Shown piece by piece: positions 1 through 64,000 of a stretch of 64,000 nt of DNA. Position 1 is the stretch's first letter. Every line of letters begins with the position of its first letter. Origin of the DNA: Candidatus Gastranaerophilales bacterium. Its GTDB lineage: Bacteria > Cyanobacteriota > Vampirovibrionia > Gastranaerophilales > Gastranaerophilaceae. The notes beneath the pieces are model-generated. The model saw nothing but the letters and a program-made list of their open reading frames with translations. It had not been told where the DNA came from and did not search any database. The position numbers were made by a program, and so were the translations under genes. The stretch spans positions 7,300 to 71,299 of the forward strand of contig CALUSW010000001.1 of the NCBI GenBank assembly GCA_944323535.1, written 5' to 3'.

Positions 1-351
1 ACTGATTTCGAAATTTTTTAGGATAAATAAAGTAACGATTTTAAATAATATATACAGAATTCCGTATTCAAGAGCAGTATTTGAATGCTCGCCTATTTTA
101 TAAAGTATATTTCAGAAACTTTTTGTAAAGACATATTACAAAAATACTTCAAATTTGAATTTTTACTTTACTTTTCTTAATAAAAGTATTGAAAAATAAT
201 TTTATAAATGATATATTAAATATATACAATAGATATATTTAATTTCAAAACTGTTTTTATTCTCGGTTGTTCCTTTCCATAGAGCTATAATCTCTGCTGT
301 TTTTTAATGCGGAAAAATTTGTGTGTATATAAGTTTAATCAGGAGTATATT

Positions 352-1248
352 ATGGTTGTTAATTGTATTTCAAATTATGAATCTGAAAATATTTTAAACG
401 GAGCATTTTTCACAGATACAAATCTGGCAAAATATATAAAGGAAATTTCAAAATTTAAAAATTTGACGCCCGAAGAAGAACAGGAACTTGCAAAAAAAGT
501 GAAAGAAGGTTCATTTGAAGCGAAACAAAGATTAACAGAGGCTAATTTAAAGCTAGTTGTAACAATTGCAAGAAAGGTTATACATACAAGCAAGCTTCCT
601 ATGATTGATTTAATTCAGGAAGGAAATATAGGTTTAATGGTAGCTGTAGATAAATTTAACTGGAAATTCGGCTACAGATTTTCGACTTATGCTTCGTGGT
701 GGATAAAACAGGCAATGTTTAAAGCAATTTCCGAACAGTCACACAGCGTAAAAATTCCTGTGTATATACAAGAAACTCTGTCAAAATATTCAAAAATAAA
801 GTCAGAAATGGAGAAACAGGGTAAAACAGATGTAAAAAAAGAAGAAATTGCAGCAAAAATGAATATAAGCAGTGATAAAATTGAAAATTTTCTGAATGCA
901 TATAAGAAAACATTATCACTTGAAGGTGATTATCAAATAAATAACGGATCCGAAGTAAGACTTGCCGATATAATTGAAGATAAACACAGCAGTGTTCAGA
1001 GTAAAATTGAATATGAAGCAATGAAAAGGGATATTGAAAAATTAATAGTAAATAATCTTAAAGAAAGAGAACAAAAAGTAATAACATTAAGATTCGGTTT
1101 AAATGAAGGACAAAAGCAGACTCTTGAAGAAATAGGAAAATTATACGGTGTTACAAAAGAATGTATAAGACAGACAGAAATAAGAGCATTAAATAAGCTA
1201 AAAAACAATACTTCTTGTTTTACTCTTTTTGAAAATTATATTTACTAA
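352..1248 (+). CDS. RNA polymerase sigma-70 family factor (RpoD/SigA-like, short N-terminus)
   Basis: ORF 307..1248. Region 2 (LIQEGNIGLMVAVDKF, YASWWIKQA), the VKIPVYI segment and the region 4 HTH (TLEEIGKLYGVTKECIRQTEIRAL) are visible. Start moved to ATG 352 because AGGAG lies 6 nt upstream. Confidence 0.9.
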   Translation: MVVNCISNYESENILNGAFFTDTNLAKYIKEISKFKNLTPEEEQELAKKVKEGSFEAKQRLTEANLKLVVTIARKVIHTSKLPMIDLIQEGNIGLMVAVDKFNWKFGYRFSTYASWWIKQAMFKAISEQSHSVKIPVYIQETLSKYSKIKSEMEKQGKTDVKKEEIAAKMNISSDKIENFLNAYKKTLSLEGDYQINNGSEVRLADIIEDKHSSVQSKIEYEAMKRDIEKLIVNNLKEREQKVITLRFGLNEGQKQTLEEIGKLYGVTKECIRQTEIRALNKLKNNTSCFTLFENYIY

Positions 1249-1251
1249 CAT

Positions 1252-1280
1252 AATCCCCCTTATCAGGGGATTTTGCTTTA
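1252..1280 (+). terminator. Intrinsic terminator after the sigma factor gene
   Basis: Hairpin AATCCCC (1252-1258) / GGGGATT (1266-1272) followed by a T-rich tract. Confidence 0.6.
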
Positions 1281-1411
1281 TTTCTGCATTTAAAAGATAG
1301 GTCTATGTAAGCTGATAAAGATTTCATAACGTTCAAATCTTTACATAAAAGGGAAAAAGCTGTATAATAACTAATGTAATTTTAATGCATTTTAGTGAGG
1401 GTTGAAGAGAC

Positions 1412-2467
1412 ATGACAGAACAAATATGTACAGATGCTGAATTTGAAGCGTTACTTAATAACTATGATTATAGTTTTCAAAAAGGTGATTTGGTCAAAGG
1501 TATAGTTTGTTCTTATGATTCAACCGGAGTTATAGTTGATATAGGGGCAAAAACGGCGGCGTATGTACCTATAAAAGAGGCTGTAGTAGATAAAGACATC
1601 CCTGTGGAAGAGACCCTAAAAAAGAATCATGAATATGAGTTTCTTATAATAAGAGAAGAAGATGAAGACGGAAGATTTATGCTTTCGTATAAAAAAGTTG
1701 CAATGGCATATAACTGGCGAGAATTGGAACAGTTAAAAGCAGAAGATGCGACTGTTGAAGGGGTTATTGTTTCTTCCGTTAAAGGCGGGGTTCTTGTTGA
1801 AGTAAAAGGCGTAAGAGGTTTTGTTCCTTCAAGTCATTTAAAACTAAAATCAACAGAAGATGTTGTAGGAGAAAAACTTGAATTAAAGATTCTTACAATG
1901 GATATACAACAGGGCAACTTTATCCTGTCAAACAGAAAAGTATACTCTGAAGATAAAGAAGAATCTAAAAAAGATTTATTTGATACAATTGAAATAGGTC
2001 AGATTGTAAAAGGTGAAGTTGTAAGGATTACCGATTTTGGTGCGTTTATAGATATCGGCGGTCTGGATGCTCTGTTGCCTCTTTCTCAGATATCCTGGAG
2101 ATGGGTGGATCATCCTTCTGATATTCTAAAAGTCGGCGATGTCGTTAATGTTGAAGTTATTGTAATAGACAAAGATAAGCAGCGAATAAGTTTAAGCTTG
2201 AAAAATCTGGAAAAAGATCCATGGCTTGAAGCTAAAGATAAAATAAAAGACGGGGATAAAATCGAAGGAACAGTTACCAGAATTAAGCATTTTGGAGCTT
2301 TTGTCGAAGTATTTCCCGGTGTTGAAGCTCTGCTTCCGAATAATGAACTTATTGAATATCAAAATCAAAATAATGTCATTTTAAAAGTCGGAGATAAAAT
2401 TCAAACCACCATTATAAAATTTAATCCTGATGACAGAAGAATAAGTTTAAGTATTAAAAATGATTAA
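1412..2467 (+). CDS. rpsA: 30S ribosomal protein S1 (four S1 domains, short cyanobacterial-like form)
   Basis: Repeated S1 OB-fold signatures: GDLVKGIV, VEGVIVSSVKGGVLVEV, GQIVKGEVVRITDFGAFIDI, GDKIEGTVTRIKHFGAFVEV. Confidence 0.9.
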   Translation: MTEQICTDAEFEALLNNYDYSFQKGDLVKGIVCSYDSTGVIVDIGAKTAAYVPIKEAVVDKDIPVEETLKKNHEYEFLIIREEDEDGRFMLSYKKVAMAYNWRELEQLKAEDATVEGVIVSSVKGGVLVEVKGVRGFVPSSHLKLKSTEDVVGEKLELKILTMDIQQGNFILSNRKVYSEDKEESKKDLFDTIEIGQIVKGEVVRITDFGAFIDIGGLDALLPLSQISWRWVDHPSDILKVGDVVNVEVIVIDKDKQRISLSLKNLEKDPWLEAKDKIKDGDKIEGTVTRIKHFGAFVEVFPGVEALLPNNELIEYQNQNNVILKVGDKIQTTIIKFNPDDRRISLSIKND

Positions 2468-2987
2468 AAAAAAGAAAATTATAGTCTTTTCCGGAAAACA
2501 ATTTTCCGGAAAAGATACTGTTGCTAAAATTTTATTGGGAAAGCTAAAAGATTTTAAAAGAATCGGAATTGCCGATGCAATAAAATCGGAGTATTCAGCA
2601 AGAACCGGATTAAGTATTGAAGAAATTGAAAAAAACAAATCAAAATACAGACAGGATTTAATAGATTTGGGAAATTACGGAAGAAATATAAATCCTGATT
2701 ATTGGCTCAATTCTATAATTTCATATCCGGGAAATGTAATTGTAACCGATGTAAGAGTCAAACATGAACTTGATTTATTTAAAAAAAACGGAGCTTTTAC
2801 CGTAAGAGTTGAAGCAAGTGAGGAACAGCGCGCAAAAAGAGGACTTATAACGTCCTCAAATGATAATACGGAAACTGATCTGGATAATATAAAAGATTGG
2901 GATTATATAATTTATAATAACGGTACATATGAAGAGCTTGAAAAAAATACGGAAGAATTGTATACGGTTTTAAAGGAAAGATTATAA
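2460..2987 (+). CDS. P-loop kinase resembling animal-type phosphomevalonate kinase / dNMP kinase family
   Basis: N-terminal IIVFSGKQFSGKDT P-loop variant. Collinear resemblance to my memory of human PMVK: VTDVRVKHELDLF vs VSDTRRVSDIQWF, VRVEASEEQRAKRG vs VRVVALEQSRQQRG, DLDNIKDWDYIIYNNG vs GLDNFGDFDWVIENHG. The start overlaps the rpsA stop by 8 nt (ATGATTAA). Confidence 0.6.
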   Translation: MIKKKKIIVFSGKQFSGKDTVAKILLGKLKDFKRIGIADAIKSEYSARTGLSIEEIEKNKSKYRQDLIDLGNYGRNINPDYWLNSIISYPGNVIVTDVRVKHELDLFKKNGAFTVRVEASEEQRAKRGLITSSNDNTETDLDNIKDWDYIIYNNGTYEELEKNTEELYTVLKERL

Positions 2988-2990
2988 AAA

Positions 2991-3022
2991 AAGAAAAGCT
3001 TATTTGCTTTTCTTTTTATTTT
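2991..3022. terminator. Bidirectional intrinsic terminator
   Basis: AAGAAAAGC (2991-2999) / GCTTTTCTT (3006-3014) hairpin, with an A-run before it and a T-run after it, between convergent ORFs. Confidence 0.6.
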
Positions 3023-3127
3023 TTAATTGGCATTTTCAGGTTGAGTTTCTTTTTTATTTTTATTTACGAATTTTGCAATTCCTAAGCCAATACCAACCAT
3101 TGCACCTAAAATTAAAAGTTTATTCAT
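3023..3127 (-). CDS. Small hydrophobic protein (34 aa), not in the ORF track
   Basis: Minus-strand ATG at 3127 with GGGAG 7-8 nt upstream. Translation MNKLLILGAMVGIGLGIAKFVNKNKKETQPENAN is one TM helix plus a basic tail. The stop abuts the bidirectional terminator. Confidence 0.35.
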   Translation of the reverse strand: MNKLLILGAMVGIGLGIAKFVNKNKKETQPENAN

Positions 3128-3238
3128 ATATGTTTCACTCCCGTTTTCTTGAACATGTATATATTAGTTAATATAAATAAATTTTACATTGGATTAAAAC
3201 TATAGAATAAGACTATTTCAGAAAATATATAAATTTTG

Positions 3239-4162
3239 TCAGTTTTTAAACATTGAACTTGATAAATACCGCATGCCGGTATCGGGTAAAATTACCACAA
3301 TTAATTTATTCTTATTTTCTTCTCTTTTAGAAAGCTCGAGTGCTGCCCAAAGTGCGGCACCTGATGATATTCCGGCGAATATTCCTTCTTTTTTTGTAAG
3401 TTCAAGCGCTGTCTTTATTGCATCTTCATCTGTTACGGGAATTACTTCATCTACTACCGAATTGTCATAATTTCCCGGAATAAAATTTGCACCTATACCC
3501 TGAATCTGGTGAGCTCCGGAATAACCTTTTGTAATAACGGGAGATGAAGCAGGTTCTACCGCTATTGCTTTTATACCCGGGTTTTTTTCTTTCAGTTTTT
3601 TTGCAATGCCTGATATTGTTCCTCCCGTTCCGACACCTGCTACTATAATATCGATTTTCCCGTCTGTATCTGACCAGATTTCTTCTGATGTTATATCATA
3701 GTGTATTTGTTTATTGGCAGGATTATTAAATTGCTGCGGAATGAACGAATTTTTTATTTCATTATTCAGTTCCTGCGCTTTATCAACAGCCCCCTGCATT
3801 CCTTTTGAACCTTCGGTTAATACAAGCTCCGCTCCGTATGCTTTTAAAATATCGCGTCTTTCTTTGCTCATGGTTTCAGGCATGGTGAGTATTAATTTAT
3901 ACCCCTTAATTAATGCGGCAAGAGCAAGCCCTATTCCCGTATTTCCGCTGGTAGGCTCAATAATTACACTCTCTTTAGGTTTTATTAATCCTTTTTTTTC
4001 GGCATCCTCAATCATTGCAAGTGCGGTTCTGTCTTTTATTGAACCTGCAGGATTGAAATATTCGACTTTTACCAATATATCGGCATATCCGTTATTCATT
4101 TTATTTATCTTTACTAAAGGAGTATTTCCTATAAGTTCAAGTATATTTTCATATATTTTCAT
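3239..4162 (-). CDS. cysK: Cysteine synthase (O-acetylserine sulfhydrylase, CysK/CysM family)
   Basis: IGNTPLV, FNPAGSIKDR (PLP lysine motif), AGVGTGGTISG loop. Start moved to ATG 4162: GGAG lies 6 nt upstream and 10 nt after the upstream gene's stop. Confidence 0.9.
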   Translation of the reverse strand: MKIYENILELIGNTPLVKINKMNNGYADILVKVEYFNPAGSIKDRTALAMIEDAEKKGLIKPKESVIIEPTSGNTGIGLALAALIKGYKLILTMPETMSKERRDILKAYGAELVLTEGSKGMQGAVDKAQELNNEIKNSFIPQQFNNPANKQIHYDITSEEIWSDTDGKIDIIVAGVGTGGTISGIAKKLKEKNPGIKAIAVEPASSPVITKGYSGAHQIQGIGANFIPGNYDNSVVDEVIPVTDEDAIKTALELTKKEGIFAGISSGAALWAALELSKREENKNKLIVVILPDTGMRYLSSSMFKN

Positions 4163-4172
4163 ACATTTCTCC

Positions 4173-4880
4173 TTAACCGCATACGGGGCAGTTTTTATTT
4201 CTTTCAAAAGTTATTTTTCTAAATTCTGTTTTTAAAGCATTAAAAGTAAGAATTTGATTTGTTAATACATCACCTTGTCCGATTATTAATTTTAATACTT
4301 CCATAGATTGCAAAGATGCAATCGTCGAAACTACAGGGCTTACAATTCCTTGATTAATATTTTCATTTTCGTCGGCTTCAGGCAATAAACACCTTAAACA
4401 TGCAGTTTTATGCGGAATTACAGTAACAACTTGTCCGCAGAAACCGGATACACCGCCATGTACAAGAACTTTATTTGTTTGTATTGCAATATAATTCAAT
4501 AAAAACTTGGATTTATAACTGTCAAAACAATCTATAATAATATCAAATTCTTCTGAGATTTTTTTGTAATTATTTTTATCAAGATTAATATTAAAGAATT
4601 TGACTGAAATATCCGGATTGTAAGATTTTACCCATTCAAATGCCGATTTGGATTTTGATTTTCCGATGTTTTCAGGAAGGTGAATATATTGTCTGTTAAA
4701 ATTTGACGGTTCTATAATATCTTTATCAATTATTCCAAGAGTACCGATACCTAAAGAAGCAAGATTAACTATAACAGTAGAACCAAGTCCGCCGGCGCCG
4801 GCAACAAGCACTTTCGCCTTTGAAATTTTTTTCTGTGCTTCAAGTCCGAGAAGCTGTATATTTCTTTCATATCTGTTCAT
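4173..4880 (-). CDS. ThiF/MoeB/HesA-type E1-like adenylyltransferase (no rhodanese domain)
   Basis: VLVAGAGGLGS nucleotide loop, NFNRQ, paired zinc motifs CLRC and CPVC, 235 aa. Confidence 0.85.
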   Translation of the reverse strand: MNRYERNIQLLGLEAQKKISKAKVLVAGAGGLGSTVIVNLASLGIGTLGIIDKDIIEPSNFNRQYIHLPENIGKSKSKSAFEWVKSYNPDISVKFFNINLDKNNYKKISEEFDIIIDCFDSYKSKFLLNYIAIQTNKVLVHGGVSGFCGQVVTVIPHKTACLRCLLPEADENENINQGIVSPVVSTIASLQSMEVLKLIIGQGDVLTNQILTFNALKTEFRKITFERNKNCPVCG

Positions 4881-5791
4881 TAGTTTTCTGTAAGTATCTT
4901 ATTTAATTTTTTAACTGTTTTTATATCTTCTTTAGGACTTTTACCTGTAGTTGTCAAATAATTACCGGTTAAAATTCCTTCAATGCAGGTTTTAAGTGCA
5001 AGTTCCTGATTTTCATCGGATAAACGCATTCTTCCGCCGCAAAATCTTAAGATTGATTTGGGATTTGCAATTTTAAACACCGCAAGTGTCCTTAAGATAT
5101 TTTCTTCATCAATTTTATTATGATAATTTTCAAACGGAGTTTTAGCTATAGGCATAAGTATATTTATCGGGACAGAATCGGGTTCGATACTTTTTAATTC
5201 TAAAGCCATTTCTATTCTCTGTTCTACGGTTTCTCCCATTCCTAAAATCACCCCGCAGCATAGCTCCATACCATATTTTTTTACCAGTTTGCAAGTATTT
5301 AAACGATCCTGCCAATTATGGGTTGTACAGATATCTTTATAATAAGATTCAGCCGTATTTATATTATGATGAAATCTTTTTAAACCGTGTTTTGCTAAAA
5401 GTTTTGCCTGCTCTTCGTTTAAAATTCCGATAGAAGCGCAGCTTCGCAATCCTTCGATTTTATTTAATTCATCAATTAATTCAAGAATTTTATCAAAATT
5501 TTCTTCATCCGGAGATTTACCGGAGGTAACAACGGCAAATCTTATTACACCGTTTTCTTTTGCTTCAATAGCGGCTTTGACGGCTTCTTCTTTAGAGATA
5601 AGAGGATATTCCTTAATATCTGTTCTGTAATGAGAACTTTGTGCGCAGTATTTGCAGTTTTGGGAACATTTTCCGCTTCTTGCGTTAACAAGGGAGCAGA
5701 ATTCAATCTTATCCGAAACGAAGCCTGCTGAATAACTCAATAGTTCATCAAACGGCATACTATAGAGTTTTAATAATTGTTCTTTATTCAT
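4880..5791 (-). CDS. bioB: Biotin synthase (radical SAM), variant auxiliary-cluster ligand pattern
   Basis: CSQNCKYCAQSS radical-SAM motif, FHHNINTAESYY (cf. YNHNLDTS), LCCGVILGMGET, DSVPINIL. Confidence 0.85.
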   Translation of the reverse strand: MNKEQLLKLYSMPFDELLSYSAGFVSDKIEFCSLVNARSGKCSQNCKYCAQSSHYRTDIKEYPLISKEEAVKAAIEAKENGVIRFAVVTSGKSPDEENFDKILELIDELNKIEGLRSCASIGILNEEQAKLLAKHGLKRFHHNINTAESYYKDICTTHNWQDRLNTCKLVKKYGMELCCGVILGMGETVEQRIEMALELKSIEPDSVPINILMPIAKTPFENYHNKIDEENILRTLAVFKIANPKSILRFCGGRMRLSDENQELALKTCIEGILTGNYLTTTGKSPKEDIKTVKKLNKILTEN

Positions 5792-6891
5792 AGCACCTCA
5801 TCTATTATGCCTCCTCCCAGTACGGTATCTCCGTCATAAAATACGGCAGACTGCCCTTTTGCAATCGGATTTTGAAGTTCTGAGAAAATAACTTCAATTC
5901 TGCCGTCTTTCAGAGGATTAATTACAGCGTCTTTCGGCTCCTGCGCCGAGCGTATTTTTACACTGCAGTTTAGAGGCTTTTCTAAACTGTCAATTGCACT
6001 TAATATAATATTACTGGCAATAAGTCCTTTGTTTAATGCTTCTTCTTTATATGCCACAACGACTTCATTTGTTTCTTTTCTCAGTTCAATAACATATAAC
6101 GGGGCTGCGGCTGCAACTCCAATACCTTTTCTCTGACCTATCGTAAAGTTCCAAAAACCTTGATGTGTTCCTAAAACTTTTCCTTGCTTATTAACTATAT
6201 TTCCTTGTTTAGGTTCTGCGCAAAGTATGTCGTTATAATCTCCGTTATAAAAATCCTGACTGTCGGGTTTATCCGCAACTTCAAGATTATATTTTCTTGC
6301 AATTTCTCTTATTTGCTCTTTTGTATATTCTCCAAGAGGCATTATGGTTTTACCCAACTGTTCCTGCGTTAATCCGTAGAGGAAATATGACTGGTCTTTT
6401 TTGGTGTTAATTCCTTTCTTTAAAAGATATCTTCCGTTTTCATGAACAATTTTTGCATAATGACCGGTTGCAAATTTGTCAAATTCAATACCATGTTGTT
6501 TTGCAAGAAGCGGAAATACATTAAATTTTATAAAACGATTGCAATGTACACAGGGATTTGGCGTTCGTCCCTGCATATATTCTTCTTTAAAATAATTTAT
6601 AACACTTTTTTCATACTCTTTTGAACAATCAATTATATGAAAATCTATACCTAATTTTTCCGCAACTTTTTGGGCATGTTCAATTTCTTTTGTTTTATCT
6701 GGGGTTAAACAAGCGCAATGTGTTGTATCTTTTTGATTGTTGTTTCTGATTTTATCTTTAAGATTTTGAAAAACCGGACCATCGCCCCACAAAGACATAA
6801 TGGCGCCTGTAACATCATATCCCTTTTGTTTTAAAAGAAGTGCTGCAACAGAAGAATCAACTCCGCCGGACATTCCAACCAATACTCTCAT
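5788..6891 (-). CDS. mnmA: tRNA 2-thiouridine(34) synthase MnmA-like, variant cysteine pattern
   Basis: PP-loop GMSGGVDSS, GRTPNPCVHCNRFIKF, ATGHY, KDQSYFLY, GQRKGIG, C-terminal GQSAVFYDG...LGGGII. Confidence 0.85.
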   Translation of the reverse strand: MRVLVGMSGGVDSSVAALLLKQKGYDVTGAIMSLWGDGPVFQNLKDKIRNNNQKDTTHCACLTPDKTKEIEHAQKVAEKLGIDFHIIDCSKEYEKSVINYFKEEYMQGRTPNPCVHCNRFIKFNVFPLLAKQHGIEFDKFATGHYAKIVHENGRYLLKKGINTKKDQSYFLYGLTQEQLGKTIMPLGEYTKEQIREIARKYNLEVADKPDSQDFYNGDYNDILCAEPKQGNIVNKQGKVLGTHQGFWNFTIGQRKGIGVAAAAPLYVIELRKETNEVVVAYKEEALNKGLIASNIILSAIDSLEKPLNCSVKIRSAQEPKDAVINPLKDGRIEVIFSELQNPIAKGQSAVFYDGDTVLGGGIIDEVL

Positions 6892-7092
6892 TTATCCGCC
6901 GCCTACAAACTTGACTATCTCTATTTTATCACCTTCATGAAGTATCGTACTTTCATATTCGGATTTAGGTATAATTTTTAGATTTCTCTCAACTGCAAAC
7001 ATTGTTGTGTTAATATTTTGCATTTTAACAACATCCAATACAGTAGTATTTTCATCAGTCTGTAAATTTTTTCCGTTGACAATTATTTCCAT
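6892..7092 (-). CDS. thiS: ThiS/MoaD-family ubiquitin-like sulfur carrier protein
   Basis: 66 aa ending in ...EIVKFVGGG, a free Gly-Gly C-terminus. It abuts the mnmA start with 0 nt spacing. Confidence 0.8.
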   Translation of the reverse strand: MEIIVNGKNLQTDENTTVLDVVKMQNINTTMFAVERNLKIIPKSEYESTILHEGDKIEIVKFVGGG

Positions 7093-7201
7093 ACTTTTAT
7101 TATATATCTAAATATTCTAAAACAAAGCGGTCTTAAAAAATTGAAAATATTTTCAAAAATGATTGTTTAACATATAATAAAGTTCAAAAGAAAGGTGAAA
7201 T

Positions 7202-8428
7202 ATGATTATTCCGAGTATTGATTTAATGGACGGAAAAGCGGTACAGCTAAAACAGGGAAAAGAAAAAGTTCTTGAAAAAGAAAATGTACTCGAGCTTGCA
7301 AAATATTATTCCCGTTTCGGAGAGATAAGCGTTATTGATTTAGATGCGGCAATGAATAAGGGAAATAATGAAGCTTTAATAAAAGAGATATGTAAGATTG
7401 CCCATTGCAGAGTCGGCGGCGGAATAAGAGATATTGATAAAGCCAGAAGAATACTTGCGAACGGAGCAAAACAAATCATTATAGGTACTGCCGCTAATGA
7501 GGAATTTTTATCAAAGCTGCCTAAAGAAAGAGTAATAGTAGCAATCGATTCAAAGCAGGGTAAAATAACCGTTGAAGGCTGGACGACTCAGGTTAACGCT
7601 TCGCCGGAAGAATATGTTAAGCGTTTTGATAATTTTTGCGCGGGATATCTGTATACCATAGTTGATAAAGAAGGCATGATGCAGGGGACGGATATTGAAG
7701 CGATAAAAAAAATACGTGCATTAACCAATAAAACTTTGATTGCTGCAGGCGGTATTTCTTCTGTTGATGAAATTAAAACACTTGTTAAAATGAACGTATC
7801 AACCCAGCTCGGTATGTGTATTTATACAGGTGCCGTTAAACTTGAAGATGCGTATACAGCCGTTTTGGATTTTGATAAACAGAACGGATTAATACCTACA
7901 ATCGTTCAGGATGTTGATACAAAACAGGTTTTAATGCTGGCATATTCAAATAAAGAGTCTTTAAAAAAATCTCTTACTGACGGACTTGCAACATATTGGA
8001 GCCGTTCAAGAAAAGAATTATGGACAAAGGGTCTGACATCAGGAAATACGCAGGAATTAATCAGTTCTAAATTTGACTGCGATCAGGATACTTTATTGTT
8101 TAAGGTTAAGCAAAAAGGTAATGCCTGCCATACCGGAAGATATTCCTGCTTTGAAGATAAGGATTTTTGTATAAATGAGCTTTATAATCTTTTATTGGAC
8201 AGAAAAGCCAAAATGCCTGAGAATTCCTATACTACAAAATTGTTTAAAGATGAATTTAAGCTGCAGCGAAAAATAATGGAAGAAGCTTTCGAATCGGTTA
8301 ATTTTGAAAAAGGAGACGGGCTTGAATGGGAAGCAAGCGATTTAACATATCATATGCTTACATTTATGGTATTGCATAATGTCACACCGCAGGATATTCT
8401 GAATAATCTGGCTTCACGCACAAAATAG
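7202..8428 (+). CDS. Tri-domain histidine biosynthesis fusion: HisA-like isomerase + HisI cyclohydrolase + HisE pyrophosphatase
   Basis: aa 1-222 are HisA-like (MIIPSIDLMDGKAVQLKQG, VGGGIRD, AAGGISS). aa 226-318 are HisI (FDCDQDTLLFKVKQKGNACHTGRYSCF). aa 323-408 are HisE-like (LYNLLLDRK...KIMEEAFE...EASDLTYHMLTFM). Confidence 0.85.
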   Translation: MIIPSIDLMDGKAVQLKQGKEKVLEKENVLELAKYYSRFGEISVIDLDAAMNKGNNEALIKEICKIAHCRVGGGIRDIDKARRILANGAKQIIIGTAANEEFLSKLPKERVIVAIDSKQGKITVEGWTTQVNASPEEYVKRFDNFCAGYLYTIVDKEGMMQGTDIEAIKKIRALTNKTLIAAGGISSVDEIKTLVKMNVSTQLGMCIYTGAVKLEDAYTAVLDFDKQNGLIPTIVQDVDTKQVLMLAYSNKESLKKSLTDGLATYWSRSRKELWTKGLTSGNTQELISSKFDCDQDTLLFKVKQKGNACHTGRYSCFEDKDFCINELYNLLLDRKAKMPENSYTTKLFKDEFKLQRKIMEEAFESVNFEKGDGLEWEASDLTYHMLTFMVLHNVTPQDILNNLASRTK

Positions 8429-8436
8429 GTAAAATT

Positions 8437-9681
8437 ATGAAAATATGTAACTACAATGAGATTACGGAAGAATTTTTTTCAAAAATTGAATTTGAAAATA
8501 TAGATTCCGTTAAAGCAATTATAAAAGATGTGAGAGAAAATAAAGACAGTGCAATTAAAAAATATTGCAGAGAATTTGACGGAGAAATAATAGACAAATT
8601 TAAGCTGACACGCGAAGAAATTGAACATGCAATAAATTCAACGGATTCCAAAACAATTGATGCGATAAAATTTGCAATAAAGAATGTTGAAGATTTTGCT
8701 AAAGCACAGTTAAACAGCATAAAAGAACTTGAAGTTAACATAAACGGAAATATTCTCGGTCATAAGATTATTCCGCTGGATTCTGTCGGCTGCTATATTC
8801 CGGGCGGAAATTATCCGTTGCCTTCAAGTGCTGTAATGACAATTGTACCTGCAAAGGTAGCAGGGGTTAAAAGAATTTCAGCGGCTTCTCCTAAAATAAA
8901 ACCGGTAACTATTGCAGCCGCTGCCTTAGCCGGAGCTGATGAGATATACAGAATCGGGGGCGTTCAGGCAATAGCCGCTTTTGCATACGGGACCGAAACA
9001 GTTAAAAAAACAGATAAAATAGTCGGACCCGGTAATAAATTTGTAACTTCCGCAAAAAAACAAGTATTCGGGGAATGCGGAATAGATTTTCTGGCAGGAC
9101 CGTCAGAAGTACTTATAATAGCCGATGATAATGCCAATCCGGATTTTGTGGCAGCCGATATGCTTGCGCAATGTGAACACGATAAAGAGGCAAGAGCATT
9201 TCTTCTTTGTTATTCAAAAACATTTGCTCAAACGGTAAAAGAAAAGGCTATTAAATATCTGGAAACTTTAAAAACAAAAGAAATAGCAAAAGTATCTTTT
9301 GAAAAATCTTTTGCGGTAATTGTAAATTCTTTTGATGAAGCTGTTGAATTATCGAATAAAAAAGCTCCCGAACATCTTGAACTTTGTTTGGAAAATGCCG
9401 CTCAATATATTGACAGATTTAAAAACTACGGCTCGCTTTTTATAGGCAGTTATTCGGCAGAAGTATTCGGAGATTACGTTTCAGGTACTAATCATACGCT
9501 TCCGACAAATCAGGTATCAAGATATTCAGGCGGGTTAAGTGTTTTTGACTTTATAAAAATACAGACATATCAAATAATAAACAAGAACTCGATACAAGAA
9601 ACGGCAAAAAATGCTTCGATTCTTGCAGAGGAGGAAGGTTTATTTGCACATAAACTCGCTGCCGATATACGGGTAATGTAA
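8437..9681 (+). CDS. hisD: Histidinol dehydrogenase
   Basis: YIPGGNYPLPSS, QCEHD, APEHLEL, GDYVSGTNHTLPT. Confidence 0.95.
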   Translation: MKICNYNEITEEFFSKIEFENIDSVKAIIKDVRENKDSAIKKYCREFDGEIIDKFKLTREEIEHAINSTDSKTIDAIKFAIKNVEDFAKAQLNSIKELEVNINGNILGHKIIPLDSVGCYIPGGNYPLPSSAVMTIVPAKVAGVKRISAASPKIKPVTIAAAALAGADEIYRIGGVQAIAAFAYGTETVKKTDKIVGPGNKFVTSAKKQVFGECGIDFLAGPSEVLIIADDNANPDFVAADMLAQCEHDKEARAFLLCYSKTFAQTVKEKAIKYLETLKTKEIAKVSFEKSFAVIVNSFDEAVELSNKKAPEHLELCLENAAQYIDRFKNYGSLFIGSYSAEVFGDYVSGTNHTLPTNQVSRYSGGLSVFDFIKIQTYQIINKNSIQETAKNASILAEEEGLFAHKLAADIRVM

Positions 9682-9719
9682 TATTGAAGTCTGCTTTCAG
9701 ATAACTAATATAAAATAAT

Positions 9720-9893
9720 CTGGTATCGCAACTTACTGCCGGCTATCTTGTGATTTTGCGATAAATGGTGTTTCATGCGGGTGTCTTCCACCCGCCCTCC
9801 ATCCTCTGTAAAAATTCAGCTTATTGTCTCTATCAAGTTCTTATCAGCTTGGCTGTTCGCAATCCGCTTATTGTGAATTTTTTTCTCGGACAT
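9720..9893. repeat. Composite intergenic element: two inverted-orientation copies of the AAAATTTCACGATAAGCCGG-like motif flanking a GC-rich hairpin
   Basis: 9738-9758 and 9864-9893 both resemble the motif at 41381-41400 and 62042-62061 when reverse-complemented. 9754-9766 (TTTTGCGATAAAT) is identical to 62019-62031. 9720-9729 (CTGGTATCGC) is identical to 29629-29638. The hairpin GCGGGTG/CACCCGC lies at 9777-9795. Confidence 0.5.
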
Positions 9894-10130
9894 ACTTTTT
9901 TAATAATTTCTACTGTTTCTAGAATATAATTAATTAGTGTACAAATTGATTTTGTAAATCTTTATTTAGATTAAATCTTCTTTTTAAGATTTTAAATGCG
10001 ATTTGTGTTAAATTTGTAATGTAAAAAAGAGATTAAAAAAAATACTTTGGCGTTTAAATTTTTATATTTCGCAAGGTGTGGTTAATCCCTAATCAGTTTA
10101 TCGATTTAGAGTCAAGGAGATTATTAAATT

Positions 10131-10718
10131 ATGAGCGAATACTTGAGCAAAGAAGAAATTCGTAAATGGAGAAGCTCATTGGAACGCATAACACTTGAAG
10201 AATATGCGCACAGGTTAGGAAAAATTCTTCAGGATGAAAAGCCTGATGACAGTTTGGTTGATTCAGTTATGATAAGATCATTAAACTCAATGTCAGTTGA
10301 AAAATACACACCTAAAGCAGAAAAAATTCAAACATTGGCTATTAAATCTTTTAATAAAGAAAAAGAAATAAAAAAAGAAGAAAAACCGGCGGTAAAAGTA
10401 AAAGAAACACAGAAAAAATCTCCGGTTAATATAGAAACAAAAAAGAAAGAACAACAAAAATCAAACGAAAAAGAAGTTAAAAAGCCAACTAATGAAAATG
10501 TCAATTTTGCTTTTAAAAAATCTTTAACAGCCAGAGAACAGCTTGTTTTTGATCATTTTCTTGCGAATAAAAATACAATTGTTTATGCAAAAGATTTGGC
10601 AAAAATACTGGAATTGCCAAGGGATTATGTGTATAAATATATTAAAAACCTGAGAAGTAAATTAACGGAAGATATTCTTCAAAATGCCGATAACGGCGGG
10701 TATTTGCTGAAAGTATGA
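10131..10718 (+). CDS. Receiver-less protein with a C-terminal OmpR/PhoB-type winged-helix domain and a Lys-rich linker
   Basis: C-terminus LTAREQLVFDHFLANKNTIVYAKDLAKIL...VYKYIKNLRSKL...GGYLL matches the trans_reg_C pattern (LTxxExxLL...V...I..LRxKL...GxGY). The middle is a KE-rich low-complexity stretch. AAGGAG RBS. Confidence 0.55.
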   Translation: MSEYLSKEEIRKWRSSLERITLEEYAHRLGKILQDEKPDDSLVDSVMIRSLNSMSVEKYTPKAEKIQTLAIKSFNKEKEIKKEEKPAVKVKETQKKSPVNIETKKKEQQKSNEKEVKKPTNENVNFAFKKSLTAREQLVFDHFLANKNTIVYAKDLAKILELPRDYVYKYIKNLRSKLTEDILQNADNGGYLLKV

Positions 10719-10724
10719 TGCGAT

Positions 10725-11858
10725 ATGGAAAATAAAAAACCAATAACGGTGGCATTCCCTCACATGGGAAATGTTTATATAGCCTGGTCTGCAGCATTGA
10801 AAAAACTTGGTGTGGAACCTTTTATTCCTCCGTATACAAGTAAAAAGACTCTTGAAAAAGGCACAAAATACAGTCCAGATTCAATTTGTCTTCCGTATAA
10901 ATTAATATTAGGCAATTTTTTACAGGCTCTGGAAAAAGATGTTGATTATGTTGCTATGATTTCCTCTCCCGGAATATGCCGTCTTGGTGAATACGGGCAG
11001 AGTATAAAAAATGTTCTTAAAGATATGGGATATGAATCAAGATATGCAGAAATGCAGCTTTATGACGGTTTCAAAGGTATGTATAAATTTCTCAGAACCA
11101 TATCTGATGTAAAAAATCCTATAACAATTATAAAAGCAATAAATATTGCTGTAAGAAAAGTATTTGTTCTGGATAGATTGGAAACACTATATTCCTATTA
11201 TCGTGCAAGAGAAATAACAATCGGAACTGCGGAAAAACATTATAATAAAGCTTTATCTTTTATAATTGATGCCGATAATACAAAAGAGCTAAAAAAAGCA
11301 GAGAAAGACGCTGTTGAAGAAATTAAGAAAACAGAAATTGATGTAAATCGTGAAGTCGTTACTGTTGATATTACCGGCGAAATTTTTCTTGTGCTTGATA
11401 TGTTTGCAAATCAAAATATAGAAAAAGAATTAGGCAGAATGGGTGTTCAAACCAGAAGAAGTTTAACAGTATCAAGTTTTCTTAAAGATGCAATTATTCC
11501 TAAATGGTTTAAAAAAGGGGAAACTCATCTGGAACGTGCATTTAGAATGGCAAAACCATATTTAATGCGTGATATCGGAGGAGATGCTCTTGAATCCGTC
11601 AGTGACGTGGCATATGCTAACGAAAGGGGAGTAGACGGTATTATCCATATCAGCCCGTTTACCTGTATGCCTGAAATTATGTCACAGAATATATTCCCTA
11701 CAATGCGTGAAAACTGTGAAATTCCTATTTTGACACTAATTATGGATGAACAAACAGGACGGGCCGGTTACATTACAAGACTTGAAGCTTTTGTTGATTT
11801 AATGAAACGACGTAAATTCTATAAGCAAAATAAATCTCTCGCAAAATGTAATTCATAA
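10725..11858 (+). CDS. Stand-alone acyl-CoA dehydratase activase-related protein (DUF2229-like)
   Basis: N-terminal pattern ITVAFPHMGNVY...LKKLGVEPFIPP...TLEKGTKYSPDSICLPYKL...DVDYV resembles the DUF2229 module usually fused to BcrAD/BadFG ATPases. No ATPase domain is present. Confidence 0.5.
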   Translation: MENKKPITVAFPHMGNVYIAWSAALKKLGVEPFIPPYTSKKTLEKGTKYSPDSICLPYKLILGNFLQALEKDVDYVAMISSPGICRLGEYGQSIKNVLKDMGYESRYAEMQLYDGFKGMYKFLRTISDVKNPITIIKAINIAVRKVFVLDRLETLYSYYRAREITIGTAEKHYNKALSFIIDADNTKELKKAEKDAVEEIKKTEIDVNREVVTVDITGEIFLVLDMFANQNIEKELGRMGVQTRRSLTVSSFLKDAIIPKWFKKGETHLERAFRMAKPYLMRDIGGDALESVSDVAYANERGVDGIIHISPFTCMPEIMSQNIFPTMRENCEIPILTLIMDEQTGRAGYITRLEAFVDLMKRRKFYKQNKSLAKCNS

Positions 11859-11886
11859 TAAGATATTTATGGTTGGTATATTATTT

Positions 11887-12945
11887 CTATTGCCCTATAT
11901 CTTTTCTGTAGTATAAGTTTTTTGTTTTGATAGTATCCAGATATTTGTAGATTTTACTGAAAGGATTTGTATTATCCGTACAAAGAACAGATAATATTCT
12001 TTTATTTGTGTAAATCATATTATTATCAGAAGGAATATTAAGGTTTATTTTAATTTCATTATCTATGGGATTTATTTGTTTTTCTAATATAACTTTTCTT
12101 TTTCTGTATATTTGCCTGGAATATTCTTTATGAACCAGTGCAACACATCCTGTTATGCCTTCTTTGTATGTAATTACAGAATTTTGAAGGCTGCCGGTTG
12201 CACAATTATACAACAATTCCAACAAATCGGAACTTATATGTTCAATTGTTGTTTCAAATTCGGTAATTCCAGGGCGCATATTTATTTCAAGAGTGTATAT
12301 ATTTTCTTCAGCAAATAATAAATTAACCGTAAAAATACCTGTAAATTCAGGTTTGATTTTTTGGAAAATTTCCGCAAGATTTTTATTATATTCATCCAGA
12401 AGCTTTTGTTCTTCTCCCGTCAGGTTAATAGGGGTGTAACTTCCTAAACCTCCGGTATTTACCCCCTTATTATTTTCTTTCTCGCGTTTATAGTCTTTTA
12501 CGGGTAAGAACGGAATTAAAGTTTTTTCATCCCACATATATTGCTGTGAAAGTTCTTTTCCTTTCACAAATTTTTCTATAATAAAGGGATTATCATTTTT
12601 ATATTTTTTCGATAAAACTTTTATTTTTTTTACGGCCTTTTTGCATTCTGTTGTATTCTGACATATATACGAACCGAACCCGGCACGAAGATTATTGTCT
12701 TTTATTACTACGGGCAGACCGAAAGAACTTATAATTTTATCTGTTTCTTTTATATTTGTAATTATTTCATATTCCGGAGTCTTTATTCCGTTTTCTATCA
12801 TGAAAGTTTTACCTTCAATTTTAGATGATTCAAGTTTAAACCATTTTCGTGTTGTTCCTATTATCGGAATTTTTATAACTTCTCTATAATAGTCAACTAA
12901 ACCTTTCGCTGAATATACTTCATTAAATACTATTACAAAATCCAT
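11887..12945 (-). CDS. Phosphoribosylamine-glycine ligase (PurD)-like ATP-grasp protein, divergent, N-domain not in frame
   Basis: Collinear with PurD: KLESSKIEGKTF, GLPVVIKDNNLRAGFG, VNTGGLGSYTP (cf. NTGGMGAYSP), SDLLELL, C-terminal YYRKDIG (cf. CRKDIG). The conserved RFGDPE is RPGITE here. Confidence 0.7.
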   Translation of the reverse strand: MDFVIVFNEVYSAKGLVDYYREVIKIPIIGTTRKWFKLESSKIEGKTFMIENGIKTPEYEIITNIKETDKIISSFGLPVVIKDNNLRAGFGSYICQNTTECKKAVKKIKVLSKKYKNDNPFIIEKFVKGKELSQQYMWDEKTLIPFLPVKDYKREKENNKGVNTGGLGSYTPINLTGEEQKLLDEYNKNLAEIFQKIKPEFTGIFTVNLLFAEENIYTLEINMRPGITEFETTIEHISSDLLELLYNCATGSLQNSVITYKEGITGCVALVHKEYSRQIYRKRKVILEKQINPIDNEIKINLNIPSDNNMIYTNKRILSVLCTDNTNPFSKIYKYLDTIKTKNLYYRKDIGQ

Positions 12946-13157
12946 GTTATATTTTTTTATAACTTCTTTAAGTTGTCCAAAAGTTATATTTTTGGATTTC
13001 CCAATATATGTGCAGTCTATATTATATACTTGATAATTGGAAATTATATATATATTACTTGTAATTTTTGATTCTTTAATTTTTCTTATAATGCCTAGTT
13101 TACGGAACCTAAATCGTGAATTAGTATATTTATTGTTCTTTTATTATTTTCTTTCAT
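12946..13157 (-). other. Upstream remnant of the PurD-like N-domain, split by an apparent 1-nt frameshift
   Basis: ATG at 13157 gives MKENNKRTINILIHDLGSVN then a stop. The main ORF frame is open from 13140 (..RKLGIIRKIKESKITSNIYIISN..). Joining the frames near 13104 gives ILIHDLGS|RKLGIIRKI, which parallels PurD VLVIGGGGREHALAWKL. Confidence 0.45.
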
Positions 13158-13220
13158 ATTAAAAACTCTTCTGGTAAAGTGTGTTATGTTAGTATTTATA
13201 ATAATGAGTTTATATTGTTT

Positions 13221-14132
13221 TTAAGTTGTATTATCAGTATTAACCGGTAATTTAATTTTAGAACCCAATTCTAAATCAATATTATAATTAAGAAACGGAA
13301 TCATTGCACTGCAAGGAGTAAAAGTTATTTCGACAACATGTATATCATTGCCGTCAATAACAAAATCAACTCTTGCAAAAGAAAATCCTTGAGATAATAT
13401 TTTGCTGTATTCCAGCATTTCTTCAAATCTTTCGGGGCATAAAATTGGTTCTTCATTAAAATTACTTGTTAATGTAAAATTTTGTAATTTCCAATTTGTA
13501 TCAAAAATTGGGAAATAAAGATTATCATTATATATTTTTCTTATTTCGCAATAAACGGGAACAGAATTAAAACAATATATTTGAAATTCATTACAGCGAA
13601 TTTTATCTTTTGTTTCTCTTAATTGTTCAACAAATAATTTTCTTTTTATATTACGATACTGCGGTTCAAGACTGAAATCTTCATAATTAGTATTAAGCCA
13701 TTTTCTGGTAATTTGCACTAATTGTTTATAATTTTTATAAATAAAACTTTTATTTTGTACAAATATATTCATTCTCCAGCCATGGTTTGCCTTAATTGCA
13801 ATTTTTTCAGGAAGTACAGAAAAGTCAATTTCTTCAAAATTATCATAAATACCATATAACTCGGCAGAATGATTTTTCCCTATTTTAGAGGCAATATATC
13901 CTTTAACAAGTATTTTATCGGTTAATTTTGTTTTAAGTTCAAATTTTTCGTTATATATAAGCCATCTTATTTTCTCATTTAAAGTTTTAGGATCTTCATA
14001 ATTATATTCGTATCCCAGAAAATCGAAGGCTCTTTTTTTTAGATAATAATTTCTGTATATTGCAGGACAATATTTAAAAAACGGATAATAACCGCGTGTT
14101 TTTTTGTATAATTTATCAAGCAAAAATTTCAT
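13221..14132 (-). CDS. TupA-like ATP-grasp amidoligase family protein
   Basis: Typical family N-terminus (..YYLKKRAFDFLGYEYNYEDPKTLNEKIRWL..DKILVKGYI..) and core (IKANHGW...FVEQL...EFQIYCFNS...ARVDF). Confidence 0.7.
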   Translation of the reverse strand: MKFLLDKLYKKTRGYYPFFKYCPAIYRNYYLKKRAFDFLGYEYNYEDPKTLNEKIRWLIYNEKFELKTKLTDKILVKGYIASKIGKNHSAELYGIYDNFEEIDFSVLPEKIAIKANHGWRMNIFVQNKSFIYKNYKQLVQITRKWLNTNYEDFSLEPQYRNIKRKLFVEQLRETKDKIRCNEFQIYCFNSVPVYCEIRKIYNDNLYFPIFDTNWKLQNFTLTSNFNEEPILCPERFEEMLEYSKILSQGFSFARVDFVIDGNDIHVVEITFTPCSAMIPFLNYNIDLELGSKIKLPVNTDNTT

Positions 14133-14265
14133 TTTGTTTATTTCTCATTGTAATTAAAACCATAACAACAGGCAAATAAATTATATCTTAACTTTTGATA
14201 ATATGCAAAAAAACATATTATTTTGTGTATAATATATCTGTTAAAGCGTTATAGAAAGGTTAATT

Positions 14266-15279
14266 ATGGAAAAAATGAATTTAGTGTCGGGAATGCGTTC
14301 GACAGGGAAATTGCATTTGGGACATTATATGGGAGTTATTACCAACTGGGTAAAACTTCAAGAGGATTATAACTGCTTCTATTTTGTGGCCGATTGGCAC
14401 GCTTTAACTACAAAATATGATAAAACCGAAACTTTGAAACAAGATAAACTTGATGTTGTATTGGATTGGCTTGCCTGCGGAATTGATCCTAATAAATCAG
14501 TAATATATTTTCAGTCTAAAGTATTACAAATAGCAGAGCTGCATATACTTTTAAGTATGATAACACCGAATAATTGGGTGGAAAGAGATCCGACTCTAAA
14601 AGATATGGTTAAAATCCTAAAAAGTAAAGAAGGGGAAAATAATGAAAATATACCTCAAATGAGCTACGGCTTGTTGGGATACCCTGTTTTAATGTCAGCC
14701 GATATTATGGCACTAAATGCGCAGGTCGTTCCGGTCGGAGTTGATCAGCTGGCACATCTTGAAATTACAAGGGATATTGCAAGAAGATTTAATAATATAT
14801 ACAAAACGGATTTGTTTAATGAGCCTAAGCCTAAATTAACGGAGGTTCCTTTATTATGCGGCGTTGACGGGCAAAAAATGGGTAAATCATTTAACAATGA
14901 TATAAAAATTTCGGATGATAATGAAACTACGGCAAAAAAAATAATGCAGTGCATTACAGATAGAAGCCGCGCAAGAAAAGATGACCCCGGTCATCCTGAT
15001 AAATGTGAAGTAGCTTTTAAATATTATCAAATTTTTGCTGATAAAACAGTTGTTGAACAAACTGCGATTGAATGTAAAGCTGGTAAAAGGGGCTGTGCAG
15101 ACTGCAAAAGACAGCTTGGCTGCATAATTAACGAAAAATTTGCTCCGGTCAGAGAAAAAAGGGAAGAATACAGAAAAGATACAGACAAAGTATATGATAT
15201 TATAAATGAAGGCAGCAAGAAAGCTTCCGTTGAAGCTGAAAAAACAATGCAGCTTGTAAGAGATGCGGTAAATATATAA
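14266..15279 (+). CDS. trpS: Tryptophan-tRNA ligase
   Basis: Class I motifs GKLHLGHYMG (HIGH) and KMGKS (KMSKS); VPVGVDQLAHLE. Confidence 0.95.
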   Translation: MEKMNLVSGMRSTGKLHLGHYMGVITNWVKLQEDYNCFYFVADWHALTTKYDKTETLKQDKLDVVLDWLACGIDPNKSVIYFQSKVLQIAELHILLSMITPNNWVERDPTLKDMVKILKSKEGENNENIPQMSYGLLGYPVLMSADIMALNAQVVPVGVDQLAHLEITRDIARRFNNIYKTDLFNEPKPKLTEVPLLCGVDGQKMGKSFNNDIKISDDNETTAKKIMQCITDRSRARKDDPGHPDKCEVAFKYYQIFADKTVVEQTAIECKAGKRGCADCKRQLGCIINEKFAPVREKREEYRKDTDKVYDIINEGSKKASVEAEKTMQLVRDAVNI

Positions 15280-16391
15280 TGAGAAAAATTAAAATATTAA
15301 CAATTTTCGGAACAAGACCTGAAGCCATTAAAATGGCTCCGCTTGTTAAAGAAATAGAAAACAATAATGATATATTTGAAAGTATTGTTTGTGTTACCGC
15401 ACAGCACAGGCAAATGCTTGATCAGGTTCTTGAATTGTTTGATATCAAACCTGATTTTGATCTTGATATTATGAAAGAAAATCAGAATTTATGGTCTTTA
15501 ACCAGTGATGTTCTTTTGAAAACAAAAAATGTAATAGATAAAGTTAAACCGGATGTTGTTCTTGTACACGGCGATACAACAACTTCCATGGCAGCAGCTC
15601 TGTCCGCATTTTATGCAAAAATTCCGATTGGACATGTAGAAGCCGGTCTCAGAACTTTTGATAAATATTATCCATTTCCTGAGGAAATAAACAGGGTTTT
15701 TACGGATTATATCTGTACTTATCATTTTGCCCCGACGGAAAAATCACGTGAAAATCTAATAAAATCCCAAATACCTTCCGATAATATATATAAGACCGGT
15801 AATACTGTTATAGATGCACTTTTGTATACAACGAAACATTATGATAAAGATATTGACGGATTAAATTTAAATCCTGAACTTAGGACAATTTTATTGACTT
15901 CCCACAGACGGGAAAACTTCGGCAAACCTATAAGAGAAATATGTGAAGCAGTGCTGGAGCTTATTGATAAGAATAAAAATATAGAATTTGTTTATCCTGT
16001 TCATCCTAACCCGAATGTAAAAGAACCCGTATATGAGTTGCTAGGAGGCAAAGAAAGAATACACCTGATAAATCCTTTAGAATATTCTCAATTTTGTTCT
16101 TTAATGAAAAAATCATATATAATTTTGACTGATTCGGGAGGGGTTCAGGAAGAAGCCCCGTCTCTCGGTAAACCTGTCCTTGTTCTTCGTGATACAACCG
16201 AAAGACCAGAAGCAGTTGAATACGGAACGGTAAAACTTATAGGGACAAATAAACAAAAAATAGTTTCTGCCGTTCAATATCTTTTAGATAATCAAGAAGA
16301 ATATAAAAAGATGTCAGAAGCCGTAAATCCTTATGGCGACGGTCTTGCCTCCAGGCGTATTGTTGATGTTTTAAAAGATATAAAAGTTTAA
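15279..16391 (+). CDS. wecB: UDP-N-acetylglucosamine 2-epimerase (non-hydrolysing)
   Basis: IFGTRPEAIKMAPL, HVEAGLRT, TDSGGVQEEAPSLGKPVLVLRDTTERPE, NPYGDG. Confidence 0.9.
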   Translation: MRKIKILTIFGTRPEAIKMAPLVKEIENNNDIFESIVCVTAQHRQMLDQVLELFDIKPDFDLDIMKENQNLWSLTSDVLLKTKNVIDKVKPDVVLVHGDTTTSMAAALSAFYAKIPIGHVEAGLRTFDKYYPFPEEINRVFTDYICTYHFAPTEKSRENLIKSQIPSDNIYKTGNTVIDALLYTTKHYDKDIDGLNLNPELRTILLTSHRRENFGKPIREICEAVLELIDKNKNIEFVYPVHPNPNVKEPVYELLGGKERIHLINPLEYSQFCSLMKKSYIILTDSGGVQEEAPSLGKPVLVLRDTTERPEAVEYGTVKLIGTNKQKIVSAVQYLLDNQEEYKKMSEAVNPYGDGLASRRIVDVLKDIKV

Positions 16392-16587
16392 ATAAATCTA
16401 ATAAATGTTTTTATAAAATACAGGAACCGAAATCCCTGCAAGTTATCTGCTGTCTAAAAAGACAGGGAATAATTCAATTATGTAAAGAAATATTAAAATA
16501 TGATAAAAAAATGGACTTTTACATTAAAGTTCATTAAAAATATGCCGATAGTATGTGTGTAACAAACAATAAGGAGGAAAATAAAAA

Positions 16588-16968
16588 ATGAGTAACATTA
16601 ATCCAATTAAATTCGGAGTTTCGGGAAATCAGTATTTCAAACAAGAAACGCAGGAAAATTTAAAAAATGATACTGCAAAAGAACAAAAAGCAGGTGAAAG
16701 GCAAAATAAGCAGCTTCAATCAGGAGAAGTTTTAGGCTTTATGGCTGCACAAAATGCAGATATAATTCCGGTTAAAAGCCAGAAAACATTAGAAGTTTCA
16801 AAATATGTAAATAAAGAACAGGAAGCAAGAATAGCAGAATTTATGAAAGGCTTTGAGGCTGATTATGAAGAAGCATTTAATATAGCCTCAAATGAATTTC
16901 CTGAAATATCGGAGCAGGCAGCCGGCGATTTAGCTCTGGCATATATTAATTCTTCATACAGCGTATAA
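16588..16968 (+). CDS. Hypothetical acidic protein (126 aa), monocistronic
   Basis: Strong RBS AAGGAGGA 8 nt upstream and a strong terminator downstream. No family recognised. Confidence 0.6.
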   Translation: MSNINPIKFGVSGNQYFKQETQENLKNDTAKEQKAGERQNKQLQSGEVLGFMAAQNADIIPVKSQKTLEVSKYVNKEQEARIAEFMKGFEADYEEAFNIASNEFPEISEQAAGDLALAYINSSYSV

Positions 16969-17001
16969 GTTAAAATCCTAATTATTGTTTGTTATTTTCA
17001 C

Positions 17002-17028
17002 AAGACCGCAATAGCGGTCTTTATTTTA
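17002..17028 (+). terminator. Intrinsic terminator
   Basis: AAGACCGC (17002-17009) / GCGGTCTT (17014-17021) followed by a T-run. Confidence 0.75.
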
Positions 17029-17069
17029 TGTTATAATATTTTCAAATAACACAAAAAGGAGGTTAAAAA

Positions 17070-17918
17070 GTGGGTTATAAAATACTGGACAAAATTGAAC
17101 TATGCCCGAACCAATATGAACTAAAAATAAAAGCGCCTTTTGTAACAAGAAATGCACAGGCAGGACAATTTATTATATTTAGAGTTGAAGAAAACGGAGA
17201 AAGAGTGCCGATTACTATTGCTGATGTTGACAGAGAACACGGTATTTTAACCGTTGTTTTCATGGCTGTCGGATACTCTACAAAAAAGCTTGCAATGCTC
17301 AATATCGGTGATGAAATTCTTGATGTGGTAGGTCCTTTAGGCAAACCCACAGAGATTGAAAAATACGGCACCGTTGTTTGTGTTGCCGGCGGCTATGGGG
17401 CAGCTCCGTGTTATTTGATTTCCAAAGCTTTTCATGATGCAGGCAATAAAGTCCATATGATTATGGGAGCCAGAAATAAGGATTTATTATTCTGGCAGGA
17501 TAAAATGGCAAAAGCTTGTGATGAACTTCATATCGCAACTGATGACGGAACTTTGGGACATAAAGGTTTTGTTACCGAAGTATTAGCTGAAATTATGGAT
17601 AAAGAAAAAGTTGATTATGTTATTGCTGTCGGTCCTATGCCTATGATGAGAGCAGTTGCAAATTTGACAAAGGATAAAGGTATTAAGACAGAAGCAAGTA
17701 TGAATCCTATTATGATAGACGGTACAGGAATGTGCGGAGCCTGCAGAATTACTGTTGGCGGCGAAGTAAAATTCGCCTGTATTGACGGCCCGGATTTTGA
17801 TGCCCATAAAATTGATTTTGATGAAGTTATTAACAGAACTAAGATTTATAAAGATGAAGAAAGAAGAAGAAGTGAAAGCTGTAATCTTTTAAAACAGGCG
17901 GATAAAGTTTTGAAATAA
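17070..17918 (+). CDS. Sulfide/dihydroorotate dehydrogenase-like FAD/NAD-binding protein (NfnA / PyrK-like electron-transfer subunit)
   Basis: GTG start 7 nt after AAAGGAGG. FAD/NAD domains (GQFIIFRV, RVPITIADVD, GPLGKP, AGGYGAAP) and a C-terminal 2Fe-2S motif (CGACRITVGG..KFACIDGP). Confidence 0.8.
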   Translation: MGYKILDKIELCPNQYELKIKAPFVTRNAQAGQFIIFRVEENGERVPITIADVDREHGILTVVFMAVGYSTKKLAMLNIGDEILDVVGPLGKPTEIEKYGTVVCVAGGYGAAPCYLISKAFHDAGNKVHMIMGARNKDLLFWQDKMAKACDELHIATDDGTLGHKGFVTEVLAEIMDKEKVDYVIAVGPMPMMRAVANLTKDKGIKTEASMNPIMIDGTGMCGACRITVGGEVKFACIDGPDFDAHKIDFDEVINRTKIYKDEERRRSESCNLLKQADKVLK

Positions 17919-17930
17919 AAGGAGAATATT

Positions 17931-18110
17931 TTGAGCAATAAAATACCAATTTGCCCTCTGATGAGCGCAGGAAATGAAATTCATATAGTATGTGCACAGG
18001 AAAATTGTGCCTGGTATATGAAAAATTATAAAACTTGTTCGGTTTATATACTTGCCCATAATGCCGTTCTTGATATAAAAGAAAAACAACAGGAAAAGAA
18101 AACACCTTAA
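17931..18110 (+). CDS. Small Cys-containing protein (59 aa), TTG start, not in the ORF track
   Basis: AGGAG lies 7 nt upstream of TTG 17931. Translation SNKIPICPLMSAGNEIHIVCAQENCAWYMKNYKTCSVYILAHNAVLDIKEKQQEKKTP. The terminator overlaps the stop codon (hairpin from 18098). Confidence 0.5.
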   Translation: MSNKIPICPLMSAGNEIHIVCAQENCAWYMKNYKTCSVYILAHNAVLDIKEKQQEKKTP

Positions 18111-18130
18111 AAAAGGTGTTTTCTTTTTTT
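18098..18130. terminator. Bidirectional intrinsic terminator
   Basis: GAAAACACCTT / AAGGTGTTTTC hairpin followed by a T-run; lies between convergent genes. Confidence 0.75.
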
Positions 18131-18154
18131 ATATTTGACAATTTAAGCACAAAT

Positions 18155-19174
18155 TTACGACTTCCGGGAACTGCTCCAGGCTCTATGCTCCAGTTCTTTT
18201 ATTTCTTTTAAAGCTTCCGGAAGAATTTGTTCAAAATTTTCAACAACAATCGGATCAAACTGTTTTCCGGCCAATGATTTAATATGATTTAATGCTTCAA
18301 CCGGAGAAACCTGCTGTCTGTATATTTTAGGAGTAATCATACTGTCAAAAGCATCAGCTACGGCAATTATTCTTGATCCTATAGGAATTTCTTCTCCCTT
18401 TTTTCCGTATGGATATCCGTTGCCGTCATAAAATTCATGGTGATATTTTATGATTTCAACAACGTCTTTTAGTTGTTTTATATCATCAAGTATTTTTACA
18501 CTATGATGGACATGCTGTTTTATTTCGTTGTATTCTTCTTGTGATAATTTTTCCACTTTTGACAGAATATCATCAGAAACACCTATCATTCCTATATCAT
18601 GAAGCAGTCCTGCAAGCTCAATCTTGCCGGTTGTTGTATCACTTAAATGCAATGCTTTTGCTATTTTAACGGCATAAAATGTTACTCTTCTGCTCCTGCC
18701 AAGAGTATAGGAGTCTTTTGCATCCAATGCTTCAACTATTGCAGTTATAGTTCCTGCAAAAAGTTCTTTTAAATCATTTATTAATGCTCCGTTATCTTGT
18801 TTTAGCTGCCAGTATTCCAATGCATTTTCTACAATAAGTAATAATTCATCAGGATTATAAGGTTTTTTTATGTACCTGTATATTTTCGCATAGTTGATTG
18901 CATCTATTAAAATACCTGCATCGGAATAAGCCGTAACCAATAGTCTCATTGTGTCAGGTGCTATTTCAAAGCAGCGTTTTAAAAATTCAACACCATCCAT
19001 TTCCGGCATTTTGTGATCGGACAATATACATTGAAATTTTTCCTGTTTAATCATCTCAAGCGCCATTAAAGGGGAAGTGGATTTTGCTATATCATATTTG
19101 CCTCTGAGAGTACGGTATAATAAAGCCAGATTATCCGGTTCATCATCAACAATTAATATTTTATATTTGTCCAT
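18155..19174 (-). CDS. Response regulator with HD-GYP c-di-GMP phosphodiesterase domain (RpfG family)
   Basis: REC domain (ILIVDDEPDN...SDHKMPEMDG) plus HD-GYP (LLHDIGM, HHEFYDGNGYPYG). Start taken at MDKYKIL (19174), which overlaps the kinase stop. Confidence 0.9.
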   Translation of the reverse strand: MDKYKILIVDDEPDNLALLYRTLRGKYDIAKSTSPLMALEMIKQEKFQCILSDHKMPEMDGVEFLKRCFEIAPDTMRLLVTAYSDAGILIDAINYAKIYRYIKKPYNPDELLLIVENALEYWQLKQDNGALINDLKELFAGTITAIVEALDAKDSYTLGRSRRVTFYAVKIAKALHLSDTTTGKIELAGLLHDIGMIGVSDDILSKVEKLSQEEYNEIKQHVHHSVKILDDIKQLKDVVEIIKYHHEFYDGNGYPYGKKGEEIPIGSRIIAVADAFDSMITPKIYRQQVSPVEALNHIKSLAGKQFDPIVVENFEQILPEALKEIKELEHRAWSSSRKS

Positions 19175-20876
19175 TAGTTCCTCCGCTAAGCATACTTGCA
19201 TTTAAATTTTCTCTGTCAATATTTATCGGAAGGGTAATAATAAATTTAGTACCCATTCCTTGACGGGATTCAACATTTATATCTCCCTGATGATTCTTAA
19301 TAATTTTATATGTAATAGAAAGCCCGAGCCCTGTTCCCTGTCCTACAGGCTTTGTTGTAAAGAACGGATTAAACACCTTTCGTGTTGTTTCTTCATCCAT
19401 TCCAATTCCGTTATCTTCTATCTCAATAATTAAATTTTTATGTTCTTTATCTGTATTAATTCTTATCCAGATATCGCCATGATCTTTAATTGCACCTACT
19501 GCATTGTCAATAATATTCATGAATACTTGATTTAGTTGACCGCCGAAGGCTTCAATTCTTGGTACATTTTCCATATATTCTTTATGTACCTCTGCTTTAT
19601 TTTTAATTTTGTTATGAAGTATGTTTAAAGTGGTATCTATTTCATGCGGAATATCTACATCAGTTATTGCCACTTCTTCCATTCTGGAGAAGCTCTTTAA
19701 ATCCTGAATAATATTTTTAGCTCTGTCTGCTCCTTCTTTACAGCTCTTGATTAAATCCGGCAAATCTGATTTTAAAAATTCATAATCGATATCTTTTTTT
19801 AATTTGTCAATATCTTCTTTTTCTTCAGGTTTTAATGAAACGTCATATTTTGTATATTCTTCTATAATTTGTATTAAATCATTGGAATAATTGCTTAAAT
19901 GTGTCATATTTCCGTAAATAAAATTAATCGGATTATTAATTTCATGCATAATACCGGCAACAAGCTCACCCAGTGATTTCATTTTTTCCGAATGCACCAT
20001 CATCGCCTGTGTATTTTGAAGCTCTGCATAAGCATTTTTTAATTCTTTTGTTCTATCCTGAACCTGTGCTTCAAGAGTTGAGTATAATCTTTGAAGAGCA
20101 TTTACCATCATATTATATGATTGTACAAGCTGATTAATCTCATAATATTTTGTATATTCAAGCCTGCCTGATAAATCTCCTTTTGATATTCTGGATATTG
20201 TTTCTTCCATTGTAGATAAAGGCTTTGATATACTTCTTGCCAGCATAAAAGCAATTATTATACTTATTAAAAGAATCATACTAAAGAATATTTTTACAAA
20301 TTGTGTTATGTCGTTAAGGTACTTATTATTGCTTTGTGATACTATATCAGATGATACAACAAGATATATATTGTAATAGCCTTTATCTTCGACTTTATCT
20401 AAGGGAAAATATTCTTTTTTTATATATAAACTTCTAAAATTTCCGGGATCGCGATATTTAACAGAAGGTTTTAGCTGAAAAGAAGAAGGATCATCTTTTA
20501 TCCTGTAATGATAATTTACATCTCCCGTTTTATATACTTCTTGATTCTGCTGATTTGTAACAACAATATCGGCAATTTTATATTGTACTGGAAGTATTTC
20601 ATTCAGCTTGTTTTGTATAGCGGGAATCCTTACGGATAAAGCATCTTTTCCTTCCGGCAAGTGATTAAAGTAGGCTAAACTGCCTATTATATCGGTAGGA
20701 AGTTTAATCTGAATACCTTTAATCGAATCTCTTGAATATATGAACATTACCAGTTCAACAATACTGACCAATATAATTATAACAATCATTATGCTCAGAT
20801 TAATTGTATTATTAAACTTAAATAATGATGATTTTGGCTGAACAATTTTCTTTTTTGCGGATGTTTTCTTTTTCAC
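19161..20876 (-). CDS. Sensor histidine kinase (TM-periplasmic-TM, HAMP, HisKA, HATPase_c)
   Basis: Two hydrophobic segments, a HAMP-like region (RSISKPLSTMEETISRISKGDL), H-box GIMHEINNPIN, N/G boxes (NIIDNAVGA, DNGIGM, GTGLGLS). Confidence 0.9.
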   Translation of the reverse strand: MKKKTSAKKKIVQPKSSLFKFNNTINLSIMIVIIILVSIVELVMFIYSRDSIKGIQIKLPTDIIGSLAYFNHLPEGKDALSVRIPAIQNKLNEILPVQYKIADIVVTNQQNQEVYKTGDVNYHYRIKDDPSSFQLKPSVKYRDPGNFRSLYIKKEYFPLDKVEDKGYYNIYLVVSSDIVSQSNNKYLNDITQFVKIFFSMILLISIIIAFMLARSISKPLSTMEETISRISKGDLSGRLEYTKYYEINQLVQSYNMMVNALQRLYSTLEAQVQDRTKELKNAYAELQNTQAMMVHSEKMKSLGELVAGIMHEINNPINFIYGNMTHLSNYSNDLIQIIEEYTKYDVSLKPEEKEDIDKLKKDIDYEFLKSDLPDLIKSCKEGADRAKNIIQDLKSFSRMEEVAITDVDIPHEIDTTLNILHNKIKNKAEVHKEYMENVPRIEAFGGQLNQVFMNIIDNAVGAIKDHGDIWIRINTDKEHKNLIIEIEDNGIGMDEETTRKVFNPFFTTKPVGQGTGLGLSITYKIIKNHQGDINVESRQGMGTKFIITLPINIDRENLNASMLSGGTNGQI

Positions 20877-20946
20877 AACAATCTTCCTGACGTATTTTAA
20901 TAGTTAACTACAAATATTTAACAATATTTTTATGGGATTTACAAGT

Positions 20947-21531
20947 TTATTTATTACTGTTTTCAATTTGTTTTCTGAAACAATATTGAACAAGAGAAAT
21001 TCTGTCAAAACTGGATATATCTTTAAATCTTCCGGAAGAAATAAAAGTATTGTCATTTGTTTCTGTTCTTATGGGTTCAAAATTAACGCAAATTGGTTTA
21101 TTTTCAATATTTATATTAATTTCATAATTTTTCAATAACTGTAATTGTTCTTTTGTAATTATTTTAAGCCCTCCGGCGCTAATATCAATGATTTTTGCCG
21201 GTATTTCTTTATCTTTTGTAAGTTTTAGAATTATATTCCGTTCTAAATTAATACGTGAGAATTCTCTTCTTTGCAGATATTTGTATGATATCGGGAACCA
21301 GATAGAAATAATATTTTCTTTAACTTCCTTGACAATTGTTTCAAAATAAAGCTGCCCGTTAGGTGTCATAGTAAATAATTCTACGGATTCTTCCTCTTCA
21401 TATTTATTTTTCGCCGCTAGTTCCACTTTAAAACAATCTTCAAGAACTTCCGTAACTTTGCATTTAGAAGCGTTATCAATACTTCTGGAAAGTATATAGA
21501 ATTCTTTATTTTTATATATTTGATTTCTCAT
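20947..21531 (-). CDS. PilZ domain protein (YcgR-like architecture)
   Basis: Canonical c-di-GMP binding motifs RREFSR (RRxxxR) and DISAGGLKI (D/NxSxxG). Confidence 0.8.
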   Translation of the reverse strand: MRNQIYKNKEFYILSRSIDNASKCKVTEVLEDCFKVELAAKNKYEEEESVELFTMTPNGQLYFETIVKEVKENIISIWFPISYKYLQRREFSRINLERNIILKLTKDKEIPAKIIDISAGGLKIITKEQLQLLKNYEININIENKPICVNFEPIRTETNDNTFISSGRFKDISSFDRISLVQYCFRKQIENSNK

Positions 21532-21566
21532 AATAATCCGTTCTTATAACAACTGTATATGATTTT

Positions 21567-24179
21567 TTATAATTTTTCAATAGATTTTTGAGGCCCTACA
21601 ACCGTAAATACATATGGCTGCGAGAAATATTTATTAGCCGTTTTTATAATATCCTGTACTGTTACGGCATTTATCAGTTCAGGAAATCTGTCTAAAAATG
21701 TATAATTTCTCCCGCTTATTTCAAGGCCGTTCATAACGGAGGCTTTATCCATATTTGTTTCCATAGATAAAATAAAATTTCCTAACAGTTTATCTTTTGC
21801 TTCCGAAAGTTCTTTATCTGTTACAAATTCTTTTTTTAATTTATTTATTTCTTTAAATAAACCTTCTTTTGCGGTTAAAGCAGTATCTGGATTTGTTGCT
21901 ATATAAAGTGCAAACACACCTTTATTAACATTAGCGGAGAAACTTGAACCTACCTGATAAGCAAGCCCTTGTTCATCCCTTAATTGAGTAAATAATCTTG
22001 AGCTCATTCCGGAGCCTAAAATAGAATTAATAACCTGAAGAGATGCCCAATCTTTTTCATTAACAGCGCCATCCGTCAGCCAGCCGACTAATAGCCAGGA
22101 GGCTTGCGAATCTTTATCAACTTTAACAATTTTATTCGTAGTCAGCGGTTTAAATACTGATTTATAATCCGAAAGTTTTATTTTTGCTTTATTGGAGTTT
22201 TTCAGTAAATTTGAGAAATAATTAATAAATTCACGGTCATCGATATTTCCGTTAATTGTAATAACCGTATTTTCAGCCGGAAACAGGTTTTTATAAAATT
22301 CTGAAATATCTTCTCTTTGTATTTTGGGAAGAGTATTTTGTAAAACTTTACCGGTATTTCCATACGGGGTATCTTTCCAAAGGGCGGTTTTAAATTCGTC
22401 AAATGCAACAGAATCCGGAGTATTCTTTCTGTTTTTTATTAAGTACATTTTATCAGCTTTAACTCTTTCAATATCAAAAGAATCCAAAGTTGCATTGTTA
22501 ACTGTTTCCTCAAGAATATTTAAAGCTAAATCTTTTTCATTCTTTGTAAATTTCATTGCAATATTAAAAGAATCTCCTCCTGCAGAAGGTGCAAGCCTTA
22601 TTCCGTTTTCTTCAAGTAATTGTGACAGCTCCTGGTTTCTGTATTTTTTTGTGCCTTTCATTATGGTTTCTGCAGTTACAGAGGCAATGCCGGGGATTTT
22701 TTCAAGATTATTTCCGCCTCTTGAAGCCATTTCAAGGGCTATAATATCATTTGCTGTATTTTTTGTTATAACTAATACTGCCCCGTTTTCAAGTTCATAT
22801 TTTGTCGTATCTTTATATTTCCCTATTATTTTTGCCTGATAATCTTTATTTTCTTTGGGCTTTAATTCCGGTTTGTTTTCTTTTGAAGGAAGAATTACCG
22901 ATATAACGGCAGATTCCGGATTTAAGTATTCTTTTGCAACTCTTTTTAAATCGTCGGCAGTAACTTTATTTATATTATCAAGATAATTTTTATAATATGA
23001 CGTATCATTAGTCAGAGTTGCCGTATAGCCTATAGAACCTGCAATATTTGATACTGATTCTCTTGAATAGAAAGTATCGCGCTCAATTATATTTTTTGCT
23101 TTTTGAATTTCTTCTTCAGTAATTTCATTTTTATATAGTTTTTCTACCTCGTCAAAAATAGCTGTTTTTAATCTTGGTATATCTTCAGTAATATAGTTAG
23201 CCGAAATATAGAAAATTGAATCATCTCTCATTGAAGAGTGATAAGCGGATATTGAATGTACAAGCTGTTTTTGTTCTTTTATATTTTTGTATAATCTTGA
23301 AGATTTGCCGTCTCCCAGTATGGTAGATAAAACATCAAGGGCATATGAATCTTTATTTGTAATCGGGTGACAGCCTTTAAAGCCTATTAAAATGTAGCCT
23401 GTTTCTACATTCATTTCTTCTTTATTTTCTGTTTGAACCGAGGGTCTTTTATCTAACTTGTACTTATGTTCCTGTTTTTTTGCATTCAAATCTGCCGGTT
23501 TATTAAATTTTGTTTTTACAAGTTCAAGCGCCTTTTGGGTATCAATATCTCCTATAATTACAGTAGTCATATTTTGAGGAGTATACCAGTTGTTATAGAA
23601 ATCCAGAATTTGTTCACGTGAAATCGTTTCTATTACCTCTTTTGTTCCTATAACATCTCTTTTGTAAGGGTGCGCTGTATAAAAGCCTTTAATCATATTT
23701 CTGTAAAGAACCGTTGTTGGTTTATCGTTATTTTTAGATATTTCTTCTATTACAACTTTTCTTTCTTTTTCAAGTTCTTTTCTTGGTATCAAAGGATTTA
23801 AAAGCATATCGGAATGCAAATCCAATGCAAGTTCAAAATATTGAGAGGGTATTAAAATATAATAATGGGTAAAGTCCTTACTTGTTGCGGCATTAGTAAC
23901 AGCCCCTTTAGATTCCAGTATCCTGTCAAATTCTTTTGCCGGATGTTTTGATGTTCCTTTAAAAAATAAATGTTCAAGAAAATGGGCAACGCCGTTATTT
24001 TCATCCGTTTCATTAATTGAACCGGTTTTTATCCAGGTATCTATAATTACGATAGGATTATCATGAACTTCCTGTATAACAACTGTCTGTCCGTTATCAA
24101 GCTTAAAGGTATTATAATCTGCAGCATAGGCAATAACACCTATAAAAATAATTACTATTGAAAGAAAGACTTTTTTCAT
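21567..24179 (-). CDS. Secreted two-unit M16 (pitrilysin/insulinase) family zinc peptidase
   Basis: N-terminal signal peptide, inverted zinc motif HFLEHLFFKG (HxxEH), 870 aa with a duplicated M16 / M16_C organisation. Confidence 0.9.
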   Translation of the reverse strand: MKKVFLSIVIIFIGVIAYAADYNTFKLDNGQTVVIQEVHDNPIVIIDTWIKTGSINETDENNGVAHFLEHLFFKGTSKHPAKEFDRILESKGAVTNAATSKDFTHYYILIPSQYFELALDLHSDMLLNPLIPRKELEKERKVVIEEISKNNDKPTTVLYRNMIKGFYTAHPYKRDVIGTKEVIETISREQILDFYNNWYTPQNMTTVIIGDIDTQKALELVKTKFNKPADLNAKKQEHKYKLDKRPSVQTENKEEMNVETGYILIGFKGCHPITNKDSYALDVLSTILGDGKSSRLYKNIKEQKQLVHSISAYHSSMRDDSIFYISANYITEDIPRLKTAIFDEVEKLYKNEITEEEIQKAKNIIERDTFYSRESVSNIAGSIGYTATLTNDTSYYKNYLDNINKVTADDLKRVAKEYLNPESAVISVILPSKENKPELKPKENKDYQAKIIGKYKDTTKYELENGAVLVITKNTANDIIALEMASRGGNNLEKIPGIASVTAETIMKGTKKYRNQELSQLLEENGIRLAPSAGGDSFNIAMKFTKNEKDLALNILEETVNNATLDSFDIERVKADKMYLIKNRKNTPDSVAFDEFKTALWKDTPYGNTGKVLQNTLPKIQREDISEFYKNLFPAENTVITINGNIDDREFINYFSNLLKNSNKAKIKLSDYKSVFKPLTTNKIVKVDKDSQASWLLVGWLTDGAVNEKDWASLQVINSILGSGMSSRLFTQLRDEQGLAYQVGSSFSANVNKGVFALYIATNPDTALTAKEGLFKEINKLKKEFVTDKELSEAKDKLLGNFILSMETNMDKASVMNGLEISGRNYTFLDRFPELINAVTVQDIIKTANKYFSQPYVFTVVGPQKSIEKL

Positions 24180-24278
24180 TCTATATCCTCAATTTTATAT
24201 CCCCAATAATAGAATATTATACACTAAATTTTATAGAAAATATTTTATCAATATGTACAATTCAATTGAGATAAACAA

Positions 24279-25715
24279 TTATTTAACCGGTAAAATAATA
24301 TATAAGAAATTCATAAATAATGTTACGAATCTTCTTGGACCTGCAAATGATATTAAGCTCAATCCGTAACGCCATATAACAGAAGGTCTTAAATAAAATC
24401 TTTTATAAAATTCTTTTTGTTTTATCAAAACTTCTTTTGCGGATATACCTTCAGGCTCAACTATTGATAACCAGGAGTTAAATTTATTGTAATCAAGTTC
24501 TTTTATTTTATCTTGCGGTATAAGTGTTCTAAACTGTTCAGACCCCGGCATTGGTGTTGAAACAGTAACAACAACATCGGAGAATGGAACTTTTAGTGCA
24601 AATTCTATTGTTTTATTAATTGATTCAACAGTGTCTGTCGGATGTCCTACAATAAAATGACCTTTTGTTTTTATTCCGAGTTTATGGCACCATGTAATTG
24701 CCTGTTCTGCCATATCGAGCGAAATTTCTTTTTTTATGTCTTTTAATACACGTTCATCACCGGATTCTATTCCGAATGCAATATGCCAGCATCCGTTTTG
24801 TTTAAGAAATTTAAGAAATTCATAATTGACGTTGTCTACCCTTGAAAAGCAAGACCAGCTAAATTTCAGCTTTTCTTGTTTACATAGTTCGAATAATTTA
24901 TAGATTCTTCTTTTATCTATCAGGAAAGTATCATCATTAAAATGAATTTCTCTTATTTTATATTTTTTTATAACCTCTTTAATTTCTTCAAAAATATTCT
25001 GAGCGGATCTTTCTCTGTAAGTTCTGTTAAATACTGCATTGGAACAAAATGTGCATAAACCCGGACAGCCTCTTGATGTTATTATGTTTGTTACGGGAAG
25101 TGTTTTATAATCGCATAATGTTGGTACATAGCTGTGAATATCTTTAACAAGATGTCTTGCCGGAAAAGGTAATTCATCAAGATTTTTAAAATGCTTTCTC
25201 GGCTTTGTATATATTAATTTCTCACTTTTTCTATATACAATACCGTCCACTTCATCTATATTGCCTTTATTTTCAAGACATTTAAGAAGTTCATAGGTTG
25301 TAATTTCACCTTCACCTATAATCCCGTAATCAAAACAATCGAAAGACATAGCATGTTCAGGAAGTGCCGAAACATGCGCTCCGCCCAGCATTATTGGAAT
25401 ATGGGGAAATTCAAGTTTAAACTTTTTTGCAATCGATAAGGTTCTGCTAAAACAAACAGTTGTTGAAGTCAAAGCAATATAACAATTTAAATCTGTGTCT
25501 ATATATTGTTTTACCTGTTCTATTGTTTCTTCCTCTGTAAGCTGTTGATGTTCGGCATCTATAAATTTAACATCATAGCCGAACTTTTCTAAATAAGCAG
25601 CAATATATAAAACGCCTAAAGGTACCTGCGAACCGCCTGCTGCACCTAAGAATTTTGATGAATATCTTTCAGCTCTGGAAATTGGCGGATAAATAATTAT
25701 ATACCTGCTTTTCAT
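24279..25715 (-). CDS. B12-binding domain radical SAM protein (class B) with hydrophobic C-terminal tail
   Basis: N-terminal Rossmann-like B12-binding region (PLGVLYIAAYL...GGAHVS), CPGLCTFCSN radical-SAM motif, C-terminal LSLISFAGPRRFVTLFMNFLYIILPV. Confidence 0.85.
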   Translation of the reverse strand: MKSRYIIIYPPISRAERYSSKFLGAAGGSQVPLGVLYIAAYLEKFGYDVKFIDAEHQQLTEEETIEQVKQYIDTDLNCYIALTSTTVCFSRTLSIAKKFKLEFPHIPIMLGGAHVSALPEHAMSFDCFDYGIIGEGEITTYELLKCLENKGNIDEVDGIVYRKSEKLIYTKPRKHFKNLDELPFPARHLVKDIHSYVPTLCDYKTLPVTNIITSRGCPGLCTFCSNAVFNRTYRERSAQNIFEEIKEVIKKYKIREIHFNDDTFLIDKRRIYKLFELCKQEKLKFSWSCFSRVDNVNYEFLKFLKQNGCWHIAFGIESGDERVLKDIKKEISLDMAEQAITWCHKLGIKTKGHFIVGHPTDTVESINKTIEFALKVPFSDVVVTVSTPMPGSEQFRTLIPQDKIKELDYNKFNSWLSIVEPEGISAKEVLIKQKEFYKRFYLRPSVIWRYGLSLISFAGPRRFVTLFMNFLYIILPVK

Positions 25716-25796
25716 AATCTTCCCTATATTTTTTGTTTTTATAGAACTCTCTTGTTATGAATATATCACAATCTTTAATAACAATACAAATATATT

Positions 25797-28334
25797 TTAT
25801 AAAACCTTTGTTACTTCATATCCTGCATTTGTTACGGCTTCAATAAGTACTTTATTGTCTATATGTTTTGAACAGATTACAGTCGCGGTTTTTTGTTCAA
25901 GATTTACATCGGCGCTTTCAATTCCTTCAATCTGCTCCAGGGTATCTTTTACTCTTTTTTGGCAGTGAGCGCACATCATACCGTTAATTTTCAATATTTT
26001 TTGCATATAATTTTCTCCTTTTGATTTTTCAATATTTTCACCTGAATATGATTTAAAAAATCTCAGTCTTAAAGCATTCAGAACTACGCATACAGAACTT
26101 AAACTCATAGCCGCTGCAGCAATAACAGGTGTAAGTAATATATTATATCTATGATATAAAGCGCCTGCCGCAACGGGAATGGCTATAATATTGTAGAAAA
26201 AAGCCCAGAATAAGTTAAGTTTAATATTTTTTACGACAGCCTTACTTAATTTAATTGCTTCTGCTACATCAGTTAATGAGTTTTTCATTAAGATTATATC
26301 TGCGGAGTCTATTGCTATATCACTTCCGGAACCTATTGCAATACCTGTATTTGCTCTCATTAAAGCAGGAGCATCATTTATTCCGTCGCCTGTCATTGCA
26401 ACTTTTCTTCCGTTTTTCTGCAGAGTTTTTATCACGTTTTCTTTTTCATCAGGCAAAACTTTTGCTATTACTTCATCAATATTTAATTGTTCTGCTACGG
26501 CGCGGGCGGTTATATTATTATCTCCGGTCAAAAGAATAACCTTTAACCCCATCTTATGAAACAGCGCTATTGCCTTTTTACTTTCGGCTCTTATTTTATC
26601 TGATACCGCAATAATACCTGCCACGGTATCATTTTTTGCAAAGATTAAAGGTGTTTTACCTTGACCGGCATATTTCTCTATAATTTCTTCAATATATTTT
26701 TTATCGGGGATTTTAATATTGTTCTTTTTTATATAACTAAAATTTCCTGCTTTATAATTACTTCCGTTTATTTTGGCTGAAACGCCAAGACCGGCTGCTA
26801 ATTCAAAGTTTTCTGGCTGTATAATTTCAATATTTTCTGATTTTGCTTTTTCAACAACAGCTTTTGCCAGAGGATGACTGCTTGCACTTTCAAGAGCAGC
26901 CGCATATGTTAAAAATTCATGCATGCTTATATTATCAGAAACAATTAAAATATCTGTAACTTCCGGTTTGCCTTCAGTTACGGTCCCCGTTTTATCAAGT
27001 ACAATAGTATCTGTATAGCAAAGATTTTCAAGACTTTCGGCGGATTTTATCAAAATACCGTTTCCTGCTGCCGTTCCGATTCCCGCCATAATCGCAACGG
27101 GGGTTGCAAGCCCGAGTGCACACGGGCATGAAATAACCATTACGGATATTGCACAATTTAAAGCAAATTCAACACTTTCTCCCAGAATGAGCCATATAAC
27201 TGCGGTTATAACTGAGATTAATATAACAACAGGAACAAATATGCCGCTCACCTTATCAACCAGACGTGCGGCAAGTGCTTTTGAATTCCCGGCTTCATCA
27301 ACAAGTTTAATTATTTTTGCAAGGGTAGTATCGTTCCCCACATTTAACGCTTTTACTTTTAAATATCCGTTTTCAACGGTCGAAGCTGATATAACCCTGT
27401 CATCTTTTGTTTTCTCAACAGGAATACTTTCCCCCGTAACTGCGGATTCATTAATATGCCCCGTCCCTTCAATTATTATTCCGTCAACGGGTATTATATT
27501 TCCTGCTTTAAGTACAAGAATATCTCCTGCTTTAACTTCTTCTGCGGCAATCTCGGTTTCTTTTCCGTCTTGTAATACAATTGCGGTTTTTGGAGCTAAA
27601 TCTGTTAGTTTTTTTAAAGCATCTGATGTTTTAAGTTTTGAGCGTGCTTCAAGAAATTTTCCCAGAGTAACAATAGTTAAAATTGCGGCACAAGATTCAA
27701 AATAAAGAGTTTTTGAGTAGTTTTGAAATAAAATACTGTTACTTGTTTCAAGTGCAAACATCATCATATATATTGAAAAGATACCATATAAAAAAGAGAC
27801 TCCGGACCCTGCAGCAACAAGAGAATCCATATTGGGCATTCCTTTTAAAAGCAGCTTTATCCCTGTCTTAAAAAATTTTTTATTTATAAATATTACAGGA
27901 ATTGTTATTAACATTTGTGTAAAAGCGGAAGTTAATGGACTTATTTCAGGGTTTATAAAATCCGGAAGGTAAAAGTTAAGCATATGCCCCATTGTTATAT
28001 ACATTAGGGGAATAAGGAATATAACGGAGTATTTCAGTCTGAATTTTAAATCATGTAAGGTATTTTCCGTAATATCCCGCCTTTTTTTCCACTCAGAACG
28101 AAATTCGTTTTCTGCTGCAGTTGTTTCAAGAGAAGCACCGTAACCTGCATTAACTACGGCGGCAATAATCCTGTCCGGACTTATTTTATTTTCATCGTAA
28201 ATTACAGCCATACTGTTAGAAAGCAGATTGACATTTACACTATTAACTCCGTTTAATTTTTTTACGCTGTCATTAACATGCGCCTGACAGGCAGAACATG
28301 ACATACCTGTTATCAGAAATTTCGCTGTCTGCAT
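25797..28334 (-). CDS. copA: Copper-translocating P1B-type ATPase with N- and C-terminal HMA domains
   Basis: GMSCSACQ and GMMCAHCQ metal-binding domains, SCPCALGLATP, DKTGTVT, GDGINDAP. Confidence 0.95.
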   Translation of the reverse strand: MQTAKFLITGMSCSACQAHVNDSVKKLNGVNSVNVNLLSNSMAVIYDENKISPDRIIAAVVNAGYGASLETTAAENEFRSEWKKRRDITENTLHDLKFRLKYSVIFLIPLMYITMGHMLNFYLPDFINPEISPLTSAFTQMLITIPVIFINKKFFKTGIKLLLKGMPNMDSLVAAGSGVSFLYGIFSIYMMMFALETSNSILFQNYSKTLYFESCAAILTIVTLGKFLEARSKLKTSDALKKLTDLAPKTAIVLQDGKETEIAAEEVKAGDILVLKAGNIIPVDGIIIEGTGHINESAVTGESIPVEKTKDDRVISASTVENGYLKVKALNVGNDTTLAKIIKLVDEAGNSKALAARLVDKVSGIFVPVVILISVITAVIWLILGESVEFALNCAISVMVISCPCALGLATPVAIMAGIGTAAGNGILIKSAESLENLCYTDTIVLDKTGTVTEGKPEVTDILIVSDNISMHEFLTYAAALESASSHPLAKAVVEKAKSENIEIIQPENFELAAGLGVSAKINGSNYKAGNFSYIKKNNIKIPDKKYIEEIIEKYAGQGKTPLIFAKNDTVAGIIAVSDKIRAESKKAIALFHKMGLKVILLTGDNNITARAVAEQLNIDEVIAKVLPDEKENVIKTLQKNGRKVAMTGDGINDAPALMRANTGIAIGSGSDIAIDSADIILMKNSLTDVAEAIKLSKAVVKNIKLNLFWAFFYNIIAIPVAAGALYHRYNILLTPVIAAAAMSLSSVCVVLNALRLRFFKSYSGENIEKSKGENYMQKILKINGMMCAHCQKRVKDTLEQIEGIESADVNLEQKTATVICSKHIDNKVLIEAVTNAGYEVTKVL

Positions 28335-28353
28335 ATGTTATTCCGTTTAATTA

Positions 28354-29598
28354 CTATTTATTATACCAGTTTACATTTCTTGTAAGATACATTATAGCTG
28401 AAATTACCATAAACAGTCCCAAACTTCCGATTAAAAGTGCAAAATCCTGTAATGTCAGTAAAATATACAGGAAGGAATATAAAATAACCATTATTGCCGC
28501 AATTAATGCCGCGAAACCAATGCTTTCCTTTTTTGTAATTATAAAATAAGTATATAAAGTAACAAGACTGATAATCATCATTGCTGAAATTATATATGCG
28601 GAAAGAAATGGTATAAATTCCGATAATGATAATAAAAGCATATAAAAAATAAGCATTGCTCCTCCAAGCATTGCATATTGTACAGGATGAATTCTTCTGT
28701 CCTCTTTAGATGTTATCTCAAAAATGAAGTAGCTTAGAAAAGTTAAAGAAAGGAATAAAAAAGCATATTTCAAAATGCGTTCCGTCATCCTGTAATTATC
28801 AACCGGAATGATTAATGATACTCCGGCTTTTGGCGAAGTTTTAGCGATGAAAGTACCATTATCTTTAAAAGAAGAAGCTGCAATTCCCGGAATCGTCCAT
28901 TCCGCACTAAAACCATTATTAGTTATTTCTCTGCTTGAAGGAAGGAAATTGCCTTCAAAACTTGGATCTTTCCAGTTACCTGAAATTTTTATATTATTAT
29001 TTTGTCCGAAAGGAGTTGCATATATTTCATTTATTCCCCGGATTGTATATTTAATTTCAAAAGGAATATTTTCTGCTTTAGAATTTATTTGTGTTGTATA
29101 TTCTGTTTCATGTACAGTTATTGGTTGTTCTTTGTTTATTTTAAAAGAAGGTTCTTTAATAAAACCTGTTGAATCGGAAACATTAAAATATATCTTTATG
29201 TCCTTGCCTGCAAGGTTTCCGAAATTATTTATAAAGTCGCCCGTTAGTGTGACATCTGCAGTATAAACAGGAATTTTAAAGATACCTTTTTGACGTATTT
29301 CAGTATTGATTTTTATATCGGCATTATAATTATTCAATGTTAAATATTCTGTGATAGTTTTATTTTGTTCATCTTTTTTTGTAAAAGACATTTCGGGAGC
29401 CATTAGAATTTGCATTTTTGCCCACGAGGAAGAAACTGCATTAATTGCATCATTTCTATAAATTTTCCTGTCATGAATTATGTTAAACATAAAAGCTGCA
29501 GGTATTAAAAGAACCAAAAGAGTTATAATAATAGCCCCTATTTTTTTTATTTTATTATCTTTAGTTTCATAAGAAATCTCTTGTTCTGTATAAGTCAT
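28354..29598 (-). CDS. creD: Cell envelope integrity protein CreD
   Basis: GNWKDPSFEGNFLPSSREITNNGFSAEW parallels E. coli CreD SNWPHPSFLGDFLPAKREVSESGFQAHW from memory. C-terminal multi-TM block includes IHPVQY and NVNWY. Confidence 0.85.
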   Translation of the reverse strand: MTYTEQEISYETKDNKIKKIGAIIITLLVLLIPAAFMFNIIHDRKIYRNDAINAVSSSWAKMQILMAPEMSFTKKDEQNKTITEYLTLNNYNADIKINTEIRQKGIFKIPVYTADVTLTGDFINNFGNLAGKDIKIYFNVSDSTGFIKEPSFKINKEQPITVHETEYTTQINSKAENIPFEIKYTIRGINEIYATPFGQNNNIKISGNWKDPSFEGNFLPSSREITNNGFSAEWTIPGIAASSFKDNGTFIAKTSPKAGVSLIIPVDNYRMTERILKYAFLFLSLTFLSYFIFEITSKEDRRIHPVQYAMLGGAMLIFYMLLLSLSEFIPFLSAYIISAMMIISLVTLYTYFIITKKESIGFAALIAAIMVILYSFLYILLTLQDFALLIGSLGLFMVISAIMYLTRNVNWYNK

Positions 29599-29628
29599 AA
29601 AAACTCCTTTTATAACACATAGCCTGTA

Positions 29629-29844
29629 CTGGTATCGCCTGTCTTTTTTACGACTGCCTTTATATGGTTCTAATATTTGCTATTTGGATTTTTTTGAAAT
29701 TCCTTTACTGCAGCAATTGCAATTTAAATTGGCAAAACTTGTTTTTTGGGGTAAATCAAGCCGGTTTTAAACTGCTTTTGCAGGTGCTTGTCTTGCTTTG
29801 CTGATTCTAAATTTTTTGTTGAAGTGCAAAATTTGTCACGAATA
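29629..29844. repeat. Weaker member of the intergenic repeat family
   Basis: 29629-29638 (CTGGTATCGC) is identical to 9720-9729. 29827-29844 (CAAAATTTGTCACGAATA) resembles CAAAATTTCACGATAAG at 41380 and 62041. Confidence 0.3.
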
Positions 29845-29925
29845 TGATTATATCATAAAATTAGTTTCTTGTTCTTTTAGTATAATTTATTTATAATTAA
29901 TCTTATAGAGTGGTTTTTATTAATT

Positions 29926-31698
29926 ATGGATAAGCAAAAAATTACACAACTGGTGGATAATCAGGATTTTAAAACAGCTAAAGAATTGATTTTGCAGGAA
30001 TCTGAAGATAATAAGCAAGATATCGAAATACAAAGACTTTTGGGATTATGCAATATTAATATGGGCTGTAATGATGAAGCATTAGAAAATTTTTCATTTT
30101 TGATTGAAAAAAATCCTGATGATGCACTTTCTCTATATTATCTTGCTGCTATTCATATAGAAAAAGAAAATTTTAATAAAGCTGAAAATCTTTTGAATAA
30201 AGTAATTAATTTAAGACCGGATTACCTTGATGCATATAAAAGTTTATGTATTGTATACATCAAAGAAAAAAAATATAATAATGTCTTTGAACTTGAAGAA
30301 AGAATGCTTGAAATAAATCCGGAGGACTCCCAGATATTTGATATATTATCGGCAGCTGCAATTGAATCAAATAAACTTAATCCGGCTGTCGAATATCTTA
30401 ACAAAGCGGTTAAAATTACACCTGATAATCCTAAATATCTTAATAAGCTCGGTTTGGTTTATTTCTCGCTTGGAAATATACAAAAAGCATTAGAATATTA
30501 TGATAATGCATTATCAATGGATAATATGAATGCTTCGGCTTTATATAATAAGGGAATTGCTTTTTTCTCAATAGAAGAATTTATGAAAGCATCATCTTAT
30601 CTTAAACAGGCTTATGATATTGACAATAAACTCCAGTATTTAACAGCTTATGCATTATCCTGTCTTAAAGCAAAACAATATAAAGAATCTGTACAGGCGT
30701 ATGAACAATTGATATCGGAATCTCCGGATAAAGAAAATTTCCAATATAATCTTGCCTGTGCTTATGACGGTAATAATGAACCTGATAAAGCAATTAAAAT
30801 TATAGAAAAACTTCTTACTTTTAATCTTAGTTCAATACAGCTTAAACTTCATCTTGCTTCTTTATATTCACGCACCAAAAGAATTGAAGCGGCAAAAATT
30901 CTATATGCCGATTTAATTTCTTCCGGTGTAACAAATATTAATATTCTTTATGAATATGCTGTTTTATGTGCAAAAACAAATGATACCGATAAAGCAGAAG
31001 AAATATTAAAAAAAATTATAGCTATGGATGCTTCTTTCTTTCTTGCATACAAAGATTTGGCTATTATTTATCTTTCCAGAAGATTTTTTGACCAATCTCT
31101 TGAATATTTTAAAAAAGCATATAAACTTGCACCTGATAATAAATATGTAATTTTTGAATTTGCCAATTATTTTCATTTAATGGCAGATTTTGAGCAGGCA
31201 AAAAAATTATATTCAAAACTGCTTAAACAGGATGATCTTCCGGTATATATGCTTATTAATGTAGCTATAAATTATATTTCTATGAATATTATGAACAAAG
31301 CTAAAGAAATTTTAATGCAATTAATTGAAAAAGAACCGCAAAATATTCAGGTTTTATTTCATCTCGCGCAGGTATACTACAGCGAAAAAAATTATAAAAA
31401 TGCCCGTCAGCTGCTTGAAGATGCTTATACAATTGCACCTAATACAGAAATTGCAAATTTGCTTGCTAAAGTTTATATGGAACAGAAAGAATATAATTCC
31501 GCATATGCGCTTTTAAACTTGATAAACCTTGCTATACCGAATAATATTGCTATACTCTATGATATGGCTAATTGCAGTTATCTTGATAAGAATTATCAAC
31601 AGGCAAAAGAACATATTGATTTAATCTTAAAAATACTGCCGGAACATGAAGAGGCGCAGCAATTGCTCAGTCGAATAAAAGAAGAGGAAATAAAATGA
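29926..31698 (+). CDS. Tetratricopeptide repeat protein
   Basis: About 15 consecutive 34-aa TPR-like units (A..Y..AL..DP.N..A...LG pattern throughout). Confidence 0.85.
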   Translation: MDKQKITQLVDNQDFKTAKELILQESEDNKQDIEIQRLLGLCNINMGCNDEALENFSFLIEKNPDDALSLYYLAAIHIEKENFNKAENLLNKVINLRPDYLDAYKSLCIVYIKEKKYNNVFELEERMLEINPEDSQIFDILSAAAIESNKLNPAVEYLNKAVKITPDNPKYLNKLGLVYFSLGNIQKALEYYDNALSMDNMNASALYNKGIAFFSIEEFMKASSYLKQAYDIDNKLQYLTAYALSCLKAKQYKESVQAYEQLISESPDKENFQYNLACAYDGNNEPDKAIKIIEKLLTFNLSSIQLKLHLASLYSRTKRIEAAKILYADLISSGVTNINILYEYAVLCAKTNDTDKAEEILKKIIAMDASFFLAYKDLAIIYLSRRFFDQSLEYFKKAYKLAPDNKYVIFEFANYFHLMADFEQAKKLYSKLLKQDDLPVYMLINVAINYISMNIMNKAKEILMQLIEKEPQNIQVLFHLAQVYYSEKNYKNARQLLEDAYTIAPNTEIANLLAKVYMEQKEYNSAYALLNLINLAIPNNIAILYDMANCSYLDKNYQQAKEHIDLILKILPEHEEAQQLLSRIKEEEIK

Positions 31699-31850
31699 AA
31701 AGAAAAAACTTTTTAGTTGAAATTTTTAAATTTTTATGGAGTAAAAAAGCATACTGGATTGTTCCTGTTATTTTATTTTTAATTCTTTTGATATTCCTTA
31801 TTGCAGTCGGAACATCTCCGGTTTCACCGTTCATATATACTATAATTTAG
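31695..31850 (+). CDS. DUF5989-like small membrane protein (51 aa), not in the ORF track
   Basis: The ATG overlaps the TPR stop (ATGA). MKRKNFLVEIFKFLWSKKAYWIVPVILFLILLIFLIAVGTSPVSPFIYTII matches my memory of the family: basic N-terminus, one TM, C-terminal PFIYT. Confidence 0.6.
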   Translation: MKRKNFLVEIFKFLWSKKAYWIVPVILFLILLIFLIAVGTSPVSPFIYTII

Positions 31851-31858
31851 GATTTCAA

Positions 31859-32236
31859 ATGAAAATAAATGAACTTACAAAATTTGCAATAACTCTGGTG
31901 TTAATACCCTGGATTCCGGCTTTTATTTTGTACAAACATCAAAATGAAAATGCTGCAATTATTGTAATTGCCGTATTTATGATTTTGTCTTTAATAAGTT
32001 TTATATCAAAGACGTTTGCCGGCAGATTTAAAAAAATATTAACTGTTACAGGTGGATTTCTGGGCAGATATATAGCAATTATAATTCTGGCAATAGGCTA
32101 TATTATAGCTGTTTTGCCGACAGGATTGATTATGAAAGCTGTAAAGCGCGACAGATTAAGACTAAAGAAACCGGATACTACAACATATTGGATAAATTAT
32201 ACTGATCAGAATTCTGATTATGAATATCAATTTTAG
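31859..32236 (+). CDS. SxtJ-family-like small membrane protein
   Basis: Three hydrophobic segments followed by LPTGLIMKAVKRDRLRLKKPDTTTYW. Family call is from memory and from the context next to a carbamoyltransferase. Confidence 0.55.
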   Translation: MKINELTKFAITLVLIPWIPAFILYKHQNENAAIIVIAVFMILSLISFISKTFAGRFKKILTVTGGFLGRYIAIIILAIGYIIAVLPTGLIMKAVKRDRLRLKKPDTTTYWINYTDQNSDYEYQF

Positions 32237-32245
32237 GAAATAAAA

Positions 32246-34078
32246 ATGACGTATTTATTAGGAATAAGTGCATATTATCATGACAGTGCGGCAGCAATAA
32301 TAAAAGACGGTATTATTATAGCCGCAGCTCAGGAAGAAAGATTTACAAGAATAAAGCAGGACAGTGAATTTCCTATAAATGCAGTCAACTACTGTTTAAA
32401 AGAAGCCGGTATTGAACCTGAGCAGCTTGACGGAGTTGTATATTACGAAAAGCCTTTTGTAAAATTTGAACGTATACTTGAAACAACTATGGCATATATT
32501 CCTTTCAGTATGCGCAGTTTTATTAATGCAATGCCTGTGTGGCTGAATACAAAACTTTTTATTCCTTCTAAAATAGATAAGTATTTTGACAAGCGTTTGA
32601 CTTGTCCTATATATTTTACATCACATCATGAATCTCATTGTGCAAGTGCTTTTTACCCTTCTCCGTTTGAAGAAGCCGCTATACTCTGTCTTGACGGGGT
32701 AGGAGAATGGGATACAACAACATGGGCCGTCGGGCAAGGAAACAAAATAGATATCAAACAAAAAATTGAATTTCCGCACTCTTTAGGGCTTTTATACAGT
32801 GCTTTTACAGGATTTTTAGGCTTTAAAGTAAATTCGGGAGAATATAAGGTTATGGGACTTGCGCCCTATGGAGAGCCTGTTTATAAAGATTTAATACTTG
32901 AAAACCTGATAGATGTAAAAGAAGACGGATCTTTCTGGCTAAATCAGGAATATTTCGGATACTGTACAACCGATTATATGTTTAATAAAAAATTTGAAAA
33001 CTTATTTAAACGACCGTCGAGAAAACCGGAAACCGCACTAACTCAAAATGACATGGATATAGCCGCCAGTTTGCAAGAAGTTACGGAAGAAATTATCCTT
33101 AAACTCTCAAATTATGTATATAACCAAACAAAGATGAAAAATCTTTGTCTTGCAGGCGGATGTGCTTTAAATTGCGTATCAAACGGTAATATTTTAAAAA
33201 ACGGGAAATTTGATAATATATGGATTCAGCCTGCGGCAGGTGATGCGGGAGGAGCTCTTGGCGCTGCTCTTGCCGTTTATTATATGGGGCTTAAAAATGA
33301 AAGAATTGTAAATCCCGAAGATTCTCAAAAAGGAAGTCTTTTAGGTCCTAAATATACGGATGAAGAGATAATTGATACATTAAATAAATTTAATGCAAAA
33401 TATACTAAATATGATTCGGAAGAAGAAGTCTGCAAAATAATCGCAAAATATATTTCCGAAGGAAAAAGTATAGGTCATTTTGCGGGCAGAATGGAATACG
33501 GACCAAGAGCTTTAGGAAACAGAAGTATTCTGGCAGATCCGAGAAACAGAGAAATGCAAAGAAATTTGAATCTTGCCATTAAAAAACGTGAATCTTTCAG
33601 ACCCTTTGCTCCAAGTTGTCTTGAAGAAGATGTTGAGAAATTCTTTGATATAAAAAAAGGTAAAAAATCACCTTATATGCTTTTAACTCAGCCAATTTCA
33701 GACAGTATAAAAACTGAATTAACGCAAGAAGAAAAAAATTATAAAGGAATAGATAAGCTTAAAGCTTATCGTTCAATACTTCCGGCTATAACTCATGTAA
33801 ATTATTCGGCAAGAATACAAACGGTTTCAAAAAAAATAAATCCCAGATACTGGAATATAATTAATGAATTTAAAAAACTTACGGATTGCAGTGTTATTGT
33901 TAATACCTCTTTTAATATAAGAGGTGAACCTATTGTAAATACTCCCGAAAATGCATATAAATGTTTTATGTTTACTGATTTAGACGTTCTTGTTCTGGAA
34001 AACTATATTCTATTGAAAGAAGACCAGAAAAAACTTGAAGGTATAGAGCAATATCAAAAGCAATTTAAACTTGATTAA
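32246..34078 (+). CDS. NodU/CmcH-family carbamoyltransferase
   Basis: LGISAYYHDSAAAI, AAQEERFTRIK, SHHESHCASAF, GGCALNCV, C-terminal domain NTSFNIRGEPIV. Confidence 0.9.
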   Translation: MTYLLGISAYYHDSAAAIIKDGIIIAAAQEERFTRIKQDSEFPINAVNYCLKEAGIEPEQLDGVVYYEKPFVKFERILETTMAYIPFSMRSFINAMPVWLNTKLFIPSKIDKYFDKRLTCPIYFTSHHESHCASAFYPSPFEEAAILCLDGVGEWDTTTWAVGQGNKIDIKQKIEFPHSLGLLYSAFTGFLGFKVNSGEYKVMGLAPYGEPVYKDLILENLIDVKEDGSFWLNQEYFGYCTTDYMFNKKFENLFKRPSRKPETALTQNDMDIAASLQEVTEEIILKLSNYVYNQTKMKNLCLAGGCALNCVSNGNILKNGKFDNIWIQPAAGDAGGALGAALAVYYMGLKNERIVNPEDSQKGSLLGPKYTDEEIIDTLNKFNAKYTKYDSEEEVCKIIAKYISEGKSIGHFAGRMEYGPRALGNRSILADPRNREMQRNLNLAIKKRESFRPFAPSCLEEDVEKFFDIKKGKKSPYMLLTQPISDSIKTELTQEEKNYKGIDKLKAYRSILPAITHVNYSARIQTVSKKINPRYWNIINEFKKLTDCSVIVNTSFNIRGEPIVNTPENAYKCFMFTDLDVLVLENYILLKEDQKKLEGIEQYQKQFKLD

Positions 34079-34146
34079 AGTATACAAATCATTGTTAAAA
34101 AGCCTAAAATCTTTTACAATATATATAAAGAGATTTTGGGATTATT

Positions 34147-37032
34147 ATGCAGGATAAAAACTTTATATTAATAGACGGTCACGCTTTAGCTTACAGATAT
34201 TTTTTCGCGCTTGAAAGAACCGGTTTAAAGACCTCGGATAATCAGCCGACGTGGGCTGTATTCGGTTTTTTTAAAGCTTTGTTTGATTTATTGCAGAATG
34301 ATACAATAAAGCCTGATGCAATCGCCGTAGCATTTGACGTTTCAAGACATACATACAGAACAGAAATGTATGCGGAATATAAAGCAACAAGAGAAACCAT
34401 GCCTGATACGCTGAGAAGCCAGCTGCAGCTTATAATTGAAGGCTTGAATGCATTAAATATTCCCATTTATACAAAAGAGAACTACGAAGCAGATGATGTT
34501 ATAGGAACAATTGCTTCGAAAGCCAGACAAAAACAGCACAAAACTTATATTCTTACGGGCGATAGAGATTCTTTTCAGCTTGTAGACAGAGAGGGTTTTA
34601 TAAAAGTTATTGTCCCGTCAAAAGGAGAGCTGGTTGAATATGACTGGTATAAAGTATTTGATAAAATGGGAGTATACCCTTATCAGATTACGGATTATAA
34701 AGGCTTGAGCGGCGACAGTTCTGATAATATTCCGGGAATAAAAGGCATTGGTGAAAAGACGGCCTGCAAACTTTTGGGACGGTTTGATAAGCTTGAGCTG
34801 ATTTATGAAAATCTTGATAATATAACGGAAAAAGCTCTGCATAAAAAACTTGTTGAGGGTAAAGACATTGCTTTTTTAAGCAAAGAGCTTGCGACAATTC
34901 AAAAAAACCTTGATATAGACTATGATTTTGACTGTGCAAAACTTGAAATGCCTGATTTTGATGCGGTTATTGAGTTTTTCAAAAAAAATCAGTTTTATAA
35001 TTTTTTGAAAAATTCAGATAATATTTTAAAGCCGTTTAAAATTGCCTCCGTTAACGCAAGAACTGCACCGGGCTGTGAAGAACAAATGACTACAGGACAA
35101 AACACACAAGCTTCAAAACAGGGACAGCTGCAATTAGGGCTCGGTATCGGAGAAATACTTGTTAATACTTCGCATAAAGAATATAATCACGAAAAAAATA
35201 TTATTGATACGGAAGATAAACTTATTTCCTTGATAAATGAGTTAAATAAACAGACTTTATTTTCAATAGATGTTGAAACAACGGGAATTAATTCTCTTGA
35301 ATGTGATTTGGTCGGCATTTCAATTTCTTATTGTGCGCAAATTCAATCTAAAAATAACAGAGTTAAAATAAATACAGCGGAAAGTGATTTGGTAAAATCA
35401 TATTATATTCCGGTTTTTCATCAGGTGGGAAAACAGCTTGATTTAGAAATTGTAACAGAAAAGCTTGCACCGGTTCTTGCAAATGAATATATTGCAAAGA
35501 CACTTCAAAATGCCAAATTTGATTATCAGGTTTTAAAACACCATAAAATGCCGTTGAAGAACATTATATTTGATACAATGCTTGCAAGCTATATAAAAGA
35601 CTCATCAAGAAAGCACGGACTTAAACAACAGGCAAGCGATTATCTTAATTATATGATGGTAGAATATGAACAATTATTAAAAAACAGCTCTTCATCTCTT
35701 ACAATTGAAACGGTCAGTATCGAAGATGCCGCCTCTTATGCCTGCGATGACTCCTTTGCAACCTTACTTTTGACAAAATACTGGCAGGAAAATCTTGACG
35801 AAAAAGAACTTGACCTATTATATAAAATAGAGGTTCCCCTCTGTCTTGTGCTTGCACAAATGGAAGAAAACGGTGCAAGTATTGATGTCGGGTACCTTAA
35901 AGTTATTGATAAAGAAATTCAGGAAAAACTGGATATAATAGAAAATAAAATATATGAAGAAGCCGGAGAAAAATTTAATATTAATTCTCCGAAGCAGGTT
36001 GGAGAAATACTTTTCGGCAAATTAAATTTAAAAGCAAAAGGAATGAGAGCAAAAACAGGTTTTTCAACAAGTGCAAAGGTTCTTGAGAACCTTGCCGAAG
36101 AAAACCAAATAGCCAAAGATATTTTAGAACAGCGTCACCTTGCAAAACTGAAAAGTACTTATGTTGAATCCCTTCCTGCATTGATAAGTCCTTATGACGG
36201 AAGAATTCACACAAGTTTTAACCAGACAATAACTTCAACGGGAAGATTATCCTCTTCAAACCCTAATTTGCAGAATATTCCGATAAGAACAGCCCTTGGC
36301 AACAGAATAAGAGGAGCTTTTACAGCTCAGGACAAAGATAATTTTATTATATCTGCCGACTACTCCCAAATTGAGTTAAGGCTGCTTGCTCATATTTCCA
36401 GAGATGATAATTTAATTGAAGATTTCTGTAATGATGAAGATATCCATACTGCAACGGCAAGTAAAGTTTTCGGCATTCCTGCAGAAGAAGTTACAAAAGA
36501 AATGCGCTCGCGGGCTAAAGCGGTAAATTTCGGTATTGTATACGGACAATCAAGATACGGACTGGCGTCAAGTCTTGGCATTTCGCCATTTGAAGCACAA
36601 GATTTTATAGACAGATATTTTAAAACATATCCCGGAGTAAAAAATTATATGGATGAAACAATAAAATTTGCTTATGCACATGGATATGTTGAAACCCTCT
36701 ACGGAAGAAAACGATATTTGAGCTCCGGACTATTAAGCACTAATGCAAAAATACAAGAAGCGGCACAGCGTGCAGCCATTAATGCCCCTATTCAGGGAAC
36801 GGCTGCTGATGTCATAAAACTTGCAATGGTAAGACTTCAAAATGACTTTATAAAAAATAACATTAAATCTAAAATAATCATACAAGTGCATGATGAACTT
36901 GTAATAGAAACGATAAATACTGAAATAGAAGAGGTAAAAGAATTAACAAAAAAAGCGATGGAATTAGATCAGCCGTTTCTTGTTCCGTTAAAAATAGATA
37001 TGTACACGGGTAAATCCTGGATGGAGATTTGA
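34147..37032 (+). CDS. polA: DNA polymerase I (5'-3' exonuclease, 3'-5' exonuclease-like and polymerase domains)
   Basis: ILIDGHALAYRYFFA, GDSSDNIPGIKGIGEKTA, DYSQIELRLLAH, AKAVNFGIVYG, QVHDELV. Confidence 0.97.
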   Translation: MQDKNFILIDGHALAYRYFFALERTGLKTSDNQPTWAVFGFFKALFDLLQNDTIKPDAIAVAFDVSRHTYRTEMYAEYKATRETMPDTLRSQLQLIIEGLNALNIPIYTKENYEADDVIGTIASKARQKQHKTYILTGDRDSFQLVDREGFIKVIVPSKGELVEYDWYKVFDKMGVYPYQITDYKGLSGDSSDNIPGIKGIGEKTACKLLGRFDKLELIYENLDNITEKALHKKLVEGKDIAFLSKELATIQKNLDIDYDFDCAKLEMPDFDAVIEFFKKNQFYNFLKNSDNILKPFKIASVNARTAPGCEEQMTTGQNTQASKQGQLQLGLGIGEILVNTSHKEYNHEKNIIDTEDKLISLINELNKQTLFSIDVETTGINSLECDLVGISISYCAQIQSKNNRVKINTAESDLVKSYYIPVFHQVGKQLDLEIVTEKLAPVLANEYIAKTLQNAKFDYQVLKHHKMPLKNIIFDTMLASYIKDSSRKHGLKQQASDYLNYMMVEYEQLLKNSSSSLTIETVSIEDAASYACDDSFATLLLTKYWQENLDEKELDLLYKIEVPLCLVLAQMEENGASIDVGYLKVIDKEIQEKLDIIENKIYEEAGEKFNINSPKQVGEILFGKLNLKAKGMRAKTGFSTSAKVLENLAEENQIAKDILEQRHLAKLKSTYVESLPALISPYDGRIHTSFNQTITSTGRLSSSNPNLQNIPIRTALGNRIRGAFTAQDKDNFIISADYSQIELRLLAHISRDDNLIEDFCNDEDIHTATASKVFGIPAEEVTKEMRSRAKAVNFGIVYGQSRYGLASSLGISPFEAQDFIDRYFKTYPGVKNYMDETIKFAYAHGYVETLYGRKRYLSSGLLSTNAKIQEAAQRAAINAPIQGTAADVIKLAMVRLQNDFIKNNIKSKIIIQVHDELVIETINTEIEEVKELTKKAMELDQPFLVPLKIDMYTGKSWMEI

Positions 37033-37442
37033 TGAAAAAATTTTTTCTGTCTTTATTGTTAATATTGTTAGTGTTTGTTATACCGCAGACAGTTTCGGCG
37101 AATAGTGCAGCACCTGTAAATACTACTATTAAAACACTTCCTAATACGGTAGAATTTGCAAAAACATATAAAACTTCCTCCGAAAATTTGCTGTATCTGC
37201 TTTTGTCTGCAATAAACGAACATAATTATTCAATCGAAGAAATACAGTTTAAGACAGGAAGTGTTCTGTTTAAAGCATATACGAAAGAATTCATTGCTTC
37301 TGTTTCAGCTAAAGACGGATATAATTCTTTTATAAAAATTATTCCGGCAGACAATAACTATAATTTTTCTCCTTCATTAATACAAAAACTTCATACTTAT
37401 ATAGAGAATAATAACTCAATTTCTTTCCAGAAAATATTATAA
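37029..37442 (+). CDS. Hypothetical secreted protein
   Basis: Start overlaps the polA stop (ATGA). Signal peptide MMKKFFLSLLLILLVFVIPQTVSA. Confidence 0.6.
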   Translation: MMKKFFLSLLLILLVFVIPQTVSANSAAPVNTTIKTLPNTVEFAKTYKTSSENLLYLLLSAINEHNYSIEEIQFKTGSVLFKAYTKEFIASVSAKDGYNSFIKIIPADNNYNFSPSLIQKLHTYIENNNSISFQKIL

Positions 37443-37519
37443 GTTTTATTAAGAATTTTATTTGTACTCTGTAAATTTTTATGTATAAGACCCCTTTATA
37501 TATAAAAAGGGGTAAGGTT

Positions 37520-38407
37520 ATGAACATTAGCAGTATAAATAATATTCAAAATAATAATTCCACAGATATTTCAAAATCAGAAAAGAAGAAAAATAAAGGA
37601 ACTTTTAAAGCTATTGCAGCGGGAAGTGCTGCTTCAGCCGTATTGATGCCTATAAATTCTCTCGCATTAACAGGTATGCAAAAAATTCCAAAAACGTTAT
37701 CAAAAGAGCAAATTCAAATGATAAATGATGCTGCGGATAAAATTATAGAAACATCAGGACTTGCTGCAAAAGGCGTAAAAATAGATAATGTATCCGGAGT
37801 AATAAATTTTTCAATGTTTCCCGATTCTGTATATGCCCAGATAGACCCGTATTTTGCAATATCAGAAGGCAAAAATGCCGGCTTTCTGACTAAAAATGCC
37901 AAAAATAAACTAACCGGAGAAATCGTTCATAATAAAAATACAATTCTGGTAAACAAAGAAAAATTGCCGAATGCAGTTTTTCATGAAATAGGACATGCAT
38001 TTAACAAAAACAGTTCCAAAATATGGAAAGTTGTACAAAAAATGAGAATTCCCGCAATAATGATTGCGGCAGGGCTTATGTTATTTTCGGCATTTACAAA
38101 AAAAGCTGAAAACGAAGACGGACAAGAACTTACAAAAGCACAAAAAACAAAGAATTTTGTAAGAAAACATTCAGGTATTCTTGCTTTTACTGCAATGCTT
38201 CCGGTTGTAGGAGAAGAAATAATGGCCTCCGTAAGAGGCTGTAAATGGGCAAATGCAAATTTGCCGAAAGAATTGGCAAAAAAAATAAAAACAACAAATG
38301 TATTCGGAGGAATAACATATATACTTGCTGCTGCAGGTATAGGGCTAGCTGCTCATTTTGCAACAAAAGTTAAAGATAGTGCTGTTGATAAAGCAAATGA
38401 AAAATAA
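37520..38407 (+). CDS. Hypothetical membrane protein with an HExxH motif
   Basis: Start moved to ATG 37520, which has a G-rich RBS-like tract (AAGGGGTAAGG) just upstream. VFHEIGHAF is followed by at least three hydrophobic segments. Confidence 0.6.
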   Translation: MNISSINNIQNNNSTDISKSEKKKNKGTFKAIAAGSAASAVLMPINSLALTGMQKIPKTLSKEQIQMINDAADKIIETSGLAAKGVKIDNVSGVINFSMFPDSVYAQIDPYFAISEGKNAGFLTKNAKNKLTGEIVHNKNTILVNKEKLPNAVFHEIGHAFNKNSSKIWKVVQKMRIPAIMIAAGLMLFSAFTKKAENEDGQELTKAQKTKNFVRKHSGILAFTAMLPVVGEEIMASVRGCKWANANLPKELAKKIKTTNVFGGITYILAAAGIGLAAHFATKVKDSAVDKANEK

Positions 38408-38433
38408 AAAAGAGTCCAAAAGGACTCTTTTTT
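38407..38433. terminator. Bidirectional intrinsic terminator
   Basis: AAAAAGAGTCC / GGACTCTTTTT hairpin between convergent genes. Confidence 0.75.
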
Positions 38434-39895
38434 ATTGTGTATCTCCGACTTTATGAACCCTTATTGTATTTATTTTTCCGGTAATAAGTTTAGGAACGGA
38501 GTTTACTATAATTATATTATCTCCATTTTTAAACCAGGTGCGGTTAATCAGAAGATTATCTATTTTCTTAAATAATGCTTCATCAAGAATGCTGTTGCAC
38601 TCTTTATCAACATAAGTATAAATATCCCAGAAAAGACTTAATCTTCTTGCCGTTGTTTTAGAATTTGTAACAACAATTATAGGAACCGAGGGTTTTAACT
38701 TTGAAATCATCGGCGGAGTATAGCCCCATTCTGAAAATATTAAAATTCCTTTTGCTTTGAGTTTTTTTGATAGATTAACAGCACTGTTTGAAATAGCCTG
38801 AGCAACGGGGTCCAGTTCCGAAATCAGATCAACATCATAATCCGTTCTTAGAAACGGGCTTTTTTCTACTGCTCTTGAGATAGTTGCCATCATTTCTACG
38901 GCTTCAATCGGATATTCTCCTGCGGCAGTTTCACCTGATAACATGATTGCATCGGTACCGTCATATATTGCATTAGCTACGTCGCTGGCTTCGGCTCTTG
39001 TCGGAATAGGTTCTTCCATCATAGATTCAAGCATTTGAGTTGCTACAATACAGGGCTTTTTATGTTCATTTGTAAGCTGGATAATTCTTTTCTGAGCAAT
39101 TGGCACTTCCTGCGGAGACATTTCTATACCAAGATCTCCTCTTGCTACCATTATGCCGTCTGCCGCCTTAACTATTTCTTCAAGATTTTCTACTGCCTGC
39201 GGTTTTTCTATTTTGGCAATAATAGGAATTTCTCTGTCTCCGTATGCTTTTGTAAAATATTTTGCGCACTTAACATCTTCAGCAGTTCTTACAAAAGACA
39301 GTGCAAGATAGTCCGCATTCTGCTCAATTGCGAATTTTATAAATTCTTTATCCCTCGGAGTTACTGCCTCCAGACTGGATTGTGCTCCGGGAAGATTTAT
39401 ACCTTTTCTCGGTTTTATAAGATTTCCGTGTTCTACAATCGTATATACTTTTGAATCCTTTACTTTTGTAACCCGGAGACCGACTCTTCCGTCATCCATT
39501 AAGATTTTTTCGCCGACAGTTACATCATTTGCAATTCCTTCATAGTCAACAGGAATTATTCCGTCTGTTTGGTCTTTTCTGTGTTCAAGAACAATTTCCT
39601 GTCCCTTTTCGATTTTAACGGGTTCATTTAATAGCCCGACTCTTATTTTAGGACCCTGAAGATCAATTAAAACAGGCAGATTCTTGTTCATTTCCTTTTC
39701 AATATCTCTTATCATTTTTATTTTTTCTGCATGTTCTTTTTTCTCTCCGTGGGAAGTATTAATTCTAAATACTGTAACACCGGCCTCAACAAGCTTCTTT
39801 ATTGTTTCATAGTCACCTGTAGATGGACCTAATGTCGCTATTATTTTGGTTTTTGTTCTTTTTCTTTTCTTTTGTCCGTTTTCTGTTTCTTCCAT
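38432..39895 (-). CDS. pyk: Pyruvate kinase
   Basis: KIIATLGPST, FRINTSHG, IAKIEK, MVARGDLGIE, MLESM. Start taken at MEETENG (39895), because the longer ORF would overlap lpdA. Confidence 0.95.
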   Translation of the reverse strand: MEETENGQKKRKRTKTKIIATLGPSTGDYETIKKLVEAGVTVFRINTSHGEKKEHAEKIKMIRDIEKEMNKNLPVLIDLQGPKIRVGLLNEPVKIEKGQEIVLEHRKDQTDGIIPVDYEGIANDVTVGEKILMDDGRVGLRVTKVKDSKVYTIVEHGNLIKPRKGINLPGAQSSLEAVTPRDKEFIKFAIEQNADYLALSFVRTAEDVKCAKYFTKAYGDREIPIIAKIEKPQAVENLEEIVKAADGIMVARGDLGIEMSPQEVPIAQKRIIQLTNEHKKPCIVATQMLESMMEEPIPTRAEASDVANAIYDGTDAIMLSGETAAGEYPIEAVEMMATISRAVEKSPFLRTDYDVDLISELDPVAQAISNSAVNLSKKLKAKGILIFSEWGYTPPMISKLKPSVPIIVVTNSKTTARRLSLFWDIYTYVDKECNSILDEALFKKIDNLLINRTWFKNGDNIIIVNSVPKLITGKINTIRVHKVGDTQ

Positions 39896-39917
39896 ATTTT
39901 TTTCTCTTTCTAATTTA

Positions 39918-41267
39918 TTATTGTTTCGGTAGGTGTATTGCTTTTTTATCAAGTGCCAATATGCTTTCAAGAACTCCTTCCGAATATGTCGGATGTGCAA
40001 AAATAACATTGCTTAATTTTTCAGGAGTTATTTTATTATTCATTGCTATAGCAATTTGTTCTATCATTGCGCTTGCTTCTTCAGATATTATGTGTGCACC
40101 TAAAATTTCATCTTCGGATGCCAAAATTTTTATAAAACCTTCTATATTGCCGTCTGCATATGCTTTTCCTAATGCAGAAACAGGGAATAATGACTTCTTA
40201 TATTTGATATTTGCATTAATTAATTCTTGTTCAGTCTTACCAATTGAAGCAATTTCCGGCGTTCCATATATAACAGACGGGACTATATCTCTGTTAAATT
40301 TTGGACAATTACCCTCTAAAATGTATTCAATAACATCTTCAGCTTGTTTCATCGCGCTGTGTGCAAGCATAGATTGCCCGTTCACATCTCCTATCGCAAA
40401 TATATTTTCTATATTAGTTTTAAATCCGCAGTCCGTATTAATATATTTTTTAATTTCAAGATTTTCTGAGAAATATCCAAAATCAATATCTGGCAGTCTG
40501 CCGGCACCAAGTAATATACAATCGGGTTCTATAGTTTTTCCGTTCGATAATGTTACTGTTTTATTATCTATTCTTATTATAGTTGTTGATGTATAAAAAT
40601 CTGTTCTGCTTTTTTTTAGCAATCTGGAAACTCTTTCACTTACTTCAAAATCAGCGGCTGGAATTATTCTATCCTGCATTTCCGTAAGATATACTTTTAC
40701 TCCTAAAGCGGAAAATATCCTTGTCCACTCTATGCCTATTGCACCGGAGCCGACTATTAATATTGACGAAGGCAATTGATTTATATTTAATATATCATCC
40801 GATGATAATACAAAATCTTTATCATAATTGCCTTCAAATTTTATTATATTTGGTTTTGAACCTGATGCTATAATTATATTTTTTACTTCAAATTCGCCTG
40901 ATTGAGTTTTTATAATATGTTCAGATTTAATTTCCGCTTTTTCTTCTATGATTGTAATTTCATAGCTTTTTATCAGATTTGTGAGGGATTTTCGGATTTT
41001 CTCACTGACTGTTTTTTGTCTTTCCCATATTTTTTCAAAATTAAAAGATATATTTTGCGCATTTATACCAAACTTTTCTGCATTTTTAAACTCGGAAAAT
41101 AACCTGCAGGAATGAAGTATTGCTTTTGTAGGAATGCAGCCTCTATTCAAACAGGTGCCCCCTATTTGATTTTTTTCGAATAATATTACTTTTAATCCGT
41201 ATTGACTTGCTCTTATTGCTGCCGCATAACCGGCCGGCCCGGCACCTATAATCCCTATATCAAACAT
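39918..41267 (-). CDS. lpdA: Dihydrolipoyl dehydrogenase
   Basis: IIGAGPAGYAAA, redox-active GGTCLNRGCIPTK, IVGSGAIGIE, C-terminal HAHPTYSE. Confidence 0.9.
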   Translation of the reverse strand: MFDIGIIGAGPAGYAAAIRASQYGLKVILFEKNQIGGTCLNRGCIPTKAILHSCRLFSEFKNAEKFGINAQNISFNFEKIWERQKTVSEKIRKSLTNLIKSYEITIIEEKAEIKSEHIIKTQSGEFEVKNIIIASGSKPNIIKFEGNYDKDFVLSSDDILNINQLPSSILIVGSGAIGIEWTRIFSALGVKVYLTEMQDRIIPAADFEVSERVSRLLKKSRTDFYTSTTIIRIDNKTVTLSNGKTIEPDCILLGAGRLPDIDFGYFSENLEIKKYINTDCGFKTNIENIFAIGDVNGQSMLAHSAMKQAEDVIEYILEGNCPKFNRDIVPSVIYGTPEIASIGKTEQELINANIKYKKSLFPVSALGKAYADGNIEGFIKILASEDEILGAHIISEEASAMIEQIAIAMNNKITPEKLSNVIFAHPTYSEGVLESILALDKKAIHLPKQ

Positions 41268-41372
41268 ATTATTCCTCTCTTCTTTGAATTATAAAATAAA
41301 AATTTCTTATTTTATACACATAATTTTTAATTTATTCTATTTATTTTTATTTAGCTAAATATAAATTAACTT

Positions 41373-41462
41373 GCCAGAACAAAATTTCACGATAAGCCGG
41401 AGGCGTAAGTGAATTTTTCTTCGGACAACATATAATATAAGTCGTATTTAAATGAAATTTCC
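41373..41462 (+). repeat. Intergenic hairpin repeat element, copy collinear with 62030-62143
   Basis: AAAATTTCAC (41381-41390), an 18-nt loop GATAAGCCGGAGGCGTAA, GTGAATTTTT (41409-41418), then CGGACAACATAT and GTCGTATTTAAATGAAATTTCC (41441-41462). The order and spacing match the 62-kb copy. Confidence 0.55.
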
Positions 41463-41537
41463 GATATTTTATTTAAACAATAAAAATTCAAATGTTACTC
41501 TTTATTGAATATCGGGTACTCTATTATAAGAGCATAA

Positions 41538-41566
41538 TTGCAAGTTTATAAAAAAAATGTTACAAT
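41538..41566 (+). promoter_or_regulatory. Putative sigma-70 promoter with extended -10
   Basis: TTGCAA (41538-41543), a 17-nt spacer ending in TGT, then TACAAT (41561-41566); about 30 nt upstream of the ytxH-like start. Confidence 0.4.
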
Positions 41567-41594
41567 TTGACACATAAAGTGAATGGAGGACAAA

Positions 41595-41906
41595 ATGTCA
41601 AAAGAAGACAGCTCAATCAGTTTTGGAGTTGGATTGCTGCTTGGTGTTGTAGGCGGTGTTATTGCTGCTGTTTTATATGCACCAAAATCCGGTGAAGAAA
41701 CAAGAAAAGATGTTGAAAATGTAATAACAGATATTGCCGAAAAATATACTCCGGAAATTAAAGAGGCTAAAAAACAGGCGCTTACACAAATTGATGTTAT
41801 GCGCTATCGTTTGGAACAGCAATACAATAAAATTAATGAAACAATTAAAGCAAAACAAATTGCTAAAGCTAAACAAAAAGAATCAACAGATTATGAAGTA
41901 AATTAG
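41595..41906 (+). CDS. YtxH domain protein
   Basis: GLLLGVVGGVIAAVLYAPKSGEETRKD signature. Start at ATG 41595 follows GGAGG. Confidence 0.75.
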   Translation: MSKEDSSISFGVGLLLGVVGGVIAAVLYAPKSGEETRKDVENVITDIAEKYTPEIKEAKKQALTQIDVMRYRLEQQYNKINETIKAKQIAKAKQKESTDYEVN

Positions 41907-41915
41907 GAGAAAATA

Positions 41916-42278
41916 ATGACACCTGTTTTAGAAGTTGTTATTGCCTCTTTAATAATAGTATTAATAATCGTTCTGGTTGTTATTACGGTTTTCCTTGTAA
42001 AATTTATTCAAGAAGCAACTTTAACAATGACAAGTATAAAAGAACTTACTGATGTAACAAGAAAAGAAATGGAACCTGCTTTAAAATCGGTAAATAATAT
42101 TTTAGCGACCGTGAGCAATGTCTCAACTGCCACAAATAAACAATTGGAGTTAATAAAGAAAATTCTTACAACACTTTTAGGTGCATCGTGTGTTGCTTTC
42201 GGTACAGTTAAAAATAAAGGCGGTTTTATAAGCGGACTTATAAGCGGTTTTAAAACATTTAGAAATAAAAGGAGATAA
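41916..42278 (+). CDS. DUF948-like membrane-anchored protein
   Basis: N-terminal TM helix followed by a helical region. Family call rests on architecture and context between the YtxH genes. Confidence 0.5.
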   Translation: MTPVLEVVIASLIIVLIIVLVVITVFLVKFIQEATLTMTSIKELTDVTRKEMEPALKSVNNILATVSNVSTATNKQLELIKKILTTLLGASCVAFGTVKNKGGFISGLISGFKTFRNKRR

Positions 42279-42280
42279 AA

Positions 42281-42550
42281 ATGTCAATAGGTAGATTTGT
42301 AGCCGGTTTTGCTATCGGCAGTATTGTAGGCGGTATAATAGGTATTCTCTTAGCTCCCCAGTCCGGTGAAGAAACGAGGGAAATGCTCTCGGATAAATCA
42401 AAAGAAATATGCGATAAAGCACATGATGCGGTTTCGGAAATACAGCATAAAGCTGACGGTATTGTAAGTGATATGCAGTCAAAAGGCGATGAACTTATTT
42501 CTAAACTTCAGGAAGTAATAAACAAACAAAAAAATACCGAAGAAGTTTAG
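42281..42550 (+). CDS. YtxH domain protein
   Basis: GFAIGSIVGGIIGILLAPQSGEETREML signature. Confidence 0.75.
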   Translation: MSIGRFVAGFAIGSIVGGIIGILLAPQSGEETREMLSDKSKEICDKAHDAVSEIQHKADGIVSDMQSKGDELISKLQEVINKQKNTEEV

Positions 42551-42570
42551 AAAATATGAAAAACATAGGA

Positions 42571-42605
42571 ATAATCCGGAAATATTTTTCCGGATTATTT
42601 TTTAA
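42571..42605 (+). terminator. Intrinsic terminator
   Basis: AATAATCCGGAAA / TTTCCGGATTATT hairpin followed by TTTT. Confidence 0.75.
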
Positions 42606-42667
42606 TTGAAATTATTTATCCTTCATCAGATAATATAAACGTAAATAACAAAAAGAGGATTTTTAAA

Positions 42668-43903
42668 ATGACAGAAACAATGGTATCAAATGTCAGCTTA
42701 AAAGTTGATATGTCAAATCTTGGCAAATACAGCGAAAATGCTAAAAATGCAGTTGAGGATATAAAACAAAGAGCAGGGAAACAGGGACAATTTCTAAATT
42801 GGATTGGATTTCTTCCTCAAAATCAGATTAATAATATTGATAATCTCTATGAATTGGCGGAAAAAGCAAAAGATAACAAATATACTGATTTAGCAATTCT
42901 TGGTATCGGCGGGTCAAGGCATACTACTGAGTCTTTGATAAGAATGATTGGTAAAGAAGCTAATGTTCATTTTTACTCTTCAGTAGACTCCGAAAGTTTC
43001 AGAAGATTTATCAATTCTCTTGATTTATCGAAGACACAATTTCTTGTAGTATCAAAATCTGGCGGTACAATAGAAACAACTGTAGCATATGAAAATGCAA
43101 GAAAAGTAATGCAGGAATATCTTGAAAAAGATGATGTTTCCGATAGATTTATTGCAATGACAGATATTTCAAGCGAAAAAAGCAATCTGAGAAAACATGT
43201 AAATGCCGGTGATATAAAGCTATCAGGTCTTGTACATGACGATGTCGGCGGAAGATTTTCTATTTTTGATGATGCTACAATTTTTACTCTGGCCTATGCA
43301 GGAGTTCCGAAAGAAGATGTAATTGCAATGCTTAACGCATCTTTAAAAGCACAACAGGAATTTTTAAATCCGGATATTAATTCAAATATGGCGCTGCAGC
43401 AGGCTGCATTCAATGTTCAATCAAGATTGGACGGAAATCAAAAACATTTTGTAGAATACTTCGGAGATGCTTTCCAAGGCACAACTTTATGGGAAAAACA
43501 ATTAAAGAATGAATCTTTAAAAGCAAGAATTTCAACAGATACAAATGTAGGTCCGGGATATCTGCACTATAATGCTGAAGCAGACTTAGACAGTGCAAAT
43601 AAAGATTCTTTCTTCACTTTTGTATATGTTACTCCTCAGGAAAAAGTAACAAAAGCTGTTTTAGAAGGGGTTATAAGTGCTTATTCAAATATGCATCCGG
43701 TTTCGGTTGTCGAGCTTAAAGACTTATCTTTAACAACTCTAGCTGAATTTATTGAGTTTAAGCATTTTGAAACTCTTTATACAGGCAATATTCTAAGACA
43801 AATTGACGGGGATATAACATCCATTGAGAATGCACTTCCGGAAGTATTACAGCCGAATGTTGAAATATACAAAAAAGAAGTCAGAAAAGCAATGGCAAAA
43901 TAA
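42668..43903 (+). CDS. pgi: Glucose-6-phosphate isomerase (short form)
   Basis: ILGIGGSRHTTESL, VVSKSGGTIET, VGGRFSIF are SIS/PGI signatures. At 411 aa it is shorter than typical PGI. Confidence 0.75.
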   Translation: MTETMVSNVSLKVDMSNLGKYSENAKNAVEDIKQRAGKQGQFLNWIGFLPQNQINNIDNLYELAEKAKDNKYTDLAILGIGGSRHTTESLIRMIGKEANVHFYSSVDSESFRRFINSLDLSKTQFLVVSKSGGTIETTVAYENARKVMQEYLEKDDVSDRFIAMTDISSEKSNLRKHVNAGDIKLSGLVHDDVGGRFSIFDDATIFTLAYAGVPKEDVIAMLNASLKAQQEFLNPDINSNMALQQAAFNVQSRLDGNQKHFVEYFGDAFQGTTLWEKQLKNESLKARISTDTNVGPGYLHYNAEADLDSANKDSFFTFVYVTPQEKVTKAVLEGVISAYSNMHPVSVVELKDLSLTTLAEFIEFKHFETLYTGNILRQIDGDITSIENALPEVLQPNVEIYKKEVRKAMAK

Positions 43904-43913
43904 TAAATTAAAA

Positions 43914-43955
43914 ATACAACAAAAGAGGAAACATCTGTTTCCTCTTTTGTTGTAT
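43914..43955. terminator. Bidirectional terminator, 20-bp perfect stem
   Basis: ATACAACAAAAGAGGAAACA (43914-43933) pairs with TGTTTCCTCTTTTGTTGTAT (43936-43955). Confidence 0.75.
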
Positions 43956-43974
43956 ATAAAAATCAAATTAGATA

Positions 43975-44415
43975 TTAACCGACACCGTTGAATTTCGGGG
44001 TAGCTCTGTCTATAGCACTTCCTTCTGCTTCTTCTACTGCTTCCAGTTGTTTTTGGAGGGTAGTAACCATAGTATCAAGCCTTTTAACTTCCATTTCTAT
44101 GGCATTTTCTTTGACGGAGACCTGGTAAATTTCTCTGTTAATCTGGTCAACTTCAGCTTCAAATTCAGCCTGTTTTTGGTTAATAGAAGCATTTATGGTG
44201 TCTCTCATTCCTGAATCTGCACTTGCCAAATCTGCATATAAGGCTGCGAGTTCATTTGATTGAGAAGCATTCATACTGGTTAATTGCTGCTGCAGACTCA
44301 GAGTCTGGGTAGCCAGAGCATATTGCTCATTGGATCTTTGTGTCTGTTGCAATTGTGCATTGTTGAGCTGTCCGTCAAGTACTAATTTTCTTTGTGCAAA
44401 TAATGCGTAACCCAT
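43975..44415 (-). CDS. Hypothetical Gln-rich coiled-coil protein (146 aa)
   Basis: Heptad-like, Q/L/E-rich sequence throughout with no TM or signal peptide. The gene is visibly more GC-rich than its surroundings. Confidence 0.65.
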   Translation of the reverse strand: MGYALFAQRKLVLDGQLNNAQLQQTQRSNEQYALATQTLSLQQQLTSMNASQSNELAALYADLASADSGMRDTINASINQKQAEFEAEVDQINREIYQVSVKENAIEMEVKRLDTMVTTLQKQLEAVEEAEGSAIDRATPKFNGVG

Positions 44416-44489
44416 CTTAATTTCCCCGGTCTTTTTCTCTTATATACATGAAAACTTTTCGTTTTTAATTCATGACTTTTTGAGAAAAG

Positions 44490-44510
44490 TTTGTTACAAT
44501 TTTGTTACAA
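44490..44510. promoter_or_regulatory. Tandem direct repeat TTTGTTACAA x2 (11-nt period) containing TGTTACAAT
   Basis: 44490-44499 and 44501-44510 are identical. TGTTACAAT (44492-44500) is identical to the extended -10 at 41558-41566. It lies in the 5' region of the coiled-coil gene but reads as a plus-strand -10. Confidence 0.3.
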
Positions 44511-44602
44511 ATTTTATTTCAATAGTATATACTTTTTGCATGTTTTTTATAAAAAATATACCCAAAAAATAAATCTGAATTGTCTAAAGACCACTTAAAT
44601 CA

Positions 44603-44956
44603 TTATCTTGAGGATAATAAAGAACTCAAAGAAAGACTAATAGTTTTAAAATCGGAATTAACAGAGTCAGGTTTTGCTACACATATAACAGATAAATATT
44701 TATGTATGTTTTCAGCTTCAGAGTTTTTCAATATCAAGCGAAAACTTTCACGCATTAATCTTTTAATTCTGTTTCTGACAACAGCGCGTTTATGAATTTT
44801 CTTGCTTACAACAAAGGCAATTTTTGTATTTATATCAGGTGATTGTTTTTCTTTGCCGAAATAAATACACATATTAGAATCGGAAACCGTATGTTTTAGC
44901 TTATAAGTAGCAACAAATGCTTTATAATTTTTTAAGCGATATTTTTTTTTTAGCAT
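44603..44956 (-). CDS. rnpA: Ribonuclease P protein component
   Basis: KKIHKRAVVRNRIKRLMRESFR (RNR motif). Located downstream of rpmH. Start taken at MLKKKYRL (44956). Confidence 0.85.
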   Translation of the reverse strand: MLKKKYRLKNYKAFVATYKLKHTVSDSNMCIYFGKEKQSPDINTKIAFVVSKKIHKRAVVRNRIKRLMRESFRLILKNSEAENIHKYLSVICVAKPDSVNSDFKTISLSLSSLLSSR

Positions 44957-44970
44957 TATAAACCTTAAAA

Positions 44971-44992
44971 AGGACTGCTTCAAAGCAGTCCT
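44971..44992 (-). terminator. Hairpin between rpmH and rnpA (attenuator or partial terminator)
   Basis: AGGACTGC / GCAGTCCT stem; on the minus strand it is followed by TTTTAAGG. Confidence 0.45.
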
Positions 44993-45022
44993 AAATTATT
45001 TATTATTTAGCTGCCGTTAGAA

Positions 45023-45175
45023 TTATGCTCTTTCTTTAGCTGTAATAGCTATTTTATGACGGCCTTTAGCTCTTCTTCTGTTCAAAACTTCTCTGCCGCC
45101 TGCAGTAGCCATACGAGCTCTGAAACCGCTGACATTTTGTCTTTTTCTTTTTGTACCTTCAAGTGTACGTCTCAT
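45023..45175 (-). CDS. rpmH: 50S ribosomal protein L34 (not in the ORF track)
   Basis: Translation [50 protein letters not shown] matches the L34 consensus (KRT.Q.S.RKR...HGFR.RM.T..GR.VL..RR.KGR). Confidence 0.9.
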
Positions 45176-45267
45176 TTTATTTCTCCTTGAATGTGATATT
45201 TTTCGTTATATCATAATAAATAAGACATAATTTAAAGTCAATCATAAAGAAAAAAAGGTTAAATAAT

Positions 45268-46071
45268 ATGAACAAAATAGGTTTTATAGGCGGCGGTAAA
45301 ATGGCTTGCGCTATTATAAGAGGAATTATAAATTCTAATTGGTGCAGAAAAGAAGAGATAATTGTTTCTGACAGAAATGAAGAAACTCTTAATAATTTAA
45401 AGAAAAATTTTGATATTAATATAACAACAGACAATAAACAAATTGTTCAAAATGCGAAAATTATACTGCTGGCGGTAAAACCTTTTGTATTAAGAGATGT
45501 ACTTGAAGAGATAAAACCATATATTACGGATAATCATGTTGTACTTTCAATAGCTGCAGGAATTTCAATAAATACAATAGAGAATGTTTTAGGGAAAATT
45601 CCGGTAATAAGAATAATGCCTAATACTCCGGCTCTTGTTAATGAAGGGATGAGTGCGGTATGTAAAGGCACTTATGCCGGTGGAAAGGATGTATTAGCTG
45701 CTAAAAGTATATTTAGCAGTATCGGAAAGGTTATAACTTCGGAAGAAAAATATATAGATATTATAACTGCTATATCCGGCAGCGGTCCTGCTTTTTATTA
45801 TTATATTATCGATGAAATTGCAAAAGCCGGAGAAAAACTCGGACTTGATTATCAGACTTGTCTGAAACTTTCGGCACAAACAGCGTTTGGATCTGCAAAA
45901 ATGATTATGGAATCAGGAATTGCTCCAGAACAATTAATTATAAATGTAACTACGCCCGGCGGATGTACAGCTGTCGGGAACGAGGTATTACAAGAAAAGA
46001 ATATTTCGGATATACTTTTTGAAACTATTGATAAAACAGCAAAAAAGGCATTTGAACTCGGAAAAAAATAA
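45268..46071 (+). CDS. proC: Pyrroline-5-carboxylate reductase
   Basis: IGFIGGGKMA, AVKP, RIMPNTPALV, SGSGPAF, TTPGGCT. Confidence 0.9.
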   Translation: MNKIGFIGGGKMACAIIRGIINSNWCRKEEIIVSDRNEETLNNLKKNFDINITTDNKQIVQNAKIILLAVKPFVLRDVLEEIKPYITDNHVVLSIAAGISINTIENVLGKIPVIRIMPNTPALVNEGMSAVCKGTYAGGKDVLAAKSIFSSIGKVITSEEKYIDIITAISGSGPAFYYYIIDEIAKAGEKLGLDYQTCLKLSAQTAFGSAKMIMESGIAPEQLIINVTTPGGCTAVGNEVLQEKNISDILFETIDKTAKKAFELGKK

Positions 46072-46083
46072 AGGAAATTTTTT

Positions 46084-47619
46084 ATGGTAAAAAGAGCATT
46101 GATAAGCGTGTGGAATAAAGATAAACTTGTTGAATTTGCGCAGGAACTTATAGAAAAATATAATTATGAAATAATAGCAACCGGTTCAACATATGATTTG
46201 TTGAAAGAAAATAAAATAAATGCAAAGGAGATAACGGAGATTACCGGTAAAAGACAATTAATTAACGGGAAAGTAAAAACGCTTTATCCTGATATTTTTG
46301 CAGGTATTCTTGCTGATATGTCAAATGCTGAAGAAAAAGATGAAATTGAAAAAAACGATATTAAATTATTTGATATGGTTGTTGTAAATTTTTATCCTTT
46401 TGAAGAAGCGGCGGATAAAAAAGTTATGGAACAGGAGTTAATTAATACAATTGATATCGGAGGGCCTTCAATGCTGAGAGCGGCTGCAAAAAACTGCAGA
46501 AGAGTTCTTGCTGTTTCATCTCCCTCTCAATACAGACAGGTTCTCGAAGATTTAAAAGAACATAACGGAGAATCTTCTTTGGCTCTAAGACGGGCATGTG
46601 CATTGAAAGTATTTGAAAAAACTCTCGATTTTGACTCGAAAATATTAAGTGAACTATCAAATCGTTTTGAAGAAGATACGGATAATTATTTTTCTTTAAA
46701 TATAAAAAAGGCAAAGAATTTAAGATACGGTGAAAATCCCCACCAGAAAGCAAATATATATTATACAAACAATACAATTGATTATGCAATTTTGAACGGT
46801 AAAGAGCTTTCTTATAATAATATATTGGATGCGGCAGCCTGTACAAATATTTTAAGCGAGTTTTATGATGTTAATGCCTGCACAATTATAAAACATAATA
46901 CTCCCTGCGGGGCAGCGCTCGGCAAAGATATAGAGGAGGCCTGGACAAAAGCACTTGACTGTGATCCTTTAAGCGCATTTGGCGGAATTGTCGGATTTAC
47001 ACAAACAGTTACGGAAAATCTTGCTAAACAATTAACTTCTATGTTTCTGGAAGTAATTATTGCTCCGGATTATAATCCTAAAGCACTTGAAATATTAAAA
47101 ACCAAGAAAAATTTAAGGGTTATAAAATTAAATACATCGCTTATAGAATACAAAAATCATTTAACGGAAGAAATAAGAATTACCCCTTTCGGAACTTTAA
47201 TTCAATCAGCAGATAAAGGAGAATTAAACAAAGACAGCTTTAAGGTTGTAACAAAAACGAAACCGACAGCGGAAATGATAGAAGATATGATTTTTGCCTG
47301 GAAGATAGTAAAACATGCAAAATCAAATGCAATAGTAATAGCGAAGGATTTTAAAGTACTTGGTATAGGGCAGGGGCAGACCAGCAGGGTTGATGCTGTT
47401 GAAATTGCTTTAAATAAAGCATGCGACGGTTCTAAAGATGCTGTATTGGCATCAGACGGATTTTTCCCGGCAATTGATAATATACAATTTGCGGCACAGG
47501 GCAGAATTGCAGCTATAATACAACCCGGCGGCAGCATAAAAGATGAGGAAGTTGTTAAAACTGCCGATAAATATAATATTGCAATGATTACAACAGGGAT
47601 GAGACATTTTAAGCATTAA
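46084..47619 (+). CDS. purH: Bifunctional IMP cyclohydrolase / AICAR formyltransferase
   Basis: RALISVWNKDKLVEFA, TGST, VVNFYPF, IDIGGPSMLRAAAKN, GENPHQ, GIGQGQTSRVD, IQPGGSIKDEE. Confidence 0.97.
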   Translation: MVKRALISVWNKDKLVEFAQELIEKYNYEIIATGSTYDLLKENKINAKEITEITGKRQLINGKVKTLYPDIFAGILADMSNAEEKDEIEKNDIKLFDMVVVNFYPFEEAADKKVMEQELINTIDIGGPSMLRAAAKNCRRVLAVSSPSQYRQVLEDLKEHNGESSLALRRACALKVFEKTLDFDSKILSELSNRFEEDTDNYFSLNIKKAKNLRYGENPHQKANIYYTNNTIDYAILNGKELSYNNILDAAACTNILSEFYDVNACTIIKHNTPCGAALGKDIEEAWTKALDCDPLSAFGGIVGFTQTVTENLAKQLTSMFLEVIIAPDYNPKALEILKTKKNLRVIKLNTSLIEYKNHLTEEIRITPFGTLIQSADKGELNKDSFKVVTKTKPTAEMIEDMIFAWKIVKHAKSNAIVIAKDFKVLGIGQGQTSRVDAVEIALNKACDGSKDAVLASDGFFPAIDNIQFAAQGRIAAIIQPGGSIKDEEVVKTADKYNIAMITTGMRHFKH

Positions 47620-47620
47620 T

Positions 47621-48781
47621 ATGGAACAAAAACAAAATAAAAAAATAATAAAAACGCTTGCATTAGGACATTTTATAACTGATGCATATTCGGGTTTTTT
47701 AAATCCGATAATGCCTTTTATTGCGGCAAAAATCGGAATAAGCATGGCTGTTGCGGCTTTATTGATTTCGTTTTCTAATCTGACATCAAATCTTTCTCAG
47801 CCGTTTTTCGGGTTTATAGCAGATAAATGGCAAAGGAGATTTTTCATTTTCTGGGGAATAATAATGGCTTCCGTCTTTTTATCTTTTCTTGGTATTGCTC
47901 ATAATATATATTCTTTAATATTATGCTTAATTTTAGGACATATGGGAGTTTCTTTTTTTCATCCACAGGCAACCAGTATAGTTTCTCATTATTCAAAATG
48001 CCTTGCGGACAGTAAAGATATGAGTATTTTTATTGCAATGGGTACTATAGGATTTTCTTTAGGACCTGCAATTTCATCAGGCATAGCTGAAATTTGGGGG
48101 CTTGAAAAGCTTCCTTATGCGTGTTTTGCCGGAATAATTACGGCTTATGTAATACTTAAAATTGTACCTAAAATACAAAAAAATACGGAAGAGGGAAAAA
48201 AAGTTTCTTTGTTGGGTTCTATTAAGAAGATATTTTCGAATAAACCTGTATCAATTCTTGTATGGGCATCTATAGTAAAATCCTTTGTGGTATCTTCTTT
48301 TTCGATTATGCTTCCTTTTTACTGGAAAGCCCAGAATTATAGTGTATCAAAAATAGGGATTATATTATTCTGTTTCTTAATCAGCGGCGCATTCGGGGTA
48401 TTTACAAGTCCGTTTGCAGAAAAAAAACTCGGAATAAGAAATGTCTTTTATCTTTCGCTTGTTACGGTTCTTCCTTTAGGTGTTATTTTCTATATATTCC
48501 ATAATAATGTTATAGGACTCACAGCGTTTATATTAATAGGATATGTCAGTTTTCTTGCTGTTCCTGTTAATATGTCGCTTGCACAAAGACTAATGCCCGA
48601 ATTTAAAAGCATGATAGCCGGTTTTATCGGCGGATTCAGCTGGGGAGTTATAGGACTTATTCTGCCTTTAATAAGTGTTATTGCAGAAAACTGCGGAATA
48701 ATGAAAATTCTTTTAATTATTTCATTTATTCCGGTTTTGTTCTCTTATTTTATTAAATATATTCCGGAAAGAACTGTTTGA
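47621..48781 (+). CDS. MFS transporter
   Basis: About 12 hydrophobic segments and an FGFIADKWQRR-type loop 2-3 motif. Confidence 0.85.
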   Translation: MEQKQNKKIIKTLALGHFITDAYSGFLNPIMPFIAAKIGISMAVAALLISFSNLTSNLSQPFFGFIADKWQRRFFIFWGIIMASVFLSFLGIAHNIYSLILCLILGHMGVSFFHPQATSIVSHYSKCLADSKDMSIFIAMGTIGFSLGPAISSGIAEIWGLEKLPYACFAGIITAYVILKIVPKIQKNTEEGKKVSLLGSIKKIFSNKPVSILVWASIVKSFVVSSFSIMLPFYWKAQNYSVSKIGIILFCFLISGAFGVFTSPFAEKKLGIRNVFYLSLVTVLPLGVIFYIFHNNVIGLTAFILIGYVSFLAVPVNMSLAQRLMPEFKSMIAGFIGGFSWGVIGLILPLISVIAENCGIMKILLIISFIPVLFSYFIKYIPERTV

Positions 48782-48790
48782 TAATTTATA

Positions 48791-49444
48791 CTATGTATTG
48801 GTATTAACAGTATTTGCAGCAGTATCCGTATATTGTTTTATTTGTGCATCATAGAGTTTTCTTTTGGCTGCATTCCATAAAGCTCTTCTTTGATAGTCTT
48901 TACAATCTTTTAACTGTTCCGGAGTATCTGTTTCATGAGAAGCGCATATTCTTTCCATTAAGTTAATTCTGTTATAAAATTTGCGGTTTGTAGCGCGGAA
49001 GGCATCTTCCGGATTAATTCCGGAATCTTTGGCTATACTTGCTGCAGTATAGAAAATGTCGCCCATTTCTTCTTCCATATGGTCATAATTCTGACTTGTT
49101 CTATCCTGTTGATACTCTCTTCTTGCAACATTGAATTCTTCAATTTCTTCCATTAGACAATCATTCCAGGCTTCCTGTGTCTTTACAAAATTAATGCTTC
49201 TTGTTACATCATCTATTTTATTGAAACAATCAAATACATTTCTATTGCTTGGATTAATTCCCTTCATCAAGGCTAAAGGCGGAATAGTTGCCATCTTTGT
49301 GTATGCAAACGGTTCTAATAATTGTTTTATATCCTTTTCCGGGCGGGAAATGTTATTATTTTTACTTTTTTGTAATGATGTTCTGCTTCGTTTTCCGGTC
49401 ATTGGAATTGTATATTTATTATATAAATTTAAACCTACCCTCAT
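48791..49444 (-). CDS. MazG-like nucleotide pyrophosphohydrolase domain protein with a basic N-terminal extension
   Basis: LMEEIEEF...EEEMGDIFYTAASIAKDSGINPEDAF..TNRKFYNR fits the MazG EExxE...ExxD helix pair. The N-terminal roughly 90 aa are unassigned. Confidence 0.7.
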   Translation of the reverse strand: MRVGLNLYNKYTIPMTGKRSRTSLQKSKNNNISRPEKDIKQLLEPFAYTKMATIPPLALMKGINPSNRNVFDCFNKIDDVTRSINFVKTQEAWNDCLMEEIEEFNVARREYQQDRTSQNYDHMEEEMGDIFYTAASIAKDSGINPEDAFRATNRKFYNRINLMERICASHETDTPEQLKDCKDYQRRALWNAAKRKLYDAQIKQYTDTAANTVNTNT

Positions 49445-49498
49445 GTCATTTCTCCTTTATTTGAATTATAAAAATTCTAAAAAAATTTTTTGCCTAAA

Positions 49499-49536
49499 AA
49501 ATAAATACCCGATTTTCGGGTATTTATTTTTGTTTT
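49499..49536 (-). terminator. Intrinsic terminator after the repeat-protein gene
   Basis: AAATAAATACCCGA / TCGGGTATTTATTT hairpin flanked by A/T runs. Confidence 0.7.
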
Positions 49537-49537
49537 T

Positions 49538-51001
49538 TTATATTTCAGGTTCTTCTTCTTCAACAATGACATCTTCAAATGGATTTTCTTCACAGGATGT
49601 GTCTTCAGGAATATCAGGAGATGAATCTGTTGGCTGATCGGGTGAAGGCTCTGTAGTTGAAGTTGTCGGATCAGGTTCAACCGATGGAGTTGGTTCTGAT
49701 GTTGGTGAAGGTTCAACAGGATCTGTTGTCGGTTCATTTGTTGGGGTAAATGTCGGTTCAACAGGAGGAATATCTTCTGCACCGTCTGTTGGTTCTAAAG
49801 TTGGCATTGTTGTTGGTGTTGTATCAACAGTGGGTTCATCCGGAGTTGTGTCAACAGTCGGAGTTGTATCAATTGTTGGTTCGTCCGGTGTTGTGTCAAC
49901 AGTCGGTGTTGTATCAATCGTGGGTTCATCCGGAGTTGTATCAACAGTCGGGGTCGTATCAATCGTGGGTTCATCCGGAGTTGTGTCAACAGTCGGGGTT
50001 GTATCAACAGTGGGTTCATCCGGAGTTGTATCAACAGTCGGGGTTGTATCAACAGTGGGTTCATCCGGAGTTGTGTCAACAGTCGGGGTTGTATCAACAG
50101 TGGGTTCATCCGGAGTTGTGTCAACAGTTGGTGTTGTATCAACAGTGGGTTCATCCGGAGTTGTATCAACAGTCGGGGTTGTATCTACCGTGGGCTCACA
50201 TTCACATTCTCTTGTGTATTCAAAATCGGGAAGAATTATTTTATCGCCGGTATATAAAACTGCATTATGTCTCCCTGTCCCGCCGACTTCCGTTCTCCAG
50301 CCGCCATCTTCTGTTCCGTATATGTCAGGGTTAGCATCCATTACGGCTTTTTCAAGTGCATAGTATTCATCACTGTACATTTCTATACCCATTGCATCAA
50401 GATCATAGCTGTTTGAAATAATTCTCGTTAAACAGTTATTGACATCATTATCCTCTGCCGGATTTACCCAGGTCTCAACGTTAACATATTTATTTCCGTC
50501 ATCATCGACTTTAATTCTATCATCATCCTGAAAAACAGCTGATACAGTTTCCATTGTACCATCCTGACAACCGCAGTCACAATCTGACGGACAACCACAT
50601 GTAGGTTCTGTCGACTCGGTTTCATCTGACAATGATTCTATGAAGGCTTTTATATCTTCACTTTCTATTGCATTACCGTCGCCATGCATAAAAGATAAAT
50701 ATTCAAGTTCGTCTCCGGATAATGATTCATCTCCGTCCAGCTGGCTTAAAACGTCATATATTAAACCTAATTCTTCTTTTGTATAAGGATTATCGGCATC
50801 TGAGTCATATAGCGTATTTACGAAACCATTACGATTCATAAGTGTTTCGTTATATCCGTCATCTGTTTCATTATTCCAGATAGATGTATTGTTAACGGTT
50901 TTATTTTCATCTGAATTCTCAAATGTATTTTTTGCTTCATTTAACAATGAAGGATCAACATTCTTTAATATTTCAGCTTTTGAGTTTAAACTAAAATCCA
51001 T
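49538..51001 (-). CDS. Highly acidic Thr/Pro/Asp-rich protein with 15-aa tandem repeats and a LysM-like segment; no signal peptide seen
   Basis: Start at ATG 51001 (AGGAG 8 nt upstream). The N-terminal half has DGDESLSGDELEYL (Ca-binding-like), a CGCPSDCDCGC cluster and LYTGDKIILP (LysM-like end), then (PTVDTTPTVDTTPDE)x8.5 and a P/T/E-rich tail. Confidence 0.7.
   Translation of the reverse strand: MDFSLNSKAEILKNVDPSLLNEAKNTFENSDENKTVNNTSIWNNETDDGYNETLMNRNGFVNTLYDSDADNPYTKEELGLIYDVLSQLDGDESLSGDELEYLSFMHGDGNAIESEDIKAFIESLSDETESTEPTCGCPSDCDCGCQDGTMETVSAVFQDDDRIKVDDDGNKYVNVETWVNPAEDNDVNNCLTRIISNSYDLDAMGIEMYSDEYYALEKAVMDANPDIYGTEDGGWRTEVGGTGRHNAVLYTGDKIILPDFEYTRECECEPTVDTTPTVDTTPDEPTVDTTPTVDTTPDEPTVDTTPTVDTTPDEPTVDTTPTVDTTPDEPTVDTTPTVDTTPDEPTIDTTPTVDTTPDEPTIDTTPTVDTTPDEPTIDTTPTVDTTPDEPTVDTTPTTMPTLEPTDGAEDIPPVEPTFTPTNEPTTDPVEPSPTSEPTPSVEPDPTTSTTEPSPDQPTDSSPDIPEDTSCEENPFEDVIVEEEEPEI
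49808..50194. repeat. In-frame tandem repeat, 45-bp unit x about 8.5, near-identical copies
   Basis: Directly visible periodicity; units differ only by a few substitutions (for example PTVD vs PTID). Confidence 0.95.
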
Positions 51002-51165
51002 ACATAACACTCCTATTTTATATCTATAATTCTTTTTTATCGGCAATCAATTTATAATCTTTAATAAAAATATTTTTCTTGTTAAGATTTGTAAAATATA
51101 AATTATTTTTTATCAATCCGAAAATGTCTTTCAACTTCTATAAAAATGTAAGAAGGTAGGTATTT

Positions 51166-52053
51166 ATGAATTTAGCAGCAATTTCGTTTAAAGGTAGTGA
51201 TGATATAAATATTCCGTCATGGGTAAACAGACCATATAATGAAAGAAGAAGACAGACAGCGTCAACATTGGAAAGACAGCCGCAGAAAGATGAATTTAAT
51301 CCGCGGACAAATAAGGGAAGACGTAGAAATGATAAACATAAAAAGTCTATTCTTTCCAGACTGCCTGTTCCGGTAAGAACATTCGCGGCAGGAATGGCTT
51401 TAACACTGGCTGCTCAAGGTGCATACGGAATGATAAATCAGCCTAATATGCCGAATATGGTGTATGTTCCTTTTGATTCTCAAACTACATCTATAGAACA
51501 ACTTGCAGAAATTTATGATACTGATGTTGATTTTATTTTAGAATATAATAATATTTCCGATGAAAATGACCTGAATGGATTGACAGAAATTCAGATTCCA
51601 TCCGGATATGATTATTTAGATACAGAAATTAACAGACTTCAAGACAAATTATATTCCACAGATATATCTGAAGAAGAAAGAGCAGGAATAGAAGAACAAA
51701 TACAAGCGCTGATTGCTAAGCAGGAATTGCAGCATTATGTCGCAAATGTATATTCTGACGGAGAATATGTGTACTATTCGATTATCTCTCCTTCTGAAGA
51801 TGCGCCTGAAGAGTTCAAAGATAAATACAAACACGGAATAAATGTAGAAACTTTTAAAGATTTATTCGATATAGAAGATAAGGCGATAAGAAGATATAAT
51901 GACATAGATTACAGCTGGGATACAGATGATCCTGAATACGGATATTACAAAGACTATACAACAGCATGGCTTCATAAAGGTGATGTTATAAAAGTTCCCG
52001 TTTCAGCTATTCAAACTGATAATATTAACCTGGATGATTTTATTACAGAATAA
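51166..52053 (+). CDS. Membrane-anchored acidic protein with LysM-like segments
   Basis: Basic N-terminus, one TM (VRTFAAGMALTLAAQGAYGM), LysM-like SIEQLAEIYDTDVDFILEYNNISDENDLNGLTEIQIP and C-terminal LHKGDVIKVP. Confidence 0.65.
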   Translation: MNLAAISFKGSDDINIPSWVNRPYNERRRQTASTLERQPQKDEFNPRTNKGRRRNDKHKKSILSRLPVPVRTFAAGMALTLAAQGAYGMINQPNMPNMVYVPFDSQTTSIEQLAEIYDTDVDFILEYNNISDENDLNGLTEIQIPSGYDYLDTEINRLQDKLYSTDISEEERAGIEEQIQALIAKQELQHYVANVYSDGEYVYYSIISPSEDAPEEFKDKYKHGINVETFKDLFDIEDKAIRRYNDIDYSWDTDDPEYGYYKDYTTAWLHKGDVIKVPVSAIQTDNINLDDFITE

Positions 52054-52648
52054 TGCTTCCCTGTCTTAAAACTTTTATTTCATTTTCTGTTGCATAAACA
52101 ACGGTTGATTCTATTCCCTTACAGCAATATCCGTAATCTTCAAAAATATAATCTGTAAAAGGTCCTATCGAAGTATAAGCTTCTTCATAAGTTTTAGAAG
52201 AAGGATGATTAGATAAATTAGCACTGGTGGTGGCAAGAACATGTCCTTGTATTTTAGAACAAAGCAATTTAAAAAAGTAATTATCAGGAATCCTTATTCC
52301 TATCGTATTCATCCCGGAAGTTATATAATCAGGAGTTTTTTCAGACTTTTCTGTAACTATGGTAAGAGCACCGGGAAAAAACTTTTCCATTAAGTTTTCA
52401 ACGGCAGGAGATATTGTTTTAACATACGGAAGCAGATATTTTGTATCATTAGACATTAAAATTAATGGTTTGGAGCGATCTCTGCCTTTAATTTCATATA
52501 TTCTATCGACTCCTTTTTTACTATCGGGCAGGCAGCCCAAACCCCATACGGTATCTGTGACAAACGCTATAACTCCGCCTGATTGTAATTTTTTATTCAA
52601 GTCATTAACAAACGAACTTTTGTTTAATATAATTTTTGATTCTTTCAA
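52043..52648 (-). CDS. tsaC: L-threonylcarbamoyladenylate synthase (TsaC/YrdC family)
   Basis: GGVIAFVTDTVWGLGC, IYEIKGRDRSKPL, GIRIPD, TSAN. Confidence 0.85.
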   Translation of the reverse strand: MKESKIILNKSSFVNDLNKKLQSGGVIAFVTDTVWGLGCLPDSKKGVDRIYEIKGRDRSKPLILMSNDTKYLLPYVKTISPAVENLMEKFFPGALTIVTEKSEKTPDYITSGMNTIGIRIPDNYFFKLLCSKIQGHVLATTSANLSNHPSSKTYEEAYTSIGPFTDYIFEDYGYCCKGIESTVVYATENEIKVLRQGSIIL

Positions 52649-54185
52649 GTAATTCTCCTACATATTCTACTTTAAATAATGCTGCAAATATTATATACAC
52701 CGATATACAAAGAATTAATATAATTAAAGTTTTTATTGCCAGCATAAACCAGTTTGCAGAATTTACAATCCAGCCGTTATAAATCATAAGATTTATAATA
52801 AAAGATATTATTGCCGCAGCAAGCATTTTGATAAGATTTATAAAATAAGTTTTATATCCGAGATTAATTCTTTTAAGTAAAATACATCCCAACAGAACAG
52901 CATTAATTAAAGTTACCAGCGATGTTGAAAGGGTTATTGCCGCAATTCCCAATTTTCCTATAAACAAAGCATTTAAAATAAATTTCAAAATTATTGAGGA
53001 AAAAGCTACAAGAAAAGGAGTTTTTGAGTCATTAAACGAATAGAATACTCTTGTAACGGAATCTCTGAAAACATAAGGAATAATTGCAAAAGAAAGAAAA
53101 ATTAAAGCCTGAGATACCATATAAGTAGCATTAGAGTCAAATTCTCCTCTTTGAAATACAAGCTGTACAACATCATAAGCTAACAGAATAATACAAAACA
53201 TTATGGGAATGGCTGCAAAATTCAACAGCCCTATTCCTTTATGAAAGTAATATTTTATTTCATCATATTTTTTTTCTCCTACCAAACGAGAAAATATAGG
53301 AAATAACGGAACAAGAAATGCGGTAGCTAATATTCCGACCGGAAATTGAAAAATTCTGTTTGCATAACCTATTGCAGTCCAGGCGCCTTCTTTTAATTGG
53401 GAGGCAAAAAACATATCTACATAAACATATATTTGTCCTATGGTGGAGCTTAAAGCCGCAGGGAATACAAGTTCTATAAGATTTTTAAATTCCGGATTGT
53501 TCTTAAAATTAAAATTAGGTTTTATTTTAAATCCTAATTTTTTGACTGCGGGGAACTGGGCGATAAATTGCAGAAAAGCCCCTATTGTTGTTGCAACTGC
53601 AAGAGCAGTGCCGAAATTATCCTGTTTTACGACGGCAATTATAATAATTATGCTTAAACTCATTAAAACGGGCGAAATATTCGGCAGAAGAAAATTTCTG
53701 TATGTAATCAAAAGTCCGTAATATATGCCTATAATGCCGCCTATTAATATAACCGGAGTCATTATTCTTAAATGATTAGCTGCTATAGAAACAAGCTCCT
53801 GATTATCACTATGAATTATAAAATTGAGTATTTGTTCGGAAAATATAAATATTATGAGCGAGAACAAAGCAAATATAATAAAAGTGGCAGTCAGAAAAGT
53901 ATTAAATAATTTATTTACTTTTTCACTTGGCATTTTATCATCGGGATTAACAAGTTTTGCAAATACACTTACCGTTGCACTGTGAAAAGGGCCGCCGACT
54001 CCTCCCATTAAAATTATAGCAAGCGACGGTATTTGATACGCATAAAAATATGCATCCGAAACAAGCCCCGCGCCATAATAATTTGCTATACATATATCGC
54101 GTATAAAACCAACAAACTTAGAAATTATTGTTACAAAAGCAATAAGCCAGGCCGCTTTTAACAAGGAACAGTCTTTACTCATCAA
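52605..54185 (-). CDS. murJ: Lipid II flippase MurJ
   Basis: ISKFVGFIRDICIANYYGAGLVSDAYFYAYQIP N-terminal signature and about 14 TM segments. Confidence 0.9.
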   Translation of the reverse strand: MMSKDCSLLKAAWLIAFVTIISKFVGFIRDICIANYYGAGLVSDAYFYAYQIPSLAIILMGGVGGPFHSATVSVFAKLVNPDDKMPSEKVNKLFNTFLTATFIIFALFSLIIFIFSEQILNFIIHSDNQELVSIAANHLRIMTPVILIGGIIGIYYGLLITYRNFLLPNISPVLMSLSIIIIIAVVKQDNFGTALAVATTIGAFLQFIAQFPAVKKLGFKIKPNFNFKNNPEFKNLIELVFPAALSSTIGQIYVYVDMFFASQLKEGAWTAIGYANRIFQFPVGILATAFLVPLFPIFSRLVGEKKYDEIKYYFHKGIGLLNFAAIPIMFCIILLAYDVVQLVFQRGEFDSNATYMVSQALIFLSFAIIPYVFRDSVTRVFYSFNDSKTPFLVAFSSIILKFILNALFIGKLGIAAITLSTSLVTLINAVLLGCILLKRINLGYKTYFINLIKMLAAAIISFIINLMIYNGWIVNSANWFMLAIKTLIILILCISVYIIFAALFKVEYVGELLERIKNYIKQKFVC

Positions 54186-55818
54186 CAGCCCCTTTTATTT
54201 GAATAAATACAGTTGCTGAATCTTCAAAAGTTGCATCTTCATCTGTTACAAGATAAGATATTTTATTTTCGCCCTTGTTTAAATATCTTGAGATACTTAC
54301 TTTTGTTTCTTCTTTGTCCGGTTTTATGGTTAATTCTTTATTATTAACAAAAACTTTTATTTTTTTTATGTTGTTTGAATTTAATACAATGATTTGTGCA
54401 TCTTCATTTTCCGTATAAAAAATTCGTTCGGTTATCTTGTAATTGCCTCTTATAACAACCGGTATTGTTGCTAATTTAATTCCTCTGTAATAATGCTGTA
54501 AAATTTCGTCAAAGGTATACCCTGAGGCAGCCATTTTACCTGCGCCCCACTGGCTCATTCCTACACCGTGCCCGAAACCTCCGCCTGAAAATTTATATAC
54601 GGGTACAGCCGAATTTATATATGAAATTACAAAGTTGGCGCTGGGAAGAGAAATGCCGTTTTTAGGAAAACATCTTCTTATAACAAGCTCTTTGTTGATT
54701 ATAAAAGTATTTTTATCTGTTTTTACCTCAAGCGTTATAATCTTTCCGGATTTCCCTCTTTCCAGAGCTTTTATTGAAATGAGATTTCCAAAATCTTCTT
54801 CCGAAATAAGAGGAGGAGTAATAAAACCTGTAGTTGACTGGGCTTTTATTGTTTTCGGTAATATCTTATTCAGCTCATCCGCTGTCCATTCTTTCGACCA
54901 TCTGTAATAAGGAGATACGTCATCGAATGCTTCCGGATTTGATAAATAAAATTCTTCCGCTTTTTCATCAGTGTTTAGTTCGGGGAAGTTATTATTATCA
55001 GGTACTGCCGTCAGATACGGAATATTTTTTGAAGGGAAAATACGTGTTTCGGGATCGGAGAAGGCAAATTCATAACTCTCTGTGTATCCTCCGGCAGTGG
55101 AACTGTACAGAGCTAATATCGGATTATTTTCTTTATCAAGAGCAATTATCCCGTTTGTCTGTTCAACTGCTTTATCAGAAACTGGATCTTCCGTATTTGC
55201 TCCAAAATATACCTGACAGGCAACGGAATCGCACAAATCAAATTCATCATAAGCTTTTACTCTCGGTGTTACCGCATAATTTCTTGCTGCTACGGTTTGT
55301 GCTTTTAAGGCTTCAAGTCCGAATCTTACCGGCATTTCATTTGGAACAACTCCTCTTAGATAGTTTTTAAGGCTTAATACATTAACTATAGAAAATTTAC
55401 TTATATCTTTTGAGCTTCTTACTAATTCAATATAACCCCTGTATAATGCCTGCTTTCCTTTTCTTTTTAATCCCTCAATTGAAATAAAATTATTATCATC
55501 AGGTTTTATGAGAACAGGACCTGTCAAATTTCTCGCTGCCAGTTTATTATCAATATATATTCTAAATAAATTATTTTCGGATGTTACCTTTAAAATTTGC
55601 GCAGTTTCCTGTATAGGAAGAACGTATCCTGTTGCAGAATCCATAACATGCAAAGAAGAAGCATTATTGAACTTTATTTCATCAAAAATATATGTTTTAA
55701 ATCCTGTATCACTGATTCCGACCCTGACAGGAATATGGTTGTCTGCAGCATATGAATACTGAACAAAATAAAAAAATAAAAATATTAGAAATGATATAAT
55801 TTTGCTTAATTTAAACAT
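54175..55818 (-). CDS. SpoIID/LytB domain protein
   Basis: Signal peptide; VPNEMP, EALKAQTVAARNYA, YSSTAGGYTE, GHGVGMSQWGA. Confidence 0.9.
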   Translation of the reverse strand: MFKLSKIISFLIFLFFYFVQYSYAADNHIPVRVGISDTGFKTYIFDEIKFNNASSLHVMDSATGYVLPIQETAQILKVTSENNLFRIYIDNKLAARNLTGPVLIKPDDNNFISIEGLKRKGKQALYRGYIELVRSSKDISKFSIVNVLSLKNYLRGVVPNEMPVRFGLEALKAQTVAARNYAVTPRVKAYDEFDLCDSVACQVYFGANTEDPVSDKAVEQTNGIIALDKENNPILALYSSTAGGYTESYEFAFSDPETRIFPSKNIPYLTAVPDNNNFPELNTDEKAEEFYLSNPEAFDDVSPYYRWSKEWTADELNKILPKTIKAQSTTGFITPPLISEEDFGNLISIKALERGKSGKIITLEVKTDKNTFIINKELVIRRCFPKNGISLPSANFVISYINSAVPVYKFSGGGFGHGVGMSQWGAGKMAASGYTFDEILQHYYRGIKLATIPVVIRGNYKITERIFYTENEDAQIIVLNSNNIKKIKVFVNNKELTIKPDKEETKVSISRYLNKGENKISYLVTDEDATFEDSATVFIQIKGAVDE

Positions 55819-55936
55819 GCTATTCCCTAACAGCTCTATTATAGATTAAAGAATGAATAAATGGAAATAGCAAACATCTGTATTCACTTTTAATTAAATC
55901 AGAGCTATTATATTCTTGAAAAAGGAATAATATAAA

Positions 55937-57148
55937 ATGGGTTTAAATTCTACACCTTCATCAGAAAGAGTTTATATCGGTTTTTTCGGCAGAAGAAATG
56001 CCGGGAAATCAAGTTTGGTAAATGCTGTTACCGGTCAGGATTTAGCGGTCGTATCACCTGTTAAAGGAACAACAACTGATCCTGTTTATAAAGCAATGGA
56101 ACTACTTCCGATAGGTCCTGTTTCAATTGTAGATACTCCGGGATTTGATGATGAGGGGGAACTTGGCAGGCTTAGAATAGAAAAAACAAAACAGGTTTTG
56201 AATAAAGTTGATATTGCTGTTTTAATTGTCGACTCTCAAACCGGTGTTAATGATATAGATAAAGAATTAATAAAAATTTTTGAAGATAAAAATATAATTT
56301 ATATTATTGCTTATAATAAAGCAGATTTAATCGCAGAAAAACCGGAATTAAAACTTGAAAAAAATGAAATATATGTAAGTGCAAAAAAGAAAACAAATAT
56401 TTATGAACTTAAAGAATTAATAGCTTCTTTATATGACGGCGGTTTAAACAGCCGAAAATTAGTTAAAGACCTTATAAATCCGAATGATTTAGTTATACTG
56501 GTAACACCTATAGATTCTGCCGCACCCAAAGGAAGATTAATTTTGCCCCAGCAGCAGGTAATAAGAGATTTACTGGAAGCTGATGCTCTGTCTGTTGTTG
56601 TTAAAGAAACCGAACTTGTTTCTGCATTGAACAGCTGCAGCAAAAAACCCAAAATAGTTATAACCGATTCTCAGGCTTTCGGGCGTGTATCTGAAGAAAC
56701 ACCTGATGATATTTATCTTACTTCTTTTTCCATTTTATTCGCAAGATATAAAGGAGTTTTAAAAGAAGCCGTAAAGAGTGTAAAAATGTTAGAAAAACTC
56801 AAAGATAATGATACACTTCTTATCTCGGAAGGCTGCACACACCACAGGCAATGTGATGATATAGGAACAGTAAAACTCCCCCGGTGGATTCAAAATTATA
56901 CAGGCAGACATCTGAATTTTGAATTTTCTTCAGGCGGAGGATTTCCTTCTGATTTGTCAAAATATAAACTTATTGTTCATTGCGGCGCTTGCATGCTTAA
57001 AGACAGAGAAGTTATGTTCAGATATAAACAGGCACAGGAAAGTAATATTCCAATAACAAATTACGGAATAACTATTGCCTATATTAATAAAATTCTTGAA
57101 AGAAGCCTTCGGATTTTTCCTGATATACACAAAGAGTTGGTTAAATAA
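55937..57148 (+). CDS. hydF: [FeFe] hydrogenase H-cluster maturation GTPase HydF
   Basis: GRRNAGKSSLVNA, GTTTDPV, DTPG, NKAD, C-terminal cluster motif EGCTHH...VHCGAC (CxH...HCxxC). Confidence 0.85.
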   Translation: MGLNSTPSSERVYIGFFGRRNAGKSSLVNAVTGQDLAVVSPVKGTTTDPVYKAMELLPIGPVSIVDTPGFDDEGELGRLRIEKTKQVLNKVDIAVLIVDSQTGVNDIDKELIKIFEDKNIIYIIAYNKADLIAEKPELKLEKNEIYVSAKKKTNIYELKELIASLYDGGLNSRKLVKDLINPNDLVILVTPIDSAAPKGRLILPQQQVIRDLLEADALSVVVKETELVSALNSCSKKPKIVITDSQAFGRVSEETPDDIYLTSFSILFARYKGVLKEAVKSVKMLEKLKDNDTLLISEGCTHHRQCDDIGTVKLPRWIQNYTGRHLNFEFSSGGGFPSDLSKYKLIVHCGACMLKDREVMFRYKQAQESNIPITNYGITIAYINKILERSLRIFPDIHKELVK

Positions 57149-57308
57149 ATAATATATATATCATATATATTATTACATTTTGTAAACGGCTTAAAGGCTT
57201 TTATTATGCTGTTTTTTAAATTTTGTTAACATTTTTATAATTAAAAAGACAATTATCAGGGCATATATTTTTTATATATATTAGAAGAGTTTAAAAAACG
57301 AGGATAAT

Positions 57309-57608
57309 ATGAGTTTCTTTTCAGATATTAACGGATTTAATGCTAAAGATATCAAAAGTATTTACAGTCAGAAAGATGATGCTAAAGCTGATTTTTCCGA
57401 AGTTGATTTCTGCATAAATGAAGATATGTCAAATGATATATTTGTATCTGATAATGATTATGGTGAATATACTCATGACTCAGGCAATATATTTGATTTC
57501 AGCGCCGAAAATATCCAAGAAACAATAGAAGATTTAATGTATAATTATAATATGACGCCTGAAGAAGCAGAAGAATATATACATAGAAATATGAATTTAG
57601 AAGGATAA
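57309..57608 (+). CDS. Hypothetical acidic protein (99 aa)
   Basis: ORF with a GAGGA RBS, followed by a strong hairpin. No family recognised. Confidence 0.5.
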   Translation: MSFFSDINGFNAKDIKSIYSQKDDAKADFSEVDFCINEDMSNDIFVSDNDYGEYTHDSGNIFDFSAENIQETIEDLMYNYNMTPEEAEEYIHRNMNLEG

Positions 57609-57622
57609 TAATAATAAAGAAT

Positions 57623-57666
57623 AAAAGGATAAAATCTCTTTAATATTAAAGAGATTTTATCCTTTT
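57623..57666. terminator. Bidirectional terminator, 22-nt perfect palindrome arms
   Basis: AAAAGGATAAAATCTCTTTAAT (57623-57644) pairs with ATTAAAGAGATTTTATCCTTTT (57645-57666). It overlaps the 3' end of the permease gene. Confidence 0.7.
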
Positions 57667-58502
57667 AAAGCGCCTTCATTTTGTCCTGAAATGAAATATT
57701 TCTGCATTATAATGAAAAATATTAAAACAGGAATAATTGAAATAATAGCGCCTGCCGCAATATAGCGCCAGTTAGCACTGAATAACCCCTGTAAATCATT
57801 AACTCCAACAGGAAGTGTATATAAAAATTTATTTGTTAAAACAATACTTGGCCAGAGAAATTCTCCCCAAGACCCTATGAAAGTGAATATAGCAAGAACC
57901 GCAAGAGAAGGAGCTGTCATAGGAAGTAAAATGCTTCGCCAAATATTAAATACACTGCAGCCGTCAATAAAAGCCGCTTCTTCCATTTCTTTCGGAATAG
58001 CAAGAAAAGCCTGGCGCATAAGAAAAATTCCAAACGCATTAACGGCAAACGGCAAAATTAATCCGAGATATCCGGCGGTAAATCCGTATGAGTCAACAAG
58101 ATGAAGTTTTAAGACTATTAAATATACGGGAAGCATTATAGCCTGAAAAGGAATCATTATTGTTGAAAGTATAAGACTAAAAATTATATTTTTGCCCTTA
58201 AATTGCATTCTGGCAAGAGGATATGCAGCAAGTGACGAGAAAATCAAATTCAAAATTACGGTAAATCCCGCAACAATAAAGCTGTTCATAAAATACAGCA
58301 AAAAAGGAATCTGCTTCCATGCTCCTTTAAAATTATCAAAAGTTATATTTTGAGGTATAAAAACAGGCGGATATTGAAATATATTTTCGTCAATACCTTT
58401 TAATGCCGTTGAAATCAACCATAGAAAAGGGAATATTGATATTAAAGATATAAATATAAGAAAAGTATGAGAAAAAATGCCCTTTAGAAAATTTTTTATC
58501 AT
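57657..58502 (-). CDS. Carbohydrate ABC transporter permease (MalG-like)
   Basis: Six TM segments; EAA loop EEAAFIDGCSVFNIWRSILLP. Confidence 0.9.
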   Translation of the reverse strand: MIKNFLKGIFSHTFLIFISLISIFPFLWLISTALKGIDENIFQYPPVFIPQNITFDNFKGAWKQIPFLLYFMNSFIVAGFTVILNLIFSSLAAYPLARMQFKGKNIIFSLILSTIMIPFQAIMLPVYLIVLKLHLVDSYGFTAGYLGLILPFAVNAFGIFLMRQAFLAIPKEMEEAAFIDGCSVFNIWRSILLPMTAPSLAVLAIFTFIGSWGEFLWPSIVLTNKFLYTLPVGVNDLQGLFSANWRYIAAGAIISIIPVLIFFIIMQKYFISGQNEGALKG

Positions 58503-59371
58503 AATTCATACCTCTTTTTTTCAAAAAAGGTAATATTTATTACGGAAAATATAAGTATTATAAAAAGTAAAATAACGGAGGCGGCAGAAGCTGCTGATAA
58601 ATCAAGATATTCAAAAGCTCTTTCATAAATGTAATATACAATTGTTTTTGTGGAATTTAACGGACCGCCCTTTGTCATAACGTATATTTCCGTAAAAACT
58701 TTTAATGCCGATATTGAGGATATTATTACAACAAGAGCAATTGAGGGCATAATATGCGGAATAGTGACGGTTAAATGTTTTTGAAACTCATTTGCACCGT
58801 CAACTTCTGCTGCTTCATATAATTCTTTCGGGACTCCGACAAGGGCTGCAAGGTAAATCATCATATAATAACCTATACCTTTATATATCGTTACCAGCGA
58901 AACAGCAAACAGTGCGAATTTTGTATCAGTAAGCCAGCCTACGGGTTTTATATTAATTAATTCCATAAAATAGTTTAATACTCCCTGCTGGGCATACAGC
59001 CATTTAAAGGCAATTGCTACAACAACAATGGAAATTATAACGGGCAGATAGATTAATATTTTATATAAGGTAATTCCTTTTAATTTTTGGTTTATGACAA
59101 TTGCTACAACTAACGGAAATACTGTTAAAAACGGAACAACCATAAGTAAAAATAAAAAAGTATTTATTAAAACTTTATAAAAAATTTTGGATTTAAATAA
59201 AATTAAATAATTATCAAAACCTATAAATACAGGATTATATATATCAGCGGAAAAATCTTTAAAACTTAATATTATCGTATAAAATAAAGGGAGAAAGAAG
59301 AATACTGCAAGTATAGCTGCTGCAGGAAATAAAAACATATACGGAATATATTTTTTATAAAAGTTATTCAA
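58499..59371 (-). CDS. Carbohydrate ABC transporter permease (MalF-like)
   Basis: Six TM segments; EAA loop YEAAEVDGANEFQKHLTVTIP. Confidence 0.9.
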   Translation of the reverse strand: MNNFYKKYIPYMFLFPAAAILAVFFFLPLFYTIILSFKDFSADIYNPVFIGFDNYLILFKSKIFYKVLINTFLFLLMVVPFLTVFPLVVAIVINQKLKGITLYKILIYLPVIISIVVVAIAFKWLYAQQGVLNYFMELINIKPVGWLTDTKFALFAVSLVTIYKGIGYYMMIYLAALVGVPKELYEAAEVDGANEFQKHLTVTIPHIMPSIALVVIISSISALKVFTEIYVMTKGGPLNSTKTIVYYIYERAFEYLDLSAASAASVILLFIILIFSVINITFFEKKRYEL

Positions 59372-59460
59372 TTAATACACCTTTAAGTTTGTTTAAATTA
59401 TACCCTTTTTTGGCAATATTTGCACAAAAAATGTTTTTATTATAAATAAGGAGAGAAAAA

Positions 59461-60195
59461 ATGAACTTTTTGAACAAATTAAAAAATATTATACACAAAC
59501 AATTTGTAAAAATTGTTCTATGGCAGCGAAATAAAAACAAAGCCGGAAAAATCTTCTTTAAAAGTTCAACAACTAAACATTCCATGAATTCAAGCTGTTC
59601 ATTAAAAATTTCAGCTGAAACAGAAAAAAAGAAGAATGAAATCAATGAAGAATTGCGAAATATTGTAAAAAAATATATTAATACACCGGAAAATCTTATA
59701 CAGTATATACAAACACAGGGAATTAAAGTATATAAATTTAAAAATGCCGATAAAATCCTAGCATTGCTGGGAGAAGAAGAAGGATTTCTGACTCCTTTAA
59801 AAGGCTTAAAAGCAATATTCTTAAATATGATATTAAAAATAAAAGCAGGAAAGATTCATGGATTTGGATTTTCAACAGAAGAAATGTTTATTTTTAATCT
59901 TAATAACACAGAGATTTATACAATAGCAAGAGCTTTGCATAAATATTACGGATATAAAAATAATCTTCCGGGATATGATTATAAATCTCAGGAAATATTT
60001 AAGAAAGTATATAAAAAGAGCAAAAATCATACATCTCCATTTTTCGGATGTACCATTAATGATATGTATGCCTGTAAAGAAGCAATAGCAAGAGATCTTG
60101 AATCAATAAACTTTACAATAGCTCTTTCTGTTGAATATGAACGTTCAAAAAAGGCATTAGAAAAAATTTCCAAAAATAAGAGTACAAATATATAG
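59461..60195 (+). CDS. Hypothetical protein (244 aa)
   Basis: AAGGAGAG RBS 5 nt upstream. No family recognised. Confidence 0.55.
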   Translation: MNFLNKLKNIIHKQFVKIVLWQRNKNKAGKIFFKSSTTKHSMNSSCSLKISAETEKKKNEINEELRNIVKKYINTPENLIQYIQTQGIKVYKFKNADKILALLGEEEGFLTPLKGLKAIFLNMILKIKAGKIHGFGFSTEEMFIFNLNNTEIYTIARALHKYYGYKNNLPGYDYKSQEIFKKVYKKSKNHTSPFFGCTINDMYACKEAIARDLESINFTIALSVEYERSKKALEKISKNKSTNI

Positions 60196-60199
60196 GTTT

Positions 60200-61993
60200 T
60201 TATACAAGTTCTTCATCATATGCATTAATAGGAAGGTAAACAGTGAATACGGAACCTTTGCCTTCTTCGCTTTCTACGGTTATTTTCCCGTGATGATATT
60301 TTTCTATTGTGATTTTAACAAGGTGCAGCCCTAAACCTGTACCTTTAATAGTATGGGTGGCATTTTCAACTCTGTAAAACCTGTCAAAAATTTTCTCAAG
60401 ATGTTCTTTTGCAATGCCTATACCGTTATCTTTTACTGAAAAAACAGCATAATTTTTATCATCGGACAAATAAATACTGACAGATATATCTTTATTTTCC
60501 GGAGAATATTTTATTGCATTAGAAAGGAGATTTCTTATAACTCTGTCTATGCTTTCAACATTTATGGGGACAGAAGGTATTTTTTCTTTAACCTTCATAT
60601 TAATATTTATATTTTTTTCATCCGCAAGAATTTTTATGGAATTTATATTTTGTTCTATAAGTTCAACAAGATCTGAGTATTCTTTTTTTAGTTCAACTGC
60701 ATCGGATTCAAGACGCGAGAAATCAAGAATATCATTAACCATTGTATGCAGCCTTTTAGCTTCAACATCAATAGTATTTAAAAATTCTTTTTTTGTAATT
60801 TCGTCAAAGTCATCGCCGTTGTTGCATAAAGTATCAATATAAGTTCTTAAAACAGTAACCGGAGTTCTAAGTTCATGCGAAACATTTGAAATAAAAGTGT
60901 TTTTTAATTTGTTGACTTCTGTTTCTCTTGTAATATCCAGAAGAACTATAATATATCCGACATAATCCTGTAATTTTGAGAACATTGGCGAAATCATGGC
61001 TTTAATTGTCTTTTTTCCGGCTTCTATATTAAGTTCTACCGGCTTATTTTCTATGATGTTTAAAGGTGTATCTTTAAATTCTTCAATTTTTTCAAGAAAA
61101 CATTTTTGACCGTGAGAGTCAACATAATCCTGAATTTTTGTGTTTATAAATGAGTTTTCGTTATCAATATCAAGCATTTTTAAAGCAGAAGAATTTGCAA
61201 GTACAACATTATCATAATTATCACATACAATAACTCCGTTAATAATGCTCATAAGGACGGCTTCTAGTTTATTTCTTTCCAGGGTCAGCTGTTCAATATT
61301 TTGTTCTTCATATTTAGAGAGTATATTAGACATATCATTAAAAGCATCTGTTAATTCTTTCATATTTTCAGATTCAAGTTTATACCCGAATTTTCCGGTA
61401 GATATTTGTTTTACCCCTTTATATAACTTTTTAAGTTCTTTTGAAAGAAATACGAAATTAGCAAACATGATAACGGCGAAAGTCAGCCATGTAAGAATAA
61501 AAATAGTAAATAAAGATTTTTCAGCCGCATTCGAAATTACTTTTACCCCTTTTCCTGTCATACCGACGGTAACAGAGCCTGCTAAACGGTTGTTTTTTGA
61601 TAAAATAACAGGAGAACTGACACTCACAATAGTTTCTTCGTCATTAACGGGAAAATCCGTTTTTGAAGAATATATAATATTGTTATTTCCGTCCTTAAAA
61701 ATAACAAAAGAAACATCTTCATTTCCCTGAATAATCAAAGCTGCATGACGTTTTAAAATATTTTGTTTTTCTTCAAGAGAAACTCCTCTGGTAAATTCAG
61801 CCGATTCTATGGCTAATGTTGCAGACATCAGCTGCGCAAATTCCGAATATGATTTATCCATTTTATACCGGATGTCATTGATTGCGAAAACTGCGATAGC
61901 GAATATTACTGCAGTACCGACAAAAAGAGCACCCAATACGAATTTTGTTCTTGAATTAAAACGAAAATGAAAATATTTAATACTCATAAGCAA
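60200..61993 (-). CDS. Sensor histidine kinase (2 TM, HAMP, PAS, HisKA, HATPase_c), no adjacent response regulator
   Basis: SHELRTP H-box, NLLSNAIKYS, DNGIGI, GTGLGLHLV; a PAS-like region between the HAMP domain and the H-box. Confidence 0.9.
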   Translation of the reverse strand: MLMSIKYFHFRFNSRTKFVLGALFVGTAVIFAIAVFAINDIRYKMDKSYSEFAQLMSATLAIESAEFTRGVSLEEKQNILKRHAALIIQGNEDVSFVIFKDGNNNIIYSSKTDFPVNDEETIVSVSSPVILSKNNRLAGSVTVGMTGKGVKVISNAAEKSLFTIFILTWLTFAVIMFANFVFLSKELKKLYKGVKQISTGKFGYKLESENMKELTDAFNDMSNILSKYEEQNIEQLTLERNKLEAVLMSIINGVIVCDNYDNVVLANSSALKMLDIDNENSFINTKIQDYVDSHGQKCFLEKIEEFKDTPLNIIENKPVELNIEAGKKTIKAMISPMFSKLQDYVGYIIVLLDITRETEVNKLKNTFISNVSHELRTPVTVLRTYIDTLCNNGDDFDEITKKEFLNTIDVEAKRLHTMVNDILDFSRLESDAVELKKEYSDLVELIEQNINSIKILADEKNININMKVKEKIPSVPINVESIDRVIRNLLSNAIKYSPENKDISVSIYLSDDKNYAVFSVKDNGIGIAKEHLEKIFDRFYRVENATHTIKGTGLGLHLVKITIEKYHHGKITVESEEGKGSVFTVYLPINAYDEELV

Positions 61994-62018
61994 AGAAATT
62001 ATAACATTTATAAATTTT

Positions 62019-62143
62019 TTTTGCGATAAATATGTCCGAACAAAATTTCACGATAAGCCGGCGGTGTGAGTGAAATTTTGAGAGCGGCATATTGAAAAGG
62101 TGAGTATTAAAGTGGAAATGTTGAATTTTCACTTTAATACGAC
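62019..62143 (+). repeat. Intergenic hairpin repeat element, best-preserved copy
   Basis: TTTTGCGATAAAT (62019-62031, identical to 9754-9766). Hairpin AAAATTTCAC (62042-62051), 18-nt loop GATAAGCCGGCGGTGTGA, GTGAAATTTT (62070-62079), with imperfect arm extension to 62030 and 62092. Second hairpin GTATTAAAGTG (62104-62114) / CACTTTAATAC (62130-62140). Confidence 0.55.
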
Positions 62144-62287
62144 ACTAGATTATATTTTGTATTGCAAAAGTCTTTGGGACTTGACAATATATCTCAATAA
62201 TGACAAGCATTTTACGCTAAAGTATATATCAATGTAAAAATATTGTTAACAATTGTTTAACAAAAAACGAAGAAAAAGCTTTTTTTC

Positions 62288-62315
62288 TTGACGGGCATGT
62301 TTTAGCAAGTATTAT
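62288..62315 (+). promoter_or_regulatory. Putative sigma-70 promoter upstream of rpoB
   Basis: TTGACG (62288-62293), 16-nt spacer, TATTAT (62310-62315). Confidence 0.3.
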
Positions 62316-62410
62316 TTTATAATGGCTATGAGTGCCTTTAGTTGAATATTAATAATTAAATAAACATTTTTTATATAGTTGTAGTACACCACATAATGAG
62401 AGGTGAATGA

Positions 62411-64000
62411 ATGTCAAAGCAAAAATATTCTGAGAGAATAACTCCGATGGGCATGCCCAAAACAAGATTGGATGATTTGCCGGACTTAATTGAAATTCAG
62501 AAGAAGTCATTTGAGTGGTTTTTAAAAGAAGGATTGAAAGAAGAATTTCTTTCATATTCTCCTATTAAAGACTATACAGGCAGATTAGAATTACATTTTC
62601 TTCCTAATTATACCTTCGATAATCCGAAGTATTCATTGGAAGAAGCAAGAATTCACGATGCAACATATGCTAAACAGCTTCGTGTAATGGCCAGACTTGT
62701 AAACCGTGATACGGGTGAAATAAAAGAACAGGAAGTATATATAGGAGATATTCCTACAATGACAAATAAAGGTACGTTTATAGTAAACGGTGCCGAACGT
62801 GTTGTTGTATCACAAATTGTTCGTTCACCCGGTATATATTTTAAACGTGAGATATCTCCTACGGGTAAACGTTTATTCAATGCGACTCTTATTCCGAACA
62901 GAGGAGCCTGGTTAAAAATTGAAACGGACGCTAATGATATAATTTATGTAAAAATAGATAAAAACCGTAAAATATTAGCAACTACTTTATTAAAAGCATT
63001 AGGCATAACAGTTTCTGAAATGGAAACATTGTTTACCCATTTTGAATTTTTAAAGAAAACTCTTGAAAAAGACACAACCGAAACTACGGATGATGCTTTA
63101 ATTGAAGTATATAAGAAATTAAGACCCGGAGATCCCGCATCTGCCTCAGGCGGCCGTTCAATTATTGAATCAAGATTTTTTGATGACAAGAAATATGATA
63201 TAGGCAGAGTAGGTCGTTATAAATTAAATAAAAAACTTAACTTAAATATCGCAGAAACACAAAGAACACTAACGATACAGGATTTGGTTGCTGCTGTAGA
63301 ATATTTAATAAACCTTACTTACGATGAAGGCAGCTGTGATGATATCGACCATTTGGGCAACAGAAGAATAAGAAGTGTAGGCGAGTTATTGCAAAACCAG
63401 TTCAGAGTAGGTTTATCAAGAATTGAAAGAATAGTTAAAGAAAGAATGACTCTTCAAAATTCTGAAACACTTACTCCGTTAAATCTGTTAAATACAAAAC
63501 CGTTAATAGCTTCTTTAAAAGAGTTCTTCGGTTCTTCCCAATTATCTCAGTTCATGGATCAGACCAACCCGTTGGCTGAATTAACTCATAAAAGACGTAT
63601 TTCGGCATTGGGACCAGGTGGTCTTGTAAGAGAAAGAGCCGGATTTGCGGTTCGTGATATTCACCCTTCGCATTACGGAAGAATCTGTCCTGTTGAAACA
63701 CCTGAAGGACCTAATGCAGGTTTGATAGGATCGTTAGCTACACACGCAAGAGTAAACGACTACGGGTTTATTGAAACACCATACTTTGTTGTAAAAGACG
63801 GTGTTGTTACGGATGAAGTACATTACATGAGCGCTGATGAAGAAGAAAACTTCCGTGTAGCTCCTTCTGATTTGACATTAAATGAAGATAAAAGTATTAA
63901 ATCCCAATATGTGCCGATTCGTTATAAATCTGAATTCACAATGGGTGAATCAAAACGTGTTGACTATATGGGGGTTTCTCCGATACAGATTATTTCTGTT
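62411..64000 (+). CDS. rpoB: DNA-directed RNA polymerase beta subunit, 5' part (continues beyond the window)
   Basis: ATG 62411 after [19 protein letters not shown]...[16 protein letters not shown]...[24 protein letters not shown]...[18 protein letters not shown]...[13 protein letters not shown]...[22 protein letters not shown]. The frame stays open to the window edge. Confidence 0.97.

Follow-up and report, generated by a model that had tools for sequence, protein, structure and literature searches.

The analysed window is a 64,000-nt stretch of DNA from a member of the Gastranaerophilales (Vampirovibrionia), a gut, non-photosynthetic cyanobacterium. Five minus-strand genes, identified from open reading frames and the sequence, form one packed block: thiS (6892..7092), mnmA (5788..6891), bioB (4880..5791), a ThiF/MoeB-type E1 gene (4173..4880) and cysK (3239..4162). 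The junctions, in gene order, were read as 0, -4, -1 and +10 nt. The thiS stop codon directly abuts the mnmA start (GGCGGCGGATAA followed at 0 nt by ATG), mnmA and bioB overlap by 4 nt (ATGA within CTATGA), bioB and the E1 gene overlap by 1 nt (TAATG), and a 10-nt gap containing GGAG precedes cysK (TAAGGAGAAATGTATG). The cysK start was chosen from the sequence as the ATG behind this GGAG, its own ribosome binding site; the mechanical ORF reaches a TTG at 4207. The packing, the four junctions and the separate cysK site had been claimed in the preliminary description, and the sequence bears them out. Close packing by itself is ordinary operon structure; what is above chance is that the same arrangement reappears in distant relatives.

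One flank carries genes for a sigma-70 factor, an S1 protein and a small kinase, and the other a hisA-hisIE fusion and hisD. The 109 nt that separate thiS from the divergently oriented hisA-hisIE gene (7093..7201) presumably hold the operon promoter. A promoter scan of this region gave consensus-level matches only, fewer than in shuffled sequences. Rfam searches of the window and leader, by gathering threshold and by E-value, matched no family, and therefore no riboswitch was detected. The terminator scan found a palindromic terminator-like hairpin (2988..3017) with a 12-bp stem and A-rich and T-rich flanks, located about 220 nt past the end of cysK, before the kinase gene that converges on it. 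This hairpin may end both the kinase transcript and, by inference, that of the operon.

Pfam scanning covered the ten ORFs on the flanks, and the remaining ORFs were judged by eye. In the 64-kb window as a whole no thiG, thiH, thiC, thiE, moaE, class-V aminotransferase or JAMM gene was identified; the preliminary description had claimed the lack of thiamin, molybdopterin, desulfurase and JAMM genes for the operon and its neighbours. Queried with the rhodanese of a relative, phmmer found none in the window, and no Tus, IscS or YrvO gene lies at the locus. A thiG, thi4, moaE or cysteine desulfurase gene may be present elsewhere in the genome.

Carrier, E1 and linked enzymes

The 66-aa ThiS-family ubiquitin-like sulfur carrier scored 75.5 bits against TIGR01683 (cut-off 37.45) and also matched PF02597. 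It ends in KFVGGG followed by TAA, and the orthologues at L001, L002, L008, L081, L086, L088, L090, L092 and L094 are all GGG-ended. The 235-aa E1-like ThiF/MoeB/HesA adenylyltransferase matched PF00899 only in Pfam (228.7 bits) and reached no NCBIfam equivalog cut-off; its best models, all below those cut-offs, were MoeB, UbaA and ThiF. It carries a GAGGLG nucleotide loop and two CxxC motifs (ACLRCL and NCPVCG) and has no rhodanese domain. Both the free VGGG end and these E1 features agree with what had been noted at first inspection. At E<=1e-20, 1292 E1 homologues were retrieved.

The 367-aa tRNA 2-thiouridine(34) synthase homologue MnmA scored 391 bits against NF001138 (cut-off 284) and contains the three MnmA Pfam domains. 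Its residues were examined by alignment to 2DER and 9HLN, by a motif table of 80 relatives and by counting conserved cysteines. The PP-loop SGGVDSS is present, and NPCVHCN provides a CxxC of the Fe-S type. The canonical third cysteine (E. coli C199) is absent, DSQDFY standing in place of DSQ(E/G)ICF. This cysteine was found in 0/58 MnmAs of the clade of the window protein versus 23/23 canonical Omnitrophota MnmAs. Without a C199 equivalent, classical persulfide transfer onto that residue by IscS/Tus or YrvO is impossible. An invariant Asp in the DSQDFY loop might substitute for the third cysteine. C-type MnmA, defined by the motif CC-CxxC-C and with Cyanobacteria listed among its holders (PMC7025502), uses sulfide together with a [4Fe-4S] cluster, and models of its active site resemble that of TtuA, the user of TtuB-COSH (PMC7025502; PMC8053098). 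The operon protein shares with the Thermus thermophilus C-type enzyme the CxxC and an anaerobic or ancient lineage, but of the CC pair its clade keeps a single Cys, and the third Cys is missing. The same variant also occurs in Bacteroidales, Kiritimatiellia, Victivallales and gut Alphaproteobacteria MAGs, at whose loci no thiS or E1 gene was found within 8 kb.

BioB (303 aa) scored 362.8 bits against TIGR00433 (cut-off 225) and belongs to an anaerobe, Type II-like class of biotin synthases. Its nearest solved relatives are 8VDW (4.8e-79) and 8VCW, with E. coli 1R30 ranking behind. With the Type II enzymes of Blautia obeum and Veillonella parvula, which have a 4Fe-5S cluster, it shares an obligate-anaerobe host and signature residues: Cys at the boBioB C52 position, His161, Ser140 and the retained Arg. 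It differs from them in having Ala rather than Ser where the E. coli enzyme has C97, a feature of the uncharacterised 'Type A' (PMC10813225), and in sharing an operon with thiS and an E1 gene. Extra cysteines occur in ELCCG and FCGGR. For the Type II class the sulfide donor was explicitly called unknown, and no helper gene for sulfur supply was found (PMC10813225).

The 307-aa CysK is an O-acetylserine sulfhydrylase A-type cysteine synthase. It passed TIGR01139 (434.5 bits, cut-off 350.95) and fell below the cut-off of the CysM model TIGR01138 (324 versus 394.2 bits).

Conservation of the neighbourhood in relatives

Loci were coded as S (thiS), A (mnmA), B (bioB), F (E1) and K (cysK). The window shares the order S-A-B-F-K with L001, L002 and L086, whereas L008 reads S-A-B-F and L081 reads S-A-F-B-K. 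L088 reads S-A-(Cys_Met_Meta_PP)-F with bioB convergent, L090 reads S-A-F with bioB about 850 bp off on the opposite strand, and L094 holds S-A-F alone. Across the thiS-mnmA-E1 loci, thiS is invariably immediately upstream of mnmA, with a gap of 0 nt in the window, L001, L002, L081, L086, L088 and L092. These loci come from two deep Vampirovibrionia clades, with shuffled gene order and differing accessory genes; MnmA identity to the window protein falls to about 55%, and E1 identity is 54-68%. In a neighbour-joining tree of MnmA they split over two deeply separated clades, indicating that the arrangement is old.

The distribution is nevertheless patchy, as thiS and E1 are present at only 3/31 representative Gastranaerophilales mnmA loci. 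Adjacency of mnmA and bioB was seen at 23 of 29 informative Gastranaerophilales loci, mostly without thiS or E1; nine loci keep mnmA-bioB-cysK with neither of these genes, and bioB is missing from one of the thiS-mnmA-E1 loci. Among the sampled E1 homologues, 5/11 were solitary and 1/11 was accompanied by thiS only, and some other genomes have a thiS-E1 pair or a solitary E1 gene sited away from mnmA. The neighbourhood check put forward in the preliminary description therefore had a mixed but informative outcome: the linkage of thiS and E1 with mnmA recurs in two clades, but the full five-gene set is not conserved.

Proposed sulfur supply to MnmA and competing explanations

That relatives keep carrier, MnmA and activator together suggests a previously undescribed sulfur supply route for MnmA. 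We favour the reading, drawn entirely from comparative genomics, that the operon serves sulfur movement and insertion and that ThiS-COSH supplies MnmA, with a probability of roughly 0.55. From the gene identities, junctions, motifs and thiS-mnmA-E1 conservation observed directly, we infer the following sulfur-transfer steps. The E1 would use ATP to adenylate the C-terminal glycine of ThiS, and the acyl-adenylate would be converted to ThiS-COSH by free sulfide, which is plentiful in the gut, or alternatively by a persulfide made elsewhere from CysK-supplied cysteine. MnmA would adenylate U34 of tRNA-Lys/Glu/Gln and then swap the adenylate for sulfur handed over by ThiS-COSH, probably as a sulfide bound to the free iron in a [4Fe-4S] cluster. 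ThiS may in addition restore the fifth sulfide to the auxiliary cluster of the Type II-like BioB. Of the single thiocarboxylate pool proposed earlier for both enzymes, the MnmA branch is supported by the recurrence of thiS-mnmA-E1; supply to BioB is possible but less supported, since its highly conserved adjacency to mnmA mostly occurs without thiS and E1. The missing C199 equivalent and the TtuA-like modelled active site of C-type MnmA also favour the MnmA route, as does the co-occurrence of ThiF, ThiS, CysK, MnmA and BioB around Thi4 genes in other phyla without ThiG, listed in one Thi4 study. The patchy distribution and the occurrence of the same MnmA variant at loci lacking thiS and E1 count against it.

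The favoured reading would amount to a thiocarboxylate supply like TtuB/TtuA or Urm1/Ncs6, served by an MnmA-family thiolase. The TtuB-TtuC-TtuA (Thermus thermophilus s2T54), Urm1-Uba4-Ncs6/Ncs2 (eukaryotic cytosol) and SAMP2-UbaA-NcsA (archaea) systems have in common with the operon a ThiS/MoaD-fold, GG-ended carrier, an E1-like adenylyltransferase, a PP-loop ATP-dependent tRNA uridine 2-thiolase, probably with a [4Fe-4S] cluster and free iron site, and a carrier gene adjoining the thiolase gene. Here, by contrast, an MnmA-family enzyme takes the place of TtuA, Ncs6 or NcsA as the thiolase, the E1 has no counterpart of the Uba4 rhodanese domain, and function is read from gene context. With IscS-TusABCDE-MnmA of E. 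coli and YrvO-MnmA of Bacillus subtilis the operon shares the end-enzyme family, the expected s2U34 on the three tRNAs and a neighbourhood link to cysteine metabolism, but its MnmA lacks the persulfide-receiving C199 equivalent and has CxxC in place of DxxC. Reviews name persulfide or sulfide as the sulfur donor of MnmA. In the literature searched, a ThiS-type carrier route to MnmA was not described, and thiocarboxylate use by an MnmA-family enzyme had no biochemical precedent.

A less probable alternative is an operon co-regulated for sulfur demand but lacking any direct sulfur transfer, in which shared sulfur or cysteine dependence is the sole reason for grouping, MnmA and BioB draw on free sulfide or a cysteine desulfurase, and the client of ThiS and E1 (ThiG/ThiH, Thi4 or MoaE) lies elsewhere. 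It fits the majority of relatives, whose mnmA loci do without thiS and E1, and the thiS-E1 pairs and solitary E1 genes elsewhere. Moreover, plain sulfide suffices in vitro for both C-type MnmA and Type II BioB (PMC7025502; PMC10813225), and the carrier is a bona fide ThiS equivalog, 44% identical to a distant ThiS of a textbook thiS-thiF-thiG-thiH-thiE cluster. Like that cluster, the operon combines ThiS, an E1 and a BATS-domain radical-SAM enzyme; however, ThiG, ThiH and ThiE are missing, the radical-SAM enzyme is BioB, and the E1, with 235 aa and zinc motifs, is of the long MoeB-like type rather than a 210-aa ThiF. The alternative also fits the proposal of the Thi4 study that Thi4 is the ThiS client in genomes without ThiG. 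What this explanation leaves unaccounted for is that thiS has kept its place directly before mnmA, often at 0 nt, while gene order was rearranged several times independently, in lineages with an MnmA about 55% identical to that of the window. Furthermore, about 15 related loci inspected contain no thiamin or molybdopterin gene, and the reported Gastranaerophilales capacities cover riboflavin, nicotinamide, biotin, folate and pantoate, with thiamin not listed (PMC4040986).

It is unlikely that ThiS-COSH is instead the sulfide donor of the adjacent PLP enzyme, with MnmA and BioB as bystanders consuming the product, as in CysO-MoeZ-CysM-Mec (M. tuberculosis) or HcyS-HcyF-MetY-HcyD (Wolinella), where a ThiS-like carrier and E1 likewise stand beside a sulfur amino-acid PLP enzyme. 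A sulfur amino-acid PLP enzyme does often accompany the cluster: the window, L001, L002, L081 and L086 have CysK, L088 has a MetY-like enzyme between mnmA and E1, and L090 has CBS and a cystathionine lyase-like enzyme upstream. Neighbourhoods that combine ThiS, E1 and cysteine synthase form a recognised class (PMC1779556). However, the JAMM/JAB protease needed for amino-acid release is absent from the window flanks and from all related loci inspected, the E1 has no rhodanese domain, and the PLP enzyme is a variable accessory, missing in L008 and L094 and changing family between loci while mnmA is constant. Since the enzyme is CysK-type, not CysM-type, and nine loci place cysK beside mnmA-bioB without the carrier, the CysO-like role first suggested for CysK was not borne out. 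Less probable still is ubiquitin-like tagging of MnmA, BioB or other proteins by ThiS and E1. TtuB and the archaeal SAMPs are sulfur carriers that are also conjugated to proteins, and the free GG terminus and zinc CxxC motifs of the E1 would suit this role; but no E2, E3 or deconjugating JAB protease occurs at any locus, the carrier is a 66-aa ThiS equivalog, and all of the linked enzymes insert or assimilate sulfur.

Composition of the operon

ORF calling recovered five minus-strand ORFs exactly as in the preliminary description: thiS (6892-7092), mnmA (5788-6891), bioB (4880-5791), a gene for a ThiF/MoeB/HesA-type adenylyltransferase (E1, 4173-4880) and cysK (3239-4162). The junctions were confirmed by direct reading of the reverse strand. 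thiS abuts mnmA with a gap of 0 nt (GGCGGCGGATAA followed at once by ATG), mnmA and bioB overlap by 4 nt (ATGA), and bioB and E1 overlap by 1 nt (TAATG). The 10-nt gap between E1 and cysK (TAA-GGAGAAATGT-ATG) includes a GGAG ribosome-binding site, indicating that 4162 is the true cysK start. Such packing is ordinary for operons, and the tight junctions were not taken as remarkable in themselves. Four of the five operon proteins (ThiS, MnmA, BioB and CysK) scored above curated profile cut-offs.

The neighbouring genes are unrelated to the operon. On one side they encode a sigma factor, an S1 protein and a small kinase; beyond the other end lie a hisA-hisIE fusion and hisD. The kinase gene (2460-2987, plus strand) encodes a 175-aa P-loop protein with Pfam matches to phosphomevalonate kinase and deoxynucleotide-monophosphate kinase, and it begins within the last 8 nt of the S1-protein gene. 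The 408-aa fusion (7202-8428, plus strand), divergent from thiS and followed by hisD, joins His_biosynth (HisA/HisF-like), PRA-CH (HisI) and PRA-PH (HisE) domains. No thiamin, molybdopterin, cysteine-desulfurase, rhodanese or JAMM gene was recognised in the 64-kb window; of its ORFs, the ten flanking ones were examined by Pfam and the remainder by eye. Rfam gave no relevant riboswitch or leader in the whole window at the gathering threshold or in 6850-7450 at E≤1. A promoter scan returned fewer sites than in shuffles, and therefore no promoter is claimed.

ThiS scored 75.5 bits against TIGR01683 (cut-off 37.45) and 48.4 bits against PF02597 (cut-off 22.5). The protein ends in KFVGGG directly before TAA, with Gly-Gly exposed without processing, and the same was seen in all orthologues. 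A thiamin context (thiG with thiH or thiO, thiE) was found neither among the window ORFs (by eye; flanks by Pfam) nor in the related loci. As a control, a ThiS with 44% identity to that of the window sits in a textbook thiS-thiF-thiG-thiH-thiE cluster. Searching for homologues of the 66-aa ThiS by word index gave five proteins only, none of them a ThiS-MnmA fusion.

E1 scored 228.7 bits against PF00899 and carries the nucleotide loop GAGGLG. Its zinc-binding CxxC pair (CLRC, CPVC) was verified, as was the lack of a C-terminal rhodanese domain of the MoeZ/Uba4 type, the protein having 235 aa and one Pfam domain. All equivalog scores fell below their cut-offs, the highest being those of MoeB (NF006444, 207 vs 449) and UbaA (198 vs 450), with 182 vs 275 for ThiF (TIGR02356). 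Judged by these profiles, E1 is a generic ThiF/MoeB/HesA protein.

An MnmA variant and a Type II-like BioB

MnmA scored 391.2 bits against NF001138 (cut-off 284) and 346 against TIGR00420 (cut-off 237). It has the three-domain architecture of the family (HUP, PRC-barrel and beta-barrel; PF03054, PF20259 and PF20258), the PP-loop MSGGVDSS at residues 7-14 and the CxxC of the Fe-S type (NPCVHCN). The TtuA model gave 20 bits vs 450, and the protein is thus MnmA-family, not TtuA/Ncs6/NcsA. The third cysteine (C199 in E. coli, C200 in T. thermophilus) is absent: in the alignment to the MnmA structure 2DER the C199 column is a gap, and the loop reads DSQDFY in place of the DS(Q/T)(E/G)ICF of E. coli, B. 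subtilis and canonical C-type enzymes. In E. coli MnmA this residue serves as persulfide carrier or as cluster ligand (PMC7025502, PMC8053098). Its loss in the window MnmA therefore excludes the classical persulfide hand-off to that residue.

The same feature is shared by a large clade comprising the window mnmA and relatives' loci retrieved by MnmA or E1 homology (L001-L057, L081, L086, L088, L090 and L094), all with the CxxC and without the canonical third Cys, DSQDFY standing in for DSQEICF. Of 58 clade sequences none has Cys in the third-Cys column, vs 23 of 23 from Omnitrophota. C61, C114 and C117 are invariant in the clade, as is the Asp of the DSQDFY loop. Compared with published MnmA classes, the clade fits neither the C-type (CC-CxxC-C) nor the D-type (C-DxxC-C). 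Its hosts are Gastranaerophilales, Bacteroidales, Victivallales, Kiritimatiellia, gut Alphaproteobacteria MAGs and a Holdemanella-labelled bin.

BioB scored 362.8 bits against TIGR00433 (cut-off 225) and has the radical-SAM motif CSQNCKYC. An assignment to ThiH, HydE, LipS or PylB was ruled out, since those models gave at most 61 bits vs 363 for BioB. The closest solved structures are the biotin synthases 8VDW and 8VCW. In alignment columns, by the criteria of PMC10813225, the protein has the Type II signatures of Blautia obeum biotin synthase (boBioB), namely Cys at C52, His161 and Ser140. At the E. coli C97 position it has Ala (RFAVVTSG), not the Type II Ser, and extra cysteines are also present. 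Ala at this position was described as an uncharacterised 'Type A' motif (PMC10813225). These signatures suggest a Type II-like enzyme, for which an auxiliary 4Fe-5S cluster is predicted.

Two BioB paralogue families occur in Vampirovibrionia, and both are found beside mnmA (L011, L037, L081, L088, L090). In the first, which includes the window protein, Ala stands at E. coli C97, the His161 signature is present and there are additional cysteines; members of the second carry Cys in the boBioB C52 column as well as in that of E. coli C97, with Asn in the His161 column. In L011 one paralogue lies on each side of mnmA (6948-7886, minus strand; 9091-10020, plus strand).

Recurrence of thiS-mnmA-E1 among relatives

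Among species-representative genomes, the MnmA loci nearest to that of the window came from MAGs of Candidatus Gastranaerophilales (Vampirovibrionia/Melainabacteria, gut Cyanobacteria that are non-photosynthetic), with 65-84% identity. The G+C content of the window, about 32%, is consistent with this affiliation. In an MnmA-anchored survey of 80 loci, of which 31 were Gastranaerophilales-type, all ORFs were searched with the five window proteins. The operon as a whole is not conserved: the full thiS-mnmA-bioB-E1-cysK set was present in just two of the 31 loci (L001, L002), and thiS-mnmA-bioB-E1 in one (L008). mnmA-bioB-cysK without thiS or E1 was found at nine of these loci, mnmA-bioB with a cysK-like gene on the opposite strand at three, mnmA-bioB alone at eight, and mnmA without bioB at eight, two of them ending at a contig edge. 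mnmA was thus followed by bioB in 23/29 informative loci, indicating that this pair is the conserved core. In this survey thiS and E1 were gained or lost together at mnmA loci. Distant MnmA loci (≤56% identity, other phyla) carried mnmA alone.

Eleven E1 homologues with 54-68% identity were also sampled. Five of them lay in thiS-mnmA-E1 clusters, one was in a lone thiS-E1 pair amid glycosyltransferase genes (L083-85), and five were encoded by solitary genes. Among the clusters, L086 has the same gene order and his flank as the window, including the His_biosynth/PRA-CH/PRA-PH fusion, and L081 has a different order (thiS-mnmA-E1-bioB-cysK). In L088 a Cys_Met_Meta_PP enzyme gene stands between thiS-mnmA and E1, with a convergent, adjoining bioB. 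In L090, genes for CBS, a cystathionine-lyase-like protein and an M28 peptidase come before thiS-mnmA-E1, and bioB is on the opposite strand at a distance of about 850 bp; L094 has thiS-mnmA-E1 and nothing further. L081, L088, L090 and L094 were placed taxonomically from MnmA similarity together with low G+C.

In the window and nine further loci, thiS, mnmA and E1 were encoded together. thiS always stood immediately before mnmA: the two genes abut (0 nt) in seven cases, and a short spacer separates them in L008, L090 and L094. The exact 0-nt junction pattern was found in one short JGI metagenome contig (L092), too few for statistics. In a neighbour-joining tree of MnmA, the loci with thiS and E1 fell into two deeply separated clades, and L004 and L045, which lack both genes, were nested among them. 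It follows that the arrangement is old, with repeated loss or relocation.

L088 is syntenic with two further E1 loci, L089 and L095 (glutathione synthetase-like, E1, cupin, MFS, arginase, spermidine synthase, AdoMet decarboxylase). It has thiS-mnmA-metY-like before E1 and bioB after it, and the others have E1 only at the same site, a difference that looks like clean gain or loss of a block. The gene directly upstream of thiS, overlapping its start, varies: it encodes an M28 zinc aminopeptidase in L090 (5580-6898) and a GDSL lipase-like protein in L081 (6058-6880), neither of which is a JAMM protease. A few kb ahead of the cluster, two relatives have genes for sulfur-relay proteins: in L088 (1-809) a large pyridine-nucleotide disulfide reductase with fused rhodanese, TusA and DrsE domains, and in L086 (965-1390) a single-domain rhodanese. 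With these two proteins as queries, no rhodanese or TusA-like counterpart was found in the window.

A candidate sulfur route to MnmA

From the observed gene identities, motifs and neighbourhood patterns, we infer a route in which E1 would adenylate ThiS, and sulfide, or persulfide derived from CysK-made cysteine, would turn the adenylate into the ThiS thiocarboxylate (ThiS-COSH). From ThiS-COSH the sulfur would pass to MnmA, where the free iron of a [4Fe-4S] cluster is the most plausible acceptor. Transfer from TtuB-COSH to the cluster iron of TtuA has been proposed, and C-type MnmA has been modelled with a TtuA-like active-site layout (PMC7025502). As in the TtuB/TtuC/TtuA type, a GG-ended carrier, an E1 and a PP-loop thiolase are encoded together here; the thiolase there is of the TtuA/Ncs6/NcsA family, whereas here it is of the MnmA family, and the transfer is predicted from the genes. 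We consider a sulfur link from ThiS/E1 to MnmA, with s2U34 formation as its predicted outcome, slightly better than an even bet (probability about 0.55). This part of the preliminary interpretation is favoured by the neighbourhood recurrence.

In the main alternative, the genes might share no more than sulfur-dependent regulation, with ThiS and E1 serving a client elsewhere, such as ThiG, Thi4 or MoaE. Two facts favour this explanation: thiS and E1 occur only patchily at the mnmA locus, and both the MnmA and the BioB enzyme class can use sulfide in vitro. However, the thiS-mnmA juxtaposition persists through rearrangements, and thiamin is absent from the reported Gastranaerophilales biosynthetic repertoire (PMC4040986), and we regard regulation alone as doubtful. 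Even if the link were only regulatory, a lineage-specific 'sulfur insertion' operon would still be at hand, and the widespread MnmA variant without the canonical third Cys would stand.

BioB may be a second client of ThiS-COSH. That one pool, made by the rhodanese-less E1 with ATP and sulfide, donates a 'fifth sulfide' on the open [4Fe-4S] iron of two unrelated enzymes, the cysteine-depleted MnmA and the Type II-like BioB, seems unlikely. Another part of the preliminary interpretation, a CysO-like use of ThiS-COSH by CysK, is given little weight, being quite improbable because the enzyme is of the CysK type, no JAMM/JAB protease was found in the window flanks or the Pfam lists of related loci, and among relatives the PLP enzyme varies or is missing. 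CysK scored 434.5 bits against TIGR01139 (cut-off 350.95), and the CysM models stayed below cut-off (TIGR01138, 324.1 vs 394.2; NF008735, 312 vs 413).

In reviews and primary papers, the donors for MnmA are persulfide (IscS/Tus, YrvO, IscS/SufS) or sulfide, and thiocarboxylates serve only TtuA/Ncs6/NcsA (PMC7025502, PMC8053098). MnmA/TrmU, PP-loop enzymes and biotin synthase go unmentioned in a large survey of ubiquitin-like gene neighbourhoods in prokaryotes (PMC1779556). The only paper found with MnmA, ThiF and BioB in a neighbourhood sense was a study of the thiazole synthase Thi4, in which ThiF, ThiS, CysK, MnmA and BioB recur around Thi4 in other phyla without ThiG, and MnmA and BioB are handled generically as relayed-sulfur users. 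No thiocarboxylate donor of MnmA is described in the papers searched. By this comparison, the new element would be tRNA thiolation in which an MnmA-family enzyme depends on a ubiquitin-like carrier, prior notice being partial and limited to gene co-occurrence.

The evidence is purely comparative, yet it bears on two open questions. One is the sulfur source of Fe-S-type MnmA in organisms without Tus proteins; a thiocarboxylate route, if true, would unify MnmA with TtuA and Ncs6 and be a third sulfur route for the MnmA family. The other is the cluster-bound sulfide of Type II BioB, whose source was stated to be unknown after searches for helper genes by neighbourhoods, co-transfer and co-expression had failed (PMC10813225). 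This gap limits the use of the enzyme in biotin production, and a shared ThiS-COSH pool, if true, would name the missing sulfur supplier by which anaerobic biotin synthases can turn over more than once. The compact five-gene set, from a poorly known gut lineage noted for biotin synthesis, makes both supply questions directly testable.

Elsewhere in the window, an ORF at 49538-51046 (minus strand) encodes a 502-aa protein with about ten tandem Thr/Pro/Asp-rich units (TPTVDTTPDEPTVDT...) and Cys-rich stretches, probably a secreted or surface repeat protein.
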